Of a stretch of 64,000 nucleotides of DNA, positions 1-64,000 are shown one piece after another. The stretch's first letter is position 1; each line of letters starts with the position of its first letter. The notes under the pieces were generated by a model. That model had not been told where the DNA came from. It worked only from the letters and a program-made list of their open reading frames with translations, and searched no databases. The translations under genes and the position numbers were made by a program. This stretch comes from Mobula hypostoma (lineage: Eukaryota): the NCBI RefSeq assembly GCF_963921235.1, contig NC_086108.1, positions 91,390,001-91,454,000 of the forward strand, written 5' to 3'.

Positions 1-132
1 TTTAAGAGAAATTTGGTAGGTTCATGGATAAGAGGGGTACAGAGGGCTATGCTCCAGGTGCAGCTCAATGGAACTAGGCAGATTAGATGGGCCAAAGGGC
101 TTGTTTCTGTGCTGTAGTGTACTATGAATCTA
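1..132 (+). mobile_element. CR1-clade LINE 3' end (cut by window start)
   Basis: Tail motif GATGGGCCAAAGGGCTTGTTTCTGTGCTGTA plus short terminal repeat, shared with other CR1 tails in the window. Confidence 0.8.
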
Positions 133-215
133 CAGCATTGTAATCTAAGTTTGAGCCCTCTTTCCTTATTTTTGTAACAAACAGGAATGATTAACTATTG
201 TAATCCAGCTGTATA

Positions 216-895
216 CAGTACTGTGCAACAGACTTAGATACATGTAAAGAAAATTCTGTAAAGCAAAAATACTTTCAAAAATAATGAAATGATAAATTTC
301 TGAGTAAAAGTTTCAAAAAATTCACTAAAATGAGCAGTAAGCAGTCAAAAACTAAATCAAATCAATATTTGGTCTGAACACCCTTTGCTTTTAAAACTGA
401 ATCAATTCCCCTAGCTGCATGGTTATGCAGTCTTATAAGAAAATTGACTAGTAGGTTGTTCCAAACATCTTAGAGACCTTGTCACAGTCCTTCTGAAGAC
501 TTTGGCTGTCTGACCTCCTCTGTCTCTCCAGGTAATCTGAGACAGCTGCTAGGATTTTTTTATTTTATTTGCTTATTTATTGAGATACAGCGTGGAATAG
601 GCCCTTCGAGTCACGCTACTCAGCAACCCCTGATTTAACCCTGGCCTAATCACAGGACAATTTATAATGACCAATTAACCTACCAACCAGTATGTCTTTA
701 AACTGTGGGAGGAAACCAGAGCACCTGGAGAAAACCCACAGGATCACAGAGAGAACATACAAACTCCGTACGATGGCAGTGGTACTGTAACTTGTTGTGC
801 TAACCTTGTCACTCATGATCAGGGCTTTGTGGAGGTCCTACCATCCAAAACCATATAAAAAAATCTAGCAGGACTAAAACTTTTGCACAGTCCTG
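216..895. mobile_element. Non-autonomous Tc1-like element (contains a SINE insertion)
   Basis: Left end TA|CAGTACTGTGCAACAGACTTAG and right end CTAAAACTTTTGCACAGTCCTG are inverted repeats; internal sequence resembles Tc1 subtermini. Confidence 0.7.
556..812 (-). mobile_element. V-domain SINE with CR1-type tail
   Basis: Reverse strand has the V-domain-like GGAGTTTGTATGTTCTC...GGTGCTCTGGTTTCCTCCCACAG, then GAAGGGCCTATTCCACGCTGTATCTCAATAAA and an A-rich end. Confidence 0.85.
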
Positions 896-995
896 GTTAT
901 ATTCTTTAAATAAATATTAGTCTTTGTCCATTCTCCGTTAATCCATTTGGTAAGCTCCCTCTTTATACTCACAATAACTTCTCTATATTTATGTT

Positions 996-1090
996 CAGAT
1001 GAAGAGCCTCAACCCTAAAAGTCATTTGTTATTTTTCTCTCCACAGAGGCTGCCTGACCTGCTGAGTTCCTCCAGCAGTTCAGTTTTGCA
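996..1090 (+). mobile_element. Penelope-like pLTR fragment, degenerate hammerhead region
   Basis: CAGATGAAGAGCC...GCTGCCTGACCTGCTGAGTTCCTCCAGCA matches the family at 55403-56110. Confidence 0.7.
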
Positions 1091-1104
1091 CACCAAAATG
1101 TGTA

Positions 1105-1745
1105 GTCAGGTACAAAAATAATTCTGAATAATAATGGAATGTTACCCTTCATGATTTGGGGGCTAAATTATAAATGGAGAAGGGCATATTACAAAAACAA
1201 ATTGCTAATGAGAAGATAACTCCAGCACTGTGATGCATCTGGGCCCTGTTCTTTAGTTAGGATAGATTGATTCTAGAAGTTCAGAACACAATTCATCTGA
1301 ACATTATCAAGGACCCAGTGATTGTATTCTGAAGTGTGTTAACAGAAAACAGATGCTCTTCCATGAAATACGGTATAAAAGGCAACGACATGATTTAATT
1401 GAAGCTTACAGGAATAATCAATAGGGTAGATGTTGAGAAGGATATTCCACTGAGGAAGGATACAAGACAAAAGGACAAACTTAACAATCAAAGCCGAGTA
1501 TTTCGAAAAGGAACTTGCGAAACCTTTCTTCCTACTCAGGATTATGATGGAACACACTTCACTAGCCTGAATGAGTGCTGCACCATAATACTGTAGGAGC
1601 TTAAAATCATCCAGGAACAAGGTAGTTCACTTGAACCCTCTTCTACAAAAGGCAGTAAATGTTGGTACAATTAATAATTTTATAATTAAGATTGACATAT
1701 ATGTAGTGGAGCAGATTATGGATAGTACATTGAGCCAAGGAAAGC
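1105..1745 (+). mobile_element. Old degraded CR1 3' fragment
   Basis: Remnant KLTGIINRVDVEKDIPL resembles the CR1 ORF2 C-terminus. Confidence 0.55.
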
Positions 1746-1819
1746 AAGTGGCACTTTTTTTGATTCATCTATGCCCATGGGTGTAGCTGGCAAGGCCAGT
1801 CCTTTTGGATTGTGGGTGT

Positions 1820-2000
1820 CATAGTGGCTTCATAGTTCCAGAAATCTGGGTTCAATCCTAACCTCTGGTGCTGTCTGTGTGAAGTTCGTATGTCTCATGA
1901 TTACATGGATTTCTTATAATTGACAACCCAAGATATGTCTTTTTTGACACTGTAAACTGCCTCCAGAGTAGGTGGGTGGTAGATTTGTTGGGAATGTCAG
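1820..2000 (+). mobile_element. Degraded V-SINE
   Basis: tRNA-like B box GGGTTCAATCC then GGTGCTGTCTGTGTGAAGTT and CCCAAGATATG...GTAAACTGCC. Confidence 0.55.
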
Positions 2001-2077
2001 AATAATAGGGGTGCCACAGTAGATTAGCGGTCAGCGCAACACAATTACAGCTCAGGACATTGGCGTTCGGACAGCTA

Positions 2078-2146
2078 CAGTACTGCGCAAAAGTCTTAGG
2101 CACATACATATATAGCTAGAGTGTCCAAGGCTCTTGCATAGTACTG
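2078..2146. mobile_element. 69-bp TIR-only Tc1-type MITE
   Basis: TA|CAGTACTGCGCAAAAGTCTTAGG...CCAAGGCTCTTGCATAGTACTG|TA; same TIR family as 216-895. Confidence 0.85.
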
Positions 2147-2169
2147 TATATTATGTTTTTCCAGCTACT

Positions 2170-2520
2170 AAATATGGATATGGAGAGGATGTTTCCTATA
2201 GTGGGTGAGTCTAGGACCAGAGGGCACAGACGAAGAATAGAGAGTTATCTATTGAGAACAGAGTTGAGGAGGAATTTCTTTAGCCAGAGGGTGGTGGATC
2301 TGTGGAATTCATTGCCAACAGATGGCTGTGGAGGCCAAAGCATTGGATATATTTAAAGCAGAGTTTGATAGGTTCTTGATTAATAAGAGTGCCATAGATT
2401 ACAGGGAGAAGGCAGGAGATTGGGGTTGAGTGGGATAGCAAATCAGCCATGATGGAATGGCAGAGCAGACTCCATGGGCCAAATGCCCTAATTCTACTCC
2501 TATACCTTAAGGACCTATAT
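2170..2520 (+). mobile_element. CR1 3' fragment
   Basis: MERMFPIVGESRTRGH...RRNFFSQRVVDLWNSLP plus the conserved 3' UTR. Confidence 0.92.
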
Positions 2521-3004
2521 GACGAGTCTCTAGTTTATTACTCAGTTCTTGATCACAAGATGTTTTACGACCTGCTACTTACATGCGGCTTACTCCACAA
2601 ACACGAAAAGTGACAGAGCTCCTGGAAGAGTAGGAAAGGATTACAATGGTGTCAACAATCAAACTTATAGTAAAATTCCACCAAATCATTGTACCATCTC
2701 TGTGGCAGAAAGATAAAAGAGATGTGATAATGCAGACTGAGCTTTGGAAATTAAGATATACCGGTATCTCCATGACAAAAGCATGTTGTTGAAATCACTA
2801 CTGGGTTCTTTCGGTATTAGTACATCTGGCTGCTTCCAATCTAGTGCAGGGTACATCTGCATTGTTAAACAGAGTGTGGGTCAATATATCTGTAACCTCC
2901 TCAAAGCATTTATAACTCTACACAGTTGTGTCAAAGATGTCATGAATGCATTAATTAGCGTGACAACTATTTCAGCTACTTTTGCCATGGGCTAACATAA
3001 TTCC

Positions 3005-3330
3005 ACATAACAGGGAAACACCACTTTTTACCTTAACCCCCTCACAGAGAGTGGTTCCCTTAAATTCTAAAGATTTATCAATCTTTGTCATGAATGTAAG
3101 TCGCCTCAGTCCTCTTGGGAAGAGAATTCCACAGACTTTCCACCCTCTGAGAAAAAAAACTGACCTTACATCTCTGTCCTGAATGATCAATTTCACCATA
3201 ATCCTGTCAAGCCTCTTAAGAATCCTATGCATTTAAACAAGATCAGCTTTCATTCTTATTAACTCTAGAGGATACAAGCTGAGGCTGCTAAACTCTCCTC
3301 ATTGGACAATCCTGCCATGCCAGAAACCTG
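3005..3330 (-). mobile_element. Degraded CR1 3' fragment
   Basis: ILKRLDRI...FFLRG remnant and AATTCCACAGACTTTCCACCCTCTG motif. Confidence 0.7.
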
Positions 3331-4418
3331 TGAAGAACTAAATATTTTTGAAAATTTAATATTCAGAAACATTCAATATCCATTAAAATTAACATGAGCA
3401 AGAACAATAAAGGCAAGTGTAAATTAAAAACTAAAAGTTACATATATTTAAAAACAATTAAACCAATTTATACAATTTCAATTGATTAAATATTGCAACT
3501 TAGCTGATACATTGCTCAAAGCCATTCCTCTTTATTTGGAAGTATGCTGTTCCTGCACGAAGTCTCACCCAGCACAAATTATTTGAGTGGATTCCTAAAG
3601 GAAAGTGCTAGAGAAATGCACCAACTTTGACTGCATGAGGAGTTCGCTCCAGAATCTGGTGAGAAAAGTCTGTCAACGAGCAGGCAGAAGTTCCAGATGT
3701 AGAGTTCCAAACTTGATGACACGTATTCATGGAAAAGGTTCAACATGGAAAAGAGATAGCAGCCCTCCATTTGCGTTCACATGTGACTTCTTCTGAACCC
3801 CAAACATGGTACATATTTGTACCTCATGCAAATTTATTTGCATAATTGGTCTTCTTTTCCACATTGGTTGTTTGTCAGTCTTTGTTCATGTATAGTTTTT
3901 TCACAAATTCTAATGTATTTATTTATTTTCCTGTAAGTACCTACAAGAAAATGAATCTCATGTTGCACAGTGCCTATAAAAAGTATACCCCCCACCCAGA
4001 AGTTTTCTTATTTTATTGTTTTCCAACATTGAATCACAGTGGATTTTATTTGGATTTTTTGATGCTGATCAACAGAAATATACTCTTTCATGTAAAAGTT
4101 AAACAAATTTCTACAAATTTGTCTAAATTCATTACAATTATTAAACACAAAATAATTGATTGCATAATTACTCACCCCCTTCTAATCAGTACTTAGTAGA
4201 TGCACTTTTGGCAGCAATTACAGCCTTGAGTCTATGTTGATAGGTCTCTATCAGCTGTACACATCTGCACACTGCAATTTTTCTCCATTCTTTACAAAAC
4301 TACTCAAGCTCTGTCAGATTGCATGGGGATTGTGAGTGAACAGCCCTTTTCAAGTTCAGTCACAAATTCTCAATTGGTTTGGGGTCTGGATTCTGACTTG
4401 GACACCCCAGGACATTAA

Positions 4419-4920
4419 TAGTCATAGTCATACATTATTGATCCCGGGGGAAATTGGTTTTCGTTACAGTTGCACCATAAATAATTAAAAGGTAATAAAA
4501 CTATAAATAATTAAATAGTAATATGTAATTTATGCCAGGAAATTATGAAATAAGTCCAGGACCAGCCTATTGGCTCAGGGTGACTGACCCTCAAAGGGGG
4601 GAGTTGTAAAGTTTGATGGCCACAGGCAAGAATAACTTCCTATGACGCTCTGTGTTGCATCTCGGTGGAATGAGTCTCTGGCTGAATGTACTCCTGTGCC
4701 CAACCAATACATTATGTAGTGGATGGGAGACATTGTCCAAGAGGGCATGCAACTTGGACAGCATCCTCTTTTCAGACCCCACCGTCAGAGAGTCCAGTTC
4801 CATCCCTACAACATCACTGGCCTTACTAATGAGTTTGTTGATTCTGTTGGTGTCTGCTACCCTCAGCCTGCTGCCCCAGCACACAACAGCAAACATGATG
4901 ATCGCACTGGCCACCACAGA
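4419..4920 (-). mobile_element. Rex1/Babar LINE 3' fragment inside the Tc1
   Basis: SVVASAIIMFAVVCWGSRLRVADTNRINKLI...HPLH...FLPVAIKLYNS with TATGAC tail repeats; Tc1 sequence resumes at 4921. Confidence 0.9.
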
Positions 4921-5825
4921 CTTTGCTGTTTTTAAGCCATTCCTGTGTAGCTTTGACTTTATGATTGGGGTCATTGTCTTGCTGGAAAATAAATCTTCTC
5001 CCAAGTCACAGTTCGCCAGGTTTCCTCCAGGAATTCCCTGTATTTTGCCGCATTTGTTTTACTCTCTACCTTCACAAGCCTTCCAGGGGGCCTGCTGCAG
5101 TGAAGCATCCCCACAGCATGATGCAGCCACAACCATGCTTCACAGTAGGGATGGTGTGTTTTTGATGATGTGCAGTGTTTAGTTTGATGGCCAAAGAGCT
5201 TAATTTTGGCTTCATCAGACCGTAGAATCTTCCTCCAGCTGCCTTCAGAGTCTCCCATATGACTTCTGGCAAACTCAAGCTGAGAATTCATGTGAGTTTT
5301 TTTTTCAATAGTGGCTTCCTCTTTGCCCCTCTCCCACAAAGCTGTGACTGGTGAAGCATCCAGGTAACATGTTGACTGTGCAGTCTCTCCCATCTCAGCC
5401 ACTGTCCTCCAGAGTTGTCATAGGTTTCATGGTGGCTTTCTTCACTTATCCCCCTCTTGCACAGTGACTCAGTTTTTGAGTTCGGCCTGCTCCAGGCAGA
5501 TTTACAGCTGTGCCATATTCTTTCCATTTCTTGATGATTGACTTAACAGTACACCAAGGGATATTGAGTGACTTTGAAATTTTCTTGTATCCAGCTCCTG
5601 ACGTGTGCTTTTCAATAACCTTTCCACAGAGTTGCTTGGAGTCTTCTTGTGTTTTCATGGTGCAGTTTTCCGTATGATACGTACTCGCCAGCAGTTGGGC
5701 CTTCCAGATACAGGTGTATTTTTACTACAATCAATTGAAACACCGTGACTACACACGGTGATCTCCATTTAACTAATTATGTGACTTCTAAAACCAAATG
5801 GCTGCACCAGTGATGACTTGGTGTG

Positions 5826-5930
5826 TCCTGCCGAAGGATCTCAGGGGGAGCCGGAAACATACTTTTTTCCATGGATACTGCCTGGCCTGCTGAGTTCCTC
5901 CAGCATTTTGTGTGTGCTGCTTTTCTCTTG
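5826..5930 (+). mobile_element. Penelope-like pLTR fragment inside the Tc1
   Basis: CCTGCCGAAGGATCTC...GAAAC...CTGCCTGGCCTGCTGAGTTCCTCCAGCATTTTGTGTGTG. Confidence 0.8.
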
Positions 5931-6369
5931 TTTGATGTTAAAGGGGGTGAGTACTTATGCAATCAATTATTTTGTGTTTTATATTTAGATCACTTTGTAG
6001 AGATCTGTTTTTACTTTGACACAAAAGAGTTGTTTTCTGTTGATCAGTGTCAAAAAAGCTAAATTAAATCCATTGTGATTCAATGTTGTAAAGCATTAAA
6101 ACATGACTATTCCAAGGGAGGTGACTCCTTTTTATTGGCACTGTATGTACTGGTATATACATATTTTGATAATAAATTTACTTTGACTTTGATTTTGAAT
6201 TTCTGAGGGAAACCACATCAATTCTCAGTGGCAATGGGGCTGTTTGTGATAATATTATCATGCATGGGAAGGGGAAAGCAGGGAGCCAGATCAAGCCCAA
6301 AAAGTTGGGGGGGGGGGTAGTTGAGGAAGGGTGATTCAATTTTTTTCTGAAAAATTAACACTAAAATGC

Positions 6370-7165
6370 AATTCTATGCACGTTGCACTTTAGTAGAGGA
6401 AATAAAGGTGTAGAATATTTTCTAAATATCAAACAAATTCATAAATCAGAGGTTCAAAGGGACTTGGGAGTCCTAGCGCTAGTCTCCATAAAGGTTAATT
6501 TGCAGATTGAGTTGCAAGTAAGAAAGGCAAATGCAATGTTAACATTCATTTCAAAAGAGCTAGAATATAAAAACAAGAATGTAATGCAGTGGCTTTATGA
6601 GGCATTGGTCAGACCACATTTGGAGTATTATGAGCATTTTTCAGCTCCAAATCTAAGAAAGGATGTGCTATTATTGGAGATGGTCATGAGGAGATTCATG
6701 AGAATTATCCCAAGAATTAAAAGGTTAAGATAAGAGAAGCATTTGATAGCTCTGGGCCTGCACTAGCTGAAATGCAGATGAATAATGGGGGGAATCTCAT
6801 TAAAACCTACTGAATATTGAATGGCATAGAAGATTGGATGTGAAGAGGATGTTTCCAATAGTGGGAGCTCCTCAGAATAGAAGAATATCCGTCTAGGACA
6901 GAGGTGAGAAAGAATATCTTTAACCAGAAGGTGGTGAGTCTGTGGAAATCATTGCCACAAAAGCTGTGGAGACTAGCTCACTGGGGTACAATTAAAGTGG
7001 AGGTTGTTATGTTGTTGATTAGTTAAAGTGTCAAGAGAACTCATTAGTAAGGGGCAAAATCAAGAGAATGGGGTTGAGATGAAAAAAGTAAGTCAATATG
7101 ATTGAGTAGCAGAGTAGACTTGATGGGCTGAATGGCCTAATTCTGCTCCAATGTATTACGGTCAA
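6370..7165 (+). mobile_element. CR1 3' fragment (RT C-terminus and 3' UTR)
   Basis: MHFSRGNK...QRDLGV...LYEALVRPHLEY motifs. Confidence 0.92.
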
Positions 7166-8721
7166 TTTATGTTTCTATCTTAGTCACTAGTGTTGAAGAT
7201 GGAGTAATAAGCAATGGTAATGGAAGTACCTAACATTTTACAAACTCTTTCATTTTCTTCTCATTCATCTGCTAATGGAAATTAAGATGGACTTTTCAAA
7301 TCATCTGTCTTTTGAAACAGTTTAATTCCGCTATCTGCCCACTAGCTAGTTGTATTTTCTTTCTTTGCATTCACCAACATCATTTAACTGAGATGATAGC
7401 AGAACAGTTCTTCAGGTATTTGGCTTTTATTGTCATTTGCATATAAATACAAAGATAATCCAGAGCCAGAAATTAACATTTTCTTCTAAGTGAGTAGAAA
7501 ACTCATTCATCCTGCAAATGGATAATGACTTCATAAACTACGCAGAATTAGAGAATACTTTTTGGGGAAAAATAAAGATGTGACGAGCTGATGAGGAAAT
7601 GGGAATTATTATTCCCACCACTGTCAATAATTAATACATTATTTACACATGCAGAAGCCTACATCACGGCTTTCAGGATTTCATTTACACTTTGACATTG
7701 GCTCAGCAGCCTAGTTAGCTCCAGAGTGACCCACTCATTAGTGTACTGCTGCACATCAATCACGTCTAGGTGCAGCCTCATTTATAAATGTTACATACCC
7801 AGAAATAATTAGGCTGCTTTCATGCAGCCTTTTTAGTAAACATGAAGACAGCTGGCCCGCCCGACCAATAAACACCGGAGAAAAAGAAACTTGCTTTTGG
7901 ATTAACTTCATTAAAAATTTCTTTGAAGCATAAAAACAAATTAGCTTTCATTGCATTCGCAACAAGGTTTTAGAAAGGCTGCTAAATAGTGTATTTTGAA
8001 AAAGGGAAAAGCACTCCGCATGGCTTATTTTTGTTCTCTCGTACTCATTGATAAATGCAATTACTTACAGATTTATTTTCTCCTTACATCCACTGCAGCC
8101 CATCTCGGAGTGTATTCATGGCACATGACTCATCAGTAGCTGATTAAACTATTGATCTTTTGTGTTGATCCTGTTGTCTTCAACTCCTTGTCCTGGGGTG
8201 GTTGGGGAAAAATATTCACATTAATATTGCAGGGACGGGAATCTGATTTCTTTATCATTGTACACAATTATGGTGACATGTGACCTTCTAAACATTTTGT
8301 TTTGAGGGGCTGTTATTATCAGATTTTTATTGCCTTGCTGTGACAGAACAGCAATATAGGTCTGGAAAAAAAGTAATTTCCTACCATCGTGGCACAATTA
8401 GCGACACTTTGAGACAAAATAGCTGGAGTGTTTGCAGATCACGCAGACTTGTGTTCATTAGGAAGCAATGGCTCAGGAGGTCAGGAGACTAGGCAATAAA
8501 GCAAAACGGAAGAAATGTGAGACCTTAATCTCTTGATTTGAGTAAGCTACTTTCAATCAGGGTAGCAGCTGGGCAGTGTGCTCTGCTTCTGTGTCCCCAG
8601 GCCACAGAAGAGAAAGTTGTTCAGAGTTTCTCTGCATGTGCATGTGCAAGAAGGAATGAATCAAGTTTGCTTGCAAATGACCCACTGACTCATGGGCACC
8701 AGAAAAAGATTAAGATGAAGG

Positions 8722-9020
8722 ATTAAGGAGTATCTTTATCATATTAAATGTACATCAAAACATACAGTGAAATGCATTGCTTGCAGCAATAACTAAAACA
8801 GTCTGACGATGTGCTAGGAGCAGCATGCAAGTGTCACCCTGCTTCCAGTGCCCACCACAACTCACTAACCCGATCATCTTTGGAATGAGGGAGAAAGCCC
8901 ACGTGGTCATGGTCATGGGGAGAGCGTGTAACCTCCTTACAGACAGCAGCGGGAATTGAACCCTGAACTCTAAGCACTGACACTGTAAAGGTGTTGAGCT
9001 AATGGCTATGCTACCATGCT
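8722..9020 (-). mobile_element. V-SINE with non-CR1 (Rex1-like) tail
   Basis: Reverse strand: tRNA-like head GGGTTCAATTCCCGCTGCTGTCTGTAAGGAG, V-domain remnant, tail ATGCATTTCACTGTATGTTTTGATGTACAT. Confidence 0.75.
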
Positions 9021-9179
9021 GCTAAGGGTGATGGTGTTCGTAATACATTGTCCACATTCTCTGACATGTAAAATCTTAATCCACTTCTCAACAGACTCTG
9101 TCTACACTACTTGCTACCTCAGTAACTATATAACAATTACAGCACGGAAACAGGCCATCTCGGCCCGTCCAGTCCATGC

Positions 9180-9550
9180 GGAAAGGCAGGAAGATAATCA
9201 AAGACTTCACCCACCCTGGACATTTCTCTAGTTCCCTTTCCCCATTGGGAGAAGCCACTGAGGCTTGAAAGCAAATTCCAGCAGACACAAGGATAGCTTC
9301 TACCCCACTGTTATAAGACTAATGAACAGTCTCCCAGTGTGACAAGACGAACTTTAGAACATGTGGCTTACCTGGTCCTGGCCTTGCACCTTATCGTGTG
9401 CCTGCACTGCAATTTCTCTAGAACTGTAACACTTTATTCTGCAATATTTTGTTGCTTTTCCTTGCACTAACTCAATGAATTGATGTGATGAATTGAATTG
9501 TATGGAGGGAATGCAAAACAAAGATTTTTTTCCACAACTTAGGAAACCAA
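9180..9550 (+). mobile_element. Rex1/Babar LINE 3' fragment, preceded by a 50-bp CR1 tail on minus (9128-9180)
   Basis: IIKDFTHPGH...SFYPTVIRLMN motif. Confidence 0.75.
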
Positions 9551-10696
9551 TTTGCCAATTTAACTTTTATCCATCATCAGTATAACATTCTCTTCACCAC
9601 TGAACTGCAATTTCAGCTAGAATTATGACCCACAGACAAGTTTTTAGGTAAGTTTTACATATACTAATAAACATGTTTGAGAACATAAGTTTCTAAAAAA
9701 AGTAACAGCAAGAAAAGATCATTTGGTCCTTCAGCCCTGCTCCATCATTCATCAAGACCTTTTACCTTAGCAGCAATTCCTTGTCCTGTCACCAGAAATA
9801 TCCAGAAACCTATTGATCACTGTTTGAAGGCCATCAAAAAATGATGGAGAGGATCACAGCGTTAAGATCAACATGATATCCTTTTGCTTCCTCTGCCTGA
9901 AGCTGTGGATGACTGTGACCCTCCACTAAAATGTCAACTCAAATCATTGTTATGCTAGTCTCCAAAAAAATGAAGTTGATAAGTATTTGACCTGACAAAA
10001 GATTGGTTTATTCTAAATGTCATTAATGGCAGCCTTAAGTAAAGGCTAACAGATAATTTCAGACAGTTTTGTGTGAGTGGTCATTAGTCGTCTATCCCAG
10101 TGGCAGTGATGACTGTTATTTTACATTGTTACAAACTTCCAGGGACATGTGACTGAGCACGAACTCCCTTCACCTGGTGATGAGCAAGATGTATTATTTT
10201 TGAAGTGCCTCTCAAGCCATTAACAAATGGTCAGATATGTGGACCGAATTCCAAAGATTTGTCTTGTGTACTCTTGCCAGGACATGCTCCCTTCGAAGAT
10301 CTGTTGTTAAAACAGACCATTTCTCAAAATCATACTTCATCGGATTGGTTTAATTAAAAATATCCATTAAGGCAAACTACAGCACTAAGCTTATTGCACA
10401 TTACTAATAATGAGAACGAGGAAAAATGGAACATTTTAGAGCACGACAACCTGTCAACCATCATTGAACAATGAAGTGCTTGCATTATCATTTATCTGAG
10501 ACTGTCAGTTCCCATTTCAAACAAAGGTCAATATAAAAGAAAATTATCAAAAATACTTAAAAGGGAGAAACCAGTTGTAACTGCAGATTGGTGTAAAAAT
10601 AACATCAAGGTCCATACAGCACTTCTATATAAAACACGCTGAAAATCTCCTTTGATTATTATCGGTTGGATGTCTTGTTGCAAAATATATTAGAGT

Positions 10697-11062
10697 ATAA
10701 GACCATAAGACATAGGAGCAGAATTAGGCCATTCAGCCCATCGAGTCTGCTCTGCTATTCCATCATGGCTGATCCCGGATTCCACTCAACCCCATACACC
10801 TGCCTTCTCGCCATATCCTTTGTTGCTCTGACCAATCAGGAAATGATTAACTTCCACCTTAAATGTACCCTCGGACTTGGCCTCCACCACATTCTGTGGC
10901 AGAGCATTTCACATATGTACTGCTGTCTGGCTAAAATAATAATCCTTTGTTCTAAAGGGTCGCCCATCAACTTTTGAGGTGATGCCCTTTAGTTCTGGAT
11001 ACCCCACCACAGGAAATATCCTCTCCACATCCACCTACCTAGTCTTTTCAACATTCATAGAT
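10697..11062 (-). mobile_element. CR1 3' fragment
   Basis: ATAAGACCATAAGACATAGGAGCAGAATTAGGCC tail and ORF2 end remnants. Confidence 0.9.
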
Positions 11063-11114
11063 TAACATAAGACTATTATTGATGAATGTTTGAAAACATT
11101 CTTTGTTCCTAACA

Positions 11115-11652
11115 AATGAAGTTCATGATGAGTAAAGCCTTCCCCACTATTGAGCACATCTACACAAAGTGTTGTTGTAGGAAAACAGGGATTCCCACCA
11201 CCCAGGTCACGCTCTGTTCTTGCTGCTGCCATCAAGAAGATGATACAGGAGCCTTAGGACTCACACCAACGTGCTCAGAAATAGTTAGTACCCCTCAACC
11301 ATCAGGCTCTTGAACCAAAGGGAATAACTTCATTCAACCTCATTTTCCCCATCATTGAAATGTTCCCACAACCTATGGACTCACGTTCAAGGACACTTCA
11401 TCTCATGCTCTTGATATTTATTACTTATTTATTTATTATTATTATTATTATTTTTTTTTATATTTGCACAGATTGTTGTCTTTTGCATGTTGGTTGAATT
11501 CCCAAGTTGGTACGGTTTTTCACTGATTCTATTATGGTTTTGTTCTAAAATAGATTTATTGAGTATGCCCGCAAGAAAATGAATCTCAAGGTTGTGTATA
11601 GTGTCATATATGTACTTCGATGATACATTTACTTTGAACATTGAAATTTGAA
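11115..11652 (+). mobile_element. Rex1/Babar LINE 3' fragment
   Basis: FPTIEHIYTKCCCRK and HHPGHALFLLLPS motifs, AT-rich UTR, TTTGAAC tail. Confidence 0.8.
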
Positions 11653-11694
11653 CAACTTGAAAATTGTGCCATGACATTACTTATTAAAGATATT

Positions 11695-14392
11695 TTATTT
11701 TATTCATTTTTATCTTATTTAGAGATACAACGTGGAACAGGACCTTCTAGTAAATGAGACACGCCACCCAGTAATCCACCTATTTTAACATTAGCCTAAT
11801 CACAGGACAATTTACAATGAGCAACTAACCAGCATGTCTTTGGACTGTGGGAGAAACTGGTGCACCCGGAGGAAACCCATACGGTCACAGGGAGAACGTA
11901 CAAACTCCTAACAGACAGCAGCAGAATTGAACTCCAGACTCTGATGCCATGAGCTGTAATAGCTTTGCACGGTATCATAAGACCATAAGACCTTAAGACA
12001 TAAGCAGAATTAGGCTCATCGTATCTGGTCCGCCATTCCATCATGGCTGGTCCCGGATCCCACTCAACCCCATTACACCTGCCTTCTGCCATATCCTTTG
12101 ATGTCCTGACTCATCATGAAACTATCAGCCTCCGCCTTAAATATACTCATGGTCTTGGCCTCCACCGCAGTCTGTGGCAGAGCATTCCACAGACTCACTA
12201 CTCTTGGCTAAAAAAATTCCTCCTTACCTCTGTTCTAAAGGGTCACCCCTCAAATTTGAGGCTGCGCCCTCTATTTCTGGATTCCCCCACCACAGGAAAC
12301 ATCCTCTCCACATCCACCTATGTAGTCCTTTCAACGTTCGGTAGGTTTCAATAAGATCCCCACCCAACCCTCCCATTCTTCTAACTTCCAGTGAGTACAG
12401 GCCCAAAGCTGCAAAATGCTCCTCATATGTTAACTCCTTCATTCCCAGAATCATCCTCATGAACCTCCTCTGGACTCTCTCTAATGACACTACATCGTTT
12501 CTGAGATATGGGGCCCAAAACTGTTGACAATATTCCATGTGCAGCCTGACTAGTATCATATAAAGGCTCAGCATTATCTCCTTGCTTTTATATTCTATCC
12601 CCCTTGAAATAAATGCCAACATTGCATTTTCCTTCTTTACCACAGACTCAACCTGTAAATTAACCTTCTGGGAGTCTTGCACTAGAACTCCTAAGTCCTT
12701 CTGCACTTTTGATGTTTGAACCTTCTCCCCATTTAGTAGTTCGTATTATGGTCCCTTTTATCAAAATGCATTATCATACAATTCCCAACACTGTGTTCCA
12801 TCTGCCACTTTTTTGCTCATTCCTCCTATTTGTCTAAGTCCAATACTGACCCCTGAGGAACACCGGTAGTCGCTGGCAGTCAACCAGAAAATGCTCCTTT
12901 TATTCCTACTCGCGGCCTTCTGCCTGTCAACCATTCCTCTATCCATACCAGTATCTTTCCTGTAACGCCATAGGATTTTATTTTGTTGAACAGCCTCATG
13001 TGTGGCACATTATCAAATGTCTTCTGAAAATCCAAGTAAATGACATCCACTACCTCTCCTTTGTCCGCCCTGCTTGTTACTTCCTCAAAGAACTCTAACA
13101 GATTTATCAGGCAAGATTCCCCTTGACAGAAGCCATGCTAACTTTGACTTATTTTATCATTACTCTCCAAGTAGCTTGAAACCTCATCCTTACTAATAGA
13201 CTCCAGCACTTTCCCAACCACTGAGGTTAGGCTAACTGGCCTATAATTTCCTTTCATTTGTTTCCTCCCTTCTTAAAGAGTGGAGTGACATTTGCAATCT
13301 TCCAGTCCTCTGGGACCATGCCAGAATCAAGTGACTCTTGAAAGATCATGACCAATGCATCCATTATCTCTTCAACTACCTCTTTCAGGACTCTGGGATG
13401 TAGTCCATCTGGTCCAGGTGATTTATCCAACTTAATATTTTTGAGTTTCCCTAGCACTTCTGCCTTTGTAATAGCAATGGCACTCACTCCTGCTCCCTGG
13501 CACTCTCGGACCTCTAGCACACCGCTAGTGTCTTCCACAGTGAAGACAGATGCAAAGTAATCATTAAGTTCATCTGCCATTTCATGTCCCCCATTACGAC
13601 CTCACCAGCATCATTTTCCAGTGGTCCAATATTAACTCTCACCTCTCTTTTACTCTTTATATAACTGAAAAAACTTTTAGTATCCTGCTTTATATTATTG
13701 GCTAGTCTGCCCTCACAGTTCATCTTTTCCCTTCTTAAAGTTTTTTTAGCTGCCTTTTTTTGGATTTTAAAAGCTTCCCAATCATCCAACTTCCCACCCA
13801 CTTTTGCTACCTTAAATGCCTTTCCTTGGTTTTTATGCAGTCCTTAACATCCTTTGGCAGCCACGGATGCCCATCCCGGCCATTTGAGGACTTCTTCCTC
13901 CGTAGGACATATCTATCCTACACCTTGTGAACTATTCCCAGACACTTCAGCCATCTCTGCTCTGCCGTCATCCCCACCAGTATCCTCATCCAATCCACCT
14001 GGGAAAGTTCCTCTCTCATTCATGCCCCTGTAATACCCTTTATTTCATTGCCAATCTCATACATGGGAGTTATGCTTTTCCCTCTCAAATTACAGTATGA
14101 ATCCAATCATATTATGATCACTGCCTTCTAAGGGTTCTTTTATGTTAAGCTCCCTGATAAGATCTGGGTTATTATACAAGAATCAATCTAAGATAGCCTT
14201 TCCCTGAGTAGGCTCAAGAACAAACTGCTCTAAAAAGCCATCTCATAGGTATTCAACAAATTCCCTCCCTTGCAATCTGGCACCAACCTGATTTTCCCAA
14301 TCCCTTTGCATATTGAAGTCCCCCATTACAATTGTGTCATTACCCCTATCACCTGCCTTTTCCAGGTAACCGCTATGCTACTGTGGTGCCCA
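11695..14392 (-). mobile_element. V-SINE split by a CR1 insertion (11695-11974 and 14365-14392)
   Basis: V domain at about 11840-11920; SINE head resumes as TAACCGCTATGCTACTGTGG after the CR1. Confidence 0.8.
11975..14364 (-). mobile_element. 5'-truncated CR1 LINE (EN C-terminus, RT, 3' UTR), pseudogenised
   Basis: KSPGPDGLHPRVLKE, EDWKIANVTPLFKKG and QKDLGVLVQDS motifs in several frames; GGTA repeated at both junctions. Confidence 0.95.
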
Positions 14393-14509
14393 TGTGTTAT
14401 CTTAATAAATGAATTAGTACTACTACAGAAAATATAGCCAAGGATTTTCTTAAAATTATATGAATATGCTTGTGTGCTAATGTACAACCTGGGGTGAACA
14501 GTTTTACAG

Positions 14510-14765
14510 ATAAAAGATCTGCTGCTTCCAGTAACCTGAGTTTAATCATGTCTCTCTCCGTTGACTATACATTTTCTCCCTGTGACCCCACATCCCTAAG
14601 ACATGTCAGTTGATAGATTAATTAGTACATAGGTGTGTGGTAGATTCTGGAGGGATTGATGGGAATATCGGAAGAGCAAAATGGGATCAATGCAGGATTA
14701 ATGTAACTGTAGTCTTACTGGACAGATTGGCCTGTTTCAATGCTGTATCACAATGTTACTCTATA
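14510..14765 (+). mobile_element. Degraded V-SINE
   Basis: TTCTCCCTGTGACC, CACATCCCTAAGACATG and CR1-like GGCCTGTTTCAATGCTGTAT tail. Confidence 0.55.
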
Positions 14766-14846
14766 GAAACTTCACCGCAAATACTTTAATATTAATGAGC
14801 CTCATAAACAGTTTATCCAGTTAAGGATTATACCATCTCAAGTATA

Positions 14847-15381
14847 CACTCAATGGCTTCTTTGTTAGGTGCCTCCTGCATCTAATAAAGTGACCACTGA
14901 GTATATATTTCGGGTTTTCTGCAGTTGCATTCCATCTTACTTCGAGGTTCAACGTGTTGTGAGTTCAGAGATGCTCTTCTACACACCACTGTTGTAATGT
15001 GTCGTTACTTTGAGTTACTGTCACCTTCCTGTCAGCTTGAACCAGTCTGGCCATTATCCTCTGACCTCTCTTGTTAACAAGACGTTTTCACACACAGAAT
15101 TGCCGCTCACTGGATGTTTATTTTTTGTTTCTCACACCACATTCTGTAAACTGTAGTACATGAAAAGCTCAAAAGCTCTGCAGTTTCTGAGATCATCAAA
15201 TCACCCCATCTGGCGCCAATAATTATTCCATGCTCATAGTCACTGAGGTCCCCATTCTAATGTTTGGTCTAAACATCAATTTGACCATGTCTGCTCGGGT
15301 TGCTGCCATATGATTAGCTGATTGGATATTTGCATTAACGAGCAGGTGTTTATGTATACCTTATAAAGTGGCCACTGAGTG
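14847..15381. mobile_element. Non-autonomous Tc1-like element
   Basis: TA|CACTCAATGGCTTCTTTGTTAGG and CCTTATAAAGTGGCCACTGAGTG|TA inverted termini; extra right-TIR copy at 14881-14903. Confidence 0.8.
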
Positions 15382-16285
15382 TACTTAAAAAGCAGACTTA
15401 TTTAAGTCACAGCTCTTCAAAACAGAGCATTTAGACATGGGCTGTTCACTCATCAACAGCAATCTGTTAGCTCATCAAACTTCTATTAAGATAAAACTTG
15501 ATGGTGAAAATTACTGATTAGCTGTTTTCTAACCCTGCTCTGAGGTCATATACAGAAAGGTCATGAAATGGGATAATACCCAGAACTACTTTAGGAGTCT
15601 AATCTTTCAGAAGCCATAATAGAAATCATTTCACCTTCGGAAATGATTATAAATATTGAGTTCAAAGCTGTTCAAATGGATCCGGAGAAATGAAATGTTT
15701 GCCTAAGTGACATGAAAAAATAGCACAGAGAATAGATTCTGGTATATAAGATATCAAAACAATGACAGCATGTTACGGCAGCTTTTTCATGAGTACAGAC
15801 AGGAATTAGTTATAATGATATTTTTACTACTGAACGAGGAACAGCAAAGTCCCATCATAGATTTTTGCCCTAAATTACTGATTTGTGTCATCTAATTGAA
15901 ATGTCCAACAGACTCCAACATCTCTAACACGGAAAAATTAGGCTCATTGAATTACAAAATGAAAGCTGATGGAAATTGCTTTTATTTTTAAAAAATCTTC
16001 ATTTGATAACACTTTGGAAACACTTATGAGTATGACACATTTTAATGGTTTCCAGTGCATTTGAAAACTATATTAAATTTGCATCCTTGAGTAGGTTTCT
16101 TTAATTCATATTTGAAGTGCAAAAACACATCCCCCATTCTACACAGAGGCTGATTAACTCTTCCTTGATTCAGAATCAGGTTAAATATCACTGGCATATG
16201 TCATGAAATTTGTTGTTACGTGGCACTGTACAATGCAATACATAATAATAAAAAACTTTAAATTACATTAAGTATTTTATATATA

Positions 16286-17735
16286 CAGTGGCATGCAAAA
16301 GTTTGGGCACCTCTGGTCAAAATTTCTGTTACTGTGAATAGCTAAACGAGTAAAAGATGACCTGATTTCCAAAAGGCATAAATTTCCAAAAGGCATAAAA
16401 AAGGCTATCTTAGATTGATTCTTGTATAATAACTCAGATGACACATTTCTTTAATATTTTAATCAAGATTACTTTTTTATTTCCATCTTTTACAGTTTCA
16501 AAATAACAAAAAAGGAAAAGGGCCCAAAGCAAAAGTTTAGGCACCCTGCATGGTCAGTACTTAGTAACACCCCCTTTGGCAAGTATCACAGCTTGTAAAC
16601 ACTTTCTGTAACCAGCTAAGAGTTTTTCAATTCTTGTTTGGGGATTTTTGCCCATTCTTCCTTGCAAAAGACTTCTAATTCTGTGAGATTCTTGGGCTGT
16701 CTTGCATACACTGCTCTTTTGAGGTCTATCCACAGATTTTCAATGATGCTTAGGTCGGGGGACTGTGAGGGCCATGGCAAAACCTTCAGCTTGCACCTCT
16801 TGAGGTAGTCCATCGTGGATTTTGAGGTGTGTTTAGGATCAATATCTTGTTGTAGAAGCCATCTTCTTTTCATCTTCAGCTTTTTAACAGACAGTGTGAT
16901 GTTTGCTTCCAGAATTTGCTGGTATTTAATTGAATTCATTCTTCCCTCTACCAGTGAAATGTTCCCCATGCCACTGGCTGCAACACAAGCCCAAAGCATG
17001 ATCGGTCCACCCCCGTGCTTAACAGTTGGAGAGGTGTTCTTTTCATGAAATTCTGCACCCTTTTTTTCTCCAAACATACCTTTTCTTATTGTGATCAAAA
17101 AGTTCTATTTTAACTTCATCAGTCCACAGGACTTGTTTCCAAAATGCATCAGGCTTGTTTAGATGTTCTTTTGCAAACTTCTGATGGTCTTCCAGACCTC
17201 AACTTGACCTCCACTGTTCCTGTTAACTGCCATTTCTTAATTACATTATGAACTGAGGAAACGGCTACCTGAAAACGCTTTGCTATCTTCTTATAGCCTT
17301 CTCCTGCTCTGTGGGCATCATTTATTTTAATTTTCAGAGTGCTAGGCAGCTGCTTAGAGGAGCCCATGGATGCTGATGGTTGGGACGAGGTTTGAGGAGT
17401 CAGGGTATTTATAAAGCTGTGAAGTTTGCATCACCTGACCTTTCCTAATGATGATTGTGAACAAGCCATAGCCCTAACAAGCTAATTAAGGTCTGAGACC
17501 TTGGTAAAGGTTATCTGAGAGCTCAAATCTCTTGGAGTGCCCAAACTTTTGCATGGTGTTTCTTTCCTTTTTTTCACTCTAAAATTGTACAAAACTAAAA
17601 TAATACACTAATCTTGCTTAAAATGTTGAAAAGAATGTTTCATCTTTAACTTCATGACTTTTCAGTTCATCTTCCACTCACTTTTCACAGTTACCTAAAT
17701 TTTGACCGGGGTGCCCAAACTTTTGCATACCACTG
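16286..17735 (-). mobile_element. Tc1 transposon (IR/DR-type long TIRs), internally deleted transposase
   Basis: TA|CAGTGGCATGCAAAAGTTTGGGCACC...GGTGCCCAAACTTTTGCATACCACTG|TA with inner direct repeats near 16530 and 17540; GYKKIAKRF HTH, TVKHGGGPIMLW, LQQDIDPKH and WPSQSPDLSIIENLW motifs. Confidence 0.96.
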
Positions 17736-17761
17736 TATATATTTAAAAAGTTAAATTAAAT

Positions 17762-18120
17762 AACACATACAAAATGCTGGAGGAACTCAGCCAGTCAGGC
17801 AGCATCAATGGAAATGAATGAATAGTTGACGTTTTGGGCCAAGATCCTGCTTCAGGACTGAGAAGGAAGGGGAAAGGTGGCAGAATAAAAAGGTGAGGGA
17901 GGCAAAGGATGCAAGCTGGAAGGCGATAAGAGAAGCCAGGTGGGTGGGAAAGGTCAAGGGCTGGAGAAGAAGGAATCTGATAGGTGAGGAGAGGGGACCA
18001 TAGGAGTAGGGGACCTGGGGGAAGTAACAGTCAGGTAAGAAGAGGTAAAAGGTCAGAGTGGAGAATAGAAGAAGGGGGCGGTGGAATTTGTTTACTGGAA
18101 AGAGAAATCAATATTTATGC
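17762..18120 (-). mobile_element. Penelope-like 3' fragment with decayed hammerhead
   Basis: Reverse strand: ORF end (NIDFSFQ*), CT-rich UTR, AGTCCTGAAGCAGGATCTTGGCCCAAAACGTCAACT, pLTR tail; AAATTAAAT on both sides. Confidence 0.85.
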
Positions 18121-18956
18121 AAATTAAATTAAACAAATAGTGCAAAAAGAGAAAAAAAAATAGTGATCTAGTGTTCATGGGTCAATGTCCATTCAGAAAT
18201 CTAGTGACAGAGGGAAGGAAGCTATTCCTGAATCATTGCCTGTGTGCCTTAAGGTACTATATCTCCTCCCTGATGGTAGCAATGAGAAGAGGGCATGTCT
18301 GGGGTAAAGGGGGTCCTCGATGATGGACACTGCCTTTTGGAAGCTTCACAACTTACTGTCCTGGATGCTGTGGAGGTTAGTGCCCATGATGGAGCTGACT
18401 GAGTTCACAACTTTCTACTAACTACAACAGCAGTTGACAAAAGATTAGAAGAGAGCGCAAAAGATTAGAAGGATTTGAAAATAAGTTGGCAGGCAATGAG
18501 TAAGAAAAATAGGAGGAGAGCAATGGAACCAGATCTACTCTCTCTCAGGAACAACCCATGAATTAGCTGCAGCAGTCAGCATAGCTAATTAACATAATCA
18601 TTTTATCGTTGTGCATATATATATAGAACTGTAACCCATTTTCTTGGTCTGTGTTTAACTGTATTTATGGATGATAAGCAGGATATTCTGTATACGTGAA
18701 AAGTAATATCGTGCCAAAGAATCAGGCTGAGGGTTTAATAGAATTTCAAGGGATATTCTTTTCAGAGCAATAATTCTAGTGGTTGGTCACTTGCAGAGGA
18801 AAGAACAATAACAGCAATCCTGCTACAGTTTATGCCATGAGGAGTAAGCAGTAGATCCAATACCCATATCACGGGGGAAGCTGAAGGGCCTTTTGCAATG
18901 TAACCGACATAAACTGGGAAACAAGTTTGTTCAACTTTTATCAAGTGACTATTTGT

Positions 18957-19333
18957 TACCATAAGACCATCAGACATAGGAGCAGAATTAGGCTCTTCAG
19001 CCCATTGAGTCTGCTCTGTCATTCCATCGTGGCTGATTTATTATCCCTCTCAACCCCACTCTCTTGCCTTCTCCCTATAACTTTTGACACTTTTACTAAT
19101 CAAGAACTGATCAAATTCTGTTTCAGATGTACCTAACGGCTTGGCATCCAAAGACATCTGTGGCAATGAATTCCACAGATTCACCACACCCTGGCTAAAG
19201 GAATTCCTCCTAATCTCTGTTCTAAAGAGATATCCTTCTATTCTGAGGCTGTGCCCTCTCATCCTACACTATAGGAAACATCTTCTCGAAAGTCCATTCT
19301 ATATAGGCCTTTCAATATTCAGTAAGTTTCAAT
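18957..19333 (-). mobile_element. CR1 3' fragment
   Basis: RGHSLRIEGYLFRTEIRRNSFSQGVVNLWNSLP and tail. Confidence 0.92.
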
Positions 19334-20322
19334 ATGCAGGAACAATTCTTAGATATGCAACACTCAGGCAGCCTCTGGTCCTCCTGCTTTGTCAGTGTTA
19401 AGGGTTGCATCTACATGCTATGAAACTGACTAAGCATGCGGACAAAGCCTTATGTACCTGTAGAATACACCTGCCGTAAATTTAAAGAGTTCTTGCAAAA
19501 GTGCAGATTAGAATAAAGAGTAAGCCACTCAGTCTCCTTTTCCACGTTAAGGACAACAATAAAGGTTATAACAATAACAGGTGTTCTGTAGAAGGCTGCC
19601 CCTAGTGGATTAATAATGCAACAGGAAATGCTCGAGCTCCCGATCCAATACTGGCATCTGTCTTGATTTGTGGAAATACTGTCCTGAAGGCGGCAGTTTG
19701 ATCATAATCGTGATTTGTGGCATTGATTTAATCTCAAAGTATTCCAACATTAGAAATAAAACATTTTGAAAATCAACATGCCTGTTACCTATTTCCCACC
19801 TCAGGGGAATTGTGAAGATTAAATGACCACGAGTCCAATTCTTGGAGACGTTAATCTGCTTATTGTGCTCCTCCACTAACATGCAATAGAAATAAAGTAC
19901 AGCATGTATTCAGATCATTGTGTGTTGAAATGCGACATGCTGAATTTTCAAAACAGGAGAGTGGCCACCTGTTGCTATGGTTACACAGTATTTCAAACCC
20001 CAAAACAATAAAGAGGTGGATGAACTTCTTTGTTGTGATAATAGGTAATGCAGTGGAACACTTTGCATTGTAAACCAATGCTGCCTTGTGCTCCTCTAAA
20101 GGAAAAATAACTGTTGTTTCTAAAATTATGTACTGGTAGATGAAAATGTGAAAAAAAAAATTTTGTCTATGTTAATTCACAACCAGTGTGTTTATTCCCC
20201 TTTGAAAAGGAGCTAACAGAATAAAAAAAAGGAACGTCCCTCATTTAATTTTGCGACCTAACAGAAGATAAATCTAATGCTAAGTTTGTGCATGCAGATA
20301 GCAGACAGATTGGAAAGAGAAT

Positions 20323-20414
20323 GCACACAAAGTGCTGGAGGAACTCAAATGGTTAGGCAACATTTTGTGTGTGTTGCTCAATGCTTCTGGCATCTATAGA
20401 ACCTCTTGTGTTTA
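20323..20414. mobile_element. 92-bp PLE-derived insert made of two oppositely oriented pLTR pieces
   Basis: CACACAAAGTGCTGGAGGAACTCA then CATTTTGTGTGTGTTGCTC; GAAAGAGAAT at 20313-20322 and 20415-20424. Confidence 0.8.
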
Positions 20415-20509
20415 GAAAGAGAATATTTTACTTAAAGTCATGAATGGCACAATGAGAAAGATCTAATATGTCAACACAGTCAAGGAATGGGGCAGCATTC
20501 TACAGTATG

Positions 20510-20920
20510 TAGTCATTGAGTCATAGAGCACTACAACACAGAAACAGCCACATGGAGTCTGTGCCGAGCTATTAATATACTTGGTCCCAAAACCCTGCAC
20601 TCACACCATAGCCCTCCTTATCCCTCTCATCCATGTACCTAGCCAAATTTCTCATAAACATTGAAATCAAACCCACATCCATCGCTTCCGTTGACAGCTC
20701 ATTCCACACCTTCACCACCCTCTGAGTGAAGATGTTCTCCTTAAAACGTTACACATTCACCCTTAACCCATGACTACCAGTTCTTGTCTTACACAACCTC
20801 AAAGGAAAAAGCCTACTTGCACTTACCCCATCTATATCCCTCATAATTTTGTACACCACTATCAAATCTCCTCTCATTGTCCTACACTCTAGGGAATAAA
20901 GTCCGAAACTACTCCACAAG
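20510..20920 (-). mobile_element. CR1 3' fragment (second CR1 subfamily)
   Basis: GLYSLECRTMRGDLIVVYKIMRDID motif and tail. Confidence 0.9.
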
Positions 20921-20934
20921 GAAACTATTCCTAA

Positions 20935-21490
20935 ACTAGGCCTTGTTGTGTCTAGGTATGCCTGCATGATTCTATTATCACAATTGAAACCTGGCTGAGT
21001 ACTGAAGACCTGTGCTAACCAGCTACCTGTAGTGTTCACTGATGTCTTTAACCTCCCGCTTTAGCTGACTGAGGTACCCATCTGCTTCAAGCAGGCATCA
21101 TTTATACAAGTTCCCAAGAAGAACATAGTAACCTGTGCCAATGATTATCATACAGTGGCATGCACTGTGATAAAGTGCTTTGAAGTACCCCACCCCACTT
21201 TTGTAATAAAAAGGGCTATGTTCATGACATTTGAATAACACAAACCCCACCCTTGGTGATTTCATTATTGTGCACATTTTGTTCTCTATAAGAACAATAC
21301 AGCTCTATGAGAGCTGTCAACGGAAGGTGGCTCTATAGGCCACCTAATTAGTCTTGTGTCATCAGCCAGTCTCACCATTGAGCATACCTTCAAGGAGCGC
21401 TGTCAAAGGAAAGCAGCCTCCATCACCAAGGACCCCCACCATCCAGGCCATGCTCTCCTCACACTGCTGAAGGTTCAGGAACAGCTATTC
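20935..21490 (+). mobile_element. Rex1/Babar RT and 3' fragments
   Basis: LKTCANQLPVVFTDVFNL...VPKKN remnant near 21000-21185 and ITKDPHHPGHAL near 21420. Confidence 0.75.
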
Positions 21491-21955
21491 AACATTTATT
21501 GAATGTACGTAGTATACAGAATAAGGCAGATAATCTTGTAGCACAGTTAGAGGTTGGCAGGTAGGGCATTGTGGGCATCACTGAGTCATGGCTGAAAGAA
21601 GATTATAGCTAGCTGGAGCTTAGCGTCCAAGGATTACACATTGCATTGAAAGGGCAGGCAGGTAGGCAGAGTGGGTGGGATGGCTCAATTTGTGAAAAAT
21701 GAAATCAAATCCTTAGAAAGAGGTGACATAGGATCAGGAGATGCAGAATCGCTGAGGGTACAGTTTTTAAAAAACTACAAGGATAAAGATACCTTGATGG
21801 GAGGTATACACAGGCCTCTGTACAGTAGCCAGGAAGTACATCCTAGTTGCCAGATTACAATGGGAGATAGAAAAGGCAGGTAAAAAAGGGCAGTGTTATG
21901 ATAGTCATGGAGGATTTTAATATGCAGGTAGATTGGGAAAATCAGGTTGGTGCAG
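21490..21955 (+). mobile_element. CR1 ORF2 APE-endonuclease fragment
   Basis: LNVRSIQNK, IVGITESWL, GIHRP and VMEDFN remnants; parallels 58955-59400. Confidence 0.85.
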
Positions 21956-22084
21956 AACTGATATTACTTATCTTTGGTATGCAACCAACTACTCCATGGA
22001 ATCTTCCAAGTTAAAGCTAGATTTCAAATGAAATTATTAGATTTAACAAACAACCACAACAATATGGTACTTAATCCTCAAGAA

Positions 22085-22530
22085 GATTCAGAATGAGCAT
22101 CAGATTTATTATCACTGACATACGTTGTGAAATTTGGTGTTGTGTGGCAGTTGTACAGTGCAATACACAAAAAAAAAGTTACAATAAGAAATATTAAAAG
22201 TAACTAAATAGTGTAAAGAGAGAACAAAATAGAGAGGTATCACTCAGAAACCTGATGGCTGAGGGGAAGAGAATCTTCATAAAACATTGAGCCTGTGTCT
22301 TCCGGCTTCTGTACCTCCTCCCTGATGGCAGCAATGAGAAGAGGGCATGTCCTGGATTGTAAAAAAAATGCCACCTTCCTGGTGCCCATGATGGAGCTGG
22401 CTCAGTTACAACTCTCTGCACCATTTTACCATTCTGAGCATTGACTACTCCATACCCGACATCGATGCAACCAGTCAGAATGCCGTCCACCACACACCTG
22501 TTCAAATTTGCTAGAGACTTTGGTGACATA
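22085..22530 (-). mobile_element. Rex1/Babar LINE 3' fragment
   Basis: ILTGCIDVGYG...PGHALFSLLPSGRRYRS...FPSAIRFL. Confidence 0.9.
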
Positions 22531-23439
22531 CTTAATAGCTATATTAAATATAAGAACACTAATAAGGTGCTGCAATCATAGAGGTCTTAATTTAAGATCA
22601 ATCTCGTGCTGTATGCAAGAACAGCTCTTCATTCATTATGATCTGTTCCTTCACCAATCACCACCGCTCTCCCTGAATGCTCTGTGACTCATTGTCTGTT
22701 CTCTCTTCAACTTCATTCTTCCATCGTGACTATAACTAAGGCTTGCTGCAAGCTGGAGATATAACACTGTAGAGGCTTGCTGTGCTTGTTATGTGTACTG
22801 TTGATCCATTTGATTCTGCTTCAACAGAAGGTACATTATGAATACATAAATACCCTGAGCCATTTACAGAAGCTTCTAAATCATTATTACACATAATATA
22901 GCAAAATTGTCTACAATTACATGTGCACGGGCTTGCAGTGTAACATAGTAAACAAATAATGTCTTTTATGATTAATGTGCTAAACATTAGTAGTTCTGAA
23001 CAATATCATCTTTGTTGCATCAGCCTTCTAAATTCTCTGAATGCTCATGATGAGAAGCAAATTGCTTAATATCATTTGGTCAACACCAGTCCTGTGAGGG
23101 ACTCACAGGCAACTTCACTTTGAGATAACAATTATTTCCCATGTTTGTTCCTGCCATCAAGAAAGCATAATGCTAGCTTTCATTATCTCTGCTTTTTTTT
23201 ACTTGCTAGATAGTTTCTTTAGATATCTAAATACATGCTTCACTACTATTTGCAGTGGTAAATAAGCTGCCTCCAACAAGAGGAAGTTGGATGAAGTACA
23301 CTGGACACTGACTGACAATTTCTTCACTGACTCTCCTGTCATCATTCATCCTAAGGGTCACCAGAGATCAGCTGCTCAACACAACCACAGTGGACAGAAG
23401 AACAAAAGTTAGAGGCTGAATACTCTTGAGCTGGTGACA

Positions 23440-23965
23440 ACTCAAAAAGGTGGCACCTATCATTAAGGACCCCCACCACCCAGGACATGTCCTCTTCTCA
23501 TTACTACCATCAAGAAGGAGGTACAGGAGCCTGAAGGTATACATTCAATGTTCCTCCACTACCTGTAAGGAGCTTGTACGTTCTCCCCTTGACCGCATGA
23601 GTTTCCGCCGGGTGCTCCGGTTTCCACCCACAGTCCAAAGACGTACCAGTAAGTAGGATAATTGGTCATTGTAAATTGCCCCATGATTGGGCTAGGATTA
23701 AATAGGGGGATTGCTGGGTGGTGTGGCTCGAAGGGCCAGAGGGGTCTATTCCATGTTGTTTCTCAATAAATAAATAAATAAACGTTCTTCCCCTTCACCA
23801 TCAGATTTCTAAATGGTCACTACCTCACTATTTTTCCTCTCTTTTTGCACTACTCGTTTACTTCTAATATACATTTCTTTTTTGCAATTTATGGTATATT
23901 TTATGTATTGCTGCTGTGAATAGCAAACGTTACGACATATGTCAGTGATAATAAACCTGATTGTG
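23440..23965 (+). mobile_element. Rex1/Babar 3' fragment with an internal V-SINE (about 23550-23782)
   Basis: IIKDPHHPGHVLFSLLPSRRRYRSLK, then V domain and (AATA)n SINE end, then TTCTTCCCCTTCACCATCAGATTTCT resumes the LINE. Confidence 0.85.
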
Positions 23966-23989
23966 ACTGGCCTACATCCTGACATTCTG

Positions 23990-24310
23990 AAGCATTTCTG
24001 CTACCTATAAGACACAGATCAAGAGTCTGATGGAATATTCTCTGCTTCCCTGGATGAGTGCAGCTCTGACAACACTCAAGAAGCTCAAGAACCATGCGGG
24101 AAAAGCAACCTGATTGACTGGAACCTTACCTAATACTCTAAAGTATTAATTCACTCTACCACTGGTGTACTGTGGTTTCTATGCTTAACATCTATGCACT
24201 GCAACTACATGTTTAAGCCATTCCAGCAGCACCCGAACCGATATCCTCCAGTACCACGACAGACAAGGGCAGCAGGAGCATCGGAACACAACTATTTCAA
24301 GTCACACTCT
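23990..24310 (+). mobile_element. Older CR1-group LINE RT C-terminal fragment
   Basis: YKTQIKSLMEYSLLPWMSAALTTLKKL; related piece on minus at about 41970-42163 (YKAHVGSRMEYAP). Confidence 0.7.
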
Positions 24311-24369
24311 ATCCTGAAACAACATTTATTAAAAATATAATCCTCATTTCAAATCCTCTCTCTCCAAAG

Positions 24370-25068
24370 CATCATAGAGGTGGTGGGGCTGTGCCCAAGA
24401 GCGTATCAAAGCAGCAGATCCTGGGTCCGAGAGCAAGGCACGGCCCAAAGTTTGGGTGGTTTAAGCGCCAGGCCGGAATGTAAAAGGTCAGGATGGGCCT
24501 GTTCAGCTTGTTGTTCTACAAGGCTCATCTCTGCACTGAAATGAGGCTGTAGTCAGCTCCTGAATTCCTGAATGATGCGAAGAAATTTTTTTAGCCGGAG
24601 GGCGGTGAATCTATGGAATTTGTTGCCACGGGCAGCAGTAGAGGCCAAGTCATTGGGTGTATTTAAGGCAGAGATTGATAGTTATCTGAGTAGCCAGGGC
24701 ATCAAAGGTTATGGTGAGAAGGCGGGGGAGTGGGACTAAATGGGAGAATGGATCAGCTCATGATAAAATGGGGGAGCAGACTCAATGGGCCGAATGGCCG
24801 ACTTCTGCTCCTTTGTCTTATGGTCTTATAAATTGGCTGCAATGATGCCTGGCTTCATGTCTGTGGACTCACTTTTGTGAATATCAGTTCTGAATGGTAT
24901 CTGCTTAGTTTCATTGTTTGCGTGATTTTTTTTTTGCTCTCTGCACATTGTGTGTTGTAAGGTCTACTTTAATGGGTTCTGTTGGGTTTCTTTTATTTGT
25001 GGCTGCCTGTAGGAAGACTGTATAAACTATACATACTTTGATAACAAATGTACTTTGAACTTTTTGAA
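24370..25068 (+). mobile_element. Non-autonomous retroelement with Rex-type tail, interrupted by a CR1 3' end (about 24572-24828)
   Basis: Ends in TACTTTGATAACAAATGTACTTTGAAC like 11610-11645; the CR1 insert ends TGTCTTATGGTCTTAT. Confidence 0.6.
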
Positions 25069-26074
25069 GTATTGAGTAGTTTCGCTAGAAGTAGTCTAAG
25101 GGTTCGAGTAGGCAGCTCACAGTCACCCTCATTGAACATTACAGCACAGTGCAGACTCTTCAGCCCATGGCGTTGACCTTTTAAACTGTACTAAGATAAA
25201 CAGGACATGCAAAAAGTGTCCCCCTTGCCAACAACACCTACATCCTAATAAACGAATGAACTAAAAATTGCATGGCCTAATACTCCTTTTTTATCTTCTG
25301 AGATCCTTTTCAGGTTGAAAGAGTACTTTGATATAAACACAGTTTTGGCAATTAACAAGCATGTAAATTCTGAAAGATATTTCAATACTTGCTCTGTTTC
25401 ATTCAGGACTTAAATGATTTCAGCCCTTCTTGAATCACTTGCACTACAAGCTTTATATTTCCCTGGTACAGAAATTTTAAGATGTTGTTCCGTTCCAGAG
25501 GCTCCCAATGCCAATAGGATTCTATTGGTATAATTAGGTTTCATCACAATCTGGAAATATTTATTTCTTCTCCCTTGTTTTAGAGAATTGACTTGTTACC
25601 AATTAATGAAGATGAATCCGTTACCAACATTGCTTCTTCAAACAAAAAGTTAGTATTACTACATTCAACATTGTTTATTCCTTTGACATAGTTGGCAACT
25701 TGTTCTCAAAGAATTCACTGCATCTATACACATATTTCTCATTAATGTTAAAATAAGGTCAAAAATATCAAATATCCATATCAGCACAAGGCCAGTATCC
25801 ATCAATAAAAATAATTAGTATTGATTCCCATTACATATTACTGTTACTGTAATAACTCTCACAAAAATTGATAGGTGACCTACAGATTTCTTCGTCTTTA
25901 TTGCCATCACATGCCCTTTTACATCTGTGGCTAATGTCAAAATGCAAAATTAGTGAGTGCGGAACAGGTTTGATTCTTATGAACAGATCATTCAAAATTT
26001 CTTAACATCCTATTTTGTGAAATTCCAAAGGTAATGAATTATAACCAGACTGCAATTGCTTCTGCCAAAAGGAA

Positions 26075-26270
26075 AATAGTGGAGGCAGACATATTAGAGA
26101 CTTTTAAGAGATGTTTAGATAGGCACGTGAATGTAAGGAAAATGGAAGGATATGGACATTGTGTAGGCAGAAGGGAGTAGTTGGCCATTTAATTACTAAT
26201 TTAATTGGTTCAGCACAACATTTTGGGCCAAAACGCTTGTTGCTGTGCTGTACTGCTTATGTTCTATGTT
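26075..26270 (+). mobile_element. CR1 3' end
   Basis: GTGGAGGCAGAC...TTTAAGAGATGTTTAGATAGGCAC and TATGTTCTATGTTC tail. Confidence 0.85.
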
Positions 26271-28209
26271 CCAAACACCTGAAGAAGACTATATGCAATG
26301 AAAAGCATTCTAAGGTCATTTCCAATTTTTACATATCCTTCCATTTCTGAAGTAGGAAGAAATATTATTGGGTGTCTTTTGACTGTACTGAAAGTGCTTT
26401 CTGCCCTCTTTAGGAAAATGATAATACCCTGACAGACTATTTGAAAGCTAACATTCAATAATGCCGCAATCTCTATATTAAAACTGAAACCTCCAAGTTT
26501 TAATGCAGCCCAAATTATATTAAACTTGCAACAACTCAGGCTCTTTTAGTGAAAATACAGCATATGTAGAAATGCAAGGAAAGTAGAAACTCATTTTTCT
26601 TATTAAAATGATATTGAAAATGTGTGGAATGTGAAGCTATTGATCCATGGTCAATCATACCCAAGCATCTGTGAATGACTAAGTCTGAATTGAGAGGGAA
26701 GAGAATTTTACATGCCTAAAAGAAAACGTAATGAACATTATATCACAGTGACAGTAATGCTGAGTTTAAGTCTCCGTTAGAATGCATTTTGCACCAACTA
26801 AATGGCACCTTGAGGAAACACTAAAGAGTAATGGAATGACACTGTTATCATTAGAGAAGAATAGTGCAAAAGAAAAAGAAATACACAGAGTATTGTTCAT
26901 CTGGTCCGAAACGCTGTGACTGCATCTCCTATCCATTGACCATTTTATACCTCTTTTGATTTTATTTTCCATTGATTCCAATTCAAGTATTACCTCAGTT
27001 TCAGAGAAACAATATAATTATTATGCCCATTCAAGAAGTTAGTTAGAAGAGTGTCAAGTGCAGATAAATGGCTGTCACGTCTGCCTGTTATTTATGTGCC
27101 TCTTTTGTAAATTAGATTTCATCAGCACTTAAAATTTTAAACATCTGTTGGCATGCTTTACTGCTTTTGAAGGCTGGAATTAATAGTTATGGTTTAGACA
27201 GTTAAATGCAGTAAATGAAAGTAATTTTTTTTCAGGATCTAATAGTCTTTCTCTGGCAAATATTCCCCTGGAGCTCAAGGCAAGGATCAGCCCTCCTAAA
27301 TCTGCCAAAAGGTGAAGGTGCACCCTTAGAAACCACTTAGTACATGTGTCTACAAACCTCTAAATGAATAATGAAAATCAAATAATTGTAGATGCTGCAA
27401 TCACCCAGCACCTGAATTGGTTAATTGTTGTTTAATGGGAGTTATTAATCATTACAAATTCCTTGTGTTTCTCTCAAGTGACTTGCTCTTTGTAATGCGG
27501 TCTCCTGGTACCTTTTGTTTAAGCTTGTTAAGTTTATTTGATAGTCCCGGAGATTCCACATTACTGGTGTTATTTAAGTGGATGCCTGCTTAGCGCTAAT
27601 CATGGGGACCTAGCTTTGAGAATGGTGTGTCTTGTGGTGTTGCTCAGTTGGGCCACCAATGTTCTGTTGGAGTTATTATGAATTAACTTGGGTCACCGTC
27701 TCTACATCAGAGTCTGTCTTTCAACCACACTTGGGTTCCAACATTGCCAGTGCACCTTGTGCATGTATTCACAGTAGAACAAAGAAATATTATAGAATTA
27801 ATGAAAAACTACACACAAACAAATAAAAGGAAAATCATGACGTGTGGCCAATTGTCACCAAATTCACAGTGAAGGAGGATTGACAGACAGGTTAAATTAC
27901 ATCCCCAGAATTAGCCAAAAATGTCAACCTGGTGTGTTTATGTACAATATGGAAATAATGTATGGGAGCATAGAATGTAATGACACAATCATTTGTATAT
28001 ATAAATATTACTTGTTTTCCCCTTCATGCTGTTATAGTTGTCTGGAGGCTCCTAATGTTTTACTGTCACTCTAGTTGGGGCACAGATTCGTAAAGCCCTG
28101 ATAAAGGCCCTTCAACCCATCATGTCTATGCTGACTATCATATAACCATCTATACTTATCCCATTAACCTGGCCTTCTCTGCTTCTGCAGTTCCAGTGCT
28201 CAGCTAAGT

Positions 28210-28628
28210 ACCATCGAGAGCATTCAAACTGGTTTCATCACTGTCTGGTATGGCACAGGATAGGAAACAGCTGCAGATGGTTGCAGACTGATCCGGCTCC
28301 CAGCATTGAGCATATCTTCAAAAGGTGAAGCCTCAAAACAGCGCCTTTCATCTTTAAGGACCCTCATCATTCAGGATATGCTCTCTTCTTATTACTATCT
28401 TCAAAGAGGACCTACAGGAGCCTGAACACTTTAGCAGCAGCTTCTTCCCCTTCACCATCAGATTTCTGAACCGATAATTAATCAGCACCATGAAAACTAC
28501 CGCATTATCTGCTCTCCTTTTGCAATATTTAAGTTATTTTTTAAATATAATATTATAAAATATTTTTTATATATTGCACTGTACTACTGCCCAAAACCAA
28601 CAAATTTCATGGCATATGTCAGTGATAT
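28210..28628 (+). mobile_element. Rex1/Babar 3' fragment (tail end resumes near 29555)
   Basis: TIESIQTGFITVWYG...KDPHHSGYALF remnant; TAAACCTGATTCT follows the CR1 insert. Confidence 0.8.
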
Positions 28629-28629
28629 T

Positions 28630-29553
28630 GGAGTCATAAGGTGATAGAGAAGTGCAGCACGGAAACAGGCACTTCGGCCCATCTAGTCCATGCTGAAAAC
28701 ATTTAAACTGCCCACTCCCATTGAACTGCACCAGGATCATAGCCTTCCACACCCCTACTATCCATGTACCTATCCAAACTTGAAATCAAGCTCACATGTA
28801 CCATTTGTGCTGGCAGCTCATGACCCTCTGAGTGAAGTTTCCCCTCATTCCCCTTAAACGTTTCTCCCTTCACCCTTAACCCTTGACCTTTGATTGTAGT
28901 CCCATCCAACCTCAGTGAACAAAAACTTGCTTGCATTTACCCTATCTATACCTCCCATAATATTGTATACCTCTATCAAATCTCCTCTCAATCTTCTACG
29001 TTCAAATGAATAAAGTCCTAAGCAATTTAATTTTCCCTCATAACTCAGGTCCTCCAGACCCGATAACATCCTTGTAAATTTTCTCTGTACTCTTTCAATC
29101 TTATTTACATCTTTCCTGTAGGTAGGTGACCTAAACTGCACACAATACTCCAAATTAGGCCTCACCAAATGTCTTATACAACTTCAACATAATATCCCAA
29201 CTCCTGTACTCAATACATTGATTTATGAAGGCTAATGTGCCAAAAGCTTTCTTTATGACCCTATCTACCAGTGATGCTGCTTTCAATGAATTATGGACCT
29301 GCCTTCCCAGATCCCTCTGTTCTACCGCACTCCTCTGTACCCTACAATTCACTGTGTAAGACCTAAGCCTCTAAACATAAACCAGCATTCAAGATGAGGG
29401 AGTAAACTGGATAAGACATTGGCCTTGTGGGAGAAGTCAGAGAATGGTAGTAGATACCTCTCTGACTGGAGGCCTGTGACTAGTGGTGTGCTGCAGGGAT
29501 TGGTGCTAAGCTTGTTGTTGTTCGTCATCTATATCAACGAAATATATGACCTT
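28630..29553 (-). mobile_element. CR1 insertion with inverted 5' segment (plus-strand piece about 29383-29540)
   Basis: Minus: VEQRDLG...VRPNLEYCVQF...RGDLIEVY; plus: LSDWRPVTSGVLQGLVLSLLLFVIYIN. Confidence 0.85.
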
Positions 29554-30467
29554 ACTAAACCTGATTCTATTTCAAAGGTTCAAAGGTTCATTTATTATTA
29601 AAGTATACAACTTTGGAATCCTTATTCTCTAGATAGCCACTTCCAGGTAGTTTCTTCGTTGTTGTGAGAATACCAACCTCCACTAGTGAGCGCACACCAA
29701 CATGTCCAGATATCTTAGGAGGTCAGCTTCAACAGTTACTGATGAGGATCATACCTGAGCCTGAAGTAAATCCATTGGCGGGAAAGGCCAATGTACTTTT
29801 GTTTTTATTACTGTTATACAAGGCTGTTCCTTGTTTGAAGTCATGATGGGGATTGAAAGAAAAAAACGCATAGTGGTGAGGCAGAAACAGGAGATATAGC
29901 ACTGTGGATTGGAACCATCTCAGTTCAGTGAATGACTCCTGGGATTTGTATGGACACTGGCAAGCCAGTTTAGTGAGAGGGAGCAGAACTGCAGAAAGCA
30001 GAAGTTGTTTTTAAAGCAACCGTGAAATCCAACAACAGCGCGTCAAATGCAAAAAGATGGTCTGAGTACAGTGTTATTGTTTCTGTTTTGGTAATGTTAA
30101 GATAAATGGCAGTTCATATGCATCCTGAGGGCATACAAAAAGGCTTGTGAGATATTCGTCTATTGCATTGAGAGGATGGAGATGTTTAATTCAACTCTTG
30201 AGGTGGGAGATCAGTTCGAGAGTGAACAGGCATTTTATGCTGCAGTGAGAAAATGAAAGAAAATGGCTTTACACCCAGGACTCAACTGGAAGTATACCAC
30301 ATACTCAGTAACAGTTGCTTCACAAAGAGCTCCAGATATTCTCTTTGATGAGCTAGTACAGACATCGGAAACTGCACTTAAACCATGGCTGTTTCAAATG
30401 GAGGAAAAGCATATATTTGACAAACCAAATCAGAAGCTGAGAAAAAAAAACAGTGAGTGATATAATC

Positions 30468-30872
30468 GTCCTCCAAGAGGACCACATCCCTTGTCATGAT
30501 TTGGAGGCTTACATACCTCAATGGCCCAGAAAGCTATGCTGGCTGGAGTCAGGGCTTTAAGCTTTGACTCTTGGTAGGGTCACCCAGGCTAAACAGGTCA
30601 AAGGGAAGAGGCCAGACTAAGAGTGGTCCACCAGTCCTCCAGGTACGGTAGAGTTCAGCTCAGGGCTGACATCCCTGACTAGTCAAACAAAACTGTTACG
30701 TTAATAGCAAAGAAGAATCCTTCTACATCTGTGTGTTACTGAGTCTCCACTTGGGACTTGCATGACTGATCGTAAACCAAGAGGAAGCTACTGACATGAT
30801 AAAGGATGCTGTGAACATCGCCAGAGATGGAGGACCTCCACTGCTGCCCTAAATGCCAGCGTGTAATGGGCA
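30468..30872 (+). mobile_element. RTE-derived bipartite non-autonomous element (5' UTR plus 3' end)
   Basis: CCTTGTCATGATTTGGAGGCTT...AGCTATGCTGG...GGTAGGGTCACCCA...CAGGTCAAAGG resembles RTE-clade (BovB/Rex3) 5' ends; ends with a WRTSTAALNA-like RTE 3' remnant. Confidence 0.7.
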
Positions 30873-31528
30873 AAAGAAGATATCATTGTGCTAGAAAAAC
30901 TATTAAGGCATTGCAACTTTGGAATGCTTCTTGATTTTGCACTGTGAAATAGGTTCATGACTGGCCTAATGATGAAAATTCCACTATAAACTATTACAAA
31001 GCATGTAGGATTATAATTTTCAATACTGATGGTATCTAAGAATACCAAAGATTTCCATTCGTTGCTAACGGTGTAATGGTGTACCAGTGTCAAAGGACAA
31101 CGCAAGGCTTTGATCCAGCAACAGAAGCATTTTCATGTGGTTGCAGGTGAGGCCTTTGCGTATTCATTCTCCATGGAATTATTCTTTTAATGAGAACAAA
31201 TTTAGTGCACTTAGAAGAAAGGACACAGAGCATTGACCTAAAATATCTAAATACAAGTCAATTCTAATAAAGTTCCAGGACAAGAAAAAATTCACAAGAA
31301 AGCTATTTACACAATGTTACGATCAATGAGACTGCAGACTTTAATCAGTACTGCATCTGTTCTAAGAGTGATCAGAGTGAGAAGCAACAGGAGTTTAAGG
31401 TCACAGTCTTAATTGACAATGGCTCTCTCTTAATATATTTCATTATGGTTATCAATAGCTATAATGAAAAATTCAGTTACCTGTCCTGATGACAGAACAC
31501 TGTCACTGAACACTGTGAATAATGTAGA

Positions 31529-31586
31529 GCAGGGGCTTCCCAACCTGGGGTCCATTCACCCTTTGCTTGGTCCATGGTATAAAAGA
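31529..31586. mobile_element. Truncated hAT MITE (same family as 44975-45048, opposite orientation)
   Basis: CAGGGGCTTCCCAACCTGGGGTCCAT...GGTCCATGGTATAAAA. Confidence 0.65.
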
Positions 31587-31624
31587 TGTGTAGAGGTTAC
31601 TCTACCCATCTGGTGTAAAGTAAC

Positions 31625-31868
31625 CTTCAGAATAGAGCTGAGGGGAATTTCTTTACCCAGAGGGCAGTGGATCTGTGGAATTCATTGCCACGGACAGTTG
31701 TCGAGGCCAAGTCACTGGGTATAGTTAAAGTGTAGATTGATTAGTAAGGGTGTCAAAGATTACGAGGAGAATGCAGGAGACTGGGAATGAGAGGGATCAT
31801 AAATCAGCCATGATGGAATGGGAAGCAGACTTGGTGGGCCAAATGCTCCTATGACTTATGGTCTAATA
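31625..31868 (+). mobile_element. CR1 3' end abutting the truncated Gypsy integrase
   Basis: GGAATTTCTTTACCCAGAGGG...CTCCTATGACTTATGGTC. Confidence 0.88.
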
Positions 31869-34044
31869 GAAGATCAGTGCGCTGGAGAATTGCCCTTGGG
31901 ATTCTGGATGATACGCAGACGATGTAATCTGTTTAGCTCCTAGTTTGTAAACTATCTGCTGGAATAATCCTGACATAAAATTACTCCCTTGATCAGACTG
32001 AATTTCTTTAGGCAAACCAAATAAAGTAAAAAACTTTACGAGAGCCTTTGACACAGTATTGGCTTTTATATTTCTAAGAGGTATTGCATCTGGAAACCTA
32101 GGTTCTGTACAAATGATAGTTAGCAAATACTGATGACCAGCTTTAGTCTTTGGCAATGGGCTAACACAATCCTCAATAACTTTAGAAAAAGGTTCACCAA
32201 ATGCAGTGGGGCCACTAGGGTGACCTGATTAGGTTTACCACAACCTGACAAATGTGACAAGTCATGCAAAATGTTGCAACATCTTTCCTTAAACTAGGCC
32301 AGAAGAATTGTTTTAAAACTTTGTTCACAGTTTTCTTCACACCTAGATGGCCACCCAAGGGTTTACTATGGACCAAAGTTAAAATCTCATTCCTATAGGC
32401 TTTGGGAACTACAACCTGGTGAACAATTGCCCATTCCTCACTTGCAGGAACATCAGGTGGTCTCCACTTCCTCATTAACACTCCATCCTTGAAATAAAAC
32501 CCTACTGACACTTAATCAATCTCCTCACCTGAGAGAGCTTTTTCTCTTAAAGCTTCAATCTCAGGGTCTGTGCTCTGTTCTGCTATAAACTCCATCCTAG
32601 ACAGAGATAAATCTTTATTATCAGATTTAATACCTGGATCCTGGTGAAACAATGAAGGCAGAAAAGTCCCTGACAAGCCTTCAAAATCTGATTCCCTGTT
32701 TGGGCTATCATGAGTAGCCGAATCATGCTGCACAGGACCATCTGCATTGGCAAGTTTCTTGGCCCTAGCTCGAGTTACTGCACACGACGGATCAATTTTA
32801 GGATCTATCTTTGAATCATCATTGATTAGCTTAGTTGTCAGCTGCACTGCAGGAACAACTTTACCACCTGCTAGGTCATTCCCTAACAACAAAGGAATAC
32901 CTTCCATCAGTAAACTGGGTCGTAGTCCTATTTTAACAAGTCCTGAAACTAACTCTGACTTCAAAATTACCTTGTGCAGAGGTATAGGAGCAACGTTGCA
33001 CCCAATACCTCGAATAAGGTTTACCTCACCAGTGGCAGTCTCATCACCAAACTTTAAAACACTGTCTAACATTAGTGACTGAGAAGCCACAGTATCTCGA
33101 AGAATTTTCACTGGTATCAGGGTTGACCCTTCCTTTACTGAAACAAACTCATCTGACGTAAGATGAAGGAATTCTTTCCTAACCTAACCAGATGTTTTAG
33201 TTTTTGACAGAGCTTCATGAGAATGTGCAGAACCCCGTGGATTTACAGGTGTTTCAATATTTTGAACACAGGCATCTGGAACTGCCTCCTTTTCCTTCTT
33301 CTTTTTCAGAAGGAAACAGTTAGCCATAACATGACCAGGTTTCCTACAATAGTGACAAGTAGGACAAGAGGGCTTCTCCTTTAATTGTTTCCCTTCATCC
33401 TTACCTTGGTCACTAGACCCAGATTTCATTTCTGGTTTACCCTGACTATCCATGCTACTCTTTTGGAAGGTCTTACTCGGGTAAACTTAACCTTGTGGGT
33501 TAAAGCAAACTCATCTGCTAATCTAGTAGATTCCTGCAAAGTGGCAGCATCATTTTCATCTAAATATGCCTTTATATTATTATGGACGCACCTTTTAAAT
33601 TCTGCAATTAAAATTAACTCTTTCAGTTTCTCAAAATTACCATCCACATTTTTAGATGTTCACCACCTTTCAAAACACACAGATTTCTCATAAGCAAATT
33701 CCACATGAGTCTGGTTCACAGATTTCTTCAAATTCCTAAACCATTGCCTATAGGCTTCTGGATCCAGATCATAGGCTTTAAGCACACCCTGTTTCATAAT
33801 CTCATACGTAGCTGCATCTTCAATTGATAGGGCAGAATAAGCCTGTTGAGTCTTACCCTTAAATACACTCTGTAACAAGAGAGGCCAGCTTCCTTCCGGC
33901 CACTTCAGGCTCTGAGCCACTTTCTCAAAATGCTGAAAGTATTTATCAACCTCAGTTTCATCAAATGGAGGGATCAACTTCTCTATCCTCTCTAGCTCAA
34001 ACCCTTTTTTCTCTGCTTCTTCAGCTGCAAACCGCCTCTGTTTT

Positions 34045-34205
34045 TCTGCTTCCTCAGCCTCAAGCTGTTTTTGTCGTAACTCAATCTCGAGCTGTTTTTC
34101 TCATAACTCAATCTCGAGCTGTTTTCCTCAACTCAGCCTCGAGCTGTTTTCCTCTTAACTGAGCCTCGAGCTGTTTTTGTTTTAACTCAACCTCGAGCTG
34201 TTGCT
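34045..34205 (-). repeat. ~27-bp tandem repeat in gag (KQLEAELR-like coiled-coil units)
   Basis: About six copies of AACTCAxxCTCGAGCTGTTTT with small indels. Confidence 0.85.
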
Positions 34206-34574
34206 GTCTTCGCTTATCCTTAGCCTTCATCGTTAGTTTTTCCAACTTGTACTGGAGAACAAGCTCACTGAGTTTACTTTTGGGAAACCTTTCTAACACC
34301 CCCTCTTCAAACGTCCTCAAAGAAATATAGTGCTCAGCTATTATCCTCTGAATCTGTACCTTTTTCATATCCCATTTTACTGCAGTAAGTCCCAGCTCCT
34401 TAGCAATGGCCAGCAAGTTGTCCTTTCTGGCATCCCCTAATGTCTTAGGGTCTGGCAACGCCAGAAATGCCCCGATATCCATTGCTGCTGGTTTCCCCAC
34501 ACAAGTCAATCAAAAGTGTAGTAGCCAATGAGATCAATAATCAATCAATAAGCTCCAATTTTGTTAATTTCGCT

Positions 34575-34586
34575 GACGAGCCCCCA
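34575..34586 (-). promoter_or_regulatory. Primer-binding site, tRNA-Pro type
   Basis: TGGGGGCTCGTC three nt downstream of the LTR end; matches the start of the tRNA-Pro PBS TGGGGGCTCGTCCGGGAT. Confidence 0.88.
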
Positions 34587-34589
34587 ATT

Positions 34590-35274
34590 TGTTACGACTT
34601 TGTAACGAACCAGCAGCATGAGATGACAAACTGAGTCAGGTTTTAATATTAAAACCATTATATTTATTTACATCTACTCAAAAATATAGAAAATTAAATA
34701 AACTACTTTCTTAAACGGAAGTTAACAGTGTTATGCATCTATAGCTCCCTTACAGTCAAACTTAGAACCCGTTCTTAACAAGTCTTACTCAAGCACAGTC
34801 GTAAAGTGGCAGTTCAGAGAATCCCAGTAATTTAAGAAATAGGTGAGAGGAGAGACTTGTGGATTCACAGTGCAGCGACGAGGCGATCATGACGAATTCA
34901 AAAGATTCCACGGCTAACGAACGAACAAACGGTTACCGAAGATCCCAGCCGAGGGATACCGTTCCGAAGTCCACGAAGAGCGATTTCACAAAGTGACTAT
35001 CACGAAATCCACACCCATGAATCATATGAAGGACAGGCACGTCTCCACAATGCACAGTGTGCCACTGATTAACCCAATCCTTTGGGTATGGGTAAGCATC
35101 AGACTTTACCCCTCTCGTTCCTGAGCTGTTCCCGAATAGCTCGATGTCTGCAATCTTCACTCTCTCTCTCTCTTTCCTTCAACTCCTTCTCAGCACTATG
35201 CCCACGTTTCTTTTATACCGTCGGCATACGTCATAAGGTAATATTCACAGAAACGAATCTGTGGATACGTAACG
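34590..35274 (-). repeat. 5' LTR of the Gmr1-like element (~685 bp)
   Basis: TGTTACG...CGTAAC(G) inverted termini; minus-strand TATAAAA near 35212-35218 and AATAAA near 34665. Confidence 0.8.
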
Positions 35275-38200
35275 GGTACAACAGATGACACGGACATGGT
35301 GAACTGAGGGGACTGCATCTGTGCTGTAGACACCACTGCCCATAAATCCACGATAATGGAAAGGTTTGAGAGTTACCAACAATTGTAATACAATACACTT
35401 CACAGACATTCAGTGACAGTAGATAAGAATTGGTCAGTAAGATTAGGAACTGATTGGTTCCAAATGTTTCCTGGACCAGTTGATACTCTAACTGGCTTAC
35501 CACCTGAAGCTTCAAATGTAGGCAATGAAAGTATGAGTTTCATAATGTAACTTATAGTTGAGGATATTATAGCCCCAGAAATTGCTCAACCATGGTGTCT
35601 GCATGGTATACTTATGAAACAGGGACCGGCATGGATCTGTCCAAAGGAAGACTTACAGCCATTCTACAATAGAAGACTCAAGCCATTAAGGGAACAAGTC
35701 ATACAGGACTTTATCCCAGGAGATCCTAGATGACAGATCTAGGGTGAGTTACATGCAGTGTTTTCTGATATAGTGAAAGCTATTGTCATGAGTTATGTAT
35801 AATGCCCAAATATTAATTAATAAGAACTTTGAGAAAGCAATATCAATTGTAACTTGTCAATAATGCATCATTCATAAGCATCTCTCATTCTCTCCTTGTT
35901 ACTGAGAAATGATTCTCTCGGTGCTCTAGAGCCATTATGGTGATTAGAATGCACCTGCATTCCCACCCTACTTCACTGTCCAACCTTAAATATATTACAG
36001 TCAAAGTCACATAGCTTTTAAAAATCATTCAGATGCTTCCAGATATCTTTGAGGCATCCAATAATGTTGAAAGGTTCTTGAACAATTAGAAAACAAAAAG
36101 GTCAGAAGCTTCACAAAAACACTTTTGAAAATCAAAATTAGAATCAGAATCAGGTTTAATGTAAGACCATAAGACCCTAAGACATAGGAGCAGAATTAGG
36201 CCATTTGGCCCATTGGATCTGCTACACCATTCAATTATGGCGGATCCTTTTCTCTCCCCTCCTCAGCCCGACTCCCCAGCATTCTCCTCATAACTTTTGA
36301 TGCCATGTTCAATCAAGAACATATTAATCTCCACCTTAAATACACCTCAACAGCTGCCTGTGCTATCAAATTCCACAAATACACCACCCTCTGGCTGAAG
36401 AAATTTCTCTGCATCTCTGTTTTAAATGGACGCCTCTCTATTCTGAGGCTGTCCCTTCTTGTCCTACACTCTCCCACCAAGAGAAACATCCTTTCCATAT
36501 CTACTCTGTCTAGGCCTTTCAACATTCAAAAAGTTTCAATGAGATCCTCCCTCATCCTTTTAAGTTCCAGCGAGTACAGACCCAGAGCCATCAAACATCC
36601 TTCGTGTGATAACCCTTTCATTCATGGATTCATCCTCACAAACTTCCTCTGAATATTTTCCAATGCCTGCACATCTTTACTTAGATAAGGAGCTGAAAAC
36701 TGTTCATAATACTCAAGGTAAAGCCACACCAGTGCCTTATAAAACTTCAGCATCAGATCCTTGCTTTTATATTCGAGACCTCTTGAAATGAATGCTAAAA
36801 TTGCATTTGCCTGCCTCACCACCGACTCAACCTGCAAGTTAATCTTTAGGGTGTTCTTCACAAGGACTCCCAAGTCCTTTTGCATCTCAGATTTTCAGAT
36901 TTTCTCCTCATTTAGAAAATAGTCTGCACATTTATTTCTTCTATCAAAGTGCATGTACATGCATTTTTCAACATTGTATTTCATTTGCCACTTTCCTGCC
37001 CACTCTCCTAATCTAAGTCCTTCTGCATCCTTCCTGTTCCCTTAACACTACTTGCACTTCCACCAATCTTTGTATTATCTGCAAATTTAGCAACAAAGCC
37101 ATCTATTTCATCATCCAAATCGTTGATATAAAGCATAAAAAGAAGCGGTCCCAACACCGACCCCTATGGAATACCACTACTCTACTGGTAACCAATAGAA
37201 AAGAATCCTTTTATTCCCATTCACTGCCTCTTACCAATCAGCCAATGCTCTAATCATGTTAGTAACCTTCTTCTAATACCATGGGCTCTTAACTTGGTAA
37301 GCATCCTCATGTGTGGCACCTTGTCAAAGGCCTTCTGAACGTCCAACTATGCAACATCCACTGCATCCCCTTTATCTATCCTACGTGTAATCTCCTCAAA
37401 TAATTCCAACAGGTTCATCAGGCAGGACTTTTCCTGAAGGAAACCATGCTGATTTTGTACTATCTTGTCCTGTGTCACCAAGTACTCCATAACTTAACCA
37501 TATAACAATTACAGCACGGAAACAGGCCATCTTGACCCTTCTAGTCCGTGCCGAACTTTTACTCTCACCTAGTCCCACCGACCTGCACTCAGCCTATAAC
37601 CCTCCATTCCTTTCCTGTCCATATAGCTATCCAATTTAACTTTAAATGACAACATCGAACCTGCCTCAACCACTTCCGCAGGAAGCTCGTTCCACACTGC
37701 TACCACTCTTTGAGTAAAGAAGTTCCCCCTCATGTTACTCCTAAACTTTTGCCCTTTAACCCTTAACTCATGTCCTCTTGTTTGAATCTCCCCCATGCGC
37801 AATGGAAAAAGCCTATCCACGTCAACTCTATCTATCCCCCTCATAATTTTAAATACCTCTATCAAGCCCCCCTCAACCTTCTATGCTCCAAGGAATAAAG
37901 ACCCAACTTGTTCAACCTTTCTATGTACCTTAGGTGACGAAACCCAGGTAATATTCTAGTAAATCTTCTCTGTACTCTCTCTATTTTGTTGACACCTTTC
38001 CTGTAGTTCGGTGACCAGAACTGTACACAATACTCCAAATTTGGCCTTACCAATGCCTTGTACAATTTCAACATTACATCCCAACTCCTATACTCAATGC
38101 TCTGATTTATAAAGGCCAGCATACCAAAAGCTTTCTTCACCACCCTATCCACATGAGATTCCACCTTTGGGGAACTATGCACCATTATTCCTAGATCCCT

Positions 38201-38417
38201 CTGTTCTACTGCATTCTTCAATGCACTACCATTTACCATCTATGTCCTATTTTGATTAGTCATACCAAAATGTAGTACCTCACATTTATCAGCATTAAAC
38301 TCCATCTGCCATCTTACAGCCCACTCTTCTAACTGGCCTAAATCTCTCTGCAAGCTTTGAAAACCTTTTTCATTATCCACAACTCCACCTATCTTAGTAT
38401 TATCTGCATACTTACTA

Positions 38418-40001
38418 CAGGTTTCCCCCACCATCCGAAGGTAAAGCGTTCCTATGAAACGGTTTGTAAGCCGAAATGTCGTAAAGCGAAGAAGTAATTA
38501 CCATTTACTTATATGGGAAAATTTTGTGAGCAGTCACAGACCCAAAAATAACCTACCAAATCATGCCAAATAACACATAAAACCTAAAATAACAGTAACA
38601 TATAGTAAAAGCAGGAATGATATGATTAATACACAGCCTATATAAAGTAGAAATACTTTTCCACAATCATTGCCGGCACTGTTCGCCAAAGCGAAAATCT
38701 CACGCAAGCGCTCTCAGCAGAAAATCTCATGCAAGCGCTCTCCAGTAACCTTTAAGCTATGAAGCTGCCAAATCATACCAAATAACACGTAAGATACACA
38801 GCCGATATAAAGTAGAAATAATGTATGTACAGTGTAGTATCACTTACCGGAATTGGGAAGACAACGCGGAGCACACTGATGATGGTGTGTTAGACTGAGT
38901 CATCGCAGATTGGGTGGTGCAGTGGTCCCCACCCTCCGGGCCGCTGACTGATACATTGCCGTGAAACACGCAGGGGTCCAGCGGTAGCCAGGAAGCACAC
39001 AGCACGTATTTAAGAAAAAAGCAGAAATAAACATGCTAATTAATTAGGTGCTGCCCGACACGTAATTGTCGGCTCAGATCCATGCTGATTACCAATTGCA
39101 TTGCCTCTGATCTGGGCCGACATTTACATGTGGAGCGGCACCTAATTAATTCGAATGTTTATTTCGGCTTTTTTCTTAAAAATATGCTGTGTGTCTCCCG
39201 GCTACTGCTGCATTCTCTGCAAATTGTTACTGTATCTGTCCGCGGCCTGGGTGTTGGGGTGGTGGGACACGAGGTGTCATCTCACCGTCGATCAGGGCAG
39301 GCGGCTCATCTTCTCCTATGACTGCCCGCCTAGATGTCGGAAGGTCGAGGTTCGTCGTCTGCTGTGGCTGATGTGGAAGGCTTGCTTGACTGCTGAGCCT
39401 CGCGCATTTTTCTATCATACAGTTCTTTGTAAGGACTGAAACCATCTTGCAAATATCCCCTAAACCTACGTACCCTTTCAAAATTAAAGTCGTACTTTAT
39501 CATTGCAGTGAAAATCTCACGCAGTGGCTTCACGTTCATTTCGCTACTGCATTCGGTTTCGATTGTTGTCCTGTCCTCTTCCAATTGCATCAGCTCTTCA
39601 TCTATCAGTTCTTGGTCATGGGATGCCAAAACGTCTTCAACATCACCTTCGTCAGCTTCCACAAGTCAAACTCACTTTGTCCTTACTTCGTTCACCACGA
39701 TCAAAATGCTTAATTGTGTCTAGTTTTACGCTAAATGTAACACCCTTACGAGCTCTTTCAGGCTTTTCCTACACCTCAGAATTCATCTTGCAAACGGCTG
39801 CTCAATGCAACGTGTTAAAGCGATGCTGTTCCGAATCCGGGGGAGAGTGGCTGCTCGGGGTGCGTGCTGATTTTTTACCGCGCGCTGTTTTTTTTCGTAA
39901 CAGTGAAAACACCTTCTGAAAGCGAAAACAGGGTACTAATGTAGGTCTTTCGTAACAGTGAGGTTTCGTAAAGCGAACGTTCGAAAAGCAGGGGACACCT
40001 C
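38418..40001 (-). mobile_element. pogo/Tigger-like internally deleted DNA transposon
   Basis: TA|CAGGTTTCCCCC...GGGGACACCT(C)|TA; N-terminal RKGVTFSVKLDTIKHFDRGER fused to Tigger-like C-terminus DVEDVLASHDQELIDEELMQLEE...YKELYDRK. Confidence 0.9.
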
Positions 40002-41217
40002 TAATCCAATTTACCACCCCATCATCCAGATCATTAATGTATATGACAACATTGGACCCAGTACAGATCCCTGAGGCACACCACTATTCACCGGCCTCCA
40101 ATCTGACAAACAGTTATCCACCACTACTCTCTGGCGTCTCCCATCCAGCCACTGCTGAATTAATTTTACTACTTCAATATTAATACCTAATGATTGAACC
40201 TTCCTAACTAACCTTCCATGTGGAACCTTGTCAAAGGCCTTACTGAAGTCCATATAGATAACATCCACCGCTTTACCCTCATCATCTTTCCTAGTAACCT
40301 CTTCAAAAAATTCAGTAAGATTTGTCAAACATGACCTTCCATGCACAAATCCATGTTGACTGTTCCTAATCAGACCCTGTCTATCCAGATAATTATATAT
40401 ACCATCTCTAAGAATACTTTCCATCAATTTACCCACCACTGACGTCAAACTCACAGGCTGATAATTGCTAGGTTTACTCTTAGAACCCTTTTTAAACAAT
40501 GGAACAACATGAGGAATACTCCAATCCTCCGGCACCATCCCCGTTTCTAATGACACTTGAAATATTTCTGTCAGAGCCCCTACTATTTCCATACTAACTT
40601 CCCTCAAGGTCCTAGGGAATATCCTGTAGGGACCTGGAGACTTATCCACTTTTATATTCCTTAAAAGAGTCAGTACTTCCTCTTCTTTAATCATCATAGT
40701 TTCCATAACTATCCTACCTGTGTCCCTTATCTTACACAATTCAATATCCTTCTCCCTAGTGAATATCGAAGAAAAGAAATTGTTCAGAATTTCCCCCATC
40801 TCTTTTGGCTCCACATATAGCTGTCCGTTCTGATTCTCTAAGGGACCAATCTTATCCCTCACTATCCTTTTGCTACTAATAAACTGTAGGAACCCTTTGG
40901 ATTTATTTTCACCTTGCTTGCCAAAGCAACCTCATATCTTCTTTTAGCTTTTCTAATTTCTTTCTTAAGATTCTTTTTACATTCTTTATATTCCTTGAGC
41001 ACCTCATTTTCTCCAAGCTGCCCATATTTATTGTAGATATCTCTCTTTTTCCAAACCATGTTTCCAATATCCCTTGAAAACCATGGCCCTCTCAAATTTT
41101 TAACTTCTCTTTTCAACCTAACAGGAACATAAAGATTCTGTACCTTCAAAATTTCTTCCAAAGTGCGCGACCATAAACCTCCTACTTTGTACTTCAAGTT
41201 GCAGGTTTAGAGTGATT

Positions 41218-41952
41218 AGCATACCAATCCTCATAGAGGGATCAGAAGTGGAGAGAGTGAGCAGTTTCAAGTTCCTGGATATCAACATCTCTGAGGACCT
41301 AACCTGGTCTCAACATGTCAATGCAGTTATAAAGAAGGCAAGACAGCGGCTATACTTCATTAGGAGTTGGAAGAGATTTGGTATGCCAACAAATACACTC
41401 AATAACTTCTATACAGTAGATGTATCATGGACAGCATTCTGACAGGCTACATCACTGTCTGGTATGGGGAAGGAACGACTGCACAGGACTGAAAGAAGCT
41501 GCAGAGGGTTGTAAATTTATTCAGCTCCATCTTGGGTACTAGCCTACAAAGTACCCAGGACATCTTCAAGGAGCAGTGTCTCAGAAAGGCAGCATCTATT
41601 ATTAAAGACCTCCAGCACACAGGTCATGTCCTTTTCTCGCTGTTACCATCAGGTAGGAGGTACAGAAGCCTGAAGGCACACACTCAGTGATTCAGGAACA
41701 GCTTCTTTCCCTCTGCCATCCAATTCCTAAATGGACACTGAACCCGTGAACACTACTTCACCTTCTTAATATATATTATTTCTGGGTTTTTTGCATGATT
41801 TTTAATCTATTCAATATACATATACTGTAATTGATTTACTTATTTATTTTTTTTCTTCTTCTTCTATATTATGTATTGCATTGAACTGCTGCTGCTAAGT
41901 TAACATATTTCACCACATATGCTGGTGATAATAAACCTGATTCTGATTCTGA
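41218..41952 (+). mobile_element. Rex1/Babar LINE 3' fragment
   Basis: VERVSSFKFLDINISEDLTWSQHVNAVIKKARQRLYFIR; TGATTC tail. Confidence 0.93.
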
Positions 41953-42579
41953 ACTGCAGTTCGTTTTGCTGACAGTGCATACCACAGTCATTGTATTAGT
42001 GTGGTTGACGGGATGTCTTTCCAGGGTGAAGTTATCCCAGAATCTGCCGCTTTTCTTGCAGTTAGAGCTACAGTCAGTAAGGCACCTGGAGCATATTCCA
42101 TCCTGCTCCCGACATGTGCCTTGTAGATGTTTAAAAGGGTTTGGAGTGTCAGGAGATGAATTACCTCAACCCTGGGTCCAGACCTATCCTTCTCCATAAT
42201 TATATTGAAACTAATGGCATTGTGATCACTGGACCTGAAGTGCTCCCCAGCACAAACCTCTGTCACCTGACCTATCTCATTCCCTAACAGAAGATCCAAC
42301 ACTGCCCCTTCTCTAGTTGCTACCTCTATGTATTGCTGCAAAAACTATCCTGCACACATTTTACAAACTTCATTCTTAACAATTGACTCCAACATCTTCC
42401 CAACCATTGAGGTCAGGCTAACTGGTCTATAATTTCCTTTCAGCTGCCTCCCTACTTTTTTAAAGAGTGGGGTGACTTTTGCAATTTTCCAGTCCTCCAG
42501 AACCATGGCAGAGACCAATGCTTCTTGAAAGATCATTACTAATGCCTCCACAATCTCTACCACTACCTCTTTAAGGACC

Positions 42580-42614
42580 AGCATATGTCATGAAATTTGT
42601 TGCCTTTGCAGCAG

Positions 42615-42656
<42 letters not shown>

Positions 42657-43055
42657 AGTAATGCAAATATATAAATAAGAGAAGTAGTTAGGTTGTGTTT
42701 TCATGGGTTCAATGTCCATTTAGAAATTGGATGGCACGGGAAAGAAGCTGTTCCTGAATCGTTAAGTATGTTCTTCAGGCTTCTGTACCTCCTTCCTGAT
42801 GTTAGCAATGAGAACGGTGGGGGGTGGGGGGAAGAGACGCTGATGGACGCTGCCTTCTTGAGGCATCACTCCTTAAAGATGTCTTGGATACTACGGAGGC
42901 CAGTGCCCATGATGCAGCTAACTAAGTTTACAACTCTCTGTAGCTTATTTCAGTCTTGTGAAGTAGCACCACCCCCCATCCCCACCCCCAGACAGTGATG
43001 CAGCCAGTTAAAATGCTCTCCACGGCACAGTTGTCGAAATTTGTTAGTGTCTTTT
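42580..43055 (-). mobile_element. Rex1/Babar 3' fragment; its extreme tail lies at about 36140-36160
   Basis: AGAATCAGAATCAGGTTTAAT near 36140 and GCATATGTCATGAAATTTG at 42581 are nearly contiguous in intact tails such as 16170-16210. Confidence 0.8.
42618..42653. repeat. (AT)n microsatellite
   Basis: About 18 uninterrupted AT units. Confidence 0.97.
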
Positions 43056-44564
43056 TATGGGTAATAATGGTAATTGTTAGCAGTTTAGTCATTATTAATC
43101 TGCTTAGATCAGAAGTCCATAAGAATTAGGCCATTTGGCATATTGAGTCTGCTTCACCATTCCATCTTTTCTTATCATTACTTGTACAAATCGCTGGGTG
43201 ATACCTTGCTCAGGTCAAAGCTTCTTCTCGTTGCTGGGATCTTGCTCGCTGTGTTCAGTGACTTACAACTATCAATGCTACAAGGTCCACTTAATTGACT
43301 TCCCCCAAGATATTGAATTCAGCAGGAAAGGCTCCTGTAGATTAGATTTAAAATTAATATTAATATTATTGATAGTTTAGCTGTAAGTTTTTAGGAAGAC
43401 TACAAATTATGCGCAGTCCTTTTCAGACAACTATTCATCTACAGCTGAGATGACTCGACTATCTAACACTTCTCTTGCAGAGCATTTCCCACAAAATTGT
43501 GTGGCAACTGCTGATGATCCATCTCAGACAGCAATCTCATCTTGTGAGTGCACTCCGTGAAATTTAGATTTCAAGCCACTGGAAATGAGAAAAGTGATGC
43601 TGCTTCTTTATTTGGTGCAGCTGCTAATACCTCTTTATCCGAGCTTTGTGACTCATCCAGTCGGATATTTCCCTAATAAGCACTGTTTTGTTCTACAAGT
43701 AATGCTGAGATGGCTAAGAAGTTGGAAATTTGAAGAGATAGGTGAGTGAATGACAGTTTTGGATCATAGCATGTATACAACTAATAAACTAGGGTCAACT
43801 TTCCAAATCTACTTTGAACTTTGCAATACTTAGGCAACAACAGTACCAGATTGAAGTGACTTTAATAAAATATGCTGCTCTATGGGCACCGATGTCAAGG
43901 GTTCAAAGTAAATTTATTATCAAAGTACATAAATGTCACCATATACTACCCCGAGATTCATTTTCTTGCAGGCATTCACAGTAGAACAAAGCAATACAAT
44001 AGCATGAATGAAAAGTAACCCCTAAAGACTGACAAACTTTATAAAAAGGTTTACCTTTTAGTATCTTAATATTTATTTACCTTATAAAATGCATATAGTG
44101 TAGAGCAGTTTGAATTCATTTTTGACTAGCTTTATCTTGTGGTTTTCATTCACTGCTTACTTTAGTGATGGCTAGGCAAACCTTCCACAACCTCTTGACT
44201 TCCTAGATACAAAAAGACTGGTTAGTATTTTGATTTGCAAAAGAAGTCAGACAGGTGTAAGAGATTATCTGTAGGGGAGGACTTAACTGATCAACTCACA
44301 TTGATTCTTGTTGGCAACACCATTGCTGAATTGCCCTCCATCAACAACTAGCTGGTAGTGGATTAAAGTCATAGTAGTAGTAGAGCAACTATTCAAGTTG
44401 AGAATGATGTTCTCCTGAGGGGTTCTCTGTTGGTGGGTTATCAGGTGGCTGTAGAGGCAAATCTGGATCCATATATCCTGAAGGGCTTCCAGACTTAACA
44501 ATCTTGTCCCCTTCGCCACTTGCTGATCCCCTCGGGATTAATCCAAGATTCCTTTAATAGAGTA

Positions 44565-44915
44565 TGCCTGTATGTGACTTTGTCTAATGTGGCAAGACTG
44601 ATGCACAAGCAGCCATCACATGGTCCTAGACAAATCGGGGTCAGGGGTCAGGGTCCAGCGGCATGGAGTGCAAGATGACTGGGGACTCCTCCTAGCTGCA
44701 GCCTTCTTCTGCCTTCACTGTTGTTGTGATGTGTCATCATCTTCTGCTAGCTCCACCGCTGAGGTTTTTGTCTGGACCAGCTCTCTTGACCTTACCGCCA
44801 TGGGTGACCCTACCAGGAGCTAAGTGCCAGATGATTAAACTTCCAACAGCATCTCTTGGGATCTCAGGAACTCACATGCCTCTCCCCCATGACAAAGCGA
44901 TGACCCTCGGAGAAG
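44565..44915 (-). mobile_element. Second RTE-derived non-autonomous element
   Basis: Reverse strand CTTTGTCATGGGGGAGAGGC...GATGCTG...CTCCTGGTAGGGTCACCCATGGCGGTAAGGTCAAGAGAG parallels the 30468 element. Confidence 0.68.
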
Positions 44916-44974
44916 TCAGCCTTGCTTGTCCATCTGGTACCATTTGTCTGCACTTGGCTCATACGCCTCTAAAC

Positions 44975-45048
44975 CAGGGGTTTCCAATCTTTTTTTATGC
45001 CATGGACCTATTAAGTGAGGTCCATTCATCCTAGGTTGGGAACCCCTG
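44975..45048. mobile_element. 74-bp hAT (Charlie-type) MITE inside a CR1 3' end (about 44920-45200, minus)
   Basis: CAGGGGTTTCCAA / TTGGGAACCCCTG termini with perfect 8-bp TSD CTCTAAAC (44967-44974 and 45049-45056). Confidence 0.92.
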
Positions 45049-45454
45049 CTCTAAACCTTTCCTATCCATTTAACTTTCCAAGTATCTTTTAAATATTATT
45101 ATTGTACCTGCCTCAACCACTTCCTGTGCACCACGCTCTCCATGAAGAAGTTCCCCCTCTGGTCCCTTTTAAATCTTTCCCCCTTTAAAGTAAACCTGTA
45201 GTTTGGGTAAAAGACTGTGTGCATGCAGCCCTATAGGTGCCAGTGGGATTGGGGTGAGGGAGAGAGAATGATGGTGTGGAAAGTTGCCATTGGCTACAAC
45301 GTCATTTCAGGATGTATGGCATCAGTTTACAGTGCATTAATAGATAGGTATCTAACACTTTAATCAACCTGAAACAAATTTCTGATAAATTCTAACCAGT
45401 GAACCAATAGATGCTTTTATTGCTTATTCATTCCACCATGAGTATAGGAACAGA

Positions 45455-45832
45455 AGCAGAATTAGATTTATGATGACAGACACAAGTCATGAAATTAATT
45501 ATTTGATGCACAGAGCACTACATAAAAATATACTATAGGTTAAAATAAGAAATATATTAATAAATAAGTCATACAAAAATATATTTAAAAAAGTCAGGTA
45601 GTGTTCATGGATTCATTGTCCATTCATAAATCTGATAGTCAAGAAGTAGCTGTTCCCAAAATATTCAGTGTGTATCCTTGGGCTCCTGTACATCCTCCCT
45701 GATAGTAGTAATGAGAAGAGGGCATGTGCTGGATGCTGAGGGTTCTCAATGATGGATGCCTCTGTCTTCAGGTATCACATTTTGAAAATGTACTTGATGG
45801 TGGGGAGGCTAGTACACATGATGGAGCGGCTG
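45455..45832 (-). mobile_element. Rex1/Babar 3' fragment
   Basis: AATGAGAAGAGGGCATG body and GAATTAGATTTATGATGAC tail as in other copies. Confidence 0.8.
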
Positions 45833-47483
45833 ATTTTATTGATCATCAATAAAGGAGATCACTTTTATATCTACACTTCTCAATAGTGCTAAAGTGTTTT
45901 TGTAGCATAACTCTTCTAACGCAAGCAAAATGCTGGTGATAAGATCATGAAAATCTGTTCCATCTGCCTGTAGCTGAAGTTGTATTTCATGACAAAAAAT
46001 TGCCAAAATTTGAGCAACAATTGTCTATTTCATTTTGCACAAATTCCCTTTATTTATTTCAGTTTTTGCAAAGCATATGGATTGGCTATTGTGAACCAGT
46101 GTTAAATGCACAGTGCATTGCTTAATCCCTCATCATCTGGGAATAGGAACCAAATTGAAGTGGGATGTTTTTGATTCTGTGTAACTGCTGTATTCAAACG
46201 GTGCGGCATCTGATCATTTTCCTCTCAAGTTCCTCGGCCACAAATGACATCTTTGATGAGAATATTTCAAAGTCTCCAACAGGCATTCATTGTCCTATGT
46301 TGCACAGTGGTCTTTAGTCTTTTTATAATAAATAGGTTAACATCTTTGTTAGACTAATAAAGAAAGATATTATTTGAACATTTTGTGTTAATGACATTAA
46401 TTATGATTTCCCAGTAGTTGTACATTCATACAGGGACGGCAGGGTAGGGTAAGGTAGGTAGGTCGGGTGATGCCTTCCTGCAAATTAACTGCATTATGCT
46501 CAGTAAGATACCTTAATAGACCTAAATAATATTGGTAACATTTAAATTTTGATTGTAAAAAAATGTATTTCCTTGCATTAATATTTATGATGAAAATTTT
46601 GACAAACTGCATTTGCATGTAATATTTTCCTACATTTGCTTCTTGCAGGAGGAAATTCCACCTCGAATTTCCCTCAGGTGATGAAGGTCCAGATCTTTAA
46701 GTTAAACAACATAAAGGGATACTAGGGCACCTGTGAGGAATCCTTTTATAAATTCCTTGTGAGATGTCATTTGATGTTGGCTACAGACGTGAAGTTACAA
46801 AATGATTGTGACCTGATAGTTTAATGGATTTTAATTGAGTTGCTTGCAGTTTGCATGTAAAGACAATTTAAATCGGTTGCTGTGACCAGCTCTTTTGCCC
46901 CAGCGGTTGCTAGGTGATACACACTCCACTCAAAAGCATCTCTTCATCTCCAGATCTATAATAATATATTAAGTTGCATTATTCTCACTACAGCCATCCT
47001 CAATTACACAATATGTTTGCTTTCCTGTGCAAAGCTACACAATATTGCTCTGTCCATAAGCAGTATAGCCGGTAGTATTTACAATATATTTGACATTTGT
47101 TGCTGTGCAGTTAGAACTGACTGCTGTTTGCTATTGGCTTTATTGATTGAACAGTGCCCATATTGTGTGGAACTTTGCTTGTCCTGTTTTATTAAGACGT
47201 GTTTCTGTGGAAGTTACATTTATTATCCAGTACTGATCGAAATACCTGTGTTAATCCCAAAGCCGCTTCAACGTTTAAAATATAGATTTTTGCAAATAAA
47301 TCTCCCTAAAGACCAAAGTCATTTCAGAGCATCTTTTAAGATTTTTTTTCTTCTTTTCAATAGAACTCTGTTAATCAAGAGTTTCATTTTGACAAGTGAA
47401 GTGGCCCTTGACCACTGGCAGACTTTTTTTTTATATAGGCATCCGTTAGTCTCTCGAGACCATGGATTTGCACCTTGGAAGGT

Positions 47484-48800
47484 CAGACATCCCATCCTGC
47501 AAAGACTCATTTCAGGGAGGTATCATTACCATTCCAGGGAGGTAGCACTCCCCCCGCCCCCGGAAACACCACATCCCCACCCCCACCCCGCCCGTCGACC
47601 TCCAAGGGTGTATGTAATACTTTGTTTAGTGATTTTGTCTAATCTGTAAACCAAGTTGGATATATGCAGCAAATGTGACATTAAACTATGTGCTTATATT
47701 ATATTATATTATCATGTTTATTCTATTACAACTTTAAGCAAGTCTACAGGGAGTTTGGCCTCATCACGTAGGACATCAATAGCGTAGCTCCTTAGCAGCT
47801 AGCCAGCTAGTTTAAATAACGTTAGCTATGCTGTAATGACACCTGTTAAACTCACCTCAACATGTCTTTTACATTTTAACCCACCATGGGCAAGAGAAAA
47901 GTCACTGTTGCAAACAGTGCAGCGAGCAACACTGTCATTATTTTTGAGGTCGACTGTAAAGCCTGCCCACAGAGAAAACTGATAGGTGTACTTAGCAGGG
48001 GTCCAAAAAAAAGAAAATATAAAACGTATGTCACCCCAGACTACACTAAAGTGTACCCCTGCCTAATAGAGGTCAAAAATAATGACAGTGTTGCTCACTG
48101 CACTGTTTGCAACAGTGACTTTTCTATTGCCCATGGTGGGTTAAGACTGTAAAAGACATGTTGAGGTGAGTTTAACAGTTGTCATTCGTTCATTAGCATA
48201 GCTAACGTTATTTAAACTAGCTAGCCAGCTGCTAAGGAGCTACTCTATTGCAGACATCCCACCTCTCCCAGAAGTCTCCCGCAAATTGATGGTGCTACCT
48301 CCCTGAAATGAGTTTTTGCAGGGTGGGATGTCTGCGATATGATGTTGGAAATGGAAGCAACGTTTTCAGTGCTTTCATGGCTATCTCAGGATATTTAGCC
48401 TTGACTTTGATCCAGAATGTTAGCAGAGATTGTTATGTCAAACAAACTTTTCAGCCCGCCGTCATTTACAAGCTCGAGGAGTTGATCTCCTTCCCGCGCT
48501 GATGCAGATGACGTGTGGGTAATGACCTCGCGTGCGTTCAAATTCAACAGTGTGTCACAGGGAATGAGGAAAGGTGCAAATGACTCATATCGTTTCATAT
48601 CGCCAAATCATATTGTGTCCTCGCGGCCCAGTGTTTGGGGACCATTCTTAGCACAAAGGGAGACCAATCAGGATGCTCGCTTTCCCTCTCCCTCTCAAAA
48701 AAATCTATTTCTGGGATATTGTATGTAATTTCTGGGCATCAGGGAGCCACTATCGATATGCAGGAGACTCCCGGATCTTCCGGGAGAGGTGGGATGTCTG
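47484..48800 (+). mobile_element. Non-autonomous hAT-like DNA transposon with 6-bp TSD
   Basis: GAAGGT|CAGACATCCCA...TGGGATGTCTG|GAAGGT; internal zinc-finger remnant AHCTVCNSDFSIAHGG/DCKRH followed by GTGAGT. Confidence 0.85.
48251..48334 (-). mobile_element. 84-bp mini-copy of the enclosing transposon, opposite orientation
   Basis: Left part is the reverse complement of the host right end; right part is the reverse complement of the host left end. Confidence 0.88.
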
Positions 48801-49462
48801 GAAGGTTTCCAGGGCGCAGGCCTGGGCAAGGTTGTATGGAAGACCAGTAGTTGCCCATGCTGCAAATCTCCCCTCTCCATGTCACCAATGTTGTCCAAGG
48901 GAAGGGCACTAGGGCCGATACAGCTTGGCACCGGTGTCGTCGCAGAGCAATGTGTGGTTAAGTGCCTTGCGCAAAGACACAACACGTTGCCTCTGCTGAG
49001 GCTCAAACTAGCGACCTTCAGATCATTAGTCCGATGCCTTAAGCACTTGGACACGCACCAACACTGTAGACTGCACATAATGGGGAAAGAAATTGGCTTG
49101 AGTTTGAAGTTGGCAACAGGTTGTTGGATACTCCATGCTCCATAGCAGCCAGCGCCATAGGGAGCTGCTACATCAAACTGGAAGCCGATAAGGCCTGGAG
49201 GCCTCAAACCACTCAGCTTGAGGGTTGATCATTGGGTCTGACAGGCATGGGGTTCACAGTTGGAGGAGGTGGGGGTGTTGTTGTGGATGTAGAATGCAAT
49301 AATACCAACTGAGGTGAACGTCACCCTGCAGCTCACAGAAATATTTGTGGACTGAGAGAAGTCGGGATATGGCAGAAGAGCATGGGTGAAACATACCTCT
49401 TTGTCCCGGAGGTAGATAAACTACTTTTCCTGGGCGACTACAGTGCTAGGTTTGGAAAAGAC

Positions 49463-49647
49463 CCAGAGATGCGCGACACTATGGATGCGGGAATCAGCAA
49501 ATAGTTTGCTGGAGGAACTCAGTCCTGTTCCAGAGTTTCGACCCAAAACATTGAATTTCATTTCATTTCTGCCATCTGTAACCACCCCCCCCCCTCCCTT
49601 CCACAGATCACAGATGCTGCTCCATCTGCAAACCAGCAAATTGTTGC
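49463..49647. mobile_element. PLE-derived insert with oppositely oriented pLTR pieces
   Basis: TGCTGGAGGAACTCA then AGTCCTG...CCCAAAACATTG...ACAGATGCTGC; TTTGGAAAAGAC at 49451-49462 and 49648-49659. Confidence 0.78.
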
Positions 49648-49714
49648 TTTGGAAAAGACATATATTTGTGGAAAGAAAAGACTGACAAGGAGGGAATAAG
49701 AAAAACTAATCTAG

Positions 49715-50450
49715 TGCCTCTTCCTCTTGACAAAATGTGTGGAGCATGAGCTTGTCATAAGCAACAACTTGTTTTGTCAGAGATAAGCAACACCCTAAAT
49801 CCAAGGACCAGCATTACATTAAGACATTGTCTGTGTTAATGTGGGTACCAGTGACTTCTTAACTGACCACAACCAAATCTGATCTGTATCGACATCTACA
49901 TTTAAAACAATGGCAGCAGTAGAAAACCTGCTGCTAGACTCAGTGTCAAAGGTCTCAAGGATGCTGCAAGGACACCTATTCTCCAACAGCACCTCTTGGG
50001 TAACCTGATACTTTCCAACCAAGTTTATCACCTGTAAAGATTGGTTTCTCCACCAGAAAACTCTGAGACTAATGTGATTAGACCGAGCAGTTAATGAACC
50101 ACAATTATGAGAACTTCTCGAATTGGAAACTCCAAATTGTGTCAATGAAAGAAAGAAAGAGATGTATAGTATTTGAAGACCAAGGTCCACCAAAAACAGC
50201 AACCTAAAGGTGGATGGAGTGCAAGAGATACCTTGACATAATGTTTCTGTTGTACTGTTGGGGCCCAAACACATAAAGGTGTCTCATGCTGAGAAAAAAA
50301 GAAGGAAGCAAATTTATCAAGAATGGAAAAGTAGTCAAGAGCAATCTGAAGAACTCCTCAAGCAAAGCTCTGTCTTTGACACAGGCATCTTTGACTTCAT
50401 CCTTCAGAACAGCTTTCAGTAAATTCTTGCAGGCACCGTAGACTGACAAG
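49715..50450 (+). pseudogene. Ancient RTE-clade LINE ORF fragment (endonuclease C-terminus and linker)
   Basis: Plus-strand remnants LLTKCVEHELVISNNLFCQRDK, DFLTDHNQI, ARLSVKGLKD and GFSTRK resemble RTE ORF motifs. Confidence 0.7.
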
Positions 50451-50744
50451 ATTGTTATGTTTTGTAGCTCTGAAGAATAAAAACTAAATAAAAGAAAAAT
50501 ATGGATCTGGGAGATAACTTTGTTTTACTTTAGTGAAGTGGACACATATGATGTGGCAGTGTCATAAAGTATGCAATTCACCTATTTTTACATATGAATT
50601 ATTTAAATGAACAAGAATGCAGAAACAATATTTTCACAATATTACTCACATATTATTGAAATATTAAATACACAACTCTCCTCCTTGCTTAGCTATGAAC
50701 TACAACTCAACATCAACTGCATCTCAACTTATATACGTTCATAC

Positions 50745-50965
50745 CTCGGCCATTAGGCTCTATAATGAGTCAACCCATAGCCGGGAAAGTGCCGATCCCT
50801 TCCTATTAGACTGTTTGAGATAACTTATTTTTTATTCTTTCTTACCTCTCTTCTAACATTTGTATATTTGTATATCTGTGCACTTGTAATGCTACTGTAA
50901 CACTGTAATTTCCTTTGGGGGATCAATAAAGTATCTCTCTATCTATCTACATATATATATATATA
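50745..50965 (+). mobile_element. Rex1/Babar 3' end with TATC/TA tail
   Basis: GCCATTAGGCTCTATAATGAGTCAACC matches the end of the 51607-52815 copy. Confidence 0.75.
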
Positions 50966-51606
50966 TACTATATAATACAACTACTATACAGACATCCACA
51001 GCATAGAAAATTTAAGTTGTCCCATTCAGGCCTAAGGATTTAATTGCTGCGAAGACTTTCTTTCTCCTGTGGGATAACATCTTTCCTGACTGAGGTTGGG
51101 GGAGGGGGTCACTCTGCTTGGCAGGTGAGACTTGTTGCTATGAAACAAACTCAGGTTCTGGGGTCTCCTTCATGATGGTTGTAGGAGTTGACTCTGGGAC
51201 TGCAGAAAGTGGTTCTGACAGCTCTGGATACCTTTCTTCTGGACATGTAGACATCCCAAACAGTGCATGGCTTCATTGGATGATGTAAATCATAATATAT
51301 GAGTACAGTGTCTGATATAACATTTCCTTTATCTTTTGGAAAGCCACCTCACACTGCTTTGCCCATTGCCATTTCTTCCCAATCTGCAGTAATGAGTTCA
51401 AGGGTTGAGCAGGAACCTGTTATAGTAATTGACATATTCCTAAAAGGACCACAACTTTGGCACATCTTTTTGCCTTGGGGATATCTACAATTATTTGAAT
51501 TTTCTCAACACCCTTGTATAATTCTTGTGCATCAATGATGTAACCACAGTAAGAGATATTTAGTTTTAAAAATTCACACTTGTTCAGTCATGCTCTGAGC
51601 CCAAAA

Positions 51607-52815
51607 TCTTCCCCAGCTATAGGTTGATTCATTATAGAGACGAATGGCCAAGGGTAAGAATGACCTCATATAGCATTGTTTGCAGCAGCACAGTTGTTTT
51701 AATCTATTACTAAAAGTGCTCCTCTGTTCAGCAAAAGTGGCATGCAGAGGGTGAGAAACGTTGTCCAGAGTTGCCAGGACTTTCCGTATGGTTCTTTGTT
51801 CTACCACAGCTTGCAGTGTGTCCAGTTTCACTCCTATATCAGAGCCAGCCTTTCTATTCAGTGTACTGAACTTGTTGGCATCACCCATGTTGATGCCTTT
51901 GCCTCAGCACACCAACGCATAGAAGATTTTACTGGTGACAACAGACTGGTAGAACATGTGAAGGAGAGGCCTGCATACTCCAATGGACCTCAGTCTCCTC
52001 AGGAAGTAGAGGCGACTTTGGCCCTTCTTGTACATAGCCTCTGCGTTGGAGCTCCATTCAAGTCTGTTATCCAGGTGCAACCCTAGGTACTTGTAGGTCC
52101 TCACCACATCCATGTCCTCACCATCAATAGTAACAAGGAGCAATGAAGGTTTAGTCTTTCTAAAGCCATCACCATCTCCTTTGTCTTACTAATGTTGAGT
52201 TGCAGATAATTCAGCTTGCACCATTTGACACCATTTGTCTTCCACCAGGGCCCTGTATTCATCCTCCTGTCCTCCCTTTATACATCTAACTATTGCTGAG
52301 TCATCAGAGAGTTTCTGCAAATGACATGACTCAGTGTTGTATCTAAAGTCCGAGGTACACAGGGTAACAGGAAGGGAGCCAATACAGTCCCCTGTGGGGG
52401 CCCAGTGCTGTTTATAGCCATGTCTGACAAACAGCTCTGAAGAAGCACAAACTGCGGTCTGCCGGGCAGGTAGTCCATTATCCAGGATACAATGGAAATG
52501 CCCCAAACTGCATTGAGCGGAGCTTTTACTCCAGCAATGAAGGTTGTATAGTATTGAAGGCAGTAGAGAAATCAAAAAAACATGATCGTCACAGTGCTGC
52601 CCTGTTTATTCAAATGGGAGTAGGCTCTGTTCGGCAGGTAGATGACAGCATCATCAACTCCAATCTGCTCCTGTAGGCAAACTGCAGGGGATCGAGGGCT
52701 GATCTGACCAGGGGTCAGAGGTGAGCCAGGACCAGTCTCTTTAGGCTCTTCATGATGTGTGAGGTCAAGGCCACCGGACAGTTGTCATTAAAGACTTTCA
52801 GTTGCCTTTCTTGGT
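51607..52815 (-). mobile_element. Rex1/Babar RT fragment inside the Gypsy relic
   Basis: DYLPGRPQFV...TGPPQGTVLAPFL, QKLSDDSAIV, YKYLGLHLDNRLEWS...QSRLYFLRRLRS. Confidence 0.93.
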
Positions 52816-53710
52816 AGCACTGAGTGCCTGGACAGCCTTACAGTACCTGGTCCATAGATTTCTGCCAGAGTGCAGATGCAGTTGCTACTTGAAAAGTAAG
52901 CCTATTATAGCGATGAAGTTCTCTGTGAGTGTTTAATGTAGGAAGGACTCTTCTTCCATCTCCAATTGTAGGTAGGCTTCAGCTAAGTCCACTTTGCTGA
53001 AGTGTTTTCTTCCAGAAATATTTGCAAAGATATCCTCTATACTAGGCAGAGGGTATTGATCCATAATCAGTACTGGATTACTGGTGACCATAAAATCACC
53101 ATAGATCCTAGCAGACCTATTGTTCTGGCTACTGGGATCATTGGCATTGCCAATGGGCTCCACTCACACCTGGAAAGAATTATTTCAGTCTCCATGCAAT
53201 CTAGCTCACTGGCTACTCTATCATGGATGGTATAAGGAGCTGGACAGACTTTACAAAACTTGGATATGGCATTTTCATTTAACACTTCTTCTTCTTCCTA
53301 TGTTTGAGTTTTCCACTGTCATCATTGAACATTCCTGTGGTAACATCCAATAACTTTAATTCAATTTCAGTTCACTCTGTTACAGGGATTGTGGTATGTA
53401 AATGGTGGATGGATCTCCAATCAAATTGTTATTGTCTCAGCCACTCACAACTCCACAATGTTGGCCCTCTTTTCTTTAACCACATGCAAGTCCAATGTGT
53501 TTGTTGGTTGGTGTATTTCACTGCTATAAATGTCATTCCAACAGGAGTTAATTTTTCTCCAGCATATGTTGTTAGTTGGATATCTGTAGGCTTCAGTTCA
53601 GTATCTTTGAAACAACTTTCAAACTCATATTGTGGAATGACTGAAACAGCCAAGCCAGTGTCCAATTCCATTTTAATTAATTTATCATTCACTTCTGCCA
53701 TAGGCCATAT

Positions 53711-53828
53711 TGAAGGGTCTCGGCCCAAAACATCAACTGTACACTTTTTCATGCCTAGCCTGCTGAGTTCCTCCAGCATTTTGTGTGTGTTGCTTGGATT
53801 TCCAGCATCTACATACTTTCTCTTGGTT
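53711..53828 (+). mobile_element. Penelope-like pLTR fragment inside the Gypsy relic
   Basis: TGAAGGGTCTCGGCCCAAAACATCAACTG...GCCTGCTGAGTTCCTCCAGCATTTTGTGTGTG. Confidence 0.85.
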
Positions 53829-54721
53829 TTGCTTATCTATTGGTAGTTTCACATTGTGAATCTCAAGTCTATCCAGTCCAGTATCACTCTCATCATTATC
53901 AGATTTTTCATCAACAGCATGCAGATTAGTGGTCTTTCTGAAGCTGCAACTTTTAATCTTTTTCTCTTCCCTGTGCAGTCCACTTATTTTTGTCTGCTCA
54001 ACATGCTCTTTGTTATATATCCTACTAATTCTTTTTTTGCAAGTTTCACACTGGAGGAATATTGTATCATTTCTTAATGCATGCATTACTAAATGACAAT
54101 AAAAGAGGACTGCGTGTCCTTATAATCTAAATCTAAATCTAAGATGTCGAAAAGACTAAACTGAGTAACCAAAAGATGAGTCCTCTGCTGAAGGTCCAAA
54201 ACATGGAAGAGAGGTATAAACATCACCATGAACTACAAAACCAAGTATCTTCTTCTAGTGCCATAGTTTATATAATCTTACTTGTGACAGAATATCATGA
54301 GAAAAATAACCATCCATTGTTTCTTCAGCCAGCTAGCTCACTCTTTTATTTGCATTAATATCGGTGTAATATCAGATGAGATTTGCATATTGAAGGATAA
54401 ACAACTTTATTCATCAGTAGCATAAAGGTCATTATAAATTAATGTTTCTTGAATATGGGAAAACTAACCAACCTTTTAACCTACACTAAGATTAATCTCC
54501 AACATTAATTTAACCATGGCTATCTTATAACTCTCAAGAGCCCCATCTAATCCTTGCTTCTTAAACCTTAACTATCCTTCCCTCATCTTGTGTAGATGTT
54601 CCACTTCTCTTGTCAACCTGCCATCCTTTCTCTGCCACATGACACAATCCTTTCCAGAGCCTCATGCAGCTGCTCCCTAAACAACCTCCACATTTCCACA
54701 GAATTAAAGGAAAACCTTTTG

Positions 54722-54815
54722 CTAAAGGGCCTTCAACCTGAAATGTAGACTATTCTTCTCTTTCACAGATACTGCCTGGCATGTTGAGTTCTTCCAGCAT
54801 TTCTGTTTTTGTTGC
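54722..54815 (+). mobile_element. Degraded Penelope-like pLTR fragment
   Basis: AAGGGCCTTCAACCTGAAATGTAGACT...GATACTGCCTGG...GAGTTCTTCCAGCATTT. Confidence 0.7.
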
Positions 54816-55500
54816 ATTTGGAAGAATTTCCATCTCTGAACAAATACAAGAGCTGTATATGCATGCCTGAAAGAAAACCCAGTAAGAAAAGCAAGTGATG
54901 AATACGAAGGATATGCGAACTTCAAGCCAAATAACAGTGAGCCTTTAATACAGCAACCAGCTAGGAAGTAGAGTCATAGTCTAACAGAAAACATTTAAAT
55001 CCTGGGTTTTGAGTATTTTGGTATTCAACTATTCATGTGCTCAGAGAAATTTCTGGATATGTTTACTGTAGAAATTTTTAAAATGTAGTATTCTATAAGG
55101 CCATAAGAGTTAGAAACAGAATTAGGCCATTTGTCCTATCGATCTGCTCCATCATTCTATCATGGCTGCTTTATTATTACCCTTAATCACATTCTCCTGC
55201 CTCCTCCCCATAACCTTATTAATCAAGAACCTATCAAGAATTAGCATCCACAGCTGTCTGTTACAATGAATTCTACAGATTCACCACCCTCTGGTTAAAG
55301 AAATTCCTCCTCATCTCTGTCCTAAAGGGATGTCCTTCTATTCAGAGACTGTACCCTCTAGTCCAAGGCAGCCACTTTAGGGAACATCCTTTCCACATCC
55401 ACGCAACATGAGGAAATCTGCAGATGCTGGAATTTCAAGCAACACACGTAAAAATTGCTGGTGAATGCAGCAGGCCAGGCAGCAACTATAGGAAGAGGTA

Positions 55501-55538
55501 CAGTCGATGTTTCGAGCTGAGAACCTTCGTCAGGACTA
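55501..55538 (-). ncRNA. Minimal type I hammerhead ribozyme, partly decayed copy
   Basis: TAGTC-CTGACGA-AGGTTCTCAGCTC-GAAA-CATC-GACTG; stem II weakened, ACGT palindrome mutated. Confidence 0.65.
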
Positions 55539-56047
55539 ACTGAAAGAAGAGATAGTAAGAGATTTGAAAGCGGGAGGGGGAGATCCAAAATGATAGGAGA
55601 AGACAAGAAGTGGGGGGATGGAGCTGAGAGCTGGACAGGTGATTGGCAAAAGGGATATGAGAAGATCATGGGACAAGAGGCCTAGGGAAAAAGAAAGGGG
55701 GAAGGAGAAGCCCAGAGGATTGGCAAGGAGTATTGTGAGAGGGACAGAGGGAGAAAAAGGAGAGAGAGATAGAAAGAAAGAAAGAAATAACGGGTGGGGT
55801 ACAAAGGGGAGGTGGGGTATTAGCGGAAGATAGAGAAGCCAATGTTCATGCCGTCAGGTTGGGGGCTACCCAGATGGAATATAAGGTTCCTCCAACCTGA
55901 GTGTGGCTTCATCTTGACAATAAAGGAGGCGTGGGTAGACATATCAGAATGGGAATGGGACGTGGAATTAAAATGTGTGGCCACTGGGAGATCTTGCTTT
56001 CTCTGGCAGACAGAGCAGACAAATCTCTTACTATCTCTTCTTTCAGT

Positions 56048-56085
56048 TAGTCCTGACGAAGGGTCTTGGCCCGAAACGTCGACTG
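56048..56085 (+). ncRNA. Minimal type I hammerhead ribozyme, intact core
   Basis: TAGTC-CTGACGA-A-GGGTCTTGGCCC-GAAA-CGTC-GACTG: stem I, both catalytic boxes, stem II and GUC site present. Confidence 0.85.
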
Positions 56086-56574
56086 TACCTCTTCCTAGAG
56101 ATGCTGCCTGCTCTCCACATCCACTCTATCTCTGCTTTTCAAAATTTGATACGTTTCAATGAAATTCTCCCCTCATTTTTCTAAACTTTGGAGTACAGGT
56201 CGAAAGCTATCACGTCCTCCTCAAAAGTTAACACTTTCATTCCTGGGACCATTCTCCTGAACCTTCTCTGGACCTTTTCCAATTCCAGCACATCTTTTCT
56301 TAGACAAGGGACCAGATTTCTAATCCACCTGCCAGAAAATCACTAACTATCTGCTTTAGTAAAGGAAAATTGAGATACCTGAAGCCCAACCTACCACAAA
56401 AAAATTAATTCACAGTAGCTATTGAGTAGTAGGTACAGTCTGTTATAGGAATGATGTCATCAAACTGCAGAGTGTGAGTAGTTACTTGTTAAGCTGAGGA
56501 AGTGTGAGGCTTAAAAAGGGCTTGGGGCCTTTCAGTGTGCTGCAATCATAATGATCATATATCCAATGTATTTA

Positions 56575-56985
56575 AGGAATATAAGGACAAAGATGTAATG
56601 CTGAGCTTTATAAGTCATTGGTCAGACCACAATTGGAGTATTGTGTGCAGATTTGGGCCACTTATCCAAGATGTTTCCTTTAGTGGGTGAGTCTAGGACC
56701 AGAGGGCACAGCCTCAGAATAGAGGAACATCCATTTAGAACAGAGATGAAAAGGAATTTCTTTAGCCAGGGGGTGGCAAATCTGTGGAGTTTGTTGCCAC
56801 AAACAGCCATGGAGAAATTCACTGGGTGTATTTAAAGCGGAGGTTGATAGTAAGTGTATCATAAATTACAGGAAGAACAAAGGAGAATGGTGTTGAAAGG
56901 GATAATAAATCAGCCTTGATGGAACAGCGGAGCAGTCTTGATGAGCTGATTGGCCTAATTCTGCTCCTATGTCTTATGATCTTGT
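56575..56985 (+). mobile_element. CR1 3' fragment with internal deletion
   Basis: LVRPQLEYCVQIW joined directly to MFPLVGESRTRGHSLRIE. Confidence 0.9.
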
Positions 56986-56999
56986 TTTATGGATCTATT

Positions 57000-59900
57000 A
57001 GGCACAGAAAATGCCAATAAAAAGCAGTAAGGTGTAAGCAGAGCAGCCATTGTTAAATGTGGTCAGACATTGGCTCAACAGGGCTTAGGTGGGAACAAGA
57101 GGAGACGCTACAGAAGTTTCTTATCAGCTTTATTGTTCTCTTTCTTCGTTTATAAGTACATAGCTAGCACAGTGAGAATGGATCCAGGGTTAGTGGTGTG
57201 TTCTTCGTGTGAGATGTGGTAACCCTGGAAGGCCCTCGGTCTTCCTGAGAACTATATCTGCATGAAGCGCATCGAGACTGTGATAGGGAACTGATGTTCG
57301 ATAATCTTTGGCTCACAAAGGATAATGAGGAGGAGATACATAGGAGTGACAGGGAGGTTGTCACCCCTAAGTTATAGGAGGCAGGTACCTGGGTGACTAT
57401 CAGGAGAGGGAAAGGGAATAGGCAGCCAATAATAGAGTAGCCTTTCATCTCAGTAATAAGTATACCGCTCTGGATATCGTTGTAGGGGTGGATGGTGGAA
57501 GCTGCAGTGAGGGGTCTCTGACACTAAGTCCGGCTCTGTGGCTTGGGGTGGGGGGGGGGTGGTTGCAGCAGAAGAGATTCTGTGTACCTGTAACAGACAC
57601 CCTGACGGTATGTTGCTCCCAGGTGCCAGGGTCAAGGATGACTCGAATCAGATCTGCAATCATTCTAAAGGGGGAAAGTGAGCAGGTGAAAGGCGTGGTA
57701 TATATATGTACCAATGCCATAGGTAGGAAAAGGGAGGAGGTCTGGAAAAGAGAATAGAGGGAGTTAGATAGAAAGCTGAAAAGCAGGACCTCCAGAGAAG
57801 GATTACTACTTATGTTACACATCAGTGGCAGATGAATGAGTGGCTGAGGATTTGCTGCAGGGGGCAGGGTATCAGATTTTTGGATCATTGGGAGCACTTC
57901 TGGGGAAGATATGACCTGTACAAAAAGAACAGGTTACACATGAACTTGAATGGTACAAATACCCTAATTTGATGGGGGTGGGGGTGGGGGGGATATGGTT
58001 CGAACCTGACTGATAGGGCTGAGGATGGGCAGTAGGTATACAAGTAAATGCAGTGTGTAATGAGACTGTGAGGATGGACAGGCAGGTGACTGGGCAAAAT
58101 TGCAGTCAGTGGGATGAGTTGAAGTGTTATGCAGGTGCAAAATCAAGAAGGGTGATAAATATAGAAACATAGAAACATAGAAAACATACAGCACAATACA
58201 GGCTCTTTGGCCCACAAAGCTGTGCCGAACATGTCCCTACTTTAGAACTACCTAGGCTTTACGCATATCCGTCTATTTTCCTAAGCTCCATGTAGCCATC
58301 CAAGAGTCTCTTAAAAGATTCTATCATTTCCGCCTCCACCACCGTCGCCGGCAGCCCATTCCATGCACTCACCACTCTCTGAGTAAAAAACTTACCCCTG
58401 ACATCTCCTCTGTACCTATTTCCAAGTACCTTAAAACTATGCCCTCTCATGCTAGCCATTTCAGCCCTGGGGAAAAGCCTCTGATTATCCACACGATCAA
58501 TGCCTCTGATTATCTTGCACACCTTTATCAAGTCACCTCTCATCCTCTGTCACTCCAAGGTGAAAAGTCTGAGTTCACTCAACCTATTCTCATAAGGCAT
58601 GCTCCCCAATCCAGGTAACATCCTTGTAATTCTCCTCTGCACCCTTTCTATTGTTTCCACGTCCTCCTATAGTTAGGCAACCAGAATTGAGCACAGTACT
58701 CCAAGTCGGGTCTGACCACGGTCCTATATAGCTGCAACATTACCTCTCGGCTCTTAAACTCAATCCCATGATTGATGAAGGCCAATGCACTGTATGCCTT
58801 CTTAACCACAGAGTCAACCTGCGTAGCAGCTTTGAGTGTCCTATGGACTTGGACCCCAAGATCCTTCTGATCCTCCACACTGCCAAGAGTCTTACTATTA
58901 ATACTATATTCTGCCATCATATTTGACCTACCAAATATAGAACTGAAGGTGGTATTTTTGAATGCATGCAGTATACAGAATAAGGTAGATGATCCTGTCG
59001 CGTAATAGAGATTGGCAGATATGATATTGTGGGCATCACTGAGTCATGATTGAAAGAAGATCATAGTTTGGTGTTTAACATCCAAGGATACACATTGTAT
59101 CATAAGGACTGGCAGGTAGGTAGAGCAGGTGGTGTGGCTCTGTTGGTAAAAATTGAAATTGAATCCTTAGAAAGAGGTGACCTGGGATAGGCTTATGTAG
59201 AATTCTTGTGGGTAGAATTAAGAAACGGCAAGGATAAAAAGGCCCCGATGGGAGTTATATACAGGCCTCCAAACAGTAGCCAGGATGTGGGATACAAGTT
59301 ACAATGGGAGATAGAAGAGGCATGTAAAAAGGGAAATGTTATGATAGTCATGTGGGATTTTAATATTCGGGTAGATAGGGAAAATCATTTTGGTGCTGGA
59401 TGAAAAGGGAGGGAATTTGTAGAATGCCCATGAGATAGCTTTTTAGAGCAGCTTGTGGTTGAGCCCGGTAGGGGAAGGCAATACTGTTTGGGTGTGGTGT
59501 AATGAACCAGATTTGATTAGGGACAATAAGATAAAGGAACCCTTAGGAGGCAGTGATCATAGGATGATAGAATTCACCCTGCAGTGTAAGTGGGACAAGA
59601 TAAAGTCAGATGTATCAGTAATACAGTAGAGTAAATATAATTTAAAAAGAGCTGGCCAAAGTTGATTGAAAGGGATACTAGCAGAGATGCTGGCAAAACA
59701 ACAATGGCTGAAGATTTTGGGAGCAAGGTGAAGATGGGAGGATGAAGCAATCATGGCTGACATATATAACAAAAATTAATGGGAAGTTACAAGATGGGGA
59801 AACTTCTAAAAACCAACAGAAAGCAACTAAAAAGCCATAAGGAGGGAAAAGATGAAAAAATGAAGGTAAACTAGCCAATAAAACAAAAGAGGATACCAAA

Positions 59901-61510
59901 AGTTGTTTGAAACATATAAGGAGTAAAGGAGGGGCAAGTGTGGATATCAGACTGGTGCTAATGACACCAGAGAGGTAGTAATGGGGTACAGAGAAATGGC
60001 AGGTGAACTTAATAAATATTTTATGCCAGCCTTCACTGTGGAAGACACTAGAAATATGTCAAACATTTGAGCATGGCGGGGGCAGAAGTGAGTGTAGTTG
60101 CTATTACAATGGAAAAGGTGCTTGGGAAGCTAAAAGTTCTGAGTACTAGATGGACTACCCTAACCTGGGATTCTGAAAGAGGTAGCTGAAGAGATTGTGG
60201 AGGCATTAGTAATTATCTTTCAAGAATCACTAGATTCTGGAATAGTTCTAGAGGCCTGCAAAATTGCAAATGTCACTCTACTCTTTAGGAAGGAGTGAAG
60301 CAGAAAATAGGATATTATAGGCCAGTTGCTTGACAAGGTGTTGAGTCCATTCTAAGGATGAGGTTTCAGGATGCTTGGAGACACATGATAGCTAGCAAGA
60401 TTTCTCTAAGGGGAAATCTAGGCTGGCAAATCTACCAGAGTTCTTTGAGGAAATAACAGGCAGGAAAGACAAAGGAGGGTCAATGGATGTTGGATTTTCG
60501 TAAGGCCTTTAACAAGGTGATGGGCGTGAGGCTGCTTAACAAGATAAGAGCCCATGATATAACAGGAAAGGTACCAGCATAGATTGGAGATTGGCTGACT
60601 GGCAGGAGACAAAGGATGGAAATAAATGGGTCTTTTCTGGTTGACTGCAGGTGACTGGTCATGATTCGCAGGGGGATGGAATTGATAGGTTCGTAGCCAC
60701 ATTTGCAGATGGTACAAAGATAGGTGGAGGGTCTGGTAGTGTTCAGGAAGCAGGGAGACTGCAGAAGAACCTATTCAGATTTGAAAGATGGGCAAAGCAT
60801 GGCTGATGGTGTATCATGTAGAGAGATGTATGGTCATGCACATTGGTAGAATGAATGTAGACACAGACTATTTTCTAAATAGGAAGAAAATTCTAAAATC
60901 AGAGGTTGAAAGGGACTTGGTAGTTCTCATGCAGGACCCCCTAAAGGTAAACTTGCAGGTTGAGTTGGAATAAAAAAAAGCAAGGATGCAAAGCTGAGGC
61001 TTTATAAGACCACATTTGGAGTATTACGAGCAGTTTTGGACCTTCATCTAAGAAAGGATATGCTGGCATTGGAAAGGGTCAAGAGGAAGTTCACAAGACT
61101 GATACTGGGAATGAAATTGTTAATGTATGAGGAGCATTTGATGGCTCAAGGCCTGTAGTTGCTGCTGTTTAGAAGAATGAGGGGGGATCTCATTGAAACC
61201 TATCAGATATTGAAATGTGTAGATGCAGTGGATTTGGAAAGGATGTTTACTATAGTGGGAGAGTCTAGGGCCAGAGTGCACAGCCTCAGAATAGAGGGAC
61301 AGCCATTTAGAACAGAGGAGAGGAAGAATATTTGGAATTCATTGCCACAGATGGCTGTGGAAGCTAAATATATTTAAAACAGAGGTTGATAGTTTCTTGA
61401 TTAGTCAGGGTATCAAAGGTTATAGGGAGAAGACAACAGAATGGGGTTGAGAAGGATGATAAATCAGCCATAATGGAATGGCTAATTCTGCTCCTATGTC
61501 TTAAGGTTGT
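57000..61510 (+). mobile_element. Near full-length decayed CR1 (ORF1 zinc-finger/esterase-like region, ORF2 EN and RT, 3' UTR)
   Basis: VVCSSCEMW; VCCSQVPG...ILKGESEQVKGVVYICTNAIGRKREEV; MGVIYRPPNS; RGDLIETYQIL; tail CTCCTATGTCTTA. Confidence 0.9.
58167..58932 (-). mobile_element. CR1 (other subfamily) 3' fragment with 10-bp TSD
   Basis: QKDLGVQVHRTLK...VRPDLEYCAQFW...RGDLIKV; AAATATAGAA at 58157-58166 and 58933-58942. Confidence 0.93.
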
Positions 61511-61519
61511 ATATTCTTA

Positions 61520-61745
61520 TAGAGGTGTATAAATTCATGAGGAGTATAGGTAAATCAAACTCTCACAGTCTTTTCCTCAGTTACAACACTCAAAGTCATT
61601 TATACAAGGACATGCATAGGATGACTTTAGAAGGATATGGGCTGAGCATGGGCAAATAAGATCAACTTGCTGGGCACCATGGTTGACATGGGTGAATTGG
61701 GCCAAAGGGTCTGTTCCCAAACTGTATTAGTCTATGACTCTATTT
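61520..61745 (+). mobile_element. CR1 3' end fragment
   Basis: ATAGAGGTGTATAAATTCATGAGG...GGGCCAAAGGGTCTGTT...CTATGACTCTAT. Confidence 0.75.
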
Positions 61746-63124
61746 ATGGGACATCACAATTTAAAAGCTGACAGCAAATAGAAGAGAGTGAGTAGAATTT
61801 CTCCTGCAATAGTTTATAATTGTTAGCATCTGAAATTTTCAAGTTATGGTTACTGACCTTTATTTCCTTGGGATCTATGAAAATGGTTGGAAATTTATTG
61901 TCACATAAATGCAAGAGGCTGCTGGGAACTTGTTCATTTCAATAATCAATCATTTCTTATGACAATTATTTTTGGGGGGATGAATGATATAATAAATGAA
62001 TATCAGAAAAATACATGATTCATAATGAATTATGTTTCTCATAATAGATCATTAGCAATTGTACCAAAGTTTGTGCAGGTGTATAACAGATTATAAAATA
62101 TTAAAATTAATTTGACATCCAATGTATGGGTAAGTACATACAGTAATGAATATTTCAGCAATTTTCCTATATTGTGTTACATAAAAGACCTAAAATTTAA
62201 AAAAAAATTAAATTAAAAGTTTTTGTATGAACTGCAATCCATTGAAGATTATAACTCATCTGAAAGTCTGCCCTTTTGTGTCACATCATTTATCTTTTTG
62301 ATTGTTGTGCTCAAATAGTGTTTTTGATCTTAGCTCTCACTGGGTCATTGATTTACTTTGCAGGTGATAGTTCATCATAAAAACAAGTATGTTTGACATA
62401 AAGTGGTTCTATCTCATATTTGACATCCTGTAAATCAAGTCCTATGTTTTGGGAAGTTTATATCCCCTGCTTAATTGAAGTATGAAGCTATTGTTGCTAC
62501 AATATCAAATTAATCAAAGAGTTGCATGCGAATACTTCTTGATTAGATTAGAGAGCAATGAACATGTAAAAGCTATGCACAAACATGATCTTGAAACCTA
62601 CAGACTTAAAAGTAGTAGTTCGACAAAGCATGAGAAATCTTTTGATTAATAACTAACCCTTAAAAGGTAATTCGGTAGCAAAGAACAGGAGGCTGAATAC
62701 ACTTCAATGTGGCTAAATTTGGGTGAATTTCTAGAGATTTCCATAATACAAAGCAAAGATTTTATCACAAAAAATAACATGCTCATTATGTGATTTTTTT
62801 TTTGTGTTATTTGTTGGTGAATGTCTAAGGCTGTATAAATCTTACAGAGAAATTTGGTTTACTTGTACAACCCTATAATAAATACATCAAGTCGATTACG
62901 ACTAGCCATATAACTACAAGAAAGCAGAATTAAATGTGCAAGTGTACATATTTCTGAGTGCAATGAACAAACAGTCTTCTATTTATCCTGGAAAGAAAAT
63001 ATGAATTGGAAAAAAAATCACCAGAGCTTTAGCAAGACAGAACATCAGTTGCTAGAATTGCTGGAGCATCTTCATCATGACAAAGTATAATTTTTCCACA
63101 TGTTCCTTTTCCCCACAATAAAGG

Positions 63125-63556
63125 TAAAGATCATCTTATTTGTCAAATGTACATTGCGATATCGAAACAGACAGTGAAATGAGTCATTTGCAGCAATGAC
63201 CAACACAGTCATAGATGTGCTATGGGTGGCCCGCAGGTGTCATTATGCTACTGGCGCCAACATAGCATGCCAAGAACTTACGAATCCTAACTTGGAATGT
63301 GGGAGGAAAATGGAGCACCCAGAGATGACCAACACAGTCCCAGATGTGCTGGGGACAGCACGCAAGTGTTGTCATAACTTACTAACACTAACCCAAGCGT
63401 CTTTGGAATGTAGGAGGAAACAGGAGCACCTGGAGGAAACCCATGTAGTTACAAGGAGAAAGTACAAAGTCCTTACAGACAGCAGTGTGAATTGAACCCC
63501 AAACTTATAGCAGGTACTATAAACCATTCTGCTAATCTCTACACTGCCGTGTCAGC
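63125..63556 (-). mobile_element. V-SINE with Rex1-like tail and internal duplication
   Basis: ATGACCAACACAGTC..AGATGTGCT occurs at about 63196 and 63324; same tail as 8722-9020. Confidence 0.78.
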
Positions 63557-63691
63557 CTAATGTAATTGTGTTAGACTTATGAGACATCTATCCTTCTTAT
63601 AGTTGTCTCTTACTGTGCTTTTTCTAAAATAGAAACATGAATACAGCAAATTATGAATTCATAACAGTAACATAATAATTAGGAATTATGC

Positions 63692-63728
63692 TGAGCTCCT
63701 AGATTGAGCTCCTAGATTAAGCTCCTAG
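63692..63728. repeat. 13-bp tandem repeat, about 3 copies
   Basis: TGAGCTCCTAGAT TGAGCTCCTAGAT TAAGCTCCTAG. Confidence 0.9.
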
Positions 63729-64000
63729 TCAAACCTTGTCAGTCTCAGTTATATTTTTGGCTGCTGCCAGGATACCAGTTATTGACCTGCTTAGTAAACT
63801 ATGTCTGGACTGCTGCTGAACAGTGAGAGAACAGAATCCTTTTTGATTACAGTATATCTCAAGGATGAAATGCAATGTCTTTCTGGTTAGTGCCATCTAC
63901 CCTATAGGGTAACTTAGATTCCCAGCAATGTCTCTCCACCTGCTGCTGCCTTGCTTGGTAGAACAAAATGTAGTCAGTTCCCTTTGAACAGATGGAGCAA

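Follow-up and report, generated by a model that had tools for sequence, protein, structure and literature searches.

A minimal hammerhead motif in a head-to-head Penelope-like insertion of Mobula hypostoma and the probable origin of paired arms in its family

Anatomy of the insertion and its motif

The window, a 64,000-nt stretch of the Mobula hypostoma genome (contig NC_086108.1, positions 91,390,001 to 91,454,000), carries a 708-bp head-to-head Penelope-like element (PLE) insertion at 55403-56110. The insertion lies inside the 3' part of a LINE, including the end of the LINE ORF, which spans 55241-56309 on the minus strand and which we take to be CR1. A 14-bp target-site duplication flanks the insertion, with its left copy at 55389-55402 and its right copy, carrying one mismatch, at 56111-56124 (both plus strand), and when the flanks are placed on three host-repeat copies that stand uninterrupted in the window, they overlap by 14 nt. 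The 3' ends of the two arms point outward, and their 5' ends meet at a 3-nt junction (56017-56019) that holds no palindrome.

The long arm (55403-56016, minus strand) comprises the end of a PLE ORF, a pyrimidine-rich pLTR, a second hammerhead, and a tail, and its 3' end falls about 100 nt past the cut. Its ORF piece (55820-56016, minus strand) is a broken, frameshifted C-terminal remnant (the GIY-YIG end) with 27 of 34 residues identical to the ORF of family copy L105; Pfam searches of five frames at or near the insertion returned no PLE domain, the piece being too short. The short arm (56020-56110, plus strand) is a 5'-truncated pLTR copy running from 61 nt before the predicted cut to 29-30 nt past it, and its 91 bp are identical to the inverted segment 55476-55566 at 84 positions, with seven differences. 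The inverted repeat reported by an earlier reading made from the sequence only was thus real, in that this arm is inverted relative to the longer one; the accompanying claim that the motif lies antisense to the element body did not hold: the arm repeats the same pLTR in sense orientation, as a second copy truncated at its 5' end. In the family, 3' ends usually fall at +55 to +77 or +91 to +101 from the cut. The short arm reaches neither and ends at 56110 (+29/+30), 25-45 nt short of usual, yet it abuts the duplication directly.

Within the short arm, the plus-strand segment 56048-56085 reads as a minimal type I hammerhead motif. Stem I pairs TAGTC (56048-56052) with GACTG (56081-56085) in 5 bp, of which the outer pair is U·G. 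It is followed by the C3-A9 catalytic box CTGACGA (56053-56059) and a single unpaired extra A at 56060, between positions 9 and 10.1, which was invariant in 24 of 24 aligned rows. Stem II is a 4-bp helix of GGGT (56061-56064) and GCCC (56069-56072) around the loop CTTG, closed by G10.1-C11.1. The G12-A15.1 box GAAA (56073-56076) leads into the final CGTC, in which the palindrome ACGU (56076-56079) replaces the helix III loop. The CUGANGA, GAAA, and UH core elements are all present. Hammerhead numbering makes 56080 position C17, so the cut is predicted between 56080 and 56081, in agreement with the earlier placement after GUC. Core, stems, ACGU, and pLTR location together bear out the earlier assignment to the PLE pLTR minimal hammerheads with a palindromic stem III.

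The long arm carries its own hammerhead at 55501-55538 (minus strand), decayed by a stem II mismatch and by ACAU in place of ACGU, and missed by the descriptor search. That search, run with a minimal-hammerhead descriptor on both strands of the window, gave one match, the 56048-56085 motif, compared to 0.02 matches per window after shuffling (two-base tokens, 200 rounds). The Rfam hammerhead families gave no match at gathering scores within the 64-kb window. The fold energy of the motif alone was unremarkable (z −1.57). By every feature testable here, the segment is a real PLE minimal type I hammerhead motif.

Copy number, conservation, and source family

The exact 38-mer of the motif occurred 597 times in the genome (control 0), so the intactness of the window copy is ordinary. 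Four 21-22-mers just downstream had 90,159, 13,456, 9,072, and 3,113 exact genome matches, with none for the controls; the Mobula hypostoma genome holds more than 100,000 such PLE ends. Arms were drawn from three samples: 29 loci picked by likeness to the window's short arm; 80 regions from 150 listed ORF-end matches, 20 of them picked for long open frames, so that young copies are over-represented; and 120 loci at the start of one contig, picked by patterns downstream of the cut. Loci L031-L045 were excluded as overlapping, and family counts drop arms below 84-85% identity to a young copy.

Among 256 sampled arms spanning the motif, the core was intact in 191, stem I in 207, stem II in 236, and ACGU in 202. 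All of these were kept together in 122 arms, 36 of which also had G10.1-C11.1. At position −9 from the cut (window 56072), a G10.1·U11.1 pair was found in the majority of sampled arms (170/288), including the youngest-looking copies, unlike the usually conserved G-C described in PMC4209133. Changes within the family affected 35 of 2304 core cells (1.5%) vs. 218 of 10,158 flank cells (2.1%); the core was not clearly better kept, as expected under neutral decay. In 24 older, diverged arms, the motif differed at 11% of non-CpG cells (72/640) and the flank at 25% (284/1147), a contrast that may be inflated by the use of local alignments. This slower drift of the motif suggests selection in the source elements. 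Stem pairing across copies held as sequence conservation only: 89.4% of 216 cells were paired with one two-sided change, and no covariation rose above shuffles, the copies being too alike.

Copies of the source family (L105 and L049) encode a reverse transcriptase together with a C-terminal GIY-YIG domain in one frame (RVT_1, E 2.4e-5; GIY-YIG, E 4.2e-4), both scoring below the Pfam cut-offs. The ORF contains YIDD, GVIY..YIG, and a CX4CX2C linker (CKRNKCYTC). A CX2-5CxxC linker before GIY-YIG marks Neptune or Nematis (PMC8557442), and on this linker motif the family is placed as Neptune or Nematis type. A partial tandem forming pLTRs was seen in the sampled copy L123. A further minimal hammerhead, at L115:2938-2981 (plus strand), whose stems are entirely different and whose stem III is AUGU, probably belongs to another family.

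We consider it probable that the window motif is the pLTR hammerhead of this very high-copy Neptune/Nematis-type Penelope-like retrotransposon, and that it is likely an inactive passenger in a short arm whose templates were likely uncleaved and probably two RNAs. The metazoan PLE minimal hammerheads described in PMC4209133, including those of fish Xena, Poseidon, and Neptune, have the same core boxes, 5-bp helix I, extra base, G10.1-C11.1 pair, and palindromic 15.2-16.2 as the window motif, and they likewise occur in opposite-strand pairs 100-700 bp apart and are dispersed in mass as truncated copies. Helix II is 4 bp here, compared to 7-8 in the Schistosoma families of that paper. The text consulted from that paper names no cartilaginous-fish minimal hammerheads, and its supplements may list some. 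The class is reviewed in PMC6765202, and retrozymes and PLEs have been reported in one chondrichthyan (bioRxiv 10.64898/2026.07.22.740005). By these sequence features, the window insertion is a standard inverted PLE unit with a motif of an already described class. As one of very many copies, the motif is of little importance by itself. The data on the family speak to two PLE questions, the origin of the inverted arm and the action of the hammerhead on the template.

Template starts and the origin of the two arms

The 5' ends of the copies were examined in 146 arms of the third sample. Thirty-two had their first base between 37 and 24 nt ahead of the cut, where stem I starts; the stopping rate there was 0.029 per nt vs. 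0.001-0.003 farther upstream. In the window copy, this zone holds TCAGTT (56043-56048, plus strand) after a pyrimidine tract, where the family 5' ends pile up and which we take to be initiator-like or splice-acceptor-like. We infer that the start of stem I is an RNA 5' end, beside this initiator-like element. Some EN+ PLE families carry a spliceosomal intron in the pLTR; here, an acceptor-like CAG precedes stem I, and arms starting there share no upstream exon; a spliced-leader explanation was dropped for lack of a common one. In D. virilis, transcription also begins inside the pLTR (PMC2377424). At the cut itself, no pile-up of 5' ends was seen among the 146 arms, with only four beginning at −2 to +4, and 132 of 136 arms read through it. 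We infer from this that the templates were mostly uncleaved RNA.

Genome-wide, 1400 symmetric units turn in the ribozyme-start zone and 99 near the cut. Many tiny fold-back units have their turning point at the 5' half of the motif (window 56047-56060), which forms a quasi-palindrome. Perfect palindromes centered on the predicted cut numbered 77 (e.g., C1:10834978-10834999), compared to three at a different 6-bp palindrome, which roughly a quarter of the arms carry, and five at a 4-bp one. These cut-centered palindromes may record rare ribozyme cleavage; stronger G+C pairing, or deletion of a loop between the stem I strands, would give an identical junction. Eight adjacent tailed-untailed units contained an arm that began at −5 to +8; in five of them the partner started at −19 to −41, so annealing of the stem I mirror can explain some of the cut-site starts.

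Of 92 inverted head-to-head pairs, 78 joined a tailed and an untailed arm. A duplication of at least 10 nt flanked 73 of these 78, compared to 1.2% of shuffled pairs, which indicates that each such pair arose in a single event. With one template, the arms should be identical. In 36 long, duplication-flanked units, however, the arms differed at 36 of 250 marker transversion sites, where the background was 121/14,863 (0.8%) and random pairing gave 39%; this discordance favors two RNA templates over fold-back. Because site +55 is close to short ends, a recount omitted it and gave 33 of 222 sites discordant. Of 187 sites upstream of the inferred start, a region present once per transcript, 25 differed. 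The markers were linked to other sites (V 0.3-0.9) and are thus inherited, and the discordance counts were too uneven for a clock or site hypermutation model (p 7e-8). Linked differences at all distances showed no phase (66 coupling vs. 64 repulsion); close linked sites did (38 vs. 9, counts that are not independent). An exact-haplotype test was null (8/16 vs. 6.9 expected). In five of the 36 long units, the partner was the closest arm, with 12 private variants shared. Short symmetric units, which often turn at the quasi-palindrome, were concordant, differing at one of 35 marker sites, and this fits self-priming or one shared RNA. The arms of the window unit differed at one of eight marker sites (+17, T vs. 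G), and both of their haplotypes occur elsewhere, nine times each, which is no more than suggestive of two RNA templates for this unit.

The principal finding is that the long insertions likely often owe their two arms to separate RNA molecules, a result of modest mechanistic value. The best reading of the marker data is a mixture of origins in which two templates are common in long units, with gene conversion still a rival. As a route, the element's enzyme would make cuts in the two target strands, offset by about 14 bp, and a cDNA would be primed from each end, with the tailed start site used for one of them and a site nearer the ribozyme for the other; the two cDNAs would stop early and their ends would be joined. 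The templates would likely be uncleaved RNAs and, in many units and probably in the window unit, two different molecules. The source element's hammerhead likely sits right at the beginning of its transcript and would cut only weakly, as a protein-assisted dimer through ACGU. The full scheme, in which a dimeric enzyme primes both staggered-cut ends on two RNAs and so joins two source elements, the shortest copies are run-offs at the 5' end of the RNA, where the hammerhead lies, and a few templates are ribozyme-cut in vivo and leave the 77 cut-centered palindromes, has in our estimate an even chance of being right.

The strongest alternative is that the short arm arose by fold-back self-priming on the first cDNA, from one template, with the seven differences as later mutations. 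Such priming was proposed in PMC3846280 and suits the short symmetric units, which turn at the 5'-half quasi-palindrome (1400 units genome-wide) and differ at none of 18 marker sites when +55 is left out; the window arms also share seven of their eight marker sites. The window junction, however, joins −529 and −61 with at most 1 nt of homology and no palindrome, the one difference falls at an inherited marker whose two haplotypes both recur elsewhere, and fold-back alone leaves the marker differences in long units unexplained. We regard it as an unlikely, though by no means negligible, explanation for the window unit.

Slightly less probable still is that the arms were identical at insertion and that ectopic gene conversion later replaced blocks of one arm. 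The differences do fall in blocks, donors are abundant, and older units are the more discordant (rho 0.35, p 0.035), a trend expected of gene conversion. Young units were nevertheless already discordant, at five of 60 marker sites in eight units (background 12/3968), and the young copy L049 has nine shared-allele differences over 760 nt, with eight private ones in 1148 columns. By our estimate, conversion would have to reach around a fifth of the arm length before point mutation accrued to 1%.

In the literature searched, as listings and abstract openings and extending to neither Arkhipova 2006 nor Lunse 2017, we found no study testing one vs. two templates for PLE arms. The Pen2a_Av EN+ PLE unit (PMC3846280, PMC8557442) has the same head-to-head arms, one-end tail of ~35 nt, and target-site duplication; unlike units of its type, the short arm in the window ends earlier than either usual end. 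The duplication is mostly 13-17 nt here, as scored, and 8-10 nt in Adineta (PMC3846280). Arkhipova et al. read the inversion as self-priming (PMC3846280), whereas long units here are often unequal-armed. Among duplication-flanked pairs, the longer arm was untailed in 39 units and tailed in 23. PAc, the Anolis Poseidon element of Frangieh et al. 2024 (PMC11167929), likewise has two tail-matching internal start sites, extension of both target strands, uncleaved RNA as the main template, and a predicted protein dimer. It differs in clade, the family here having a Zn-finger linker, and in that its ORF begins at stem II, whereas here the ORF likely begins well downstream of the hammerhead (L123). 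The text available for that study holds no test of one vs. two templates.

If two RNAs are used per insertion, self-priming explains the short units only, and the both-strand extension shown for PAc in vitro (PMC11167929) gains a genomic counterpart. One particle would then hold two hammerheads, as a dimer-dependent ribozyme needs. The sheer number of PLE ends in this genome makes the two-RNA model countable.

Activity of the window copy and its surroundings

Activity of the ribozyme at this locus is unlikely. As a monomer, its predicted probability of adopting the ribozyme fold was 0.0009, because the core GACG pairs with CGUC, and the swapped dimer (−17.9 kcal/mol) was predicted to be less stable than two misfolded monomers (2 × −13.5). 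In a read-through plus-strand RNA, 35 of the 38 motif bases were predicted to pair with the other arm (probability 0.99 or more). The descriptor scan found no same-strand hammerhead partner in the 64-kb window, and the partner within the insertion is on the opposite strand and decayed. Published minimal hammerheads show no activity as monomers and weak activity as dimers (PMC4209133), and that of Anolis PAc requires its protein and is dispensable for insertion (PMC11167929).

The sequence-only reading had proposed that this copy may still be active. Its core, stems, G10.1-C11.1, and ACGU are all intact, as in only 36 of the 256 arms, RNAs starting at 56000-56044, inside or just before the arm, are predicted to form stems I and II, so that activity in trans is possible, and the 77 cut-centered palindromes exceed those at the control sites. 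Nevertheless, that the copy cuts plus-strand transcripts at 56080, in trans with family RNA or aided by protein, seems quite improbable to us in view of the folding predictions, the missing same-strand partner, and a core not clearly more conserved than its flanks within the family. Nor do the many intact arms and genomic 38-mers support a special status for the copy, whose motif, in a plus-strand RNA through both arms, is predicted to be hidden within the arm-to-arm duplex. That the motif fits the hammerhead pattern by chance, as the lack of Rfam matches and of covariation and the weak folding z-score might suggest, has negligible probability given the shuffle expectation and the retention of the motif in older families while their flanks drift, and is ruled out by the PLE pLTR context.

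Four sequencing runs of presumed type, in contig form, covered the repeats but not four unique-flank bins and one further bin, and bear neither on expression nor on strand or RNA ends. Host protein families gave no match in the 26 frames scanned (of 62 listed plus five), a search that small exons could escape; domain matches in these frames were to reverse transcriptase, DDE, and integrase only. Two decayed remnants of older PLE families were also seen, a pLTR end at 17796-17860 (minus strand) and a short inverted pair of pLTR ends at 53712-53820. The latter breaks a weak aspartyl-protease match at 53429-53836 (minus strand, E 0.0076). A DDE_3 transposase fragment lies at 16619-17104 (minus strand, E 5.2e-9) and a LINE-type reverse transcriptase frame at 40014-40931 (minus strand, E 2.1e-20). 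An integrase frame at 31866-34509 (minus strand; rve, E 1.5e-11) likely belongs to an LTR-type element, and a 27-bp tandem repeat occupies 34026-34229, upstream of it.
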